Assembly: GCA_051313645.2 (NCBI GenBank) | Contig: JBNRSN020000009.1 | Location: 184,016,001-184,080,000, forward strand | Direction: 5' to 3' | Source: Centroscyllium fabricii | Lineage: Eukaryota | DNA length: 64,000 bases | In this document: positions 1-64,000 of the stretch, piece after piece | How the letters are laid out: each line of letters starts with the position of its first letter | Numbering within the stretch: position 1 is the stretch's first letter | Position numbers and translations under genes: made by a program | Notes under the pieces: model-generated | Databases searched by the model: none | What the model was told of the DNA's origin: nothing | Seen by the model: the letters and a program-made list of their open reading frames with translations, nothing else

Positions 1-190
1 ATGCCACCTAGTTCTCGACTCTCCAGCCAAGGGAAACAGCCTATCAGCATCTACCCTGTCAAGCCCTCTCAGAATCTTTTATATTTCAATGAGATCACCT
101 CTCATTCTTCTAAACTCCAGAGAGTATAGGCCCAATCTACTCAAATTTTCCTCATAAGACAGCCTTCTCATCTCAGGAATCTATCTAGAA
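1..190 (-). mobile_element. CR1 (HER1-like) LINE ORF2 3' fragment
   Basis: Reverse complement resembles the CR1 C-terminal region (LYSLEFRRMRGDLIE) seen in other copies in this window. Confidence 0.8.
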
Positions 191-728
191 TTGGAGAGGT
201 GAGGCCATGGAACAGGAGGATGAGAATTTTAAAATAGAAGCATTTTAAAACCTGCCTTTCCCCTTTACAGATGTGATGGACCTGTTACATATTTCTAGCA
301 TTCTCTGCTTTCCAGCTGTTGAAGATTTTATTCCCTCCTTTTATAAATGCAGATTAAAACAGTTCATTTGCAAATGTGTGCACCGCAGTTCATTCAAGGG
401 TTCATTCAGCAACTCAATCTAAACAAAATCCACAACAGCATTAAAGGAAACATGTACTTGCTACAAAAAGGAGATTAAACTTCTACAATATGCTGTTCCA
501 AAGGTGAAATTTAGCATGATAGACAAAAAAATTATGGAAGATTTCGTGCTTGGCTCAGGAATTCTATGAAGTAGCAATAAACAAGCTTTCTGGAATGGAG
601 TCAACTTTTCATTTAAGACATTGACTTGCTTTGATGCATTTGAATTATATGCTGCTTACAAAAATTTGCTTAAAGCAAATAGTCATGGATCTGCAGCCAA
701 TTATATTAAAGTATGCGATTGATCATAT

Positions 729-831
729 TTACAGCATTACTGCTGCAGTGTTTGCCTCTGGTTTCTGGCTGTAATCCACGTGAGGGAGCTCAGCTTCACG
801 ATCCATTTGCTCAACAATGCTCTGGACCTTC
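729..831 (-). CDS. Putative terminal coding exon of unidentified host gene: (R)KVQSIVEQMDREAELPHVDYSQKPEANTAAVML*
   Basis: tttcttcaaaag acceptor, open frame to TAA, non-repeat sequence, phase 2 matches the exon at 18208-18239. Confidence 0.45.
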
Positions 832-1000
832 CTTTTGAAGAAATATGATTAAAGGCGTCCATTCATCCCCTCATAGTATATCAATCCAAAAGGACCTGCA
901 TTATAGCATCAAATTGTTTCTTAAATGATTCCAGGGTTTTCTTCTGCTCTGGCCTAGGTTAATTCCTTGTGTTGGTCACTCTTTAAGTCTGTCTGTGAAA

Positions 1001-1050
1001 ATTCAAGATTCAAGATTCAAGATTATTTTATTGCCATATGTAACTGGTAC
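1001..1050 (-). repeat. (TTCAAGA)n microsatellite tail of a very short LINE 3' end
   Basis: Three TTCAAGA units next to TTTATT (AATAAA on minus), like the tail at 37955-37984. Confidence 0.4.
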
Positions 1051-1496
1051 AATTGGCCCCAAACAGGGCAGAAACTGGATTAAAATGGCAATACTTAACC
1101 CACCCTGTTTGTGCTTGAATCGTGGCTGCTGCCACCTTGACTCAGGTTAGGACATGGGCTACCCCAGTGCCCACCTGTATTGGGCACCAGCATTAAATAT
1201 TTACATTCAGCATGGCCAAAGTGAGCACTGGGAAGCCAGCCAAGTCTCTGAAGAAGAGAAAGGGAACAACTTATAACAGCATCAACTGGCAGTTCGTGCA
1301 GCTGGAGACAACCCAATATAGCAGCAATTCACAAAGTTCTCTCCTTTGAACCCTGCCAAACGCAGCTCGCTACAAAACCTCCTTCTCTCCTTTTCCACTC
1401 TCCTCAGATGAAAACCAAACCAGTCACACACATGCCATCTGAAAACACAAAATCCAAAGGTTCCAACTGGGACCAACAACCTCCATGACATAATTT

Positions 1497-2831
1497 GGCC
1501 CAGAAATTCGGGTTGGAGGCTTCCCGCGAGTCAAGCCTCCAACCCACTCTTGCCTACCGCGCCGGCCGTTGAGCATTGCACCTGCATGGAATCCCGATGT
1601 TGGGCCCTCCTGAACTGCCGGTGCGCTGTGCTCCTGGATCTGAGCGTCACAGTTAGTGCGAGGCTTTGCGCGGGATCACGTGGGCCGCGGAGAGCCAATC
1701 GGAGCACAGAATGCTCCATTCATAAGTTTGACAGGAAGACCTGTCAAACTTATGAATACTACAAGCCCCAAAACCTCAGTAAATCTTAAAATAAATCACA
1801 TTTTTAAAAATAACTATCAATTACATAAATTAGCTATTTTACACAAAAATAAAAAAAATTGAAAAAAATAATTAAAGTCTTTAACGGGGCTAAAAATCAA
1901 CTTACCTTTCTTTAAAGTAATTAAAAATGAAAAACCTGTGGAAACATTTTTTTAAATTGAAATAAATCACCACTTACCTGTTGTACAGGGCCTTGGTGAG
2001 ACCACACCTCGAGTACTGTGTGCAATTTTGGTCTCCTTATCTAAGGAAGGACATTCTTGCCATGGAGGGAGTGCAAAGAAGATTCCCCAGGCTGATACCT
2101 GGGATGGCAGGAATGACGTATGGGGAGAGATTGGGTAGACTGGGTTTGTACTCTCTGGAGTTTAGAAGATTGAGAGGGGATCTCATCGAAACATATAAAA
2201 TTCTAACTGGTCTGGACAAACTTGATGCAGGAAGAATGTTCTCGATGATCGGAGAGTCCAGAACCAGGGGTCATAGTCTAAGGATAAAGGGTAACTCATT
2301 TAGGACAGAGATGAGGAGGAATTTCTTCACCCCGAGAGTGGTGAACCTGTGGAATTCTCTGCCACAGCGGGCGGTGGAGGCGAGTTCATTGAATATATTC
2401 AAGAAGGAGCTGGATGTATTTCTTAAGGCTAAAGGGATCAAGTGATATGGGGAGAAGGCAGGGACAGGGTACTGGGTTTGGATGATCAGCCATGATCTCA
2501 TTGAATGGCGGAGCAGGCTCGAGGGGCCGAATGGCCTACTCCTGCTCCTATCTTCTATGTTTCTATGTTTCTAAAACCAGTCTTTGCGCTTGAAAATAGC
2601 AGCCGTATCTTTTTCTAATACTTACCCAGATAAAAAGCTGTAAACAAAATCGCAAGTGCATTGCGCACCCGCTGCTGTGCACGCGTTCCGATCCCTGACC
2701 CCTTCTTTCAGGGGATCGGAGGTGCCAGTTTCGCGTGCATGCGCGGTGCATGCCGGAAATTGGCTCTTCCGATGGGCCTACGCATGAGTACCCAGTGCGT
2801 ACTCACGCGTTGGGACCCTAATTTCTGCCCC
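1497..2831 (+). mobile_element. Harbinger-like MITE family A, interrupted by a CR1
   Basis: TIR GGCCCAGAAATT...AATTTCTGCCCC; homologous to copies at 10064, 11386, 35892, 51311 and 52617. Confidence 0.75.
1979..2573 (+). mobile_element. 5'-truncated CR1 LINE
   Basis: ORF 1981-2445 LYRALVRPHLEYCVQFWSP...RNFF..RVVNLWNSLP; (TTTCTATG)n tail. Confidence 0.92.
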
Positions 2832-2896
2832 AATGTAGTCACGCAGGTGTTACCCAATCGTGTCATTTTCAAGTGCTCTTTTTCCTACTTTGGTGC

Positions 2897-3145
2897 TGTG
2901 ATAAACTGTATATCACTGTAATACCATGTAACACCTGTATAGCACTGTAATACCATGTAACACCTGTATGATACCTGGCACCGCCCATGACTCCTCCCCC
3001 GCCGGAGGAGGTACATAAAGGACTGTCCCCATCCCCCGCGCCATTCTGGGGACAGTCAGCTCGGTTGTGTATCTCCAACGAAGTTAATAAAAGCCTGATT
3101 ATTATAACCAACTATTCGACTCCGAAGACGTTATTGACGGTTACA
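2897..3145 (+). repeat. 5' LTR, family 1
   Basis: TGTGATAA...TTACA; TACATAAA TATA-like box; AATAAA; internal tandem duplication in U3. Confidence 0.95.
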
Positions 3146-3164
3146 ATTTTATTAACTTCTTGAA

Positions 3165-6100
3165 ATGGATACTGCAATGTTGAAACCATCAGTGTTCGAG
3201 GTTGACCCCCGATCTCCTGGAGCATCCAATGCCTTCTCACACTGGCGAAATGTATTGGAAGGATACATTAGAGCCAACGCAACGGACATAATGACCGAGG
3301 AGCAAAAACGACGGCTCCTCCACGCCCGGGTGGGCCCGCAAGTATACTCGATGATCGTGGACGCCTCATCATTTAACGAAGCCCTCAGGACCCTCGACGG
3401 GGAATACAATCGGGCGCCAAACAGAGTCCACGCGAGACACATACTGGCCACCCGAAAACAGCAGGACAACGAATCAAGTGTGCAGTTCCTAAGAGCCCTC
3501 AGAACCCTGGCACGGGACTGTGACTGCAGAGCACAAACGGCCCTAGTACATATGGAGAGTCTCATCAGGGATGCCTATGTAACAGGCCTAAAATCGGACT
3601 ATGCTAGGCAAAGACTATTAGAACAAAATGGCCAGGACTTACAGGCCACTGTCGATTTGGGACACGCGCTAGACAGCGCCTCTACAGATTTATCATCGTA
3701 TTCTACTAACTATACGGGCCCAGCCCCGCAATCTTGGACAGTGCGGGGGCAGAGACCGTCAGAGGAACTTCTCACAGCGGCCCACGCTAAAGCGAAATGT
3801 TACTTCTGTGGACAACCACAGCATCAAAGACGTAGCTGCCCCGCCAGAGAAGCAATCTGCTCCAAGTGCGACAAAAAGGGGCACTATGCAAAGGTCTGCA
3901 AAGGCCCATATGTTAAACCAAGACTGGACAGTGCTGCCTGTGGAACAAGGGAGCTGCAAAATCGGCCTCGCCCATCCCCCAACCAGCAGCACTCAAGCTC
4001 AAGGCTGCAGCAGCACCCATCCCCCACCCAACAGCAGAGCACATGGAGGCAGCCATCCCAGGAAACTGACCTGGAGGACTACTCCCCGGATCAAAATCAC
4101 TACTATCCAGACCGAGATAACTACTCTCCGGATCAAGATTTTGGGGAGGACCCAGTACTAGCATCTATGAGCCTAGATCAGAAGACAATCCAGCCACTGG
4201 GGAGATCAATGATGCCGGTGGAAGTTAACGGTGAAGAGGTGGTGTGCCTGTTCGACAGCGGGAGCACAGTAAGTTTTGTACATCAGAATACTGTTAAGCG
4301 CCTCTCCCTTAAAGTAATCCCTGCGCGCCAGAGAATATCTATGGCGTCAAAATCGGAATCCGCTGATGTCACCGGGCGCTGTAGTGTAACGCTAAACGTA
4401 AAGGGGGCTATCTTTAACAAGTTTAGTTTTTACGTGCTGCCGCAGCTCTGCGCCCCCCTACTCCTGGGACTGGATTTCCAGTGCCACCTTCAGAGCGTTA
4501 CGATGGCTTTCGGTGGACCCCTCCCTCCCCTCACGGTCACAAACCGCGACTCAAAGCGGAACCCCCAGTATACTACCTGCGGTCTCTCAACCCTTAAGGT
4601 TACCCCTCCATCCCTTTTTGCTAACCTCACCCCAGACTGTAAGCCCGTCGCCACCAAGAGTAGGCGCTACAGTGCTGGGGACAGGGCATTTATAAAATCT
4701 GAGGTGCAGCGCCTCCTAAAAGAAGGGGTCATAGAGGCTAGCAACAGCCCCTGGAGAGCACAGGTAGTCGTGGTGAAAACCGGGGAAAAGAATAGGATGG
4801 TAGTGGATTACAGCCAGACCATAAACCGGTTCACCCAACTAGATGCCTACCCCCTCCCCCGGATAGCGGACATGGTAAACCAAATCGCCCAATTTAAAGT
4901 GTTCTCAACCATCGATTTAAAATCTGCTTATCACCAGCTCCCCATCCGCTCACAGGACCGTCTCTATACTGCTTTCGAGGCTGACGGCCGCCTCTACCAC
5001 TTCCTTAGGGTGCCGTTCGGAGTCACGAACGGGGTCTCGGTCTTCCAAAGGGAGATGGACCGAATGGTCGATCGGTACAGGCTGCGAGCGACCTTCCCGT
5101 ACCTCGATAATGTGACCATCTGCGGCCATGACCAGCAGGACCATGACGCCAATCTCCAAAAATTTCTCCACACCGCCAAAACCCTGAACCTCACGTATAA
5201 TAAGGAGAAATGTGTGTTTAACACCGGTCGCCTCGCCATCCTCGGCAACGTGGTGGAAAATGGAGTCATCGGTCCAGACCCGGACCGCATGCGCCCCCTC
5301 ATGGAGCTTCCCCTCCCCCACTCCCCCAAATCTCTTAAACGGATTTTGGGATTTTTTGCTTATTATGCCCAGTGGGTCCCCAATTATGCGGACAAAGCTC
5401 GCCCACTATTAAAATCAACCTCTTTCCCACTTTCTGCAGAAGCCAACTCGGCATTCTGCGGAATAAAAAAGGACATAGCCAAAGCCACGATGCACGCTGT
5501 GGATGAGTCCGTCCCATTCCAAGTGGAAAGTGATGCATCTGACTTTGCACTGGCCGCCACCCTTAACCAGGCGGGCAGACCCGTGGCCTTCTTTTCACGT
5601 ACCCTCCAAGGCCCAGAAACCCGCCATTCCTCAATCGAAAAGGAGGCCCAAGCAATTGTTGAAGCAGTGCGGCACTGGAAGCACTACCTGGCCGGAAAGC
5701 GTTTTACCCTGTTGACTGACCAACGCTCAGTCGCTTTTATGTTCAACAACAAAGAGCGGGGTAAGATTAAGAACGACAAAATATTAAGGTGGAGAATTGA
5801 ACTATCAGCGTTCAATTATGATATTTTGTATCGGCCCGGGAAATTTAACGAACCCCCAGATGCCCTATCCCGCGGTACCTGTGCCAGCGCACAGGCTGAC
5901 CGTCTCCAAACCCTTCACAACGACCTCTGCCACCCGGGGGTCACTAGGTTGGTTCACTTCGTGAAGTCCCGCAACCTCCCCTACTCCATCGAAGAAGTCA
6001 AGACCATGACTAGCAACTGCCAGGTCTGCGCGGAGTGCAAGCCGCACTTCTACCGGCCAGACCGGGCGCACCTAATCAAGGCCACTCGCCCCTTTGAACG

Positions 6101-7199
6101 ACTCAGTGTCGATTTTAAAGGGCCCCTTCCCTCAGCCAACAGGAACGTCTATTTCCTCAACGTTATAGATGAGTACTCCCGTTTCCCTTTCGCCATCCCC
6201 TGCCAGGACATGACCTCCGCCACTGTTATCAAAGCCCTCAGTAGCATCTTCTCCCTGTTCGGGTACCCGAACTATATCCACAGTGACCGGGGGGCCTCTT
6301 TTATGAGCGACGAGCTGCGTCAGTACCTGCTGGCGAAAGGTATTGCAACCAGCAGGACCACCAGCTACAACCCCCGGGGGAACGGGCAGGTAGAGAGAGA
6401 GAACGCCACGGTTTGGAAGGCCATCCAGTTAGCCCTAAAGTCAAAAGACCTCCCAGTCACCCGATGGCAGGACGTTCTCCCTGAAGCACTCCACTCTATC
6501 AGGTCCCTATTGTGTACTGCCACTAACACCACCCCTCACGAAAGACTTTTTGCCTTCCCCAGGAAGTCAGCTTCCGGGACCTCGCTACCATCGTGGCTGC
6601 TATCTCCGGGACCGGTTCTGCTGCGGAAGCATGTGAGGGGACACAAAGCAGACCCCCTAGTCGAACGGGTCCACCTCCTGCACGCCAATCCCCAGTACGC
6701 GTACATAGCGTACCCCAACGGGAGGGAGGACACCGTGTCCATAAAGGACCTAGCCCCAGCAGGGATCCCCAAAACCAGCCCAGCCAGGCAGCCCGAGCTC
6801 CCAAAACCCCCAGTGACCCCCCCCGAGCCACCGAAGCCGAAGTACGAGCTCCGCCACGTGGGCCCAGTACCCCAGTATGTCCACAAGGCACCTGCGCGCA
6901 GCACGACCCAGCCCCAAGCCTGGATCCACAATGCGCTCCCCCCAGAGCCAGAGGACGAAAGAGAGAGCGCGCCCCCTGCTGTCGAAATAAGGGCATCACC
7001 GCCACCCGGAAGTGACATAACCACCACCGGCCAACCAGCAGAAAAGGAACAAACGACGCAACCAGCCACCCCACGACAACGAACACCACAGGCACTGCCA
7101 GCACGGCGAGCCACTCAACGACAACGAACACCACAGGCACCACCAGCGCTACGAAGATCAGCGCGGACGACGAAACCGCCTGAAAGACTGAACATATAG
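3165..7199 (+). CDS. Gag-Pol polyprotein (2x CCHC knuckle, PR, RT, RNase H, IN), 1344 aa
   Basis: CYFCGQPQHQRRSC and CSKCDKKGHYAKVC; LFDSGS; LDAYPLP, IDLKSAYHQ, PFGV, YLDN; ESDAS/EKEA/TDQ/DALSR; HHCC and D,D-35-E. Confidence 0.97.
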   Translation: MDTAMLKPSVFEVDPRSPGASNAFSHWRNVLEGYIRANATDIMTEEQKRRLLHARVGPQVYSMIVDASSFNEALRTLDGEYNRAPNRVHARHILATRKQQDNESSVQFLRALRTLARDCDCRAQTALVHMESLIRDAYVTGLKSDYARQRLLEQNGQDLQATVDLGHALDSASTDLSSYSTNYTGPAPQSWTVRGQRPSEELLTAAHAKAKCYFCGQPQHQRRSCPAREAICSKCDKKGHYAKVCKGPYVKPRLDSAACGTRELQNRPRPSPNQQHSSSRLQQHPSPTQQQSTWRQPSQETDLEDYSPDQNHYYPDRDNYSPDQDFGEDPVLASMSLDQKTIQPLGRSMMPVEVNGEEVVCLFDSGSTVSFVHQNTVKRLSLKVIPARQRISMASKSESADVTGRCSVTLNVKGAIFNKFSFYVLPQLCAPLLLGLDFQCHLQSVTMAFGGPLPPLTVTNRDSKRNPQYTTCGLSTLKVTPPSLFANLTPDCKPVATKSRRYSAGDRAFIKSEVQRLLKEGVIEASNSPWRAQVVVVKTGEKNRMVVDYSQTINRFTQLDAYPLPRIADMVNQIAQFKVFSTIDLKSAYHQLPIRSQDRLYTAFEADGRLYHFLRVPFGVTNGVSVFQREMDRMVDRYRLRATFPYLDNVTICGHDQQDHDANLQKFLHTAKTLNLTYNKEKCVFNTGRLAILGNVVENGVIGPDPDRMRPLMELPLPHSPKSLKRILGFFAYYAQWVPNYADKARPLLKSTSFPLSAEANSAFCGIKKDIAKATMHAVDESVPFQVESDASDFALAATLNQAGRPVAFFSRTLQGPETRHSSIEKEAQAIVEAVRHWKHYLAGKRFTLLTDQRSVAFMFNNKERGKIKNDKILRWRIELSAFNYDILYRPGKFNEPPDALSRGTCASAQADRLQTLHNDLCHPGVTRLVHFVKSRNLPYSIEEVKTMTSNCQVCAECKPHFYRPDRAHLIKATRPFERLSVDFKGPLPSANRNVYFLNVIDEYSRFPFAIPCQDMTSATVIKALSSIFSLFGYPNYIHSDRGASFMSDELRQYLLAKGIATSRTTSYNPRGNGQVERENATVWKAIQLALKSKDLPVTRWQDVLPEALHSIRSLLCTATNTTPHERLFAFPRKSASGTSLPSWLLSPGPVLLRKHVRGHKADPLVERVHLLHANPQYAYIAYPNGREDTVSIKDLAPAGIPKTSPARQPELPKPPVTPPEPPKPKYELRHVGPVPQYVHKAPARSTTQPQAWIHNALPPEPEDERESAPPAVEIRASPPPGSDITTTGQPAEKEQTTQPATPRQRTPQALPARRATQRQRTPQAPPALRRSARTTKPPERLNI

Positions 7200-7328
7200 T
7201 CAAAAGAACGTTAATTGTATATATTTCGTTATTTAGCACAGTGTAATTAGTTGTTTTTCTTTTCCCTTTTTGTACCCCCCCGCGAGTTGTTCACCCCACC
7301 GTACTTTAGTTTTTAAAGAAGGGGTGAA

Positions 7329-7577
7329 TGTGATAAACTGTATATCACTGTAATACCATGTAACACCTGTATAGCACTGTAATACCATGTAACACCTGTA
7401 TGATACCTGGCACCGCCCATGACTCCTCCCCCGCCGGAGGAGGTACATAAAGGACTGTCCCCATCCCCCGCGCCATTCTGGGGACAGTCAGCTCGGTTGT
7501 GTATCTCCAACGAAGTTAATAAAAGCCTGATTATTATAACCAACTATTCGACTCCGAAGACGTTATTGACGGTTACA
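7329..7577 (+). repeat. 3' LTR, family 1
   Basis: Direct repeat of 2897-3145. Confidence 0.95.
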
Positions 7578-7624
7578 GGTGCTCCTACACATTGCTGTCC
7601 CTGTGGTTTCAGTATGACTCTTAT

Positions 7625-7890
7625 ATGAAATGAAAGGATTGGAGGTACTTATGGTGGGCGACATCTAGGGCAACAGCCGCAAAAGAGACAGGCTGCAAAC
7701 TGTTCCTTCAGCGAAGGAAACCTGCTGTCCTTACCTGCTCCGGCCTACATGTGTGACTCCAGTTTCACACCAGCGTGGTTGACTCTTAACTGCCCTCTTA
7801 AGTGGCCAAGCAAGCCACCTTCTCAGATCAACTAGGGATAGGCTGTAAATGCTGGCCTTGCCATCAACACCCATGTCCTGAGAAGGAATG
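7625..7890 (+). mobile_element. Old SINE/LINE 3' fragment with L2/CR1-group tail
   Basis: Tail caactagggata..taaatgctggccttgcca..cacccatgtcc shared with 16115-16170. Confidence 0.5.
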
Positions 7891-8642
7891 GAAAAACAAG
7901 GCTCTGCTGCAGGAGACCAGACACTCCCTGGTAGATGACAGAGAAGCCATTCCTTGCACCATAACATCACACATGCTGCAGGCAAACGCTGCCGTATTCT
8001 CAGGCAGGACGCAGCCATTCTTTGGCTGGTTATGCAAAGAATCCACTATTTGCAGGTGCACTGCCAAGATCCTTTTGTGTAGGCTGGGATGCTGAGGACT
8101 ACATCGCCACCATCTTTAGCAGTGCTTGGCTCTTCGCCTCGCCCTCCAGCTAGCAGTGTCCTCCGCTGTCCTCTCCACCACAGCCGGTGGCCATTAACTT
8201 CTGACGTGCACGTCACCCTGTGTAGAACCCTCTAACTCACTAGTTATCCCACCCGGATGCTAATTACTGTGCTGAGTAAAGAGGGAGTGGGTGATGGTGC
8301 AAGCTGGTGAGGCTAGCATGGCTGGCATTCTTCTATAGCAGGGGCAAATGGAAGAGAGGAATAATAATTACCAAGGAGCAGCCAGGTTAGGGCGCCTCAG
8401 ACACGTGGCATCACCAGTTTGGCCAGCTCCCTAAAAGAGCTGCACATGGAGGGTGACGTGAATCAGTCAGTCATGAAAGAAAGACTCAGGAAATAATACT
8501 GAGCGGCCTGCTGGTGGCGCTGTCCAGGGAGAGTATAAATACTCGGGCACGGGCCCAGCTTGCACAGGACATTCTTAACAGGAACGAGTGAAGGACACAA
8601 CTAGACCTCCATGTTGTAAAACAGTTGATTCAAGCTTTATTT

Positions 8643-9040
8643 AGAAACATAGAAGATAGGAGCAGGAGTAGGCCATTCGGCCCTTCGAGCCTGCTCCGCC
8701 ATTCAATGAGATCATGGCTGATCATCCAAACCCAGCACCTCGCCCCTGCCCTCTCCCCATATCCCTCGATCCCTGTTGAGCCTGCACCGACACATATCCC
8801 ACCCTATCCCCGCAACCCCACATATTCAATCCCCCGAACACTAAGGGTCAATTTATCCTGGCCAATCAACCTAACCCGCACATCTTTGGACTGTGGGAGG
8901 AAACCGGAGCACCCAGAGGAAACCCACGCAGACACGGGGAGAATGTGCAAACTCCACACAGATAGTCACCCGAGGCTGGATTTGAACCCGGGTCTCCAGA
9001 GCTGTGAGGCAACAGTGCTAACCACTATGCCACCGTGGCG
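8643..9040 (-). mobile_element. HE1-type V-SINE
   Basis: tRNA-like head (A/B boxes), V-domain GGGTTTCCTCCGGGTGCTCCGGTTTCCTCCCACAGTCCAAA, CR1-derived tail. Confidence 0.9.
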
Positions 9041-9357
9041 CTTGGTTTAATGCTTAGACCAAGTGCCTATTAGTTTTATTACGTCAGAGGGCAGATAGAA
9101 AGCAAGTGTAAAAGATCCCGCTGCTCCATTACCCCCAGCTCTCCATCGCCGGCACTCTGAGGGAGGTCTGTGCCCAGAAACGTCAGCTTCCTGCTCCATG
9201 GATGTGAAGATCTGAAGCGAGGCTTCCTGTTCTCATCCTTTTGAGGCTATGGAGCCATAACTTGTCCTGCAGAGAGAAGGTTTGCTTATGAATGTATGGC
9301 GGTATTAAAGGCTTGTGGAGTTTGCGCGAGGCATGATGCTATGTCCATGATCAGTGT

Positions 9358-9536
9358 AATGTGGAGGTGCCAGTGTTGGACTGGGGTGGACAAATGCAAG
9401 AAGTCACACAACACCAGATTATAGTCCAACAGTTTTATTTTAAATCACAAGCATTCGGAAGGGGCAAAAGCTCCGAAAGTTTGTGATTTAAAATAAAACT
9501 GTTGGACTATAATCTGGTGTTGTGTGACTTCTTGCA
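9358..9536. mobile_element. Fold-back Penelope-like insertion
   Basis: Inverted arms of about 60 bp, one-sided tail, 12-bp TSD CATGATCAGTGT. Confidence 0.8.
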
Positions 9537-9669
9537 CATGATCAGTGTGACATACAGAGAGCAGTGTGCAGGATGGGGAGGAGTCACAAAGCAGGAAAAT
9601 GGCAGGAGGCTGACAATTGCTGGCAAAGTTAAGAAGATTGCATAGATTTCCCTGTGCAGCCAGATATTT

Positions 9670-10056
9670 GGGCGGCACATTGGCATAGTGGTTAGCACTG
9701 TTGCCTTACAGCACTGGAGACCCGGGTTCAAATCCGGCCTCGGGTGACTATCTGTGTGGAGTTTGCACATTCTTCCCGTGTCTGCGTGGGTTTCCTCCGG
9801 GTGCTCCGGTTTCCTCCCACAGTCCAAAGATGTGCGGGTTAGGTTGATTGGCCATGATAAATTGACCCTTAGTGTTAGGGGGATTAAATGTGTGGGGTTG
9901 TGGGGATAGGGTGGGATATGTGTCGGTGCGGGCTCGATAGGGATATGGGGACAAGGTAGGGACTGGGTACTGGGTTTGGATGATCAGCCATGATCTCATT
10001 GAATGGCGGAGCAGGCTCGAAGGGCCGAATGGCCGACTCCTGCTCCTATCTTCTAT
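9670..10056 (+). mobile_element. HE1-type V-SINE
   Basis: Full-length copy of the same SINE. Confidence 0.9.
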
Positions 10057-10063
10057 CAACAAT

Positions 10064-10823
10064 GGGCCAGAAATTCTGGTTGGAGGCTTCCCGCGAGTGC
10101 AAGCCTCCATCCCACACTTACGGAGCACGCCTGCCGTTCTTGATTCAACCATCAAGAAATCCCGATCCAGGACCTTGCTGAGAGGGCCCCGCACCACGCT
10201 GATCCATCTCAGCGTCGGAGTTAGTGCGAAGCTTCCCGCGGGATCACGTGGTCCGCGGGGAGCCAATCGGAGCAAAGAATGCTCCATTCATAAGTTTGAC
10301 AGGAAGAGCTGTCAAACTTATGAATACTACAGCCCCAAAACCACACTAAATCTTAAAATAAATTTTAAAAAAACATCGCATTTTTTAAAATGACTGTCAA
10401 TGATACAAATGAGCTATTTTAAACAAAAATTTTAAATTTTGAAAAAAATATTTAAAGTATTTAACAGGCCTACAAATGAACTTATCTTTCCTTAAAGTTT
10501 AAAAAAATGAAAAACCTGTAGAAAAAAATGCTTAAATTGAATAAAATAAATACCTAATGAAATCCACTCCTTGCGCTTGAAAATATCAGCCGGAAATATT
10601 TCAAATACTTACCCTGATATAAACCTGTGAAACAATCAGTAGTACATTGTGCACCCCCTGCTGCGCAGGCCAACGCACTCCAGCTGCTGACCCCTTCAGT
10701 CAGGGGATCAGAATTGCCGGTTTCGCACGCATGCGCGGTGCATGCTGGAAACCGGAAATTCCGAGGGGCCCACGCGTGAGTACACCGTCCGTACTCGCGC
10801 GTTGGGCCCCTAATTTCTGGGCC
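10064..10823 (+). mobile_element. Harbinger-like MITE family A
   Basis: TIR GGGCCAGAAATT/AATTTCTGGGCC; 3-bp TSD AAT. Confidence 0.85.
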
Positions 10824-11064
10824 AATATGCTGCATGTCCCTGTTGTGAGGGCGACAGCAGCTGTTGCTGGTGCAGCTGAAACTCGGAATGCTAATTCTAG
10901 GTAAAGCAGTTGGAGAGAGAGAGAGGAATAGAGAGTTAGAGAGAGAGACAGAGAGATAGAGAAAGAGATAGAGAGATGGGAGCTCTTAGAGTGGTGTGGA
11001 GGACGCGAAAGCAAAGTGCTGTGGCAAAGTTTGATGCAGAGAAGGAATCATCGCGTAAAGTGAA

Positions 11065-11310
11065 TCTTACCTTGGCTGAGCAAGTCAGGTCATTAAACTT
11101 CTTTCTCCATTACGCGTCTGTCCTGGGGGGGTGAGGCTGATTGGGTTGACATGCTCAGCTACCTCCCTCCAGACCTGCTGCAGTGTTTGCCTCATTAATC
11201 TAGTTCCACTAGAGGGGAAGAGGATGTTCCTGCCATTCCTCACTTGCTCCAGGGCAGCATCTGAAACTCTTGCTTCCCTGTCATACGATACGAGGCCCAA
11301 CCATCAAAAT
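11065..11310 (-). pseudogene. Degraded Myb/SANT-like gene fragment of a Harbinger transposon
   Basis: SDAALEQV..RNILFP...WREVAEHVN; frameshifted KKFNDL motif followed by a GTAAG donor. Confidence 0.6.
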
Positions 11311-11385
11311 GTTTTGGGCCTCTCTCACTTTTGAACTGTTCATTTGAAAATCTGCCTGCGTGTGTAGAAAATGTTTTGACATAAT

Positions 11386-12140
11386 GGGCCAGAAATTAGG
11401 GTCGTAAGTCGTGAGTACGCGCTGGGTACTCAGGCGTGGGCCCATCGTAAGTGCCGGTTTCCGGCATGCACCATGCATGCGCGCAAAACCGGCACTTCTG
11501 ATCCCCTGAAAGAAGGGGTCAGGGATCGGAACGCGTGTGCGGCAGTGGAAGCGCAATGGACTTCCGATTTTTTTACAGCTCTTTATCCGGGTAAGTATTA
11601 GAAAAATATACATTTGCTCTTTTCAAGCGCAAAGACCCCTTTTCACCAGGTAAGTGGTAATTTAATTCAATTTAAGACATTTTTTCCACAGGTTTTTCAT
11701 TTTTAAATACTTTAAAGAAAGGTAAGTTGATTTTTAGCCCCGTTAAATACTTTAATTATTTTTTCAAAATTTTAAATTTTTGTTTAAAATAGCTAATTTG
11801 TGTAATTGATAGTTATTTTAAAAAATGTGATATAAAAAATAATTATTTTAAGATATGCTGAGGTTTTCGGGTTGTAGTATTCATAAGTTTGACAGGTCTT
11901 CCTGTCAAACTTATGAATGGAGCATTCTGTGCTCCGATTGGCTCTCCGCGGCCCACGTGAGCCCGCGCGATATCTCGCACTAACTACGCCGTTCAGATCC
12001 AGGAGCACAGCGCGCCGGCACTTCAGGAGGGCCCCGCATCGGGATTTCATGCGGGTGCAATGCTCAACGGCCGGCGCGGTCCGTAAGTGTGGGTTGGAGG
12101 CTTTCACCCGCGGGAAGCCTCCAACACGAATTTCTGGGCC
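11386..12140 (-). mobile_element. Harbinger-like MITE family A
   Basis: TIRs and internal homology to 1497-2831. Confidence 0.85.
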
Positions 12141-13380
12141 CTTATCTCAAACATTCCTTTTACTAGTTCTTTCTGAACACCTGCTCAGTTATCTTTAGAG
12201 TTTTGGTCAGCTCTCCGAACTTTATGACCGATTCCTGCTCGGTGTGTAAACAACCACGGCACGGTGGCACAGTGGTTAGCACTGTTGCCTCACAGTACTG
12301 GAGACCCGGGTTCAAATCCGGCCTCGGGTGACTATCTGTGTGGAGTTTGCACATTCTACCCGTGTCTGCGTGGGTTTCCTCCGGGTGCTCCGGTTTCCTC
12401 CCACAGTCCAAAGATGTGCGGGTTAGGTTGATTGGCCAGGATAAATTGACCCTTAGTGTTAGGTGGATTAAATATGTGGGGTTACGGGGATAGGGTGGGA
12501 TATGTGTAGGTGCAGGCTCAATAGGGATCGAGGGATATGGGGACAAGGCAGGGACAGGGTACTGGGTTTGGATGATCAGCCATGATCTTGTAGCGCCGGC
12601 AGGCCTAGGAAGCACACGTGAACCAGAGCTAGAGAAAACACAGCTTTATTACACTAAGTAAAACAAGAAAGAGAGTGAACCACTCGCAACGATCGTATTT
12701 AAACCGTCCCGTGGTTGGTGACGTCATCGCGTCGGCCGACGTGGTGACGTCGTCGCGTCACCCAGATGAGCGGGGCTTTGCTCCGCGGAGTCCCCGTGGC
12801 GGATTCAATGTCTCAGTGGGCATGCCGCCACACAGCTCCCCCCAGAATCCGTCCGGGAGGAATAGTGACAGTGTCTATGTGTGCCGTTGGGGTGGCCGGA
12901 TGATGCGGCTGGACCGTGTTGTTAGTTGCTCCTGGTTCTGCGGTGGAGTGTGTGCGGGTTTTGTTGCGGGAGGGCGACCACGTTGTGGTGGTTGTGCGGG
13001 GACCATTGTCTCACTCGTTATCACGTGTGCCGGCTTGAGCCGGTCTATTGTCACAGTGTCAGTCCTGTTGCCCATTTGTAACTCAAAAGCTTTAGTCCCC
13101 GCCCGAAGCACTCTGTAGGGGCCATCGTACGGTGGCTGTAGTGGAGATCGGTGTCCGTCGCGCCGGACGAACACGAATTTCGCATTTTTAATGTTGTCCG
13201 GCACCCGAGCTGCCGGCTCTCCATGCCGGGCCACTGGTAGTGGCTGGAAAGCTTGTGCTGGGTTGGCGAAGTCTTTTAAATACTGGTCGGCTGACCAGGG
13301 AGCGTTGGGCTCAGCCAGGAACTCGCCCAGCACCGTTAAAGTTTGGCCGTAGACGAGCTCCGCTGCCGAGGTGTTGAGGT

Positions 13381-13996
13381 ACATAGATACATAGATACAT
13401 AGATGATAGGAGCAGGAGTAGGCCATTCGGCCCTTCGAGCCTGCTCCGCCATTCAATGAGATCATGGCTGATCCTTCAGTTCAGTATCCCGTCCCTGCCT
13501 TCTCTCCGTAACCTTTAACCCCTTTTGCCTGCAGAAATATATCTAATTCCCTCTTAAATATGTTTAATGAGCTGGCGTCCACTGCCCTCTGTGGCAGTGA
13601 GTTCCACAGGTTCACCACTCTCTGGGTGAAGAAATTCCTCCTCATCTCTGTCCTAAATGGTTTAGCCCTTATCCTTAAACTGTGTCCCCTAGTTCTATAC
13701 TCTCCTGCCATCGGAAACATTCCTTCTGCATCTAGTCTGTCCAGGCCTGTCAGAATTTTATATGTTTCTATGAGATCCCCTCTCAATCTTCTAAACTCCA
13801 GTGTGTACATCCCCAAACTACATAGTCTCTCCTCATAGGTCATTCCTGCCATTCCTGGTATCAGCCTGGTGAATCGCCGCTGCACTCCTTCCATGGCAAG
13901 AACATCCTTCCTCAGATGAGGCGACCAAAACTGCACACAGTACTCGAGGTGTGGTCTCACCAGTGCCCTGTACAGCTGTAGTAAGGTGTCCTTGTT
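13381..13996 (-). mobile_element. 5'-truncated CR1 inserted in the integrase gene
   Basis: CR1 ORF2 C-terminus plus (ATCTATGT)n tail. Confidence 0.9.
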
Positions 13997-14776
13997 CCGC
14001 AGCCCGAGGAGCACCCATGGAAGGCGGTCGGTCCACGATGCGTCTTTAAGTGTGGCTCGTAGTGATGCCTTCATGGAGCGGTGGAACCGTTCGCATAGGC
14101 CGTTCGCCTGTGGGTGGTATGCGGTGGTTTGGTGTAGTGTCACCCCGAGGTCGCGGGCGATGGCCGCCCATAATGCCGACGTAAATTGGGGTCCTCTGTC
14201 GGAGGTGATGTCGGTGGGCACGCCGAAGCGGGCGACCCAGGTGGCGATGAACGCCCTGGCCAAGTCCGTGGTGCCGGTGGCGGTGAGGGGGACTGCTTCT
14301 GGCCAGCAAGTGTTGCGGTCGACCATGGTCATTAGGTGCGTGTGGCCCCGGGATGGCGGTAGTGGCCCGACGAGATCGATGTGGACATGGTCAAAACGTC
14401 TGGCCGGCACTTTAAAATTTTCCAGCGGTGCCCTGATGTGCTTATGCACTTTGGAGCGCTGGCAGGCTATGCAGGAGCTGGCCCAGGCGCGGACGTCCTT
14501 GCGCAGGCCGCGCCATACGAATCGGGCCGATATTAATTTAATGGACGCGCGGGCGCCGGGGTGGGACAGATCATGGAGGGTCCTAAATATGTGTCGCCTC
14601 CAAGCGTGGGGTACGACTGGCCTGGGTTGCGGCAAGGATACGTCGCAGCAGACGACGGTGGCTGCAGGGCCGTGCGCGATATTGGCCAAGTGGAGGCCGG
14701 GGAGATTAGTTGCTGCGTTGAGTAGGTCGGGGTCGGCCAGCTGGTCAGCGGCCAGCTGGGCGTAATCGACCGCCAT
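13481..14776 (-). pseudogene. Chimeric integrase-CR1 ORF, 431 aa
   Basis: Integrase to ...LPWVLLGLR, then in-frame NKDTLLQLYRALVRPHLEY of CR1. Confidence 0.75.
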
Positions 14777-15626
14777 TTGGGCGGCGTTAATGGTGGGGCT
14801 GGTTTCTTGGGTTTACCATGCTTTCTTAAAAAAGTTCTTTGGCTGGTGGTCCCAGATCCTGCGGCAGCTTTTTCTTCACTGGAAGTCGTTCCAGTTCGGG
14901 GTCACCACTGTAGCGCCGGCAGGCCTAGGAACCACACGTGAGCCAGAGCTAGAGAAAACACAGCTTTATTACACTAAGTAAAACAAGAAAGAGAGTGAAC
15001 CACTCGCAACGATCGTATTTAAACCGTCCCGCGGTTGGTGACGTCATCGCTTCGGCCGACGTGGTGACGTCATCGCATCACCCGGATGAGCGGGGCTTTG
15101 CTCCGTGGAGTCCCCATGGCAGATTCGATGTCTCAGTGGGCGTGCCGCCACAATCTCATTGAATGGCGGAGCAGGCTCGAAGGGCCGAATGGCCTACGGC
15201 TGCTCCTAGTTTCTATGTTGCTAACCACTATGCCATTCCCCCCAACTGCTCACTCCCCCGCCCCCTCACCTCCAAACAAAATCTGGTGAGGTTTCACTAT
15301 AGTAAAGTGTTATATAAAATAAATTGTCTTGTAGGGTAAAAGATAATCTATGCAATGGGGGTGGGGGGTGGAGGGATAAACAGCCTTTTGCAAATAAAAT
15401 AGGAGCCTGAGTTTTAAGGCCCGATTCTGAAAATCATTTACATCCAAGAAATAATGCATTGTTAATTCAGTTGGATCCAATCCTAATAGCAAAATTATTC
15501 AGCCCTTGGCTAGTAGCATTCCCATCTCTAGCCAAATGGTTTAAGATTCAAGTGCACTCCAAAATTTAAGCACATAATCTGGACTGACACTTGAATGCAA
15601 TATTCAGGAAGTGCTGCATTATATGT

Positions 15627-16187
15627 GACAAAGCCTTTCCACCATCTACAAGGCACAAGTAAGGAGTGTGATGGAATACTCTCCACTTGCCTGGATGAGT
15701 GCAGCTCCAACAACACTCAAGAAACTCGACATCATCCAAGACAAAACAGCCCGCTTGATTGGCACTCCATCCACCACCTTAATCATTCACTCCCTCCACC
15801 ACCGGCGTACCGTGGCTGCAGTGTGTACCATCTACAGGACGCACTGCAGAAACTCGCCAAGGCTTCTTCGGCAGCACCTTCCAAACCCACAACCTCTTCT
15901 ACCTAGAAGGACAAGGGCTGCAAGCACATGGGAGCGCCACCACCTCCAAGTTCCCCTCCAAGTCACACACCATCCTGACTTAGAAGCATATCGCCGATCC
16001 TTCATCGTTGCTGGGTCAAAATCCTGGAACTCCCTCCATAACAGCACTGTGGGAGTACCTTCACCACATGGACTGCAGTGGTTCAAGAAGGCGGCTCACC
16101 ACCACCTTCTCGAGGGCAACTAGGGATGGGCAATAAATGCTGGCCTTGCCAGCGACGCCCACATCCTATAAGTGAATTAAAAAAAAC
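15627..16187 (+). mobile_element. CR1/L2-group LINE 3' fragment (second family)
   Basis: YKAQVRSVMEYSPLAW...SLHHRR...WNSL...FKKAAHHHL; stem-loop tail and A-rich end. Confidence 0.8.
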
Positions 16188-16430
16188 ACAGATTTCGGAG
16201 AAATGTAATAAGTCGCCATATGAATGCATGTCTCCTTTTTATTTTCAACTAATAAAATGTGATGTCCAAAAGGAGGTCCTTTTGAGAGGCGACGCAGTCA
16301 AACTCAAATTATTCTCTCCTATGAGGTTAAGAAAAAAGGCAACTTAACCGACAAGTGATTCCATTGTAATTCAGTCCTCTGGTTTCTGTGCTATTCCTTC
16401 AGAAATATTTTCATTATAACCCTTAGATCC

Positions 16431-16718
16431 TGATACCTTATCAATAACCTCGGAGACGAGAAGTTACGGAGTGAATAAAAGGCTTTTATTCGCTTAGACA
16501 TGGGCATGCCCCAGCTAGTCGACTGCTCCCGGAATGATCGGGGGGAGGGAGACAGTCACCTTTATACCTGGTCCAGGAGGAGGAGCCACAGGCGGGGTGA
16601 GCACGGGCATGCCCAGAGAAGCTATACATGAAGAACTATATACACACAGAGAGGGTCATACATACAATGCCAACGGGTACAGATATGGTACAGATATATA
16701 ATACAGTGGTTGCCCACA
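16431..16718 (-). mobile_element. Solo LTR related to the PBS-less Gypsy lineage
   Basis: TG...CA ends, 5-bp TSD GATCC, TATAAA and AATAAAAGCC on minus; homologous to 50994-51260. Confidence 0.85.
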
Positions 16719-17160
16719 GATCCTTTTTAATTTTCACTGTGCATCTGGCACATCCTAAATTGTATTACTCCACAGCTGCCTTCGTATCCCACTATTCTCT
16801 CGAGTCAAGTTGTGTCAAGCAAACCATTTTCTATTTAGGTCCACAGTGTTAACCAGATATGGTTAACTAAATGATATTGTTCTAATGGGATTCTGAATCA
16901 GGAGTAATTCCAATCCCCTCCGTGACATTAGTGCAGGGTTTCCCCAATTATGAAAATGTGCAGTAATTTAATGTGTGAAGTACTAGAAGGCGTTGATTAC
17001 AAATCTGAAATGGAAATGTTGCTGTCAGCGGGCCATTTAACTTCGTGATCACAAGAGCACAGCAAAAGGGTTAAAAAAAAACTGGCAATTGCCAAGACTT
17101 CAGTGTCGTACTTCTTTTATCAAAGAGCATTGGAGTTGTAGGATTGAGTTCTTTTGGAAC

Positions 17161-17961
17161 TAGAAACATAGAAACATAGAAGATCGGAGCAGGAGCAGGC
17201 CATTCGGCCCTTTCGAGCCTGCTCCGCCATTCAATGAGATCATGGCTGATCTTCCAAACCCAGTACCTTGTCCCCATATCGCTCGATCCCTATCGAACCT
17301 GCACCGACACATATCCCACCCCACATATTCAATCCCCCTAACACTAAGGGTCAATTTATCATGGCCAATCAACCTAACTTGGGCGGCATGGTGGCACAGT
17401 GGTTAGCACTGTTGTCTCACAGCACTGGAGACCCGGGTTCAAATCCAGCCTCGGGTACTATCTGTGTGAAGATTGCACATTCTCCCCGTGTCTGCGTGGG
17501 TTTCCTCCGGGTGCTCCGGTTTCCTCCCACAGTCCAAAGATGTGCGGGTTAGGTTGATTGGCCAGGATAAATTGACCCTTCGTGTTAGGGGGATTGAATA
17601 TGTGGGGTTACGGGGATAGGGTGGGATATGTGTTGATGCAGGCTCGATAGGGATTGAGGGATATGGGGAGAGGGCAGGGGCGGGGTACTGGGTTTGGATG
17701 ATCAGCCATGATCTCATTGAATGGCGGAGCAGGCTCGAAGGGCCGAATGGCCTACTCCTGCTCCTAGTTTCTATGTTCTATGTCTATGTTTAACCCGCAC
17801 ATCTTTGGACTGTGGGAGGAAACCGGAGCACCCGGAGGAAACCCACGCAGACACGGGGAGAATGTGCAAACTCCACACAGGTAGTACCCGAGGCTGGATT
17901 TGAACCCGGGTCTCCAGTGCTGTGAGACAACAGTGCTAACCACTATGCCACCGTGCCGCCC
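17161..17961 (-). mobile_element. HE1-type V-SINE interrupted by an antisense copy
   Basis: Halves 17161-17378 and 17790-17961 join at CAACCTAAC|CCGCAC. Confidence 0.85.
17381..17789 (+). mobile_element. HE1-type V-SINE (nested)
   Basis: Full-length head-to-tail copy. Confidence 0.9.
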
Positions 17962-18207
17962 AGTTTGCATATGTTGATTATTTCTTTTGAAAAGAGAAGA
18001 TGAATGAATATTTGGCCATGAAAGGGGTCAAAGGTTAGGGGTAGGAGCATAAAATAAAACTGAACAAATACTCCAAAACAAGATGACTCCAGTCGAGTTC
18101 TGACCATACCATCTGTGCAATGTTGGACTTACATTTTGCAGTTTTGTCATTTCATGGCCCATAAGTCATGGAGAAATCTTAGGTTTATCTCATGTTAATA
18201 GTGTTAC

Positions 18208-18239
18208 CTGTGGTTGTTTACTGCCAAGTCATTAAAAGA
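18208..18239 (-). CDS. Putative host micro-exon SFNDLAVNNH(R)
   Basis: tttctcgtgttcag acceptor, AG|gtaac donor; phases 0/2 link the flanking exons. Confidence 0.4.
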
Positions 18240-18793
18240 CTGAACACGAGAAATGTTAGGTGAAGTCCTCAGCATGGTGGAGTAGTTCATTCCAGGGCGT
18301 CAGGAGCCTGTGGTGCTGGAAATCATGAAAGCACTTGGACTCACTGGGGGGGTCAACAGCACCCACCACAGAAATTTTCAGACCATGATGTTTTTTTAAA
18401 TTCCTTAGTAGATTTTAAAGGGAAAGATATTTTCCAATGTGATCTCCCAGTATGGAGCCTTGCCTGCCAGGAAAACAGACTGAATCCCCACAATCTCCTG
18501 TCCTGGTAGATGCTGAGAGCATGTATTCATATTAAGCATTTATTGTCAGACCATAAATCAAAAAGAATGTTCACGATTAAGATTGCCAACTTCCAGATTG
18601 AGGGGGATACGGGGGGAAGGAACAAAAAAGAAAGAGAAAAGAATGTCACTTTCCTCAGGAGACTCACTAAATTAGGGAGAGTACATGACTATTTATTGGG
18701 ATAAATGTTTTTCTTTATTTCATCTGAATTGGCAGTGGTGTAATAGTTCTCAGCTGGAGGAGAATTAGCTGGAGTTCCCGTTCATAGAAGCAG

Positions 18794-19524
18794 GGGCGAA
18801 AAATTCGGCGGCGCTAACCTCGGCGGTACGCTACCTTTAGCGCCCGGCTAACGCTGGCACCATTCCTCGTGATATTCGGTTGCAGCGCCCAAAGTAGGAG
18901 GTCGGGCGCTACTGCAGGCGTCCGGCCTCGTTCTTTAGGCACTACGACCGAATTTCCGGTGCTGTGGGCTGAAGCACCATGCTACACAGAGCGCCGCAGT
19001 AATGCAGGCCTTCCTCCCCTGATTAAAGGGGTGGGGCCTAGCGCGACTCGGGCCGAAGCCCCGCGGGGCCGCCATGGGACGCAATGCCGCCGAAGGAGCT
19101 CGGCACTCGAGGGAAGTACCGGGCTGACGGAGCAAAGGTGGCACACCGCGGGGGAGCATCGGGGAAGACCGGTGACGGCAGAAGGGGAAGGTGCTGGCAG
19201 TCGGCCAGCAACAAAAAATGGCCGCCCGGCTCCCTTCCCTTTAAGTAGCGCTCCACTGCTGCAAGTACGACAGCCTGAAGCTGTCGTGGGCAGCGTCAGG
19301 CGGTACGTCAGCGAGCGCGACTCAGTTTTGCGTCCTGGGCGCGAGCGGGTAGCTGCGCGCCTTGATGACGTCATCCCCAGCGGCATGGGGCTGCGGGGCA
19401 CTACCGGCTACCACACACGCCAGCGCCCCACTGAATATCGTGGGAGGTGCCAGGCCAGGCATGCACCCCATTAGCGGCCCTCTTAGGGCGCTAATGACTG
19501 GCGCAAGCCACCGAATTTCTCCCC
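18794..19524. mobile_element. GC-rich Harbinger-like MITE
   Basis: TIR GGGCGAAAAATTCGG...CCGAATTTCTCCCC. Confidence 0.7.
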
Positions 19525-19528
19525 CATT

Positions 19529-19700
19529 GAGTCATAGAGTTATACAGCACTGAAAGAGGCCCTTCGGCCCATCATGTCCACGCCGGCCATCAAGCCCTGT
19601 CTATTCTAATCCCATTTTCCTGCACTTGGTCCGTAGCCTTGTATGCTACGGCATTTCAAGTGCTCATCTAAATGCTTCTTGAATGTTGTGAGGGTTCACG
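19529..19700 (-). mobile_element. CR1 3' end fragment
   Basis: GGCCCTTCGGCCC stem motif and CR1-like ORF end. Confidence 0.6.
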
Positions 19701-20209
19701 ATCTATTGACCTCTATGAAAAGTAAATGTTTGCATGCCATGAGAGAGGGCAGGATCTGGGTCAGCTAGGTGGAGCCCTCCTGTTGAATAGCCATCCAACG
19801 TTCACTCTCCAAGTTCATAAGTTAAGAATGACCATATGGGGGAGTTACTGAAGACTACCATCACCTGTGGAATCCTCAATCCGAGCGTAGGAAGAACAAT
19901 TAAGAATAACTTTAAAAAGTATAATCAAGATCTGTGGCTGGGAGTGATATCTCCCCATGATTCCTACAATGAACAAGGTTACTACGAACCAGAGCAAAAG
20001 CCCACCCCAGATATTTTAATGGTAGTATTGAACATTGTCCTTTGCGCTGTTGCTACACCAACGCAAGCTGATTCACTACTCTTTCACTCAGTCATTTTTG
20101 TTCTATTTCCCAATTAACTGAAGACCTATCTATTCGTTGCTGTTTGCATTGACTATTTTTCAGATAAAAGATCAAATAGTTTTAGTATAAAATCTGCTTT
20201 AAAAATATT

Positions 20210-21471
20210 GGGGTAAAATTGTGTTGCTTTGCGCCGCCCATTAGCGCCCAGGGCGCAAAGCCCCTAGCACCCGGGTACTGCACCGCTAACGCCTCCCGCG
20301 AAATTCAGCGGGAGGTTAGCAGCGGCAGTGGTAGCTGCTGACGCCCCGCGGCGCTATGCCTCTGGCGATGTCGTCATTGCCATGCGCAGTGCCCCGCTCG
20401 TGCCCCAGCCGCAAACCTCACCTGCTGCTCCCTGACCTATCGCCGGACAATATGTCCAACAGGGTCAAGGTGGCGTTTGTGCAGCCCCGGTGGCGGTATT
20501 TAAAGGGGCAGGTGTCGGGCAGCCATTTTGTTTTCTGGCCACCTGTCAGCACCTTCCCCTTTCCCCTCTTTCTTTCGGGGTGCTGGCCACAATTGCGCAG
20601 CCCGGCACTCCTCTTGAGTACCAGGCTGCTTTCCAGGCACCCTGCTCCCGGTGGTCCAGCAGAGCTCCGGTGAGCGCAGCGCTAGGCCCCTCCCCTTTAA
20701 TCAGGGGAGGGAGGCCTGCAATAGCGTGGCGCTACGTGCCGAAACATAAGAACATAAGAACATAAGAAATAGGAGCAGGAGTAGGCCAATCGGCCCTTCG
20801 AGCCTGCTCCGCCATTCAACAAGATCATGGCTGATCTGATCCTAACCTCAATTTTATTTCTACTCTCCATCCCGCCCAAACCCATGTGATCACCTGGGAG
20901 AGGCGAAAAACCAGATTTTAAAAAACCAGTAGCCAATTTGGGAGAAAAAATCAGGAAAATTCCTCTCCGACCCATCTAGGCGATCGAAAACTGGTCCAGG
21001 AGATCACATGGCCGATCTGAACCTAGCCTCACGTCCACTTACCTGCCCGCTCACCATAACCCCTAATTCCCTTTAATTCCAGGAAACTGTCTATCTCAGT
21101 TTTAAATTTATTCAACATAGTAGCTTCCACAGCTCTCTGGGGCAGCAAATTCCACAGCCCCACCACCCTCTGAGTAAAGAAGTTCCCCTCATCTCAGTTT
21201 TGAAATGGCAGCCCCTTATTTTAAGATTATGCCCCCTAGTCCTAGTCTCACCCACCATTGGGAACATCCTCACCGCATCCACCTGATGTGGCGTTGTTGC
21301 ATGTATTGCCCTGCTATCCAGTGGTAGCACCCCAGGAAGAAGGGGGAGTGCTTCCGGTAGCGCCTCGCCTCCTGCTTGGGACTTTACCACTGAACCTATG
21401 GTGCAGGGGTGCTAACTTTTTCGGGGTGCTAAAGTTAGCGCCCCAAAGGGGGCGCCACCAAATGTTTCCCC
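20210..21471. mobile_element. GC-rich Harbinger-like MITE containing a CR1
   Basis: TIR GGGGTAAAATT...AATGTTTCCCC; TSD ATT; homologous to 47455-48164. Confidence 0.7.
20743..21283 (-). mobile_element. 5'-truncated CR1 with extended structured 3' UTR
   Basis: (AACATAAG)n tail; ORF2 end VDAVRMFPMVGETRTRGH. Confidence 0.88.
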
Positions 21472-21807
21472 ATTGTATTTTACAAGATTTGTTTTATACG
21501 AGATACAGAATACCCAGCAGGAATTACGAGTACTTCCACTCCAATCAGTTTAAATGTGGCTGCCTCTGCATATATTTATTCATTATTCAACAAAATGAAT
21601 AAAGATAGAAATGGTGCAAACACTACATTATGGTAAATATAGCTGTCCAAAAAGGAAACAAAAAATGTCTGGGAGCAAAATACAGTTTTTAGGTCTGAGG
21701 AATTATCTGTCAGTAAGTATTCCTGATATATACATTAAATAGTCAGAGAAACAAATTATTCACTGCAAACTCAATAAATTGTCTGTATTTTCATGCTGAA
21801 TGTTTAC

Positions 21808-21901
21808 TGCCTGATAAATAGTTTCGCCTGGATTTTCATTTTGAACGAGCCGAGGAACGGGTTCATTAGGAGAGCGTACAATAGTAACAGGGGTGACTTT
21901 C
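21808..21901 (-). CDS. Putative host exon (R)KVTPVTIVRSPNEPVPRLVQNENPGETIYQA
   Basis: ccttcccctcattcag acceptor, gtaaac donor, open frame, phases 2/0. Confidence 0.45.
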
Positions 21902-21922
21902 CTGAATGAGGGGAAGGTAATA

Positions 21923-22269
21923 CAGGTTGAGCACCGTTAATCCGGCACCCTCGGGACCAGGCCGGTGCCGGACCGCTGAAAATTCCGAGCCACTGAAGGT
22001 TCGGGGGGAGCGCGCAGTAGAACACTCCCCGGGGCCCGGAGCGCGCAGGTAGAACACTCCCCGGGAGGGAGCCCGGGGATAGAACACTTACAAAACATAA
22101 AAAAACAGAAACGCAAACGCCCGATGCCTTCGGTGCTCGCTCACCCTTCCCGGGAAACGGTGGCACTGCCGAGCGGCTGCTCCGCAAAATGAAGAGCGCC
22201 AGTTTCCAATTGTGCTGGACCACTGAAGCTGCCGGACCATCGGGTACCGGTTTACCAGTGCTCAACCTG
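21923..22269. mobile_element. Tc1/mariner (Tigger/pogo-like) MITE
   Basis: TIR CAGGTTGAGCAC; TA TSD. Confidence 0.85.
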
Positions 22270-22957
22270 TAGTTCAAGAGGCAATATTGCCCAGCACATT
22301 TTATATTTTACAAGGTTTAAGAATAAAATATAAGCCAAATCTTGGATAAGGAACAGCCATTCAGTCAACCATCAGAGCTCATTCCTCCAGTAAATTAACA
22401 CTCCCATCATGGCATTCACTTTTATTTTGACTATTGTTTTTGCCTTTCATCCAAAAGTAATAATCTGGGTATAGCATTTAAATATTTTATATAATTTGGA
22501 GTTTCCCCTTATCCACCTTCCTTTTGAAAGATAAAGTTTAAGCTGATTCCATCTGTCCTTGTATCTCATCATTTTCGGTTGCCCTGGCCCAACAAAATGA
22601 AAAGACGAAAGTTGATTGCGTCAAGAGGTTTTGTGAGTCTCTGTCACTGATCATATATGCCACTAAAAATGCTCTATTTGGTATGAATTTTATTTGAGAA
22701 CACAATATCTATATTGTAATAGCAGTTATCTCACCAACTACAACTTCTCCCAGAAGGTCAACATGGTTATTCTGCAGCCAAGTATTTATGGTAAATTATT
22801 AAAGGAATTGAGCAGCACAAATACTTGCCAATACAGGTCCGGCACCGTTAATCCGGACACCGGTAATCCGCTAACTTCAGTCGTCCGCAACGAATCCGGC
22901 CGACTGGTCTGCGCATGTGCGAAAAGGCCGCGCTTGATGCTTCGGCGAGTGCATGCG

Positions 22958-25900
22958 TGACGTATCGTCAATTCTCTTAATAAAAGACTAAACGAGTAGT
23001 GACCTTAACTATAGGCTTTTATTAACTAATTTTGGAGCTACCCTCCGATCGAACATCCAGAACAGAATGAGGGAGCCTGGTCAGTCCTTACCTATAAAGG
23101 GGCCTCACCTGGGGGAGGAGTTAGAGGTGTGGCTGACCTGGCTCCACGACAGTGTTGCAAAACGGTGTAACATACATAGCCAATATTGGCGACAATATTA
23201 CAGTGGTAAGTATATACAATATGGTTACCACATTCAACCATTTTTGAAAATTTAAGTCCGGCGGGGTGAATGGACAGAGCAGTTCATTATGAGCTTGTCC
23301 AGCGGTCGTGTCTGTCTGGAGGACCGCCGGGGCTCTGGTAAAAGTTCATCGTGTTCCATCCTGCTCGAGTCCGGTGGTGGTGACAGTGACTCTGGTGCCG
23401 AAATTTCGGATGCTGGTGGTCTCAATTGGTCCAAGCCATCGGAATGGTGGTCTTGGGCTGGCCACGGCTGGGGCTCTGGGTACCTCGGAGGCCACTGTAG
23501 ATGCAGGGGATGTTCCAGATACTGTGGCTGGGCGGGCTGCTGCCCGACCAGGGGCTCTGCTGTGGTGCTCCCTGCAGGAGCCAGGTCCCTGATGGAGACG
23601 GTGTCCTCGCGCCCGTCCGGGAACTGCACTTATGCATATTGAGGATTCGCATGCAGGAGCTGCACCTTGTCCACCAGGGGGTCAGTCTTGTGGCCACGGA
23701 CGTGTCTTCTAAGGAAGACCGGTCCCGGTGTCGTGAGCCATGGAGGAAGAGCTGTCCCCGAAGTCGACTTCCTGGGAAAGGAAAAAATCAAGTCATGAGG
23801 GGTGGCGTTAGTGGCCGTACACAGGAGAGAGCGTATTGAATGCAGCACGTCTGGGAGGACTGCCTGCCAATGGGCCACTGGAAGGCCTCTGTACTTCAGA
23901 GCCAGGGTGACCGCCTTCCAGATGATCCCATTCTCCCTTTCTACCTGGCCGATCCCCCGGGGGTTATAACTGGTCGTTCTGCTCGTGGCAAACCCTTTCT
24001 GGAGCAGAAACGGGCGCAGTTCATCGCTCATGAACGATGACCCCCGGTCGCTATGGATGTAGCTGGGGAGACCGAAAATGGCAAACAGCGTGGTGAAGTG
24101 TTTTATCACCGTTGCGCTCGTCATATCTGCGCAGGGGAAAGCGAAGGGGAAGCGGGAGAACTCATCTACGACCGTGAGGAAGTATGAGTTGCGGTCGGTG
24201 GTGGGGAGGGGGCCTTTGAAGTCCACGCTTAGACGTTCAAAGGGGCGGGTGGCCTTAATGAGGTGCACCGTGTCTGGCCAGAAAAATTGGGGTTTGCACT
24301 CGGCGCAAACAGGGCACTCTCGGGTCATAGCCTTGATCTCCGTGATGGAGTAGGGGAGGCTACGGGATCTAACAAAGTGGGCGAGTCTGGTGACACCCGG
24401 GTGGCAAAGGCGGTCATGGAGGTCCTTCAGCCGGTCTAGCTGGGCATTGGCGCACGTTCCCCTGGACAGTGCGTCCGGGGGTTCATTGAGTTTACCTGGT
24501 CGGTAAAGAATGTCGTACTCGTAAGTCGAGAGTTCGATCCGCCACTGCAGGATCTTATCATTCTTGATCTTACCCTTCTGTTTATTATTAAACATAAACG
24601 CCACCGACCGCTGGTCGGGGAGAAGGGTAAAACGCTTACTGGCCAGGTAATGACGCCAGTAGCGCACGGCCTCCACGATGGCCTGGGCCTCCTTTTCCAC
24701 TGCAGAGTGGCGAGTTTCGGGTCCCTGTAGGGTGCGGGAGAAAAATGCTATGGGCCTGCCTGCCTGATTCAGGGTGGCAGCAAGGGCAAAGTCCGAAGCG
24801 TCGCTCTCCACCTGGAAGGGAATGGATTCATCAACAGCATGCATGGTCGCTTTGATGATGTCTTCCTTTATCAGGGCGAATGCCGTTTGGGCTTCTACCG
24901 AAAGGGGGAAGACGGCAGCCTTGAGGAGTGGTCTAGCCTTGTCCGCGAACTGTGGGACCCATTGTGCGTAGTCGGAGAAAAATCCTAGGCATCTCCACAA
25001 GGCTTTGGGGTTGTGAGGTAGGGGCAGTTCTTGTAGGGGGCGCCTACGCTGTGGGTCGGGGCCGAGGACCCCGTTCTCCACCACGTATCCGAGGATGGCG
25101 AGCCGGTCTGTATTAAAGACACATTTGTCCTTGTTATACGTAAGGTCCAGCTTTTCCGCCGTATCAAGGAATTTGGCCAGGTTGGCATCGTGGTCCTGCT
25201 GGTCATGGCCGCAGATGGTCACGTTGTGCAGGTAAGGGAAGGTGGCCCGCAACTCGTTCTGGTCAACCATGCGGTCCATCTCATGTTGGAACACTGACAC
25301 TCCGTTGCTCACGCCGAAGGGGACCCAGAGGAAGTGGTAGAGCCGACCGTTCGCCTCGAAGGCGGTGTACGGGCTGTCGGCTTTCCGGATTGGGAGTTGG
25401 TGATACGCCGACTTAAGGTTGATCGTGGAGAACACCTTATATTGGGCGATCTGGTTGACCATGTCCGAAATGCGGGGGAGGGGGTAGGCGTCGAGCCCGG
25501 TGTAGCGGTTAATGGTCTGGCTGTAGTCGATAACCAGCCGCTGTTTCTCGCCAGTCTTCACCACTACTACCTGGGCCCGCCAGGGGCTGGTCCTGGCTTC
25601 AATTATCCCCTCCTTTAGCATACACCCGACCTCCGACCTGATAAACGTGCGATCCCCCAAACTGTACCGCCGACTCTTAGTAGCAATTGGTTTGCAGTTA
25701 GGGTCGAGGTTGGCGAACAGTGAGGGGGGGTCGATTTTCAGGGTGGCGAGGCCGCAGGCCGGGCTCCGCTTTGGGAAGGGACTGTCCCGGCTACTGACGG
25801 TGAGGGGGGCAAGGTCCCGCCGAACTCCATTGTCACACTCTTGAGGTGGCACTGGAAATCCAGACCTAGTAAGGCTGGGGCACACAACTGTTTGAGGGTG

Positions 25901-27718
25901 TACAATTTAAAATTACGGTACACGCAACCCTTGACTGTGAGCGTGACGGAGCAGTAGCCAGTGACGTCCGCGGTGTGGGACTGTGAAGCAAGGGAGACTT
26001 GGTAGCGCGTGGGCAGGATCTGCAGTCCGTAGCGCTGCGCTGTATCGGGGTGTACAAAACTCTCTGTGCTTCCAGTGTCGAACAGGCAATTGGTAATATG
26101 GCCGTTAATTTTGATCGGCATGATCGAGTTCGATAGGTTGTTTGGCCTAGCCTGGTCCACTTTGGGTATGGCTGAGGCCGAAGTGTGCCTTTGTGTGTGG
26201 GGGCCCCCTGCTTGTTGGGGCTGTACACAAAATGGCAGCGCCCATGGCTCCCACATGTCAGTGCACTGGAGACAAGATGGCGGCGCCGGGGGGTCGCACA
26301 TGGTGGGCCGCTGGAGACAAGATGGCGGCGCCCGTGGTTCACACACGGCTGACCGCTGTGAGCGCGCTGGAGGCGCCCGTGGTTCGCACGCAGTGGGCCG
26401 CAGTGGCTGGGTTGGCGGTGCCCGTGGTTCGCACGCAGCGGGTCTGCCGCTGGCGTTGGGGGGTCGCGCTTGGCCGGCCGTGGCTGAGCTTTGCGTGCCG
26501 TGGGTGCAGCCGGCCTTTGCTGCATCAAGGTGGGAGATGGGGGCGCTTTTCTTCTACCCCCGGACCGTCGCTGGATCGCGCTGCTATTGCAGCTTACCTG
26601 AGTCCTGGCGGAGCTTTCACAGGCTGCGCTGTTGTACCTGGAGTTGGGCGCTGCTGGTGCTGATCTGCAGGCCTTCGTGTAGTGTCCCTTTTTGGAGCAC
26701 CTCTCACAGGTTGCGGTCCTCGCTGGGCATCTCGCTCGTGGATGCAGTCCCTGACCGCAGAAGTGGCATCGTTTGTCCTTTGCGGCTGTCGCAGCCATCG
26801 TGGGGGTCTCGACCCATTGTGGTGCTGCCCAGGCCTGGGCCCGTTGTGGCACGGCCCACATTTCATAGGCCTGCGGGTTAGTGCCGCTGTACGCCTGCAG
26901 CTTGTTGCGTGCCCCTTCTACAGAGTTAGATATGGAGATCGCCTCCTCTAGAGTCAGAGAGTCTTTCTCGAGCAGCCGCTGGCGGGCTTCCACACACCTC
27001 ACGCCTGTTACGTATGCGTCACGGATGAGGATATTCGCCTCTTCCTCTGCTGTCCGTGCTTGACAGCCACAGACCCGTACCAGGGCTTGGCGTGCTTGTT
27101 CAAATTGTTCATTTGTCTCAACCGGTAGTTGCGGTCTGGTCGTGAGCACATGTCTGGCGTAGACCGAGTGGACCGGGCACTCGTAGCATTTCCGCAGTTT
27201 TTCGACTGCCGCTGGGTAGGTTTTGGCATCTCTGATGAGGGAGAATACTCGGCTGGAGATCCTAGACCGGAGAACTTGCAATTTGTTCCCGTCGGTTGTA
27301 GCCTTGGCGGCGTCCATATAGGCCTCCAGGAGACCGAACCAGTGTTCGAACGTGGTGGCGGCGGCTGGGTCCTGTGGACTGGTGTCCAGCTTCTCTGGCT
27401 TTACCGCACCGCTCTCCATTTCAAATTTTCTTAGTTAATAAAATTGACGTATCGTCAATTCTCTTAATAAAAGACTAAACGAGTAGTGACCTTAACTATA
27501 GGCTTTTATTAACTTAATTTGGAGCTACCCTCCGATGGAACATCCAGAACAGAATGAGGGAGCCTGGTCAGTCCTCACCTATAAAGGGGCCTTACCTGGG
27601 GAGGAGTTAGAGGTGTGGCTGACCTGGCTCCACGACAGTGTTGCAAAACGGTGTAACATACATAGCCAATATTGGCGACAATATTACGGTGGTAAGTATA
27701 TACAATATGGTTACCACA
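22958..27718 (-). mobile_element. Full-length Ty3/Gypsy element (family 2), degenerate
   Basis: LTRs 27445-27718 and 22958-23232; TSD ATGCG; no tRNA PBS. Confidence 0.95.
23252..27419 (-). pseudogene. gag-pol with two frameshifts, a stop and a YLHN mutation
   Basis: ORF pieces 25866-27419, 25738-26346, 23630-25885 and 23252-23629 are collinear with the family 1 polyprotein. Confidence 0.92.
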
Positions 27719-28100
27719 ATGCGCAGACCATTCAAAATGGCCACCGGCCTTCGCGGTGGCCATTTTGAATGGTCCCGTACGATTGATGCTTCAGCGAGCG
27801 CATGCACAGATTATTCAAAATGGCCACCGGCCTTCGCATGCACATGCGCTCGCCGAAGCTTCAATCGTTCGGAGTTTTCACTTGTCCGGCACTGGCCTGG
27901 TCCCGAGGGTGCTGAATTAACGGTGCTCAACCTGTACCATGCCGCTCTATATTAGACCTGTAAAATGTAAAAGAGACGGCAAGAGAAATCGAAATTGTAT
28001 CACTATTTTGCCTTTGTTCAATGCGCAAAAAATAATAAGTTCCTTTACTGCGATCCATCAGTTGTTGCATCCAGGGCAGAAATCAGCCAAACAACGTTAC

Positions 28101-28150
28101 CTTGCAAGGCCCATAACCAGATGACTTGCTATTTTTAGATATTCTTCTTG
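28101..28150 (-). CDS. Putative host exon QEEYLKIASHLVMGLA(R)
   Basis: cttcccagtaacag acceptor, AAG|gtaacg donor, phases 0/2. Confidence 0.45.
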
Positions 28151-28862
28151 CTGTTACTGGGAAGATAAGGATCTTGCGTATCCGAGGCAAATTACTGAAC
28201 ACTACATGAACACTGACATGATGAGAATGACAGCTTGCATAAAAGACCCTCTGAGTTTTCTAGGCTTTCTGACATACAGCTGATGAGCCGGTAATGTCTA
28301 GTGCGCTAGGATAACCTAAAAAGCCACTAGTGGGTGATGGCTGTCATAACATCCAAAGATGCCTCTTTATATAAGTCTATCGCTATGGAGTCAGCCATTT
28401 GCACTCCGCCCACCCCCACTTCTAGGCAGGCAGAAGTGGACAGCCAGAGAAAAGGCCTTTTGATTTTTCTTCTGTGTGATTTAGTTCCTCGCTCACACTA
28501 TTCTAATTCCAAATGACAATATTTGCTTAAGCCACTGGAACCGCCGTGGGCAAAAAAAGAAACAATGATAGTAATGTTTAATGCTGTTGTCCCTGAGAAT
28601 CTGCTTAGATTTACATTGCTGGTTAACATTTGCCTTCTCCTCAGAGTCCTGGCAGACTACGAGCTGATTGATTTTTGGCAGCAAGTGTGCCAGCTGCAGT
28701 GCTGGAAAAGGCAGTGCAGAACTGGAGAGTGTCAGGTACAATTTTAACACTTCAGTTTAGTTCAGGTGCCCCCCTTATTAATAATGTATGTTTAGTTGAA
28801 TTGAGCTGTGGCCTTAAAGGAAATGCACACTTTGGACCTGGTTACAGTGTAATACGCACTTA

Positions 28863-30120
28863 GGGCGTGATTTTGACAATGGGGGTGCGTTGAAGGCGGG
28901 ACTGCTGCTTGTCAGGTTTTAGTCCCGCCTCCATCAACTTGTGGTCAACCCACGCTATTTTCCCTTGATTGACCTTGTTAAGCACACCCAGCGGGCTCAG
29001 CAGACCAATTAAGGGGAAGCCGGTTACAGGGAACATAGAAACATAGAAACTAGGAGCAGGAGTAGGCCATTCGGCCCTTCGAGCCTGCTCCGCCATTCAA
29101 TGAGATCATGGCTGATCATCCAAACCCAGTACCCCGCCCCTGCCCTCCCCCCATATCCCTCGATCCCTCTTGAGCCTGCACCAACACATATCCCACCCTA
29201 TCCCCGTAACCCCACATATTCAATCCCCCCAACACTAAGGGTCAATTTATCCTGGCCAATCAACCTAACCCGCACATCTTTGGACTGTGGGAGGAAACTG
29301 GAGCACCCGGAGGAAACCCACGCAGACACGGGGAGAATGTGCAAACTCCACACAGATAGTCACCCGAGGCTGGATTTGAACCCGGGTCTCCAGTGCTGTG
29401 AGACAACAGTGCTAACCACTATGCCACCGTGCCGCCCCTGATGAAACATCAGCATATGACGTTTCATCTGTGAAAACATTTTTGACAGAAGAATTGTCAA
29501 CGTTTGACAGTTCTGTGAAGCTGTCAAACACTGACATTCTATGTTGTTTGATGAGTCCTTGTATTAAAGACTCATCACACCTCTTTTGTGAGCAGAAATT
29601 AGATGGCTGTTGCATCAGAGAATGCAGCAGCCATCTGTCATCTCTGCTGGTGAGATGCGAGACTCTCCGGTTCCCCAACTGTTGAAGCCTGCAGGAAGAA
29701 ACAAAGGTAAGTAAACATTTTCTATCACTTTTCACTCACCTCACATACTTACCTCTCCACACTTGCACCCATCGCTTACCTTCAAAGCGCAGTTTTGGAT
29801 CCCGCAGACCTCCGCAGACCCTCTGCTCGCCTTGGTGACCCTGGCGGGGTTTCCCGACATCGGGAAGCCCGCACCTCTGCTGGAAAAATTATGATAATCC
29901 TCTTAACTGCCTGTTAACTACCTGTAAACAGGCAGTTAAGTGGCTGTAATCCCCTTCCCGCCTCCAGGAAATGGGACACGGCGTGGGTCGGCTACCCACC
30001 TCCTGGGAAGATGGCACGGAGGTGGGTTGGGGGCGGGATGGGTACCCGCCCCCAGATTCTGCCATATTCCTGGCAGTCCCGCCTCCAAACCCACCTCCCA
30101 AGGCTGGCAAAATCCAGCCC
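28863..30120. mobile_element. Harbinger-like MITE (GGGC.GGATTTT TIR) containing a SINE
   Basis: TIRs; flanks TTA/TAA; homologous to 57324-58144. Confidence 0.75.
29032..29438 (-). mobile_element. HE1-type V-SINE
   Basis: Full-length copy. Confidence 0.9.
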
Positions 30121-30203
30121 TAAGTGTCTGGTTCACAGCACTAATTAGCTGGTATTATTTCATCAACACAGTACAAAACAGTGAGAGTTGAGTTTGAGCT
30201 TAC

Positions 30204-30304
30204 TCGACCACGACAATTAACTATCTTCGAGGAACCAACAGCACTTTTGTTGCTGGTGATGGTATCAGGCTTGTAGATACTGATGGCGAACAATACATAG
30301 GAAA
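30204..30304 (-). CDS. Putative host exon (V)SYVLFAISIYKPDTITSNKSAVGSSKIVNCRGR
   Basis: ccttttgacactag acceptor, gtaagc donor, phases 1/0. Confidence 0.45.
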
Positions 30305-30477
30305 CTAGTGTCAAAAGGACAGTTTCCCCCCTTTAAGTAATTATAATAAAGCTCTGCTTTCACTGCTGTTGGAAGAGTAGAGGGGTTTGTGCCTAAAATG
30401 GATACTTAGCTGAGAAGGACAAGAAAAATATCGCACAACCAAAACTCTGTTTCCCAAATATTTCAATCCAATCTCAC

Positions 30478-30534
30478 CCCCATTCAGACGAGGGTGTGTG
30501 GCCCTGATGTTCCCCGGGTTCTTCCAGCTCACAA
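30478..30534 (-). CDS. Putative host exon VSWKNPGNIRATHPRLNG
   Basis: ttttaag acceptor, G|gtgaga donor, phases 1/1. Confidence 0.35.
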
Positions 30535-30556
30535 CTTAAAACTTTGACTGGAAGTT

Positions 30557-31721
30557 AACATAAGAACATAAGAAGTAGGAGCAGGAGTAGGCCAATCGGC
30601 CCTTCGAGCCTGCTCCGCCATTCAATAAGATCATGGCTGATCTGATCCTAGCCTCAATTTTATTTTTACTCTCTACCCCGCCCCAACCAATGTAATCACC
30701 TGGGAGAGATGAAAAACCAGACATGGCCGATCTCAACCTAGCCTCACGTCCACTTACCAGCCCGTTCACCATAACCCCTAATTCCCTTTAATTCCAGGAA
30801 ACTGTCTATCTCAGTTTTAAATTTATTCAACGTAGTAGCTTCTACAGCTCTCTGTGGTAGCAAATTCCACAGCCGCACCACCCTCTGAGTAAAGAAGTTC
30901 CCCCTCATCTCAGTTTTAAAATGGGAGCCCTTTATTTTAAGATTATGCCCCCTAGTCCTAGTCTCACCCACCATTGGGAACATCCTCACCGCATCCACCC
31001 GATCAAGCCCTCTCACAATCTTATATACCTCAATAAGATCGCCCCTCATTCTTCTGAACTCCAATGAGTAGAGGCCCAATCCACTCAGCCTCTCGTCATA
31101 TGTTAGTCCCCTCATCCCCGGAACTAACCTAGTGAATCTTCTCTGCACTGCCTCGAGAGCAAGTATGTCCTTTCTTAAATAGGGACACCAGAACTGCACG
31201 CAGTATTCCAGGTGTGGTCTCACCAATACCCTGTACAACTGCAACAAGACCTCCCTGCTTCTATACTCAATCCCCTTAGCAATAAAAGCCAACACTCCGT
31301 TGGCCTTCCTTACCACCTGCTGCACCTGCATATTAACTTTCTGTGTCCCCTGCACCAGGACCCCCAGATCCCTTTGCACAGAAGTACTTTCCAGTTCCTT
31401 TCCATTTAGATAATAACTTGCTCTATTATTTTTCCTGCCAAAGTGCATAACTTCACATTTTCCAGTATTATACTCCATCTGCCAAATCTCTGCCCACTCA
31501 CTTAGCTTATCTATGTCCTTTTGCAGGGTTTTAATGTCCTCCTCATTCATCACCCTCCCTCCCATTTTTGTGTCATCTGCAAACTTTGATACGCTGCACT
31601 TGGTCCCTTCTTCCAAATCGTTAATATAGATTGTAAAGAGTTGGGGTCCCAGCACCGACCCTTGCGGAACACCACTAGTGACTGACTGCCAGTCTGAGAA
31701 TGAACCATTTATCCCAACTCT
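30557..31721 (-). mobile_element. 5'-truncated CR1 LINE with open RT C-terminal half
   Basis: GVPQGSVLGP, FADD, LGV motifs in ORF 30744-31760. Confidence 0.95.
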
Positions 31722-32029
31722 CACAGTTCCCTCTGTGGCATTCCGTTCTGCATGGAACAATTACTTCCATAGGTTGCTGATGCACACTCTCCACTTCCTC
31801 GCCCTAGCCTTTCATCAGGGCACACTCTAGCGTAATATTTCACAGGCCGACGGAAGCAAGTGTCCTCATTGGTAGGCCCAGTATTCAGGGATCTTGCCTG
31901 GCACCACTGGGGACCTGGTGGTCGAGAGTATGGCACGACATAGTGACCTCGAACGTCCTTTTCAGTCACATTTTGTAGACACTCAGGCCACGTGTCCATT
32001 TTGCGGCCTTAATGAGGATATCTACCATA

Positions 32030-32345
32030 TTTACACGTGAGTCCAAAAAACAAGGCTGAAGCATTTGCAACCAACTTCAGCCAGAAGTGCCGAGTTGATG
32101 ATTCATATCGGCCTACTCCCGAAGTCCCCACCATCATAATGTCCTGTCCACAAAAAACAGGACAAATCCAACCCAGCCAATTACCGCCCCACCAGTCTAC
32201 TTTCAATCATCAGCAAAATGATGGAAGGTGTCATCGACAGTGCTCTCAAGCGACACTTACTCACCAATAACCTGCTCACCGATGCCCAGTTTGGGTTCCG
32301 CCAGGACCACTCGGCTCCCAACCTCATTACAGCCTTGGTCCAAAC
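32030..32345 (+). mobile_element. Degraded LINE ORF2 fragments
   Basis: KAEAFATNFSQKC; NYRP.SLLSIISK.ME; QFGFR. Confidence 0.7.
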
Positions 32346-32904
32346 ATTTCACAAGCATTGGCCAACACCTGTTAATGAGTAGAAATGTTTGGAGCATTCA
32401 TGGTTAATCTATTGTGGCATATAACCGTTATTCCAGAACTCCTCTGCACATTTTGCAAAAAGACTTAATGAACAGTGGAATGTCCGCCTCCTAGTTTTTG
32501 TGTCAAGGCATTTACTTCATAAAATTGCTTTATAAACATGTAAAATCTATGTGGTGCACGTCCTGCTGTGTCCCTACAGAGAGCTCCATTTTGAATCATA
32601 GCATTATAAACATTTTAGCACAGGAGGATGCCATATGCTGATGCTAACTTCACATTAGAGCTAACTATTATAATACCATTTTTTTGCCATTTCCCTGTAC
32701 CCTTTAATATTTTTCCTATTCAAGTATTTCAGTTCCCTCTTAAATTCAGTGATCGTATAAGTATTTGTAGTCATACATTCCAGATTGCTATAATCCTTTG
32801 ATTAAAAAATATTTCTAACCTTTCCCTTTATGCTCCGAGTAGTAATTCAACATTACATCCAACCCTCACATTTTCATGGTCCATCCCTAACTCTTCATGG
32901 ATTA

Positions 32905-33045
32905 TTCTCTCCGCTCTGGCTATCAACAGACATCTATTCCAAGCCTACCAATTCCCACATCTACTTGAATTATGCCTCTACCTACTCCACTTCCTGGGAG
33001 GACTTTCCCTTATTCCAGTTTCTCCATCACCATTCCATCGGTTTC
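32905..33045 (+). pseudogene. Old Penelope RT remnant
   Basis: LSTDIYSKPTNSHIYLNY...P.FQFL motif. Confidence 0.55.
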
Positions 33046-33048
33046 AAT

Positions 33049-33884
33049 GGGGGGGATATTCATGTCCCCGTGAGGTGGGGTTTTTCGGCGGCCCGGCCGG
33101 CAAAATAGCGGAACCAGCAGGTCCCGCCCGCCCCCGCTGTATCCCCGCCGCTTTCTCATTTTCCCCCGCCCAGATTCCCCGCCCCGAAACCTTCCCGCCG
33201 CCGACCGGCGGGGATGGTTTGTCACCTCATTAAGGGCCCTTAATTGGCATCTTTAATGGCATTTTAAGGGCCCTCAGCCATTTTGCCCTGTTTCCCGCCC
33301 TAACCCCGTCACCTTAAACCCCGCTGGGTATAACCCAGCGGGAGCACTGTGCTGGTTATTACTGTTGGACTATAACCTGGTGTTGTGTGACTTCTGGCAT
33401 TTATTACTTTCTCCTTCAAGGTGTGAAGGACATGCTGCCAAATGCTTGGCATGCCTCCAGCACTTAGAGGAATACGTAACTCCATTCTGGCTGCAGCAGC
33501 AGCTGTGAGCAGAAACGGAGAAATCTCAGTTCTGCACAGTTCCTGACAGCTGCTGAGATTTGTGAGGGATTCTGAGCCCACCCGCCCACCTGTCAGTCAC
33601 CAGCACTTGGCCTTTCCCATTGGCTCCACTCCACTGTGATGTCACAGTGGAGTGTTTCCATGGGAACTGACAACAACCAGTGCTGGAACTGTCAATCAAA
33701 CTGCTCGCAGCCCCGAAGCAGCCCGACTCGATTGACCTAATTGCCTCCCGCTGCCGCCAATGGGGATTTAACAACCGAATTAAACTAAAATTGTGTGGCC
33801 TTCCCAGCTGTTTGGGCGGGCGGGACCAGAAGCCGCCCAGACCAATCCCCGCCAGGTTCCCGCCCTTCCGGCAAAATCCCCCCC
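33049..33884. mobile_element. Harbinger-like MITE
   Basis: TIR GGGGGGGAT.TT/AAAATCCCCCCC; TSD AAT. Confidence 0.75.
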
Positions 33885-33898
33885 AATGTCTAGACCTT

Positions 33899-34138
33899 AC
33901 ATAGAAACATAGAAACATAGAAACTAGGAGCAGGAGTAGGCCATTCGGCCCTTCGAGCCTGCTCCGCCATTCAATGAGATCATGGCTGATCATCCAAACC
34001 CAGCACCCCGCCCCTGCCCTCTCCCTATCGAGCTTGCATCAACACATATCCCACCCTATCCCCGTAACCCCAGATATTCAACCCCCTAGCACATTAGGGT
34101 CAATTTATCCTGGCCAATCAACCTAACCCGCACATCTT
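33899..34138 (-). mobile_element. 5'-truncated HE1-type SINE
   Basis: Tail and 3' half only. Confidence 0.85.
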
Positions 34139-34499
34139 ACACACTAGAACTTTTCAAATATCCTGCATTTTGCCCAGCCCAGGATCTCTGCAGTGCTCAA
34201 CAGGGTTTTTGACTGAGCCGGTTTAATTTTCCCATTGTTTGCTCTCACTCACTTCCTATCAACATTGACAAAGGCCCCTTGCTTGCCCTGACCCTTCACC
34301 CCACCAGCACCAATCTACATATTCACTAAATCACCTTAACATTACAACACGGTCCTACCAACAAGGAAATCTTTCCCTTTGCTGTCCATGTTCTGAAGGG
34401 ATCATTACCACCACAACTTCAACTCCAATGGAGCCTCCTCCTCCTGTTAGTTGTTTAATAGCCCACCGCCATTCACAACTGGATGTGGCAGGACTGCAG

Positions 34500-35885
34500 A
34501 TCTTTGATCTGATCCATTGATTGTGGGATCCCTAAGCTCTGCCTATAGCATGCTGCTTCTGCTTTTTAGCATGAATGTAGTACTGTGTTGCAGCTTCCCA
34601 GGTTGGCACCGCATTTTTAGGTACGCCTGGTGCTGCTCCTGGCATGCTCTTCTACACTCCTCATAGAAACATAGAAACATAGAAACTAGCAGCAGGAGTA
34701 GGCCATTCGGCCCTTTGAGCCTGCTCCACCATTCAATGAGATCATGGCTGATCATCCAAACCCAGTACCCCGCCCCTGCCCTCTCCCCAAATCCCTATCG
34801 AGCCTGCATCGACATATATCCCACCCTATCCCTATATATTCAATCTCCCTAACACTAAGGGTCAATTTATCCTGGCCAATCAACCTAACCCACACATCTT
34901 TGGACTGTGGGAGGAAACCGGAGCACCCGGAGGAAACCCACGCAGACACGGGGAGAATGTGCAAACTCCACACAGATAGTACCCGAGGCCGGATTTGAAC
35001 ACGGGTCTCCAGTGCTGTGAGACAACAATGCTAACCACTGTGCCACCGTGCCGCCCATTAAACCAGGGTTCGTCCCCTGGCTTGATGGTAATGGTAAAGT
35101 AAGAGATATGCCGGGCCATGAGATTACAGATTGTGGTGGAATGCAATTCTGCTGCTGCTGATGGTCCACAGCGCCTTATGGATGCCCAGTTTTGAGCTGC
35201 TAGATCTGTTTTAAATCTGTCCCATTTAACACAGTGGTAGTGACACACAACATGATAGAGGGTGTCCTCAGTGTGAAGATGGGACTTCGTCTCCACAATG
35301 ACTGTGCGGTGGTCATTGCTATTAATGCATCTGCGACAGGTAGATTGGTGAGGATTAAGTCTAAGTAAGTTTTTCTCTCGTGTTGGTTCTCTCACCACCT
35401 GTTGCAGGCCCAGACTGGCGGCGATGTCCTTCAGGACTTGGCCAGTAGTGGTGCTACCGAGCTACTCTTGGTGATTGACATTTATGTCCCCCACCCAGAG
35501 TACATTCTGTGCCCTTGCTACTCTCAGTGCTTCTTCCAAGTGGTGGAGGAGTACTGATTCATCAGCTGAGTGAGAGCGATAGGTGGTAATCAGCAGGAGG
35601 TTTCCTTTTCCATGCTTGACCTGAAACCATGAGAGTTTATTGGGTCCGGAGTCAATGTTGAGGATCCCAGGGCCACTGCTTCCCGTCTGTATACCACTGT
35701 GCCGCCACCCCTGGTGGGTCTGTTCTGCTGATGGGCCAGAACATATCCAGGGATGGCGATGGAGGAGTTTGGGGCAATTTTGGCACAAGTCCCCTGATGT
35801 TGGTAAGGAGTACTTTGCAGGGTTGACTGTGCTGTTGCCGTGTCCGGTGGCAAGGTCAATGCCAGGTGGTCCATCCAGTTTTATT
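34500..35885 (-). mobile_element. Degraded LINE (APE endonuclease region), interrupted by a SINE
   Basis: IPGYVL..Q.RPTRGGG..VY; WVGD.NV; DH..V motifs in frameshifted ORFs. Confidence 0.75.
34663..35056 (-). mobile_element. HE1-type V-SINE
   Basis: Full-length copy. Confidence 0.9.
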
Positions 35886-35891
35886 CTTATT

Positions 35892-36819
35892 GGCCCAGAA
35901 ATTCGTGTTTCCACAAGTGAGTACGCACTGGGTACTCACCCGTAGGCCCAACGAAAGTGCCGGTTTCGTGCATGCACTGCGCATGCGCGGGAAACCAGAA
36001 CTTCCGTTCCCTTAAAGGAAGCGGTTGGCAGGTTGAACGCATGCACCGGACAGGCAGCGCGTATGCCTGGAGCTTCCGGTTTTTTTACAGGTTTCTCCGG
36101 GAGGGTAAATCTCCAGGAGTTACACTTTTAAAAAGCAGGCGCAAGGCCTGCTTTTAACAAATGCAAGAAGTCACACAACACCAGGTTATAGTCCAACAGT
36201 TTTATTTTAAATCACAAGCTTTCGGAGCGTCTGCCCCTTCGTCAGGCTTGTGATTTAAAATAAAACTGTTGGACTATAACCTGGTGTTGTGAGACTTCTT
36301 GCATTTGTCCACCCCAGTCCAACACCGGCACCTCCACATCATGCTTTTAACAAGGTAAGTGGTGAATTAATTAAATTTAAAACATTTTTTCCACAGGTTT
36401 ATTATTTTTAAATACTTTAAAGAAAGGTAAGTTTATTTTTAGCCCTGTTAGAAAATGTAATTAAGTTTTTTCAAAAATGTTAATTATTGTTTAAAATAGT
36501 TATTTTATGTAATTTATAGTTATTTTAAAAATGTATTTGAAGCTTTGGGGCTTATAGTATTTATAGTTTTGACAGCTCTTCCTGTTAATTTTATGAATGG
36601 GCATTCCCTGCTACCATTGGCTCTCCATGGCCCACGTGATCCCAGGAGATGCTTCGAACTAACTGCGCTGCTGGGATACGCAAGCACTGCACGCCGGAAG
36701 CTGGAGGAGGCCCAGGATCGGAATACCACGTGGGCCCACAGCACAACAGCCGGCACGCTAGGTAAGTGCAGTTTGGAAACGTGCACCCACTGGAAGCCTC
36801 CGACCTGAATTTCTGGGCC
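35892..36819 (-). mobile_element. Harbinger-like MITE (family A relative) containing a Penelope insert
   Basis: TIR GGCCCAGAAATTC; TSD ATT/ATT. Confidence 0.85.
36161..36341. mobile_element. Fold-back Penelope-like insertion
   Basis: Inverted arms, hammerhead core on minus strand, TSD TGCTTTTAACAA. Confidence 0.8.
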
Positions 36820-37419
36820 ATTTTTTTTCGTAGTGACTTTTTAAGACTAAGTGGCTTGCTCGGCCATTTCAGAGTCAACTACATTGCTGTGGATCTGAAG
36901 TCACATGTAGGCCAGACCGGGTAAGGAGAGCAGATTTCCTTCCTTAAAGGACATTAGTGAATCAGATGGGTTTTTACGACAATCCGATAGTTTCATGGTC
37001 ATCATTACTGACACCAGCTTTATATTCCAGATTTATTTAATTAATTGAATTTAAATTCCATCAGCTGCCATGGTGGGATTTGAATTCACATTTCCAGATG
37101 TTTAGTCGAGGTCTCTGGATTACTAGTCCAGTAACATAACCACTATGCTACTGTTCCCTTCTTCTTTCTGATCCTGGGCCTCCTCCAGCTTCCGGCGTGC
37201 AATGCTTGCGTATCCCATCAGCGCAGTTCGTTCAATGCATCCCCTGGGATCACGTGGGCCATGGAGAGCAGAATTCGCATGCGAACTCGCCATCTGGGGA
37301 GCTGGCCCCCTAGCTATCCTTTCCCCCTGGCCTTGCTGCAGCCCACTGGACCCCGGTGCCTCACCCGGTGCTGGTCCCAATTCTATACTAGCCTCTAAAA
37401 AGCATGTTGTGCCAATATG

Positions 37420-37984
37420 GCACGAAGGCCCAACAGCGCCTGTACTTCCAAAGGAAGCTGAAGAAAGCCAGGCTGTCATCCGGCATCCTCTCCAACTTCT
37501 ACCGCTGCACAATAGAAAGCATACTGACAAGCTGCATCACTGTCTGGTATGGTAATTGCACTATCTCGGACCGGAAAACCCTGCAGCGGGTAGTCAAAAC
37601 TGCCCAACGAATTACCGGTACACAGCTACCGTCAATGGAAAGCATCTACCTCAAACGCTGCTTACGGAGGTCTCAGAACATTATTAAAGACCCCACACAC
37701 CCCAGCCACAGTCTATTCGCCCCCCTGCCCTCCGGGAGATGCTACAGAGCAATTCGCACCCGCACGACTAGATTTCAGAACAGCTTCTTCCCCAGGGCTG
37801 TCAGCCTCCTGAACTCCAAAAAGAAACTCCAGTACCTGCACGCCTGATAATGTACTTTACTGTATGCAATTTGCATGTAATTTATTTATTTGCACTACTC
37901 TCGGGAGCGCTGAGTCTTCGTCTCGTTGTATTGTACTAGTACTCTGCAATGACAATAAAACTTGAATTGAATTGAATTGAATCT
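37420..37984 (+). mobile_element. Rex1/Babar-type LINE 3' fragment
   Basis: KAQQRLYF..FYRCTIESILTSCITVWYG...SFFPRAV; AATAAA followed by (TTGAA)n tail. Confidence 0.85.
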
Positions 37985-38099
37985 GAACTGTTGCCTGCGG
38001 GTGAGATATGCAGTGATGCGGTGTGTTCTTCCTCCTCCTCTTCTCCAGCCTCGCTCTCTATGGTGCCCTCAGGCACAGGCTGCTCAGGTGCTTGTTCAT

Positions 38100-39247
38100 T
38101 ACCTGAAAACATAAAGACACAAGAGTTGGGTTAAGGTGAGGGGAGGGGGGGGCAGGAAGGGAGAAATGCTTGCATACAGTATGACTAGCTGGAAAGTGCG
38201 AAATGCTTGTGGGGTGAGGGGGGAGTGGGATGGGAGAAGAAGTAATAGGGATGAACATACCGTTGTTGTCCCCAAGGGGGTCAAAGTCATTGGTGGCCAC
38301 AGCACCCACTACCTGGCGCCCAATTATTTGCAGCACTCTTTCCTGCAGCTCAGACAGTGGTTGGGTGTCAGGTTGTCCCCCGCCTGTGCGCTCCTGGTCC
38401 CTCCTGTCGTGAGCCACCTCAGCCTGTAAGAGAAAGCAAAGTGTGTGAGTGATTGTGGAGCAATGTGTTTGGGAGATTTGCCTGCCATAGTTGAATAGCT
38501 GTCATGGTTTGCAAGGTGTGAGATGTGGGTGTGAGTGCTGGTAGGTAGAGATTGTTGGTGGGTGAGTGCGAGTGTGTGGTGCTTTGGGCAGTGTGTGAGA
38601 TTGTGTTGCAGATGGTGGTTTGTAGCATTTGGTGAAGCATTCACTCACCCTGATCACCCGAGTGAGGTCGTTAAATTTCTTCCTGCACTGTGTGTGGGTC
38701 CTGGGGACAACAGTGCTGACCGAGCCATGCTGAGCTACCTCTGTCCACAAGATGCGAAAGACTTGCAGCGTGGGCCTCCTGCCACTTACTGGGTACAGCG
38801 CCACTCTCTGTCTCTCCGCAGTGAAAACCAACACATCCAATATTTGATCACAGCATCTGTGGGCTCTCTCCCTGGGAGTGGATCTGTCACTGGAAAGCTG
38901 CTTGAGTCATCTGGCTCCTTTACTTCACCTGCTGCTGCTTGCTGCGGCAGTTGCACAGCCAACATTGCTGAGAATGAGGATCTGCAGCATCAATGAACCT
39001 CCCCTTCTTAAGACCTGGAAAAAGCCTATGGCAATGATGACTTGCGATTAGACTAACCTGATATTGGTCATCTCTTTGAGTGTAACGCCAATGAGCTTGG
39101 GCTTTAAGGCTTGAATTAACACCCCATTATTTCTTTGAGCAGTGAGCACGAATTTTGCGTGCAGTCTAAAACATTAGCGCCTGCTGCTAATTCTCAAACT
39201 TTTCTGAAGGCACTGCCCATTCTTGGGATATAGAGAATTTCTAACCC
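38100..39247 (-). pseudogene. Harbinger-derived remnant with spliced Myb/SANT-like gene
   Basis: W.EVA...RTHTQCRKKFNDL|gtgagt, next exon AHDRR...TGGG.P; GGGTTAGAAATT TIR at 39247. Confidence 0.7.
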
Positions 39248-41130
39248 AGTATCTTTACTTTCTCCTGGGCACTTTGTAGCATTATTATCTGAGCACTGAC
39301 TTGAGTAACCAGACTTTAGTTGTGTCCTGCACCTTAAAGAAAAGCAGCAGAGGGACTGGTAGGTCTATTAGTCCAGGAGGAGTGAATGGGAGTTGCTATT
39401 TAAGATGAAAACCTTTCAGCAGAATACAGTGCTGGCAGAAGAGTCGACAGCCATTGTATTGGCGTTTCCTCCTTTCCCTCTTTGCCGAGCTATCATCCCA
39501 TCCTGATATGCCAGCATTTTCTGCTTTAACTCTAGACCTGCTCATCAGCCTTTTGCTTTTAATTTTTTTCCCCACATCACCTTTTCCTTATGTGTGCCTC
39601 TCACTACCTTATCTATTCACACATTCATTTGTTTCCCTATCTAATGTTGATAATGCTGCTTTCCATCACCTGATGTAGAAAACATCTCAATCATCTGGCA
39701 ATCTCCTATTATAAGTAGGTTGTAAGACATTCCACCAATACTTGTATTTGATATTCCCCCTTCTCTTTTTCTGATTCTACATATGGGCAGGATTTTCCTG
39801 AATGTGTGGGAAATGGGTGGGATCCCCACTGATCACTCCATCTTCCCACTTTCTGAAGGGTGTGGAAGCCCCAAGCAATTTTGGCTTAATTGGCCAATTA
39901 AGTCCCCAAGTGTGGGAAGACCCTGCCAATTGATGGATTTTACATAGTGTGGTAACCCTTATATGGTTACCATTGCCTTATATGGCTACCATTGTATAAG
40001 TGCCATTGCACTGCTGGGAGCCAGGTCAGACACACCCTCGACTCCTCCCCAGGTGGGGACACCGATATAAGGTGTGGCCAGACACAGCCCCTTCATTCTT
40101 GTATGTGAACTTGTAAGGAGACTAGCTCCATTCTTTATCAATTAAAAGCCTTGTATTTCGGTACTTACGAGTCGCCTTTTAATTGAGCTAGCGACTACAC
40201 TACAATTTTAATTGATAAACTTAAAATGGAGAGCAGCAAGTTAAAACCTAGGGAGCTGGACATTAGCCCCCAGGATGACGCGGCACCAGCTACCTTCAAG
40301 CACTGGTTTGGATTACTAAAGGCCTATATGGCAGCAGCCAAGGCTACCACGGACGAGGACAAACTCCAACTCCTGCTATCCAGGGTCTCCAGCAGGGTTT
40401 TCAACCTTGTCGAGGACCTTACAACCTACGAGGAAACGGTGACGACCCTCAAACAGTACTATGAGCGCCCGGTCCACTCTGACTATGCTCGCCACCAACT
40501 AGCGACCCGATCTCAACTACCCAGTGAGTCAAACGACCAGTTTGAGCAAGCGCTCCGGGGCATGATACGGGCCTGTGGCTGCAAGGGTGGATTGACCAAG
40601 GCACAGGAAGAAAACAACCTCCTCCGGGACGCCTATGTCTCAGGACTAAGATGTGCAGTAGCCCGTCAGAGACTACTGGAAAAGGACAATCTGACCCTTG
40701 AGGAGGCAACCACGTTAGCCAAATCGGTGGAAGGGGCCCGGAATAAATCGCAGACATACGGTGGTACCAGCCATCAAGTCTACAACATATGGGCCGCACC
40801 ACAACAGGCGTCACGGATTGAGAGCCCCACGATGGCCGCGACGGCCACCACGGACACTAAGCTCAAACACTGCTATTTCTGCAGCCAAGGATTGCACCCC
40901 AGAGCAAAATGCCCAGCCAAGACGGCGACCTGCGAAAAATGCTCCAAGAAGGGACACTTCGCCAAAGCCTGCAGAGCCACTCCAGCCACAGCATCCAAAA
41001 GGTACAATGCAGCCTGTGAGAGCAACTATCACCAGGTAAGCTGCATTTGCAGTACTATTCAGCGACGGCAAGCGCCCCCTCCCCCCGCCTCGATGCAGCG
41101 GCAACCGGCCAAACGCGAGCTTACAACGCG

Positions 41131-41650
41131 GCCGGCTGCGTGCGAATCACGGGCGCCGCCAGCGCGTTCACCACGGTTCGCTGCGTGCGAATCATGGGCG
41201 TGGCCAGCGTGTTCACCGCGGTTCGCTGCATGCGAATCACGGGCACCGCCAGCGCGTTCACCGCGGTTAGCTGCGTGTGAATCACGGGCACCGCCAGCGC
41301 GTTCACCGCGGTTCGCTGCATGCGAATCACGGGCACCGCCAACGCATCAGGGCCTCGCAGTAACGCTACCCCGCAACCCAGGCCCCTCCATGTGCGAACC
41401 ACGGAAGACGCCATCTTGCGCCCAGGGCTCCTCCATGTGCGAGCCAAGGGCGGCGCCATTTTGTACCCAGGGCCCCTCCATGTGCGAGTCAAGGGCGGCG
41501 CCATTTTGTACCCAGGGCCCCTCCATGTGCGAGTCAAGGGCGGCGCCATTTTGTACCCAGGGCCCCTCCATGTGCGAGCCAAGGGCGGCACCATTTTGTA
41601 TCCAGGGCCCCTCCATGTGCGAACCATGGGCGGCACCATTTTGTGCACAG
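41131..41650 (+). repeat. Two arrays of in-frame 45-nt tandem repeats in the gag-PR linker
   Basis: AACESRAPPARSPRF about x5, then GPSMCEPRAAPFCTQ about x6. Confidence 0.9.
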
Positions 41651-42428
41651 TCCCCATCAGCAGGGGCTGCTACAACTACAGTCAGCCAAAGCAAGCCCCA
41701 TCACTTGTCTAATTCATTAATACGTATTAGGATTAATAACCATACCGTCGACTGCCTCCTCGACACGGGCAGTACCGAGAGTTTCATTCACCCTGATACA
41801 GTGCGGCATTTCGGGCTGCAGGTCCTGCCCACCAACTACCAAGTGTCCCTAGCTTCACAGTCCCACACCGTGGACGTCACCGGCTACTGCTCCGTCACAC
41901 TCACCGTCCAGGGACGCGTGTACCGCAATTTTAAATTCTATACCCTCAAAAAGTTGTGTGCCCCAGCCTTACTAGGCTTGGATTTCCAGTGCCACTTCAA
42001 GAGCGTGACCATGGAGTTCGGCGGGACTTTACCCCCCCTCACCCTCAGTAGCCGGGACAATCTCCCCCCGAAGCGGACCCTGGCCTGCGGCCTCTCCAAC
42101 CTGAAAATCGACCCCCCCTCGCTGTTCGCCAACCTCGACCCAAAGTGCAAACCAATCGCCACTAAGAGTCGGCGGTACAGTGAGGGGGATCGCACGTTTA
42201 TCAGGTCGGAGGTCAGGCGGATGCTGAAGGAGGGGATTATTGAAGCCAGCACCAGCCCCTGGCATGCCCAAGTTGTAGTGGTGAAGTCTGGTGAGAAACA
42301 ATGGCTAGTGATCGACTATAGCCAGACTATCAACCGCTACACCGGGCTCGACGCCTACCCCCTTCCCCGCATCTCAGAAATGGTCAACCAGATCGCCCAG
42401 TACAAGGTGTTCTCCACAATCGACCTGA

Positions 42429-43006
42429 AGGCCCTGTCACACCTTGACGTTTTAGCCAGCGTATGCAAATTTGGCTAAAACGTTGGGTTACGTCGGATAC
42501 GTTATGGGTAAGTTTTGTATACGTTAAGAGCACGCTGGCATACGCTGGCCATAAGTTGCATAAGTCGTTGTACTTCGAGTAAGTTGAGAAATTTTGAGCA
42601 TGCACAAAATTTCTCGACGTACCCTGCGTATGACTCACACGTTCCGCATACGCTGGCCATAAGTTGTAGGCACGTTAGGCGAGCGTTGACACACGTCGAT
42701 ACACGTTACTTGTAAGTTAGTCATAAGTTAGTCATAAATCAAAATACGTCGAGATAATGTCTAGCGTACCCGGAACTTATTTCTAACCTATGAGTAACGT
42801 GCTTTGAACCTATGTGGAGCGTATCTCCAACGCATATTGACGACCACAGAACTTACTGAACGTGTTTCTAACTTACAGCTACCGTATAATACGTTATACG
42901 TCCAACTCGTTATGAATACGCTATTAAACGCCCAAAGTTCAGCGTAACCCAGCGTTTTAGCCAAATTTGCATACGCTGGCTAAAACGTCAAGGTGTGACA
43001 GGGCCT
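42429..43006. mobile_element. Young long-TIR MITE (Harbinger-like) inserted in RT
   Basis: TIRs of about 64 bp, AGGCCCTGTCACACCTTGACG..., with 1 mismatch; flanks TGA/TCA. Confidence 0.9.
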
Positions 43007-46000
43007 TCAAGTCGGCGTATCATCAGCTCCCGATTCGGAAAGACGACCGCCCCTACACCGCCTTCGAGGCGAACGGTCGGCTCTACCACTTTCTCCGGGT
43101 CCCCTTTGGCGTGACCAACGGAGTGTCCGTGTTCCAGCGGGAGATGGACCGTATGGTTGACCAGAATGACTTGCAGGCCACCTTCCCCTACCTGGACAAC
43201 GTGACCATCTGCGGCCACGACCAGCAGGACCACGATGCCAATCTGGCCAAATTCCTCGCCACGGCGGCTAAGCTGGACCTTACGTATAACAAAGACAAGT
43301 GTGTCTTTAATACAACCCGGCTCGCCATCCTCGGATACGTGGTGGAGAACGGGGTCCTCGGCCCCGACCCACAGCGTATGCGACCCCTGCTAGAACTGCC
43401 CTTACCTCACAACCCCAAAGCCTTGAGGAGATGTCTAGGATTTTTCTCCTACTATGCACAATGGGTCCCACAGTTCGCAGATAAGGCTAGACCACTCCTC
43501 AAGGCTGCACTCTTCCCCCTTTCTATAGAAGCCCAAAAGGCATTCGAAAAGATAAAGGAAGATATCATCAAGGCGACCATGCTCGCTGTTGATGAATCCA
43601 TCCCTTTCCAGGTGGAGAGTGACGCTTCGGACTTTGCTCTTGCTGCCACCCTGAATCAGGCAGGCAGGCCCGTAGCGTTTTTCTCCCGCACCTTACAGGG
43701 ACCCGAGACTCGCCACTCTGCAGTGGAAAAGGAGGCCCAGGCCATCGTGGAGGCCGTGCACTACTGGCGTCATTAACTGGCCGGTAAGCGTTTTACCCTG
43801 CTCACCGACCAACGGTCGGTGGCGTTTATGTTTAATAATAAACTACGGGGTAAAATCAAGAATGTTAAGATCATGCGGTGGCGGATCGAACTCTCGACTT
43901 ACGAGTACGACATTCTTTACCGACCAGGCAAACAAAACGAACCCCCGGACGCACTGTCCAGGGGAACATGCACCAGTGCCCAGCTAGACCGGCTGAAGGA
44001 TCTCCACGACCGCCTCTGTCACCCAGGTGTCACCAGATTAGCCCATTTCGTCAAATCACGTAGCCTCCCCTACTCCATCACGGAGATCAAGGAGATGACC
44101 CGAGATTGCCCTGTCTGCACCGAGTGCAAACCCCACTTTTTCCGGCCAGACACGGCGCACCTCATTAAGGCCACCCGCCCCTTTGAACGTCTCAGCGTGG
44201 ACTTCAAAGGCCCCCTCCCCTCCACCGACCGCAACTCATACTTCCTCACGGTAGTGGATGAGTTCTCCCGCTTCCCCTTCGCCTTCCCCTGCCCAGATAT
44301 GACGAGCACAACGGTAATCAAACACTTCACCACGCTGTTCGCCATCTTCGGTCTCCCCAGCTACATCCATAGCGACTGGGGGTCATCGTTCATGAGCGAT
44401 GAACTGCGCCAGTTTCTGCTCCAGAAAGGGGTTGCCACGAGCAGGACGACCAGTTATAACCCCCGGGGGAACAGCCAGGTAGAAAGGGAGAATGGGATCA
44501 TTTGGAAGGCGGTCACCCTGGCTCTCAAGTCCAGAGGCCTTTCAGTGTCCCATTGGCAGGCAGTCCTCCCAGACGCGCTGCACTCTATCAGGTCATTATT
44601 ATGTACTGCTACTAATGCCACCCCGCACGATCTTGTTTTTTCCTTCAACAGGAAGTCAACTTCGGGGACGGCGCTCCCACCATGGCTGACGACTCCGGGG
44701 CCGGTTTTCCTTAAGCGGCACGTTCGGTGCCACAAGACGGACCCCCTGGTGGACAAGGTACAGCTCCTACACGCCAACCCGCACTATGCCTTTGTGCAGT
44801 TCCCAGACGGGCGTGAGGACACCGTGTCCATCAGGGACCTGGCCCCGGCCGGAAACACCGCCACAGCGCCTCCTGCTGGCCAGCAGGTCGACCTACCACC
44901 AGACACAAGATGGGCCCTGAGTTTCCCCGCCGATGCACCAGACGACGAGGTCCAGCAGAACCCACCACGTCCAGAACTTACAGCACCAACAGAGGCGGGC
45001 TTTTCGACTATGGAGGCATCACCACCAACACCGGAACCCCGGCGATCCGCAAGACAAACGCGACCGCCGGAGAGACTGATTATGAACTGTTCCGTACATT
45101 CACCCCCCCCGGACTCAAAGTTTTTAAGAAGGGGTGAATGTGGTAACCCTTATATGGTTACCATTGCCTTATATGGCTACCATTGTATAAGTGCCATTGT
45201 ACTGCTGGGAGCCAGGTCAGCCACACCCTCGACTCCTCCCCAGGTGGGGACACCGATATAAGGTGTGGCCAGACCCAGCCCCTTCATTCTTGTATGTGAA
45301 CTTGTAAGGAGACTAGCTCCATTCTTTATCAATTAAAAGCCTTGTATTTCGGTACTTACGAGTCGCCTTTTAATTGAGCTAGCGACTACACTACACATAG
45401 AAACTGGGCGGGCTTTGCACTGTGTCAGCAGCAGAGCTGATGATAGGCAGCTGTGGTGTTTCTCTTTCTGTGGCTTCAGAGCATTATGATGTGATAATGC
45501 AATGTCAACAGATGAAACCACAAATCAAACAGTGACAGCTTTAACTAGGCTGGCTCTGATTGTTTGTGGTTTCAGTGGAATGTAAACAGAAACTGACCCA
45601 CTGGATGATTGACATAACTGATTTGCTTCACAGACATAGCTCTCATGCGATGTCTTGAGTCAGTGGGATGCAGCTGGCAGGTAAGTGATATTAAGGTCTT
45701 TGGCCACTGAAGTTTGGCACCCTTGGGAGACAGTTACATCTGCAGCATGTTGGAGGTCAGCAAGCTGCTGTGCGGCAGCTGTTTCCCATGCCTTGCAGGT
45801 AACAGTCACCCAGCCGATTGGGTGTCCACCAGCTTTCAACGGCGGTGTTCCCACCAGGCGGATTTTGGGTGGGAAGAGGCTCAAAGTAGCAAGGGGCCCT
45901 TAAAATGGCATTACTGGTGCCAATTAAGGGCCCCTAATGAGCCTAATGAGCATCCCCGCCAATGCCAGGCGGGACTGAGGCGGGCCGATCAGACCCGCCA

Positions 46001-46419
46001 GGTGAAATTGACAAGCGGGCGGGAAAGCGGCGGGAGGGGTCACGGACCCCCGTTTTTGCTATTTTCATTGAAGTCCCGCCCAAAATCCCACCTCACGGCC
46101 CAAGGAAAATTGGCCCCTATGAAAGCATTTGCTCATCTTTCAATTTTCAGTTCTCAAGGGCTCAATTCAGAACAGCAACTTGATTGCTCTCTCTACAGAT
46201 ATCAACTGACCTGCTGCGTATTTCCAGTATTTTCTATTTTTTTAATGTAGAATGTGAATGCAAGTCTAGTTTTTCCAAATTTCTCATCTATCTATATAGT
46301 CTCATTCCTGGTATTGTGGGGAACGGTAGTTTACCACTCTTTAAATACTTAGAAACGGTGGAAAACAGCGGAGCAAATTGAAACAAATCTTTATTCAACT
46401 CTGTCCATGCAGAACTAAC

Positions 46420-46550
46420 TAGAAAACGGCACGAAAACGCAAAGCATCGTGGGGCTCTTGAGTGACAGCCCCCCGGACCAGTCAGGGACCGTAACCGTTG
46501 ATCCAACTTATCCAATGGGGAAACGGGGGCGGGACCACTCGGGAAATGTG
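46420..46550. promoter_or_regulatory. Possible promoter (CpG-rich, CCAAT plus GC box)
   Basis: CCAAT near 46512, GGGGCGGGAC near 46527, local CpG enrichment in non-repeat DNA. Confidence 0.35.
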
Positions 46551-46813
46551 GATTCTGTGTTCTAGAGAGACCGGATTGTCTCTCTTAAGTAGCTACGCTA
46601 CAGTATCATACCGCCAAGTCTCTTTTTTGCATCCTTTCTCTTCATTTTTCTATAATTTGGTGCCTAAGGCTACACACCACTTCAACTGTGGCCTAACACA
46701 TGCCATAATGTCTTTGTATTCAATACCGCCCCTATATAAAATCTAGAATGCCCTGTGACCCTTTTATGTATTTTCCACCTGCATTCCTGATCTTAGCAAT
46801 CTATATTTATGCA

Positions 46814-47376
46814 AAAAGTCACACAACACCAGGTTTAAAGTCCAACGTTTTATTTTAAATCACAAGCTTTCGGAGCTTTTGCCCCTTCGTCAGGTGAAAG
46901 AGAAACTAAAGTCAAAGATCACACACATGGGGGAGGGGAGAAATTTGATCCCATACATCCAACCCTAGAGCACACAAGCATATTAGCATACCTTAACACC
47001 TCAGTCTGCGAACAATGGGGCACAATTGCAAAACACAGAGTGATTTTTTTCCCCCTTCTTTAAAGCAAAAAAGACACATCAAAAGGGTGCAGTCACAGGG
47101 CCTAACGCTAGTCTGCTGTAAATCCCACAGAATTACTTTTTTTATATAAAAAAGCCGAAGATGGTTCGGGTCTGGACGACTCCACGCCAGGCGGGGTCAC
47201 ATGTAGCGTGACCCCTCCCCCATGTGTGTGATCTTTGACTTTAGTTTCTCTTTCACCTGACGAAGGGGCAAAAGCTCCAAAAGCTTGTGATTTAAAATAA
47301 AACGTTGGACTTTAAACCTGGTGTTGTGTGACTTTTTGCATTTGTCCACCCCAGTCCAACACCGGCACCTCCGCAT
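46814..47376. mobile_element. Fold-back Penelope-like insertion
   Basis: Inverted arms of about 125 bp, hammerhead cores, TSD TATATTTATGCA, SRYM* ORF end inside. Confidence 0.85.
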
Positions 47377-47454
47377 TATATTTATGCAGGCCAGCCGTGG
47401 GGAGTTGGAAAAAGTTATTTACATGGGTTAGAGGCTCCTGGTAATGAAAACATT

Positions 47455-48164
47455 GAGGGGGAAAATTTGTGTTGCGCCCTCTTTGGGGTGTTAACTTCGT
47501 CGGGGCGTTACTTTTAGCACCCCAAAAAAAATGAGTGTCCCCCACACCTGAAATTCACTGGTAGCACCCCAAGAGGGAGGCGGGGCACTACTGGAATCTC
47601 CCCGCCTCCCTCTTGGGGCGCTGCTAGTGAATATTATGTCAATAAGCGCCGCGGTACTGCAGGCTTCCCTCCCCTTATTAAAGGGGAGGGGCCTTGCGCA
47701 GCGTGACCCAACTGGTTCAATAGGGATTGGAGTGCTGGCAAAGGAGCCCGGCGCTCAAGAGAAATGCCGGGCTTACGGAGCGCAGCTGGCACTCCGCGGG
47801 GCAGGGGGGGTGCTGCATAGAAGGCCGGGGACAGCAGGTGGCCAGCACCAAAAATGGCCACCCGGCACCTCCCCTTTAATTTGCACCGCCCCGTCCGCAG
47901 GTAGGCCCCCCTGACCCTGTTGGACCTAGCATCCGGCGGTAAGTCAGGGGGCACAACCGAAGATTGCGGCCGGAGCCTGAGCGGGGTGCTGTGCATGCCG
48001 ATGATGTCATTGCAGGAGGCGCAGCGCCGCGGGGCGCTAATAGTTACCGCCGCTGCTAGCCTCCCGCTGAACTTTGTGGGAGGTGTTGGCGGTGCCGCGC
48101 CCAGGCGCTAGATGCTTTGCTAAGAGGGCGCCAACGGGAGGTGCAAATCAACCAAATTTTTCTC
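47455..48164. mobile_element. GC-rich Harbinger-like MITE
   Basis: Inverted homology to 20210-21471; degenerate TIRs. Confidence 0.65.
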
Positions 48165-49051
48165 ACGAATTGTTTACGATCATAGCCGCGTTCCGGTCCA
48201 ATGCCTTTTTTTTCTGCTGTAGCAAACCTTTCTGCTCTCGAGGTGTATGATCTAAGATCGAATGTCTCAAAAGTATTCAAAAAACCACCAAAATTGGCCT
48301 TCCGCCAAGAAGCTGCGAGGTCCCTCCACAGATAGTTTAAGAATTACTCAACAGAGCAGGCTATAGCCTTCATCAAGCTGGAGATGAACAACTGGATTGG
48401 GCTGTAGTCAATTATTCATCTCCTGGCTGATGTAGACCTTGATTAATTATTATTTCTTACTGCTACTACCACTTCCTTTCTACCTGAGTCACGGAGTATT
48501 AAATGTGCTATTTTACTGCAGCAGTCAGTCATGGGTTTATGTTTGCAATTTATTTTGTGATTGATGACAATAATGTTTCTTTTTATTTGTTGTGGTCATA
48601 AATCTATCTTGTGACCAGCCTGCGATTCCAAGGCAGAGCGATAGTCTATTTTTTTATGCATAAAATAAATGAACCATATTCAGCAAAGTTAAAATGTTTG
48701 CCTGCATTATGATTATGTATTTTGACGGAAACATTTTGCTAATTAGACTATAAGATTACATTAGAATTTAAATAGTTTTACAGCAAAAAGGCAAGCGTTG
48801 TTATTACAGCCACATCACCTTCTCCCTTCCAATGAACACTATAAGTTGAATAATTTAACATTTAAAAAAAAATCAAATTGATGTTTCTTCTATTTTTATA
48901 GATTTGTTCCTTTTTTGTACTTGGGAGGCTTATTGCAGTCTTGGTTCAGGAATACCAGCCAAAGCTGCAATTTGTTCAATGACTGGGAGCTGTGTACACT
49001 AAAGGGAAACTGGTTTCATGGTTCCTTCAGGATGCATCCCTCTGTTAGATA

Positions 49052-49740
49052 TAGGTTGAGCACCGTTAATCCGGCACCTGATAATTCGGCACATTCAGTG
49101 GTCCGGCACGAATCCCGCTGGCCGGCCCACGTGCTCCCAGGGATGCTCGCGAACTGCCAGCACCCCGCGATGTGCGGGCCTCTCCCCGGTAGCACCCTGC
49201 GATGCGCGGGCCTCTACCCGGCAGCACCCTGCGATGCGCGGGCCTCTACCCGGCAGCACCCCGCAACGCGCGGGCCTCTGCCCGGCAGCACCCCGCGAAG
49301 CACGGGCCTCTCCCCGGCAGCACCCCACGATGCGCGGGCTTCTCCCCGGCAGCACCCCGCGATGCGCGGGCTTCTCCCTGGAAGCACCCCGCGATGCCCG
49401 CGCCTCTTCCCGCTAGCACCCAGTGATACGCGGACCTCTACCCGTCAGCACCGGAGAGTCCCAGGATCGCGAATCTATGTACCTCCCAGACCACCAGGTA
49501 GGTGGGCAATTTATTTGCCTGCCGGAGAGTCCCAGGACCGCGAATCTACCTACCTCCCATCCCCTCACTCTTTGCACTGTTCTACCCGCGCGCAGCGGAC
49601 ACTTAGACTGGTCTACGCGCATGCTGCGGCCACTTGGACTGGTCTGCGCATGCGCTCCCCGAACCTTCAGTGGTTCGGCATTTTCAGTAGTCCGGCACCG
49701 GCCTGGTCCCGAGGGTTCCAGATTAACGGCCCTCAACCTG
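49052..49740. mobile_element. Tigger-like MITE with internal minisatellite of about 31 bp
   Basis: TIR (C)AGGTTGAG, TA TSD; CGGCAGCACCCCGCGATGCGCGGGCCTCT repeats at 49155-49450. Confidence 0.85.
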
Positions 49741-50993
49741 TATCCAATTCTGGCTTAGGCCCAGTGAGGTACACAAGCAAAGGAATTCAGCAGCAGATCT
49801 CAAGAGCTTTAAGTAAATGCACTTTTTATTGCCGCAAATCGCTGTTAAATGCAATAGATTAAAACTGGCAGAAATTACTATATCAATAGGTAATTAGAAA
49901 GGAAAAACATCTTGTAGCAGCCGTCTCCTGATGTACACTGGTGATCAAATGTGATTGGTAATAGGGAAGAACATTAATTTTCTTTTAAGATGGCTATCAC
50001 AATTCTGAGAAATTTTCTACAGCTCAAGGTTTGCTGCTAATTGTCTGCAATTTAAAGTTTAAACTGCTATGCTGTAAATAACAGGGGTTTCCCCAAAGTC
50101 AAGGTGGAAGTTGTTAATGGAATCTAGCCCACACACTTCAAAAACTGGTTCCCAGTTCGGGCCAGGAATGTAGCTTTTGAAGTAAATGGTTCAGGTCAGG
50201 AAAGAGTGGGTGGGGGGCATTAAACAACCACCTTGGGAGTCTGCAGGGTCAGGTTGGGCTGCATCATACAAGGGTAAAGGCTACTTCAGAGCTGTAAGGT
50301 GGAGATGGGCTTGTCTGGGCCAGGGTGGACTTAGGGAAATATTTTGGGAGGCCTTGGTGGGAGGGAGTATGGAAAAGAGAATGGGTAACCTGAGGATGAA
50401 GACTAGAGGTCCGAAGGAGAATTCTGGGAGAGGGTGCCAGTGCTCTGAAGCCTTGGTTTTGAAATTTCAATGGGAGGTACAGATAGCTATGGGGTGGGGG
50501 TGGGAAACCACCTTTCCCCCTCCTGATGCTTCCTCCACTCTCTAATTTAGAGATTAATAAGCTTCAACTTGGGGAGGGGGAAGGGTTGGTTGGCATGAAT
50601 AGCCGGAGTGGAGAGGAAGAGTAATAGGTAGAGCAGTGAGCACAAATGGAGAGCTGAATGGAGCTTAACGACATGACTGGGGGAACCATATCACAAGACC
50701 ATTTCCAACCAATATCAGGAATAATTGGAGCCACCGTACCATCTAACTGGGAGGTTCAGCTAGGAGAACTAAAAAAGTACCATTAAATCACCCCCATGGA
50801 AATCAATAGGAAAATACAAACGTGGGAGCAATAGTGTGATGGAAGTCACCTGCCAGTCATTGAAACTCATGACAGAATAAAGTGTTACAGGGTTAGGGTT
50901 AGTCTTACCTGACAGGAAGTGCATGCATACTTTTGATTTATTATACAGACAGAGTCGCTATATTAGATTGATCTATTGGGAAAACGTACTACT

Positions 50994-51260
50994 TGATACC
51001 TTATCAATAACCTCAGAAACGAGAAGTTACGTGGTGAATAAAGGCTTTTATTCGCTAAGACTTGGGCATGCCCCAGCTAGTCGACTGCTCCCGGAATGAT
51101 CAGGGGGAGGGAGACAGTTACCTTTATACCTGGTCCTGGGAGGAGGAGTCACAGGCGGAGTCAGCCCGGGCATGCCCAGACAAGCTGTACACAGAGAACT
51201 ATATACACAATGCTACAGGCCATGGATATGATACAAATATATACATAGTGGTTTACCACA
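50994..51260 (-). mobile_element. Solo LTR
   Basis: TG...CA; TSD CTACT; homologous to 16431-16718. Confidence 0.88.
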
Positions 51261-51310
51261 CTACTCTCTTCCTTTAACCAAATGGTCTACGCTGCACAGT
51301 AGAAGACATT

Positions 51311-52065
51311 GGCCCGTATTTTCCGATCGGAAGCTTCCTGCTTGCGGAGGCCTCCGATCTGGAAAAAATCTACGGACTTACCTGAGGGCTCCCGAGCTGC
51401 GTATACTTCCGCTCCTGGGCCTCACCAAACTCGAAATGCGCAGGGCCCACGTATCCCAGAGGCGCAGGTGGTTCGCAAGCGTCCCTGGGATCACATGGGC
51501 CATGGGGAGCCAATAGGGGAAGGGAATCTCCCTTCATACACTTGACAGATAGACCTGTCAAATATATGAATGGAGATCACCCCAAAAACACAGTAAAACA
51601 TTAAATATATATTTTTTAATCACCTTTTTAAAATGAATTGAAATTACAATAAATTAAATATTTTAAACAAAAATGTAATTTTTTGAGAAAAATAATTAAA
51701 GTTTTTTATGGGGCTGAAAATAAATGCACCTTTTTAAAAAGTATTTTAAAATTATAAATGAGTCAATTTAAAAAAAAAACTTTTTTCAACTCTTATGCTG
51801 GTAAAAGCAGGACTTATGCCTGATTTTACCAGGTGTAAGATTTTTAAGTGATTTCAGCGGGCGGAGCTTCTGCAGAAAGCGGAACTCTCCCCCCACAGAG
51901 GCCCTTCTCCAGGGCAGGCGTGCGATCTGTCAGGAGCATTCTTGACAGATCAGAAATACCGGTTTTCAGCGCATGCGCTTGGCGTGCCTGAAACCGGCAT
52001 TTCTGATGTCCCTACAGGTGTGTACACAGCTCGTATCCACCAGCAGGGATTGGAAAATACGGGCC
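51311..52065 (+). mobile_element. Harbinger-like MITE (family A relative)
   Basis: 14-bp TIR GGCCCGTATTTTCC; flanks ATT/AAT. Confidence 0.85.
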
Positions 52066-52616
52066 AATAACTTATTGGAAAAAAGTGCCTCAAGGAGGCT
52101 AGGAAATTTGACTGATAGTAAAGGTTGTGTTACAAATACTCAACCCTTTGGCTTGGGAGTTCAGCCTTTCACTTTTTAAGCTTTCAGACGAAGTTACTCC
52201 CAAACTGCTCATTTTTTTCTCCCGAGATTTGGCAGCTGAACCATGAATTTAGGATTAGGCTCTCTACCACCTCCCCAGCTGTCGGTCAGCTTCTCGGGTT
52301 AAGCACAAGTCTTCTGTTAATTTCTCTTTGGAAAGCGGCTCTAAGAGCAACCTGGAACAGCTGCCATAAACCATTAATTGTAACGAGTATTACTTTAATT
52401 TTACAAGATTTAAATTAAAAATTAATGTTTTAATTTAGTGAGATAAAATCTGTTTAATGAATATTAAATTATATGCGGTAATGAAAGGAAAGGGCCTATC
52501 ATTTTTTTTGTAAAAGATTTCATCAGAAGACACGCAATCAATTTGATATACTAACTTTTACCTGAAACAATTACATTATTCTTTTCATTAAATTTGAAAC
52601 TGTCCAAGGATTTATT

Positions 52617-53385
52617 GGGCCAGAAATTAGGGTCGCAACGCATGAGTACGCGCTGGGTACTCACGCGTGGGCCCATCGGAAGTGCCAGTTCCGGCATGCA
52701 CCGCGCATGCGCGCAAAACTGGCACTTCCGATCCCCTGAAAGAAGGGGTCAGGGATCGGAACGCGTACGCGTGCGCGTGCGCGGCCGCGGGTGCGCAATG
52801 AACTTGCGATTTTTTTACAGCTTTTTATCTGGGTAAGTATTAGAAAAAGATACGTCTGCTATTTTCAAGCGCAAAGACTGGTTTTCAGCAGGTAAGCGGT
52901 GATTTAATTCAAATTAAACATTTTTTTCCACAGATTTTTCATGTTTAAATAATTTAAAGAAAGGTAAGTTGATTTTTAGCCCGTTAAATACTTTAATTAC
53001 TTTTTTCAAAATTTTTAACTTTTGTTTAAAATAACTAATTTGTGTAATTGAGAGTTATTTTTAAAAATGTGATTTAAAAAATATATATATTTTTAGATTT
53101 ACTGAGGTTTTGGGGCTTGTAGTATTCATAAATTTGACAGGTCGTCCTGCCAAACTTATGAATGGAGCATTCTGTGCTCCGATTGGCTCCCCGCGGACCA
53201 CGTGATCCTGCGCGAAGCCTCGCACTAACTGCGCCGCTCAGATCCAGGAGCACAGCGCGCCGGCAGTTCAGGAGAGCCCAACATCGGGATTCCATGCGGG
53301 GCCACAGCTCAACGGCCAGCGCGGTAGGTAAGTGTGGGTTGGAGGCTTGCACTCGTGGGAAGCCTCCAGCCTGAATTTCTGGGTC
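52617..53385 (-). mobile_element. Harbinger-like MITE family A
   Basis: TIRs and high similarity to 11386-12140. Confidence 0.85.
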
Positions 53386-53644
53386 ATGCGTATTCATTGT
53401 GACTTCTTTTCTATTACCCTCCACCCAAATAAAACCGCCATATCCCCCATGATATCGTTGTTAGTCTGGCTTTATTGGTGGACCTCTCCATGGATGTTAA
53501 TGATGAAGCTTGATGGTTATTATTGTACTTGATCAATATGGATAGGACCTCCTCCTCATATGCTTTTCATGGGTTCTTCACCCCCACTCCCGCACTTCCT
53601 TAAACTACCTAATCAGGGCTGCTTAACAATCTTCCTCAGGAGGT

Positions 53645-54015
53645 ACATAAGAACATAAGAGCACAAGAAACAGAAGCAGGAGTCAGCCAATCGGCCCCTC
53701 GAGCTGGATCCGCCATTCACTAAGATCATGGCTGAACCAATCTTGTCCTCAACACCACTTTCCTGCTCTCTTCCCATGATCTCGTTGAATGGCGGAGCAG
53801 GCTCGAAGGGCCGAATGGCCTACTCCTGCTCCTAGTTTCTATGTTTCTATGTTTCTACCCCGCGACTCCCTTGTAGCTCAAATGTCTGTCAATGTCCGCC
53901 TTCAGTGACTCCGCCTGCACAGTACTCCGGGGTAGAGAATTCCAAAGATTCACGACCCTCTGAGAGAAGAAATTCTTTCTCATCTCTGACTTAAATGGGC
54001 GACCCCTTATTCTGA
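53645..54015 (-). mobile_element. CR1 3' fragment with an antisense SINE/CR1 tail inserted (about 53775-53856)
   Basis: Two opposed CR1-type tails. Confidence 0.7.
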
Positions 54016-55129
54016 AAGTAGTTTGAAAGTGAATGTCCGTTCAAACCATGGTACGAGCTCAGTTCTTTGTTAGCAGTCCAATACTCAAACAGAGTAGCCA
54101 TGAAGGAATATACTTTAAGTATATTTCTAAAGATATTTTAAAAAGATCTGGATGGTTCTAAATGCTTCACACCAAATGAATTACATTTGAAGTGTAGTCA
54201 TGTCGTGCTGGAATCTAAACCAGTCCCACTGATCAATCTGATCAGAACAGGTTTGCTTCGTGTATGCATTCTTGTTTTTAGACATTGGGGAAAATCTCTG
54301 ACAAGAATAAGCTATTCGTATGCACAAGTGTATCTTCTGTACCAATGCACAAGTTATGGGACCATCAGATAGCATTGTCTGACTGCTACCTAATTGATTT
54401 TGTGGGAGCGTCTATAGGTCTATTCATTTAAAACTTGATTTAGAAGCAAATTATCCCCCTGTATTAGTTTTATGATCAATTAATAACAGCAGGGAGGCCA
54501 ATTTCTGAATAAAGCTATTCTTGATAGAAGCAACTTGTTTCCATGATGAATAGAATTTCTAACAGGGATTGACCGTCTAATGAAGAAATACATTCAGAAT
54601 AATAAATAAAGCAGTATCAGGGAGTAATATGATATAAATATGGCAAGGCACATTCATAGTGAGGGAGGGTAAATCAAAGGGCTAATTTAAAACATCTGCT
54701 GGTAGTTTGCTCAAGCGCAGCATAGGCAGAGGCCCAGGAGCAGATCCGCTGCCCTGTCTCTATCTTAGAATTGTTTGTGATGGTGGCTATAAGAGAAGAA
54801 AATAAATAAATTGTCAAAGCAAAATAGAAAAAAAAATTCTGAAATGAGCACATTTGCTTCAGGCAGTAGATGTTCACTGACTGAGTAATGCCGTGCCCTG
54901 TTTGATGGCTGTCAAAATGGAGGTGCTGTTCCATGATGTGGTGCAAAGAGGGTGGTCCTGTTTGGCAATCTGAGGCAGACTCATTTGCAGACAACAGTGC
55001 AGCATGCCTAATAGGAGGTGGTGGCAAGGGTTAATGGTCCTTAGATTTGCCAGCACTGCTAGGAATTACACACAGAAAAAAATGACACAGCTACAGAAGC
55101 TATTAAGATAAGACTAGCAATAATTGAAA

Positions 55130-55600
55130 ATACCAGTCGTAAGCACCCATTTTTAGAAGGTAAGTCTTTATTTTATTGATTTTAAGTGTTGTTCTTACAG
55201 GTTTATAATTTTTGTTAACTTTAAAGACAGGTAAGTATTCTTTTAGGCCTGTTAAAGAGTGTAAAAAAAAATGTCAAAATTATTATTGTTTCTTTAAAAT
55301 AGGTAATTTATGTTAGTTGGAGTACTGTTAAAAAAATGTGGTGTTTTTAAAATTTTATTTTTGAGTTTAGATGTGTTTTGGAAGATCTCTCCTTTCAAAA
55401 GTTACACAGATTTCTCTGTAAGTTTTGAATGGAGGATTGCTTCCATTGATTGGCTCCCTGCCAATCACGTGGTCTCGTGGGAGATTTCGAACTAATTACG
55501 CCATTGAGTTGCACAAGCAGCTCGCACAGAGCTCTGACAAGGTGTGCATCTCGGGAGTTCACAGTGCAAAAATTCAAAACGGAAGAAGTGCTGGGTAAGT
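55130..55600 (-). mobile_element. Degraded family A-like MITE
   Basis: GGTAAGT repeats, ATTGG..CACGTG module, GAACTAA motif. Confidence 0.5.
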
Positions 55601-55839
55601 GCAACTAGGAGCACTGCACTCGCATGAAGGCTCCAGGGATCATTTCTGGCCATTGTTTGCCAAGCAGATGGCCCAAGTATGTCTGCCATAAAGTGTCCCA
55701 TGTCAGCCTGTTTGACATGTACTGCTGGCCAATGCCAAGCCCACACACAAACTTAGAGCTCTGTTATTGTTCATCTTGCCTGCCCATACTCCAGTTGGGC
55801 ACACATTCAAGCTGCAACTTACAACTGACACTCTTGACT

Positions 55840-56245
55840 GTGGTTCAGTAGTTAGCACACTTGCCTCTGAGTCAGATTGTTGTGGGTTCGAAGTCTAACT
55901 CTAGAGACATAAGCACAAAAATCTAGGACGACACTCCAGTGCCGTGCTAATGTGCCATCTTTTGGATGAGATTGAGACCCTGTCTGCTCTCTCAGATGGA
56001 CGTAAAAGACCCCAAGGCACTATTTCAAAGAAGAGGAGGGAAGTTCTCCCTAGTGTCCTGGCCAATATTTATCCCTCAATCATTATCACATTGCTGTTTG
56101 TGGGAGCTTGCTGTGTGCAATTGGCTGCTGTGTTTCCTACATTAAAACAGTGACTACACTTCAAAAGTACTTCATTGGCTATAAAGAGCTTTGGGACGTC
56201 CTCAGTTTGTGAAAGGTGCTCTTTAGTTGCAAGCCTTTCTTTTTT
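55840..56245 (+). mobile_element. DeuSINE (SacSINE1-like)
   Basis: tRNA-like head; Deu-type domain TTGCTGTTTGTGGGAGCTTGCTGTG..TTGGCTGC; TCTT tail. Confidence 0.75.
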
Positions 56246-56273
56246 CTTTTTTGGCACTGTCACACCTTCAAAG

Positions 56274-57223
56274 ATGTGGAGGTGCTGGTGTTGGACTGGG
56301 GTGGACAAATGCAAGAAGTCACACAACACCAGGTGAAAGTCCAACAGTTTTATTTGAAATCACAAGCTTTCGGAGCGCTGCTCCTTCATCAGGTGAAGTG
56401 AAACGATACACATAGGCACAGAATATATAGTCAGAAAACAAATCGAGATGATTACAGGTAATTTTTCTAACTGCCCTTTATCACACCGCGGCAGAGAGAT
56501 AATCACCGCAATCATAGGTGTAAATGGTGTTCAAACAGGTCAGTCAGCAAAACATTCCATCAAAGAACAATGAGGTGGGGTCACAAGAGGCCAAATGTTG
56601 CACATGTTGGGGTCTATATGAAAAACAACAAACAAACAAAAGGAATAAAAAATAAAATATAAAATAATAAAATGAAAAAAAAAATTGTGTGTTTTGCTGG
56701 AAATCACAGCAAGTCCGGCCGCATCTGTGTAGAGAGAACAAGCCAATGACGACTTGAGTCTGGATGACTCTATGTCAGGGGGGGCTACATGTAACGTGAC
56801 ATGAACCCAAGATCCCGGTTGAGACCGTCCTCATGAGTGCGGAACTTGGCTATCAGTTTCTGCTCGACGATTTTGCGTTGTCGTGTGTCTCGAACGCCAC
56901 CTTGGAGAATAGGTGATATAGACCCCAGCATGTGCAACATTTGACCTCTTGTGACCCTACCTCATTGTTCTTTGATGGAATGTTTTGCTGACTGACCTGT
57001 TTGGACACCATTTACACCTTTAATTGCGGTGATTATCTCTCTGCCGATGTGTGATAAAGGGCAGTTAGAAAAATTACCTGTAATCATCTAGCATTGTTTT
57101 CTGGCTATATATGCTGTGCCTATGTGCATCTCTACACTTCACCTGATGAAGGAGCAGTGCTCCGAAAGCTTGTGATTTCAAATAAAACTGTTGGACAATA
57201 ACCTGGTGTTGTGTGACTTATTA
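56274..57223. mobile_element. Fold-back Penelope-like insertion with GIY-YIG C-terminal fragment
   Basis: Inverted arms of about 310 bp; TSD CA(C/T)CTTCAAAG; minus-strand ILQGG..RKIVEQKLIAKFRTHEDGLNRDLGFMSRYM* at about 56787-56910. Confidence 0.88.
57139..57175 (+). ncRNA. Minimal type I hammerhead ribozyme of a Penelope pseudo-LTR
   Basis: TCAC-CTGATGA-A-GGAGC/agt/GCTCC-GAA-AGCT-T-GTGA: conserved core, stem II, palindromic stem III. Confidence 0.8.
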
Positions 57224-57323
57224 CATCTTCAAAGGGCTTCACATATAATGTTGTTGTTGCATAAATTACATGCATAATGCATGGTTATTTACTGACATGC
57301 AGGATGGGCTGCAGAATGACCAC

Positions 57324-58144
57324 GGGCTGGATTTTGTCAATGGAGGGCACTTGGAGGCGAGACTGCTGCTTGTCTTGTCAATGTCCCGCCTCCATCCTCG
57401 CCTGACCATTCAGAGTGATTTTCCCCTGATTAAGCTTGTTTAGCCCGCCCGGTGGACTCAGCAAGCCAATTAGGGAAGAAGTCACTGACAGATCACGTCA
57501 ACGTCAGATGTGCTGTCTGTCAAGACTTCTTGAAAGAATAAATTACAGCGTTTGACATTCTCTTGAGTTTGATTCGTTTTTGTGGTGAGGACTGAAAAAG
57601 CATTGTAAAAAAGTACATTTCAGATGTTTGATGGATCGGAGGGTCCATCAGCCATTACCTGAATTTGACAAGGTGGATGTCCGCTCTCCCGATCCAGCAC
57701 GGCTAAAGGCTACAGAAGTAAAAAAAGGTAAGTGAACACTTTTTTAAAGTAATCACTCACCTTGCATACTTACCACTCCACACTTGCACCCATCACTCAT
57801 CTCTACACCTTACTTCCAGGTGCCTCTGACCACCGCAGACCTCCTCCACATCTCCTCCAACCCAGCGGGGTTCTCCGAGGTTGGGACGCCTTCACCTGAG
57901 AAGGTAAAATGGCACTAATCCCCTTTTCTGCCTGTTAACTACATGTTAACAGGCAGTTAAAAGGATTAGAAGCCTTTCACGCCTCCAGGAGACGGGACCC
58001 GAAGCTGCACATTTTCCCGCCTTCTGGCAAAAAGGGCACGGAGGCAGGATGGGGGCGTGTTTGCCACCCACCCCCCACTTTCTCCGATTTTACGTGCTGT
58101 CCCGTCTCCATGCCCATCTCCTCGGCGCTTGGAAAGTTCAGCCC
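57324..58144. mobile_element. Harbinger-like MITE
   Basis: GGGCTGGATTTT...AAGTTCAGCCC; homologous to 28863-30120. Confidence 0.7.
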
Positions 58145-58260
58145 CATGTGTCTGTCTTCAGTGATGCTTTTTCTTTGGGATTTGCAGCAATGTGATGACT
58201 GTGGGGAACTGTATCTTGTTGCTGTTGCTTTTTGGTGGGAAAGAAGATGGAAGTGTTGGA

Positions 58261-58563
58261 TGATGCACAATCAATCACAATCAGTCGAAGGTTCGATGCA
58301 ACCGAGGCTTTTATTGACTTAGAACTGTTGCTACAGGTCTAGGCGATCTTCAGAGTCAAAGTGAAAGCACAAGGGTGTGCAAGCACATTTATACCCAGGT
58401 TGTGGGCGGAGCCTGGAGAGGAAGCTAAGAAGCTGAGTCCTCCCAGACAAGTCCTCCCAGACAAGACAAGGAGTCACAACTATACATACAGACACAGTAA
58501 TTACAAGGAGGGGACACAAGGGGGAGACACTATGCAATATATAAAATATGGTGGTTTACCACA
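58261..58563 (-). mobile_element. Solo LTR (another family of the same lineage)
   Basis: Minus strand begins TGTGGTAAACC, has TATAAA and AATAAAAGCC, ends CA; TSD TTGGA/TTGGT. Confidence 0.75.
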
Positions 58564-59087
58564 TTGGTCATGCTGACTCATGCGTCAGTCACCTATTTGA
58601 TAATGACTGGCTCATTGGGCAGTTTTTCAGATGATCCTTACACTAGCCTGGAAAGCATTAGATGTTGAGGGAAGAGGTGACCTTGATTATCATTGAAATT
58701 TCCGTCTCGTCCCTATAGATCAGGTTACCTGCAGCTATTACCGAGCTCCATGTTGACTCAGAATCTACAATGCAGTTTCCATCATCATTGCTGCAGGGTG
58801 GGGGAGGAGGTGTACCAGACTTTGTAGATATTGTTGGTGGCATAATAATAGGCAATCTGGCCATGGTGCCTGCTGATCTCATTGGCATCCTTTCTTCAAC
58901 CATGCAATGCAGTAATTAGAATGCTTCAGATGTATTTCGGGCACTTCAAAAACAATTCCCATTGTTAATTTTAACTTAACTTGCTGACCAACATGGAATT
59001 CTTCACTTTAGATGTCCTTTTACTTCCCTGAGCTCCGTGAAATTGTCAAGAACTTTAAAAAAAATTGTTAAGAGGATGTGGATGATA

Positions 59088-59570
59088 CAGGTTGAGCACC
59101 GTTAATCCGGCACGGGCGGGACCAGGCGCGTGCCGGGAAAGTGAAAATCCCGAACGATTGAAGCTTCGGCGAGCGCATGCACAGACCATTCAAAATGGCT
59201 GCCGCGAAAGGCCGGCGGCCATTTTGAGTGGTCTGCGCATGAGCTTATCGTTCGGGGAGGCCTGGCCCACGATCGGCTCAGAGAGACTCAGGAAGGCCCA
59301 GACCGCAATCGGCTCAGAGAGACTCGGGACGGCCCGGCCCGCGATCGGCTCGGAGAGACTCGGGAAGGCCCGGCCCGCGATCGACTCGGAGAGATTCGGG
59401 AAGGCCCGGCCCGCGGAGACCATTGTGAATGATCTGCGCATGCGCAGATCTTTCGCCGAAGCATCAAGCGCGGCGACCATTTTGCGCATGCACAGGGCAG
59501 TTGGGGCAATTTATGCCCGACGACTGAAGCTGCCGGCTTTCCGGTTAATGGATTACCGGTGCTCAACCTG
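59088..59570. mobile_element. Tigger-like MITE with 36-bp tandem repeat
   Basis: TIR CAGGTTGAGCACCG; TA TSD. Confidence 0.88.
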
Positions 59571-60125
59571 TACTTAGATGGCCACATTCATTGCCCATCC
59601 CGAGTGGTCCTAAGTGGTTATGCTTGGTCCTTCTTCTCCATTCATGGCGTCCTTGTGATGAAAGAGCGCCTCTTTCATGTCCCCCTTTTTAAAATTCTTC
59701 CTATTCTGCTGAATTCTTAAAAATGCTTCAATTATATTTGGCATTCCGGTGCATTAGCAGCTACTTTAAGTTCCATATAATCATTGTGTACTGCGAGAAG
59801 AAAAACACTTCTTGAAATAAAACATTAATAAAAATAATGATGCCATAAAAATGACAAAAAACAGTACTAAGAAGTTTCATGGGAGATGGGGCTTTTAAAG
59901 AGCCTGGGACTTTTTAAATGGGTGAAGGAAGGACCCAGCTTGATCGCATCCTAAGTGGATGGAAAATCACACACCGCTTAATACAAATACATTTTAATAT
60001 TTTAATGAGCTGCAGTTAATTTTTCTGAAAACTGGCACTAACATGATCAGATCCAACTGCATGGAACTCAGCCCATTTTTCCTGTTCCTTCAGTGCCTGT
60101 TCCACTCCTGTGCCATTGCAACATA

Positions 60126-60519
60126 GGGCGGCACGGTGGCATAGTGGTTAGCACTGTTGTCTCATAGCACTGGAGACCCGGGTTCAAATCCAGCCTCGGG
60201 TGACTATCTGTGTGGAGTTTGCACATTCTCCCCGTGTCTGCGTGGGTTTCCTCCGGGTGCTCCGGTTTCCTCCCACAGTCCAAAGATGTGCGGGTTAGGT
60301 TGATTGGCCAGGATAAATTGACCCTTAGTATTAGGGGGATTAAATATGTGGGGTTACGGGGATAGGGTGGGATATGTGTCAGTGCAGGCTCGATAGGATA
60401 TGGGGAGAGGGCAGGGGCAGGATACTGGGTTTGGATGATCAGCCATGATCTCATTGAATGGCAGAGCAGGCTCGAAGGGCCGAATGGCCTACTCCTGCTT
60501 CTATGTTTCTATGTTTCTA
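60126..60519 (+). mobile_element. HE1-type V-SINE
   Basis: Full-length copy. Confidence 0.9.
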
Positions 60520-61189
60520 CTTACCTTTGAATTTCTCTGAGCAGATCTTGTAAATATTTTTCCGTAAGCTGCTCTGCACTGCAACACTCTTACATTTTTT
60601 ATGCCTTAAATATGCAATTCAGCTGATAAAAATTTCTCTATTTGATTTGTAGCAATACAATGCATTTAACAGTTTGCCCTTCTAGATCAAAATCACTTTC
60701 CGAGTTCTTATGGACAGTATTTTGCAAAGCTGTCGATAAAGCCATGTTTTACCTCAGCTAACAGAACCAGGACACTACAATATATTTTGGTATTTGCACA
60801 ACATTTCAATCAGCAATGACCTGATAAAATTGGACTTATGAATATGGTAATTTGAGCATTCTTTAGCTCGTTCAGTTATGAAACAGACTTGAATAATGCT
60901 TTGTTTAGTTGCCAAGAGACATCTGAAAATGTTTGATTTCCGTCTGAATGGTTTGTCTGCAGTGCAATATATTACTAAACCATTTCCCTCCATTATCTTC
61001 ACCAACACATAATTATTTGCTAATTTTTTTTATATTTATTATACCAATTTATTTTGCTTGCAAGATTGAATTTAGCTATTTGAATATTATAAATGCAGGG
61101 CACATGAAGGTTAACTTCCCCTCAGATGCACAAATGGAGCAAAAAAATCTTGTTCTATTGTCCCGTCTGCAAGATAGTTCACTTTAAAA

Positions 61190-61610
61190 AGAAAGAAGGC
61201 CTTGCGTTTATAAAGTGCCTTTCATGACCACCGGATATCTCAAAGCGCTTTACAGCCAATGAAGTACTTTTTGAGATGTAGTCACTGTTGTAATGCGGGA
61301 AACATGGCAGCCAATTTGCGCTCTGCAAGCTCCCACAAACAGCAATGATTAGATAAACTGTTTTAGTGATGTTTATTGAGGGATAAATATTGCCCTGGAC
61401 ACCAGGGATAACTCCCCTGCTCTTCTTCGAAATAGTGTCATGCGATCTTTTATGTCCACCTGAGAGAGCAGACGGGGCCTCGGTTTAAGGTCTAACCCAA
61501 AAGACAGCACTGGCATGTCAACCTAGATTTATGTGCTGCAAGTCCCCGATTGGGACTTGAACGCACAACCTTCTGACTCAAAAGTGAGTGTGCTACCAAC
61601 TGAGCCACAG
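61190..61610 (-). mobile_element. DeuSINE (SacSINE1-like)
   Basis: Inverted homology to 55840-56245. Confidence 0.75.
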
Positions 61611-61953
61611 CAGAGAGGTGAATGGAAGGAGGAATTGTATTTGAGTTCTTTCAGTTATACAGCCCATAGTCTGCAACTTAATCCCAGGCTCTGAATCTCT
61701 GAATTTGGGAATGGTTGTATTTCAGAATGCAACTTGTTTTGGGGTTGCACTCAGTGTTGGCCGTGAGCGCGCTAAATGAGCGCGCATTCACGAACGCGTT
61801 CACATTTACGTGAACGCCGAACGAGCGGCTCTTTCCCGACAGCGTGAGCGAAAATCTGAGCGCCGCTCTGTTTGGAGTGAGTGAGCGGCGCTCTTCACGA
61901 GTCTGAATCGCTGCTGCTTGGGTCGGCGTCTCCAAGCCATCGGGACGGTAAGT

Positions 61954-62356
61954 GTCTCTCTCTGCACTGAGTGCTGCGGGGCAAAATCTCTCTCTCTCTG
62001 TCTCTCTCTGCACTGAGTGCTGCGGGGCAAAATCTCTCTCTCTCTGTCTCTCTCTGCACTGAGTGCTGCGGGGCAAAATCTCTCTCTCTGTCTCTCTCTG
62101 CACTGAGTGCTGCGGGGCAAAATCTCTCTCTCTCTGTCTCTCTCTGCACTGAGTGCTGCGGGGCAAAATCTCTCTCTCTCTCTGTCTGCACAGTGCTCTG
62201 CGGGGCAAAATCTCTCTCTCTCTGTCTCTCTGTCTGCACAGTGCTCTGCGGGGCAAAATCTCTCTGTCTCTCTGTCTGCACAGTGCTCTGCGGGGCAAAA
62301 TCTCTCTCTCTCTCTGTCTGCACAGTGCTCTGCAGGGCAAAATCTCTCTCTCTCTC
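61954..62356. repeat. Minisatellite of about 40-46 bp (CTGCAC..GTGCT..GCGGGGCAAAAT plus (CT)n)
   Basis: About 9 tandem units visible. Confidence 0.9.
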
Positions 62357-62360
62357 CTTT

Positions 62361-62745
62361 TTAGAAAGATAGGAGCAGGAGTAGGCCATTCAGCCCTTCA
62401 AGCCTGCTCCACCATTCAATGAGATCATGGCTGATCATCCAAACCCTGTAACCCGCCCCTGCCCTCTCCCCATATCCCTCGAGCCTGTACCGACACATAT
62501 CCCACCCTATCCCCGTAACCCCACACATTCAATCCCCCTAACACTAAGGGTCAATTTATCATGGCCAATCAACCTAACCCGCACATCTTTGGACTGTGGG
62601 AGGAAACCGGAGCACCCGGAGGAAACCCACGCAGACACGGGGAGAATGTGCAAACTCCACACAGATAGTACCCAAGGCTGGATTTGAACCCGGGTCTCCA
62701 GTGCTGTGAGACAGCAGTGCTAAGCACTGTGCCACCGTGCCGCCC
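62361..62745 (-). mobile_element. HE1-type V-SINE nested in the hAT
   Basis: Full-length copy. Confidence 0.88.
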
Positions 62746-63189
62746 TATATACTCAGCCTGTGTATATGCATACAGACAGTTCTCTATGTCGGATATTTGT
62801 TCCTCCTGCTTCATAATTTGCATTGAGGATGTTCTATTGAAAAATAATAGCTCGGGGCAGCGCATTAGAAGAAAAAAAGAAAAAAAAACGAACTTTGAAC
62901 TAGTTCATTTTTGAGCTGCGAACTTAAGTTCAAAATTCAAAATTATGAACTATGAACTTGAACTAGTTCATTTTAAAATGACTGAACTGAACTTTGAGCT
63001 AGCTCTTGTTAAGTGTGAACTTTCCCAACACTGGTTGCACTGTTGAGTAAAACACAAAAATGCCACAAAAACTCTGTGTGTATAGGAGAGGGAGAAGGTA
63101 GGGAAAAATTGTTTTAAACTGACATAACTGTAAGCATTAAAATAGCAAACATGAAAATTGAGGCAAGGTTGCACTGTGTAGTGTAGCTT

Positions 63190-64000
63190 CATGGCAGGCT
63201 GTGACTAATGGGGTACAGCAAGGATCGGTGCTTGGGCCCCAGCTTGGGCCCCAGCTATTCACAGTCTGTTTCAATGATTTGGATAAGGGGACTAAATGTA
63301 ACTTTTCCAAATTTGCTGATGATACAAAGAAGGTGGCAGTGTCAGTTGTGAAGAGGATGTGAAGAGGCTTCAAGGAGATCTCAACAAGCTCAGTGAGTGG
63401 GCGAGAACATAGCAGATGGAATATAACGTGGATAAATGTGACGTTAGCTACTCTGGTAGAAAAAGTAGAAAGGCAGAGTATTTCCTAAATGGGGAAAGAT
63501 TGGGGAATGCAGATGCTCAAAGAGACCTGGGTGTCCTTGTACATGAGTCACTGAAAGTGAATGTGCAGGTGCAGAAAGCCATTAGGAAGGCATATGGTAT
63601 GCTGGCCTTCATTACAAGAGGATTTGAGTACAGGAGTAAAGAAGTCTTACTCCAATTTTTTAGGGCGTTGATGAGACCACACCTGGAGGACTGTGTACAA
63701 TTTTAGTCTCCTTACCTAAGGAAGGATATACTTTTCATAGAGGGAGTGCAACGAAGGTTCACGAGATTGATTCCTGGGATGGCGGGACTGTCGTATGAGA
63801 AGAGATTGAGTAAACTAAACCTGTATTCTCTTGAATTCAGAAGAATGAGAGGGGATCTCATTGAAGCATACAAAATTATTACAGGGCTTGATAGGGTGAA
63901 TGCTGGGAGAATGTTTCCCTTGGCTGGGGAGTCTAGAACCAGGGGCCACAGCCTCAGGATAAAGGGTAGGCCATTCAGGACTGAGATGAGAAGAAATTTC
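63190..64000 (+). mobile_element. Degraded CR1 LINE ORF2 fragment, running off the window
   Basis: GVQQGSVLGP, FADD, RPHLE.CVQF with stops and frameshifts. Confidence 0.9.

What the first reader, a model, noticed from the sequence alone, without database searches (positions are those of the whole stretch)
5100..5111. RT catalytic motif is YLDN, not YxDD, in a recently mobile element
Seen: TAC CTC GAT AAT in family 1 and TAC CTG GAC AAC in family 3 (43189-43200); family 2 has a decayed YLHN (25223-25234). The Asn is kept across synonymous changes, and family 1 has identical LTRs, so this looks like the working state. Known: the second Asp is near-invariant in RTs, and the equivalent D-to-N change in yeast Ty1 keeps in vitro polymerisation but blocks transposition. 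Inference: compensatory changes exist, possibly linked to the unusual priming.
Basis: partly seen in the sequence, partly recalled or inferred. Interest (0 to 1): 0.7.

Follow-up and report, generated by a model that had tools for sequence, protein, structure and literature searches.

The report
Retrotransposon lineage toggling a catalytic aspartate
A hugely amplified family of jumping genes, likely in a shark or ray, has asparagine where its copying enzyme normally has a fixed aspartate; relatives across animals switch between the two repeatedly and likely prime copying on their own RNA, giving natural enzyme pairs for testing what that residue does.

Summary
The genome holds 211,376 exact YLDN-motif matches, 276 YLDD and 420 of a YLDS control. 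The subfamily of the intact element has 2,971 Asn copies and no Asp copy, and the RT is under purifying selection (dN/dS 0.07-0.15). Mobilisation in trans is unlikely.

The element belongs to a Ty3/gypsy lineage (sharks, rays, cnidarians, a mussel, a damselfly, nematodes) in which Asp and Asn swap 30 times among 264 proteins, with no co-switching residue found. YLDD families carry the same tRNA-less leader. That leader pairs 11-19 bp with its own LTR, with family-specific covariation, which points to Tf1-like self-priming from an internal arm over the poly(A) signal (inferred).

Best reading: lineage-wide changes made the third aspartate dispensable. Natural YVDN is already published for BEL/Pao elements; I found no report for Ty3/gypsy. 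The scan noted the same thing before on other DNA of this genome. New variant of a known kind.

The parts
2897..7577 (+). Element 1: intact Ty3/gypsy-type LTR retrotransposon, 4681 bp, 5-bp target-site duplication
   Evidence: 30 of 30 fetched genome copies are 99.6-99.97% identical to it over 3.4 kb (these were the best-scoring hits)
2897..3145 (+). 5' LTR (249 nt, TG...CA), identical to the 3' LTR at 7329-7577
3012..3047 (+). TATA-like box (3012-3019) and initiator-like motif (about 3041-3047); predicted transcription start, not mapped
   Evidence: both motifs at the same spacing in 12 of 15 own-genome junctions
3080..3092 (+). LTR arm holding AATAAA that is complementary to the leader; predicted self-primer arm, predicted cut after 3092
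3147..3159 (+). Leader at the primer-binding-site position, one base after the LTR; 13-nt perfect complement of 3080-3092; does not start with the TGG of a tRNA PBS
3165..7199 (+). Single gag-pol ORF: Gag with two Cys/His zinc knuckles (read from the sequence), protease, RT, RNase H, integrase
4914..4916 (+). First catalytic Asp of the RT (D587 of P0001), kept
   Evidence: Asp in 263 of 267 lineage rows (3 gaps, 1 Val)
5100..5111 (+). YLDN motif (residues 649-652): second catalytic Asp kept, third is Asn
7315..7328 (+). Polypurine tract before the 3' LTR
22958..27718 (-). Element 2: broken relative, LTRs 97.5% identical, YLHN at 25234-25223, gag-pol split over two frames, same type of leader
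39948..45395 (+). Element 3: broken relative, LTRs 98.8% identical, YLDN at 43189-43200, 14-bp leader pairing over ATTAAA, MITE inside the RT

Best explanation
YLDN is the family-wide state of this Ty3/gypsy-type retrotransposon, and its reverse transcriptase likely works with only two of the three active-site aspartates because old, lineage-wide changes likely made the third dispensable. Shown: Asn is fixed in the amplified families; the RT is under purifying selection; the other two aspartates and three RNase H carboxylate positions are kept; Asp and Asn swap many times across the lineage; outside the lineage only Asp was seen. Inferred: the two kept aspartates bind both metals, as in the Ty1 D211N enzyme, which still polymerises. 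Inferred: the permissive background lies among residues shared by Asp and Asn members (Q536, S553, A609, V627, W740 in the RT; Q856 beside the RNase H Asp), echoing the RNase H suppressors of Ty1 D211N. Separately, and in Asp and Asn families alike, the element likely self-primes: an LTR arm about 40-53 nt into the predicted transcript pairs with the leader, is cut at its 3' end (by RNase H, by analogy with Tf1) and primes minus-strand DNA. The two traits share a lineage, but priming does not require Asn.
For: Genome counts: Asn 211,376, Asp 276, Ser control 420. Element-1 subfamily: 2,971 AAT, 0 matches for a pattern covering the Asp codons. 150 of 150 scored hits are identical over 145 aa, most in 1347-codon frames (best hits only). 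dN/dS against element 1 is 0.07-0.15 in 4 of 9 comparisons; synonymous sites are saturated in the other 5 at pN 0.11-0.13. Homologues: 96 Asn and 24 Asp of 120; with an Asp-bearing query 40 Asn and 41 Asp of 82. Tree: 30 changes among 264 rows with the site's column left out, at least 15 forced; lineage against 25 outgroup rows needs 1 change. Outside the lineage 65 of 65 rows are DD. No co-switching residue: the 12 best-associated column states go the same way in at most 3.9 of 15 independent pairs. Leader pairing: 34 of 61 loci against 3 of 61 control stretches; 17 distinct leaders pair 14.3 nt on average with their own LTR, and 1 of 272 cross-family pairs reaches 11. Ty1 D211N polymerises and is partly rescued by RNase H suppressors (PMC2148107).
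Against: No enzyme activity was measured. In Ty1 the same change cuts kpol 223-fold and stops transposition, so 'dispensable' rests on population evidence. The shared residues are only lineage signatures; none is shown to be permissive. Co-switching was tested only in RT-RNase H, only for the top 14 of 658 column states, and with 15 pairs, so several alternative compensations would be missed. Some single Asp or Asn proteins may be post-insertion mutants. The large tree is FastTree with long-branch warnings. Asn is clustered on the tree (30 changes against 83 shuffled), which does not exclude selection for it. For priming: the start site is predicted only; the element-1 fold has z = -1.6; the minimum-energy fold of element 2 does not form the leader helix; 27 of 61 loci had no hit.
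Confidence: 0.75

Rival explanations
1. One reading: Asn arose once, needs its own compensating changes, and is coupled to the tRNA-less priming.
For: In this window and genome, Asn and the leader occur together. Ty1 D211N needs suppressors. All Asn rows lie inside the one lineage that has this leader.
Against: 30 Asp/Asn changes, at least 15 forced; fully supported sister pairs differ at the site (P0054/P0066, P0082/P0112). YLDD families L048/L050, L083, L098 and L102/L104/L105 have the same leader helix. No co-switching column.
Confidence: 0.08
2. Asn is not neutral but a tuned, slower polymerase that is favoured in some hosts, for example to balance polymerase against RNase H or to limit damage to the host.
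For: Asn is fixed across families whose synonymous sites are saturated, although Asp is one transition away. The one true YLDD family seen here is small (29 of the first 100 listed of 449 matches) and 6 of 6 sampled copies are broken. Only Asp or Asn is tolerated (266 of 267 rows).
Against: Asp members are about as common elsewhere (41 of 82; 49 of 83), and reversions to Asp appear inside Asn groups. Fixation in one genome can be descent from one ancestor.
Confidence: 0.14
3. The YLDN polymerase is dead and the copies were made in trans by a YLDD helper.
For: A related YLDD family exists in the genome. Other gypsy families with YLDD were not surveyed.
Against: YLDD copies of the YLDN families are no commoner than a Ser control. 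The YLDD family is about 52-57% identical in RT/RNase H, older and broken in 6 of 6 samples. The YLDN RT keeps its other catalytic residues under purifying selection.
Confidence: 0.03
4. For the leader alone: the helix serves only to hide the 5' LTR poly(A) signal and prevent premature polyadenylation; the primer is something else.
For: The paired arm covers AATAAA or ATTAAA in most families, and the leader exists only at the 5' end.
Against: The leader sits exactly at the PBS position with a fixed one-base spacer, and no TGG-type PBS is left. The helix end is fixed (AAA then RCC in most families) even where the hexamer is not canonical. G-U pairs are nearly absent (1 G-U, 5 mismatches, 225 Watson-Crick of 231 positions in 33 junctions kept of 54 candidates), as expected if the site is recopied from the primer in each cycle. 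Both roles could coexist.
Confidence: 0.2

Closest known systems
BEL/Pao (Belpaoviridae) elements with YVDN: C. elegans Cer7-Cer12 and hookworm Atlas (PMC554778, PMC9094657; passages read)
   Same: Natural Asp-to-Asn at the same RT position in intact LTR elements; activity untested according to PMC554778 (2005).
   Different: A different superfamily. Here the RT is Ty3-like, the site toggles repeatedly, and the Asn families have over 200,000 copies.
Ty1 RT D211N mutant (PMC2148107; abstract, introduction and passages read), and the Ty3 active-site mutants cited there (not read)
   Same: Same substitution; polymerase activity is kept; RNase H suppressors restore 5-10% of transposition.
   Different: Laboratory mutants that are crippled in vivo; here Asn is the natural amplified state.
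Tf1/Tf2/Tj1 self-priming elements (PMC7175516, PMC4600332; passages read)
   Same: PBS position complementary to the element's own LTR RNA, followed by a further U5 helix in the element-1 fold.
   Different: [quoted passage not shown] Here the arm is 11-19 nt, covers the poly(A) signal and is predicted to lie about 40 nt inside the transcript. No chromodomain was found.
Cigr-1 clade of Ty3/gypsy (named by earlier scan note e1-9160346; listed under the Mag lineage in a supplement of PMC6238403)
   Same: Marine-animal Ty3/gypsy clade reported from a tunicate, molluscs and annelids. The one-residue insertion after the DY motif is shared with outgroup rows whose motifs I recall as Mag-type.
   Different: I had no Cigr-1 sequence, so membership is untested here.

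Membership tests
Ty3/gypsy LTR retrotransposons (Metaviridae) | LTRs with TG...CA ends, target duplication and polypurine tract | tested here: met
Ty3/gypsy LTR retrotransposons (Metaviridae) | pol order protease-RT-RNase H-integrase | tested here: met
   Pfam order in P0001
Ty3/gypsy LTR retrotransposons (Metaviridae) | RT closest to Ty3 among solved structures | tested here: met
   4OL8 is the best hit by sequence and by fold of the model, pLDDT 90
Ty3/gypsy LTR retrotransposons (Metaviridae) | YxDD motif and tRNA primer-binding site (typical, not universal) | tested here: not met
   YLDN; the leader is self-complementary and does not start with TGG. No tRNA library was searched.
BEL/Pao (Belpaoviridae) | BEL-type RT and triple Cys-His box in Gag | tested here: not met
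   RT matches RVT_1 and Ty3; two knuckles read in P0001. Only the Asn is shared.
Tf1/sushi self-priming chromoviruses | PBS position complementary to the element's own LTR RNA | tested here: met
Tf1/sushi self-priming chromoviruses | [quoted passage not shown] | not testable with these tools
   Start site predicted about 52-55 nt upstream of the helix end from TATA/initiator motifs; not mapped
Tf1/sushi self-priming chromoviruses | Chromodomain at the end of the integrase | tested here: not met
   No chromodomain family hit at E 0.001
Cigr-1 clade | RT/RNase H groups with Cigr-1 of Ciona intestinalis | not testable with these tools
   No protein named Cigr-1 among the hits listed; the searched supplements gave names and accessions but no YLDN or WRAQ match

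The most novel reading that the evidence does not exclude
An old, animal-wide Ty3/gypsy lineage has made its third RT aspartate optional and primes on an internal arm of its own RNA that doubles as the poly(A) signal. One helix would then hide the 5' poly(A) signal, supply the primer and be recopied every cycle. A two-aspartate version of this machine may have built roughly a tenth of a 7.2-Gb vertebrate genome.
Probability: 0.45. Interest if true: 0.7.

Novelty: new variant of a known kind. Interest (0 to 1): 0.5.

Why it matters
The role of the third RT aspartate has been open since the Ty1 D211N work, and PMC554778 names the activity of natural YVDN enzymes as undetermined. This lineage offers many natural Asp/Asn sister enzymes and a short list of shared residues that may make the site optional. 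It also matters for annotation: pipelines that require YxDD or a tRNA PBS would call these highly successful elements dead or incomplete. If the internal self-primer is right, self-priming extends beyond the Tf1/sushi group with a different geometry.

Tried and rejected
Literature: 'YLDN' + retrotransposon gave 1 irrelevant paper; 'YLDN' + reverse transcriptase gave 0; YVDN/YXDN/YLDN/YIDN/YMDN + retrotransposon gave 3 listings, all BEL/Pao; asparagine/YXDD/gypsy terms gave 0. Self-priming searches listed no paper on this lineage that I could recognise from titles and abstract starts. Repbase, GyDB and most subscription papers are not held. I recall Repbase reports titled 'self-primed Gypsy' that I could not check, so the leader may be described there. 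The primary Ty1 and Ty3 mutant papers and one genome paper were not held. Supplements not searched: file 2 of PMC6238403; files 11, 13 and 14 of PMC8556966.

No RNA holder was listed, so no reads were laid. The Atlas search and cluster look-up gave only generic RT families and no clade name. The predicted model confirms the Ty3 fold but gave no coordinates for measuring the active site. No tRNA gene lies in the window.

Rejected: sequencing error or decay (copy counts); a YLDD helper (control counts); one origin of Asn (trees); an Asn-specific partner residue (none found; raw associations such as positions 585, 638, 690 and 804 mostly vanish in independent pairs). Rows dropped: P0036 and P0044 (short) from the tree; 2 of 150 rows not covering the motif; rows under 300 aa or with neither DD nor DN, and all but 25 outgroup rows; 13 of 23 blocks with stops, indels or low identity.

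Full report
OBSERVATION. Element 1 (2897-7577) has identical 249-nt LTRs, a 5-bp target duplication, a polypurine tract and one gag-pol frame of 1347 codons in the order protease, RT, RNase H, integrase. YLDN aligns with YLDD of Ty3 RT, and the predicted model matches Ty3 RT best. Elements 2 and 3 are broken relatives, about 72% identical to element 1 in pol protein. The nearest named proteins come from catsharks and rays, so the host is likely a shark or ray (inference).

IS ASN THE WORKING STATE? A degenerate pattern for the motif with its flanks finds 211,376 Asn matches, 276 Asp matches and 420 matches for Ser, a control that is also one transition away. Asp copies of these families are thus no commoner than random change. 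The element-1 subfamily has 2,971 Asn copies and none matching a pattern that covers the Asp codons. All 150 scored protein hits are identical over 145 residues, most in full-length frames; these are the best hits by construction. Thirty fetched copies are 99.6-99.97% identical to element 1. Between Asn families the RT shows dN/dS 0.07-0.15 in 4 of 9 comparisons and saturated synonymous sites in the other 5, with both AAT and AAC codons in use (10 of 23 blocks kept). The other two aspartates are kept in 263 and 265 of 267 lineage rows, and three RNase H carboxylate positions are kept too. A looser pattern (449 matches) revealed one true YLDD sister family, 29 of the first 100 listed. It is about 52-57% identical in RT/RNase H, and 6 of 6 sampled copies are broken. 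It is a poor candidate for a helper. Other gypsy families in the genome were not surveyed.

IS ASN ONE CLADE? No. Of 120 homologues, 96 have Asn and 24 Asp. A search from an Asp-bearing member added 40 Asn and 41 Asp of 82. Named hosts include sharks, rays, Actinostola, Oculina, Xenia, Mytilus, Ischnura, Trichuris and Trichinella; most rows are unnamed. Among 148 of 150 cluster representatives there is a gap between a lineage at 38% identity or more (31 DN, 49 DD, 3 other) and other gypsy RTs (65 of 65 DD); the deepest lineage members are mostly DD (15 of 17), which suggests Asp was ancestral (inference, not a rooted test). An IQ-TREE quick tree of 119 rows needs 14 changes, 7 forced. A FastTree of 264 lineage rows, with the site's column dropped, needs 30, 15 forced. 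Fully supported sister pairs differ at the site.

COMPENSATION. Several columns associate with Asn in raw counts, but the 12 best go the same way in at most 3.9 of 15 independent pairs (similar). I tested only the top 14 of 658 column states and only RT-RNase H. What does stand out is a set of residues shared by Asp and Asn members and absent from 20 diverse outgroup representatives: Q536, S553, I556, A609, V627, F670, L715, W740 and Q856. S553 replaces a conserved Arg and V627 a conserved Pro near the template path (roles recalled from HIV RT numbering, not tested). Q856 sits next to an RNase H aspartate. In Ty1, D211N keeps polymerase activity, lowers kpol 223-fold, prefers Mn2+, blocks transposition, and is rescued to 5-10% by RNase H suppressors (PMC2148107, abstract and introduction). 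So a permissive background is plausible, but which residues provide it is unknown.

THE LEADER. One base after the 5' LTR, where a tRNA site should be, each element has 11-14 bases complementary to an arm of its own LTR that covers the poly(A) signal. Across genome and metagenome loci, 34 of 61 had such a pairing (32 of the junction type by my reading) against 3 of 61 control stretches. Seventeen distinct leaders pair 14.3 nt on average with their own LTR; 1 of 272 cross-family pairs reaches 11 nt (hits were selected for 11 nt or more). With motif anchors instead, 33 of 54 candidates were kept at 9 of 11 pairs or better, and positions 5-11 show 225 Watson-Crick pairs, 5 mismatches and 1 G-U. 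The scarcity of G-U fits recopying of the site from the primer (inference). YLDD families have the same helix: L048/L050 (15 bp), L083 (16), L098, and L102/L104/L105. The leader is therefore a lineage trait, independent of Asn. Tf1 self-primes with the first 11 bases of its RNA after an RNase H cut (PMC7175516, passage). Here TATA-like and initiator-like motifs lie 81-86 and 51-58 nt before the helix end in 12 of 15 own-genome junctions, so the arm is predicted to be internal; the 18 metagenome junctions do not show this spacing. Against: the element-1 fold is only z = -1.6, the element-2 minimum-energy fold prefers other hairpins, and hiding the 5' poly(A) signal is a rival or second function.

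COMPARISON WITH WHAT IS KNOWN. Natural YVDN is published for BEL/Pao elements: Cer7-Cer12, with activity called undetermined (PMC554778, passages), and Atlas (PMC9094657, passage). I found no paper on YxDN in Ty3/gypsy, but Repbase and GyDB are not held. I had the toggling and the leader result before seeing it. The clade name I could not test: no Cigr-1 sequence came from any tool. That note is not independent support.

VERDICT. It is a Ty3/gypsy lineage in which the third RT aspartate is likely optional and which likely self-primes in a non-Tf1 geometry. Enzyme activity and priming are inferred, not measured. Novelty: new variant of a known kind. Interest 0.5.

Noticed in passing
window 42425-43010: A MITE of about 580 bp with 72-nt inverted ends (97% complementary) is inserted in the first RT motif of element 3; its ends and 3-bp TWA-like target look Harbinger-type (label recalled).
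   Followed up: partly
window 12589-15152 (-): An internally deleted gypsy element of another kind (integrase only, LTRs 95% identical) with a TGG-type PBS two bases after the LTR, which I recall as tRNA-Trp; a 5-bp target duplication in a host repeat.
   Followed up: partly
G000:C158:2050400-2064130: Four element-1 copies in tandem at 4,432-bp spacing (element length minus one LTR), so they share LTRs.
   Followed up: no
G000 genome-wide: 211,376 motif matches at about 4.6 kb each would be near 1 Gb, about 13% of the assembly, if most copies are full length (not checked).
   Followed up: no
LTR arm, window 3082-3083 and relatives: An AG at helix positions 11 and 10 is kept in 15-16 of 17 distinct leaders while neighbouring pairs vary, often after a pyrimidine run; unexplained.
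   Followed up: no
window 41336-41695: A 45-bp tandem repeat expansion inside the gag-protease linker of element 3.
   Followed up: no
L031-L045: Scattered YLDD copies in Asn-family sequence contexts occur at the frequency of a neutral transition and look like single post-insertion changes.
   Followed up: partly
window 30744-31760 and 63312 region: Non-LTR (LINE-type) RT fragments with the FADD motif, among many copies of a host SINE/LINE-tail repeat.
   Followed up: no
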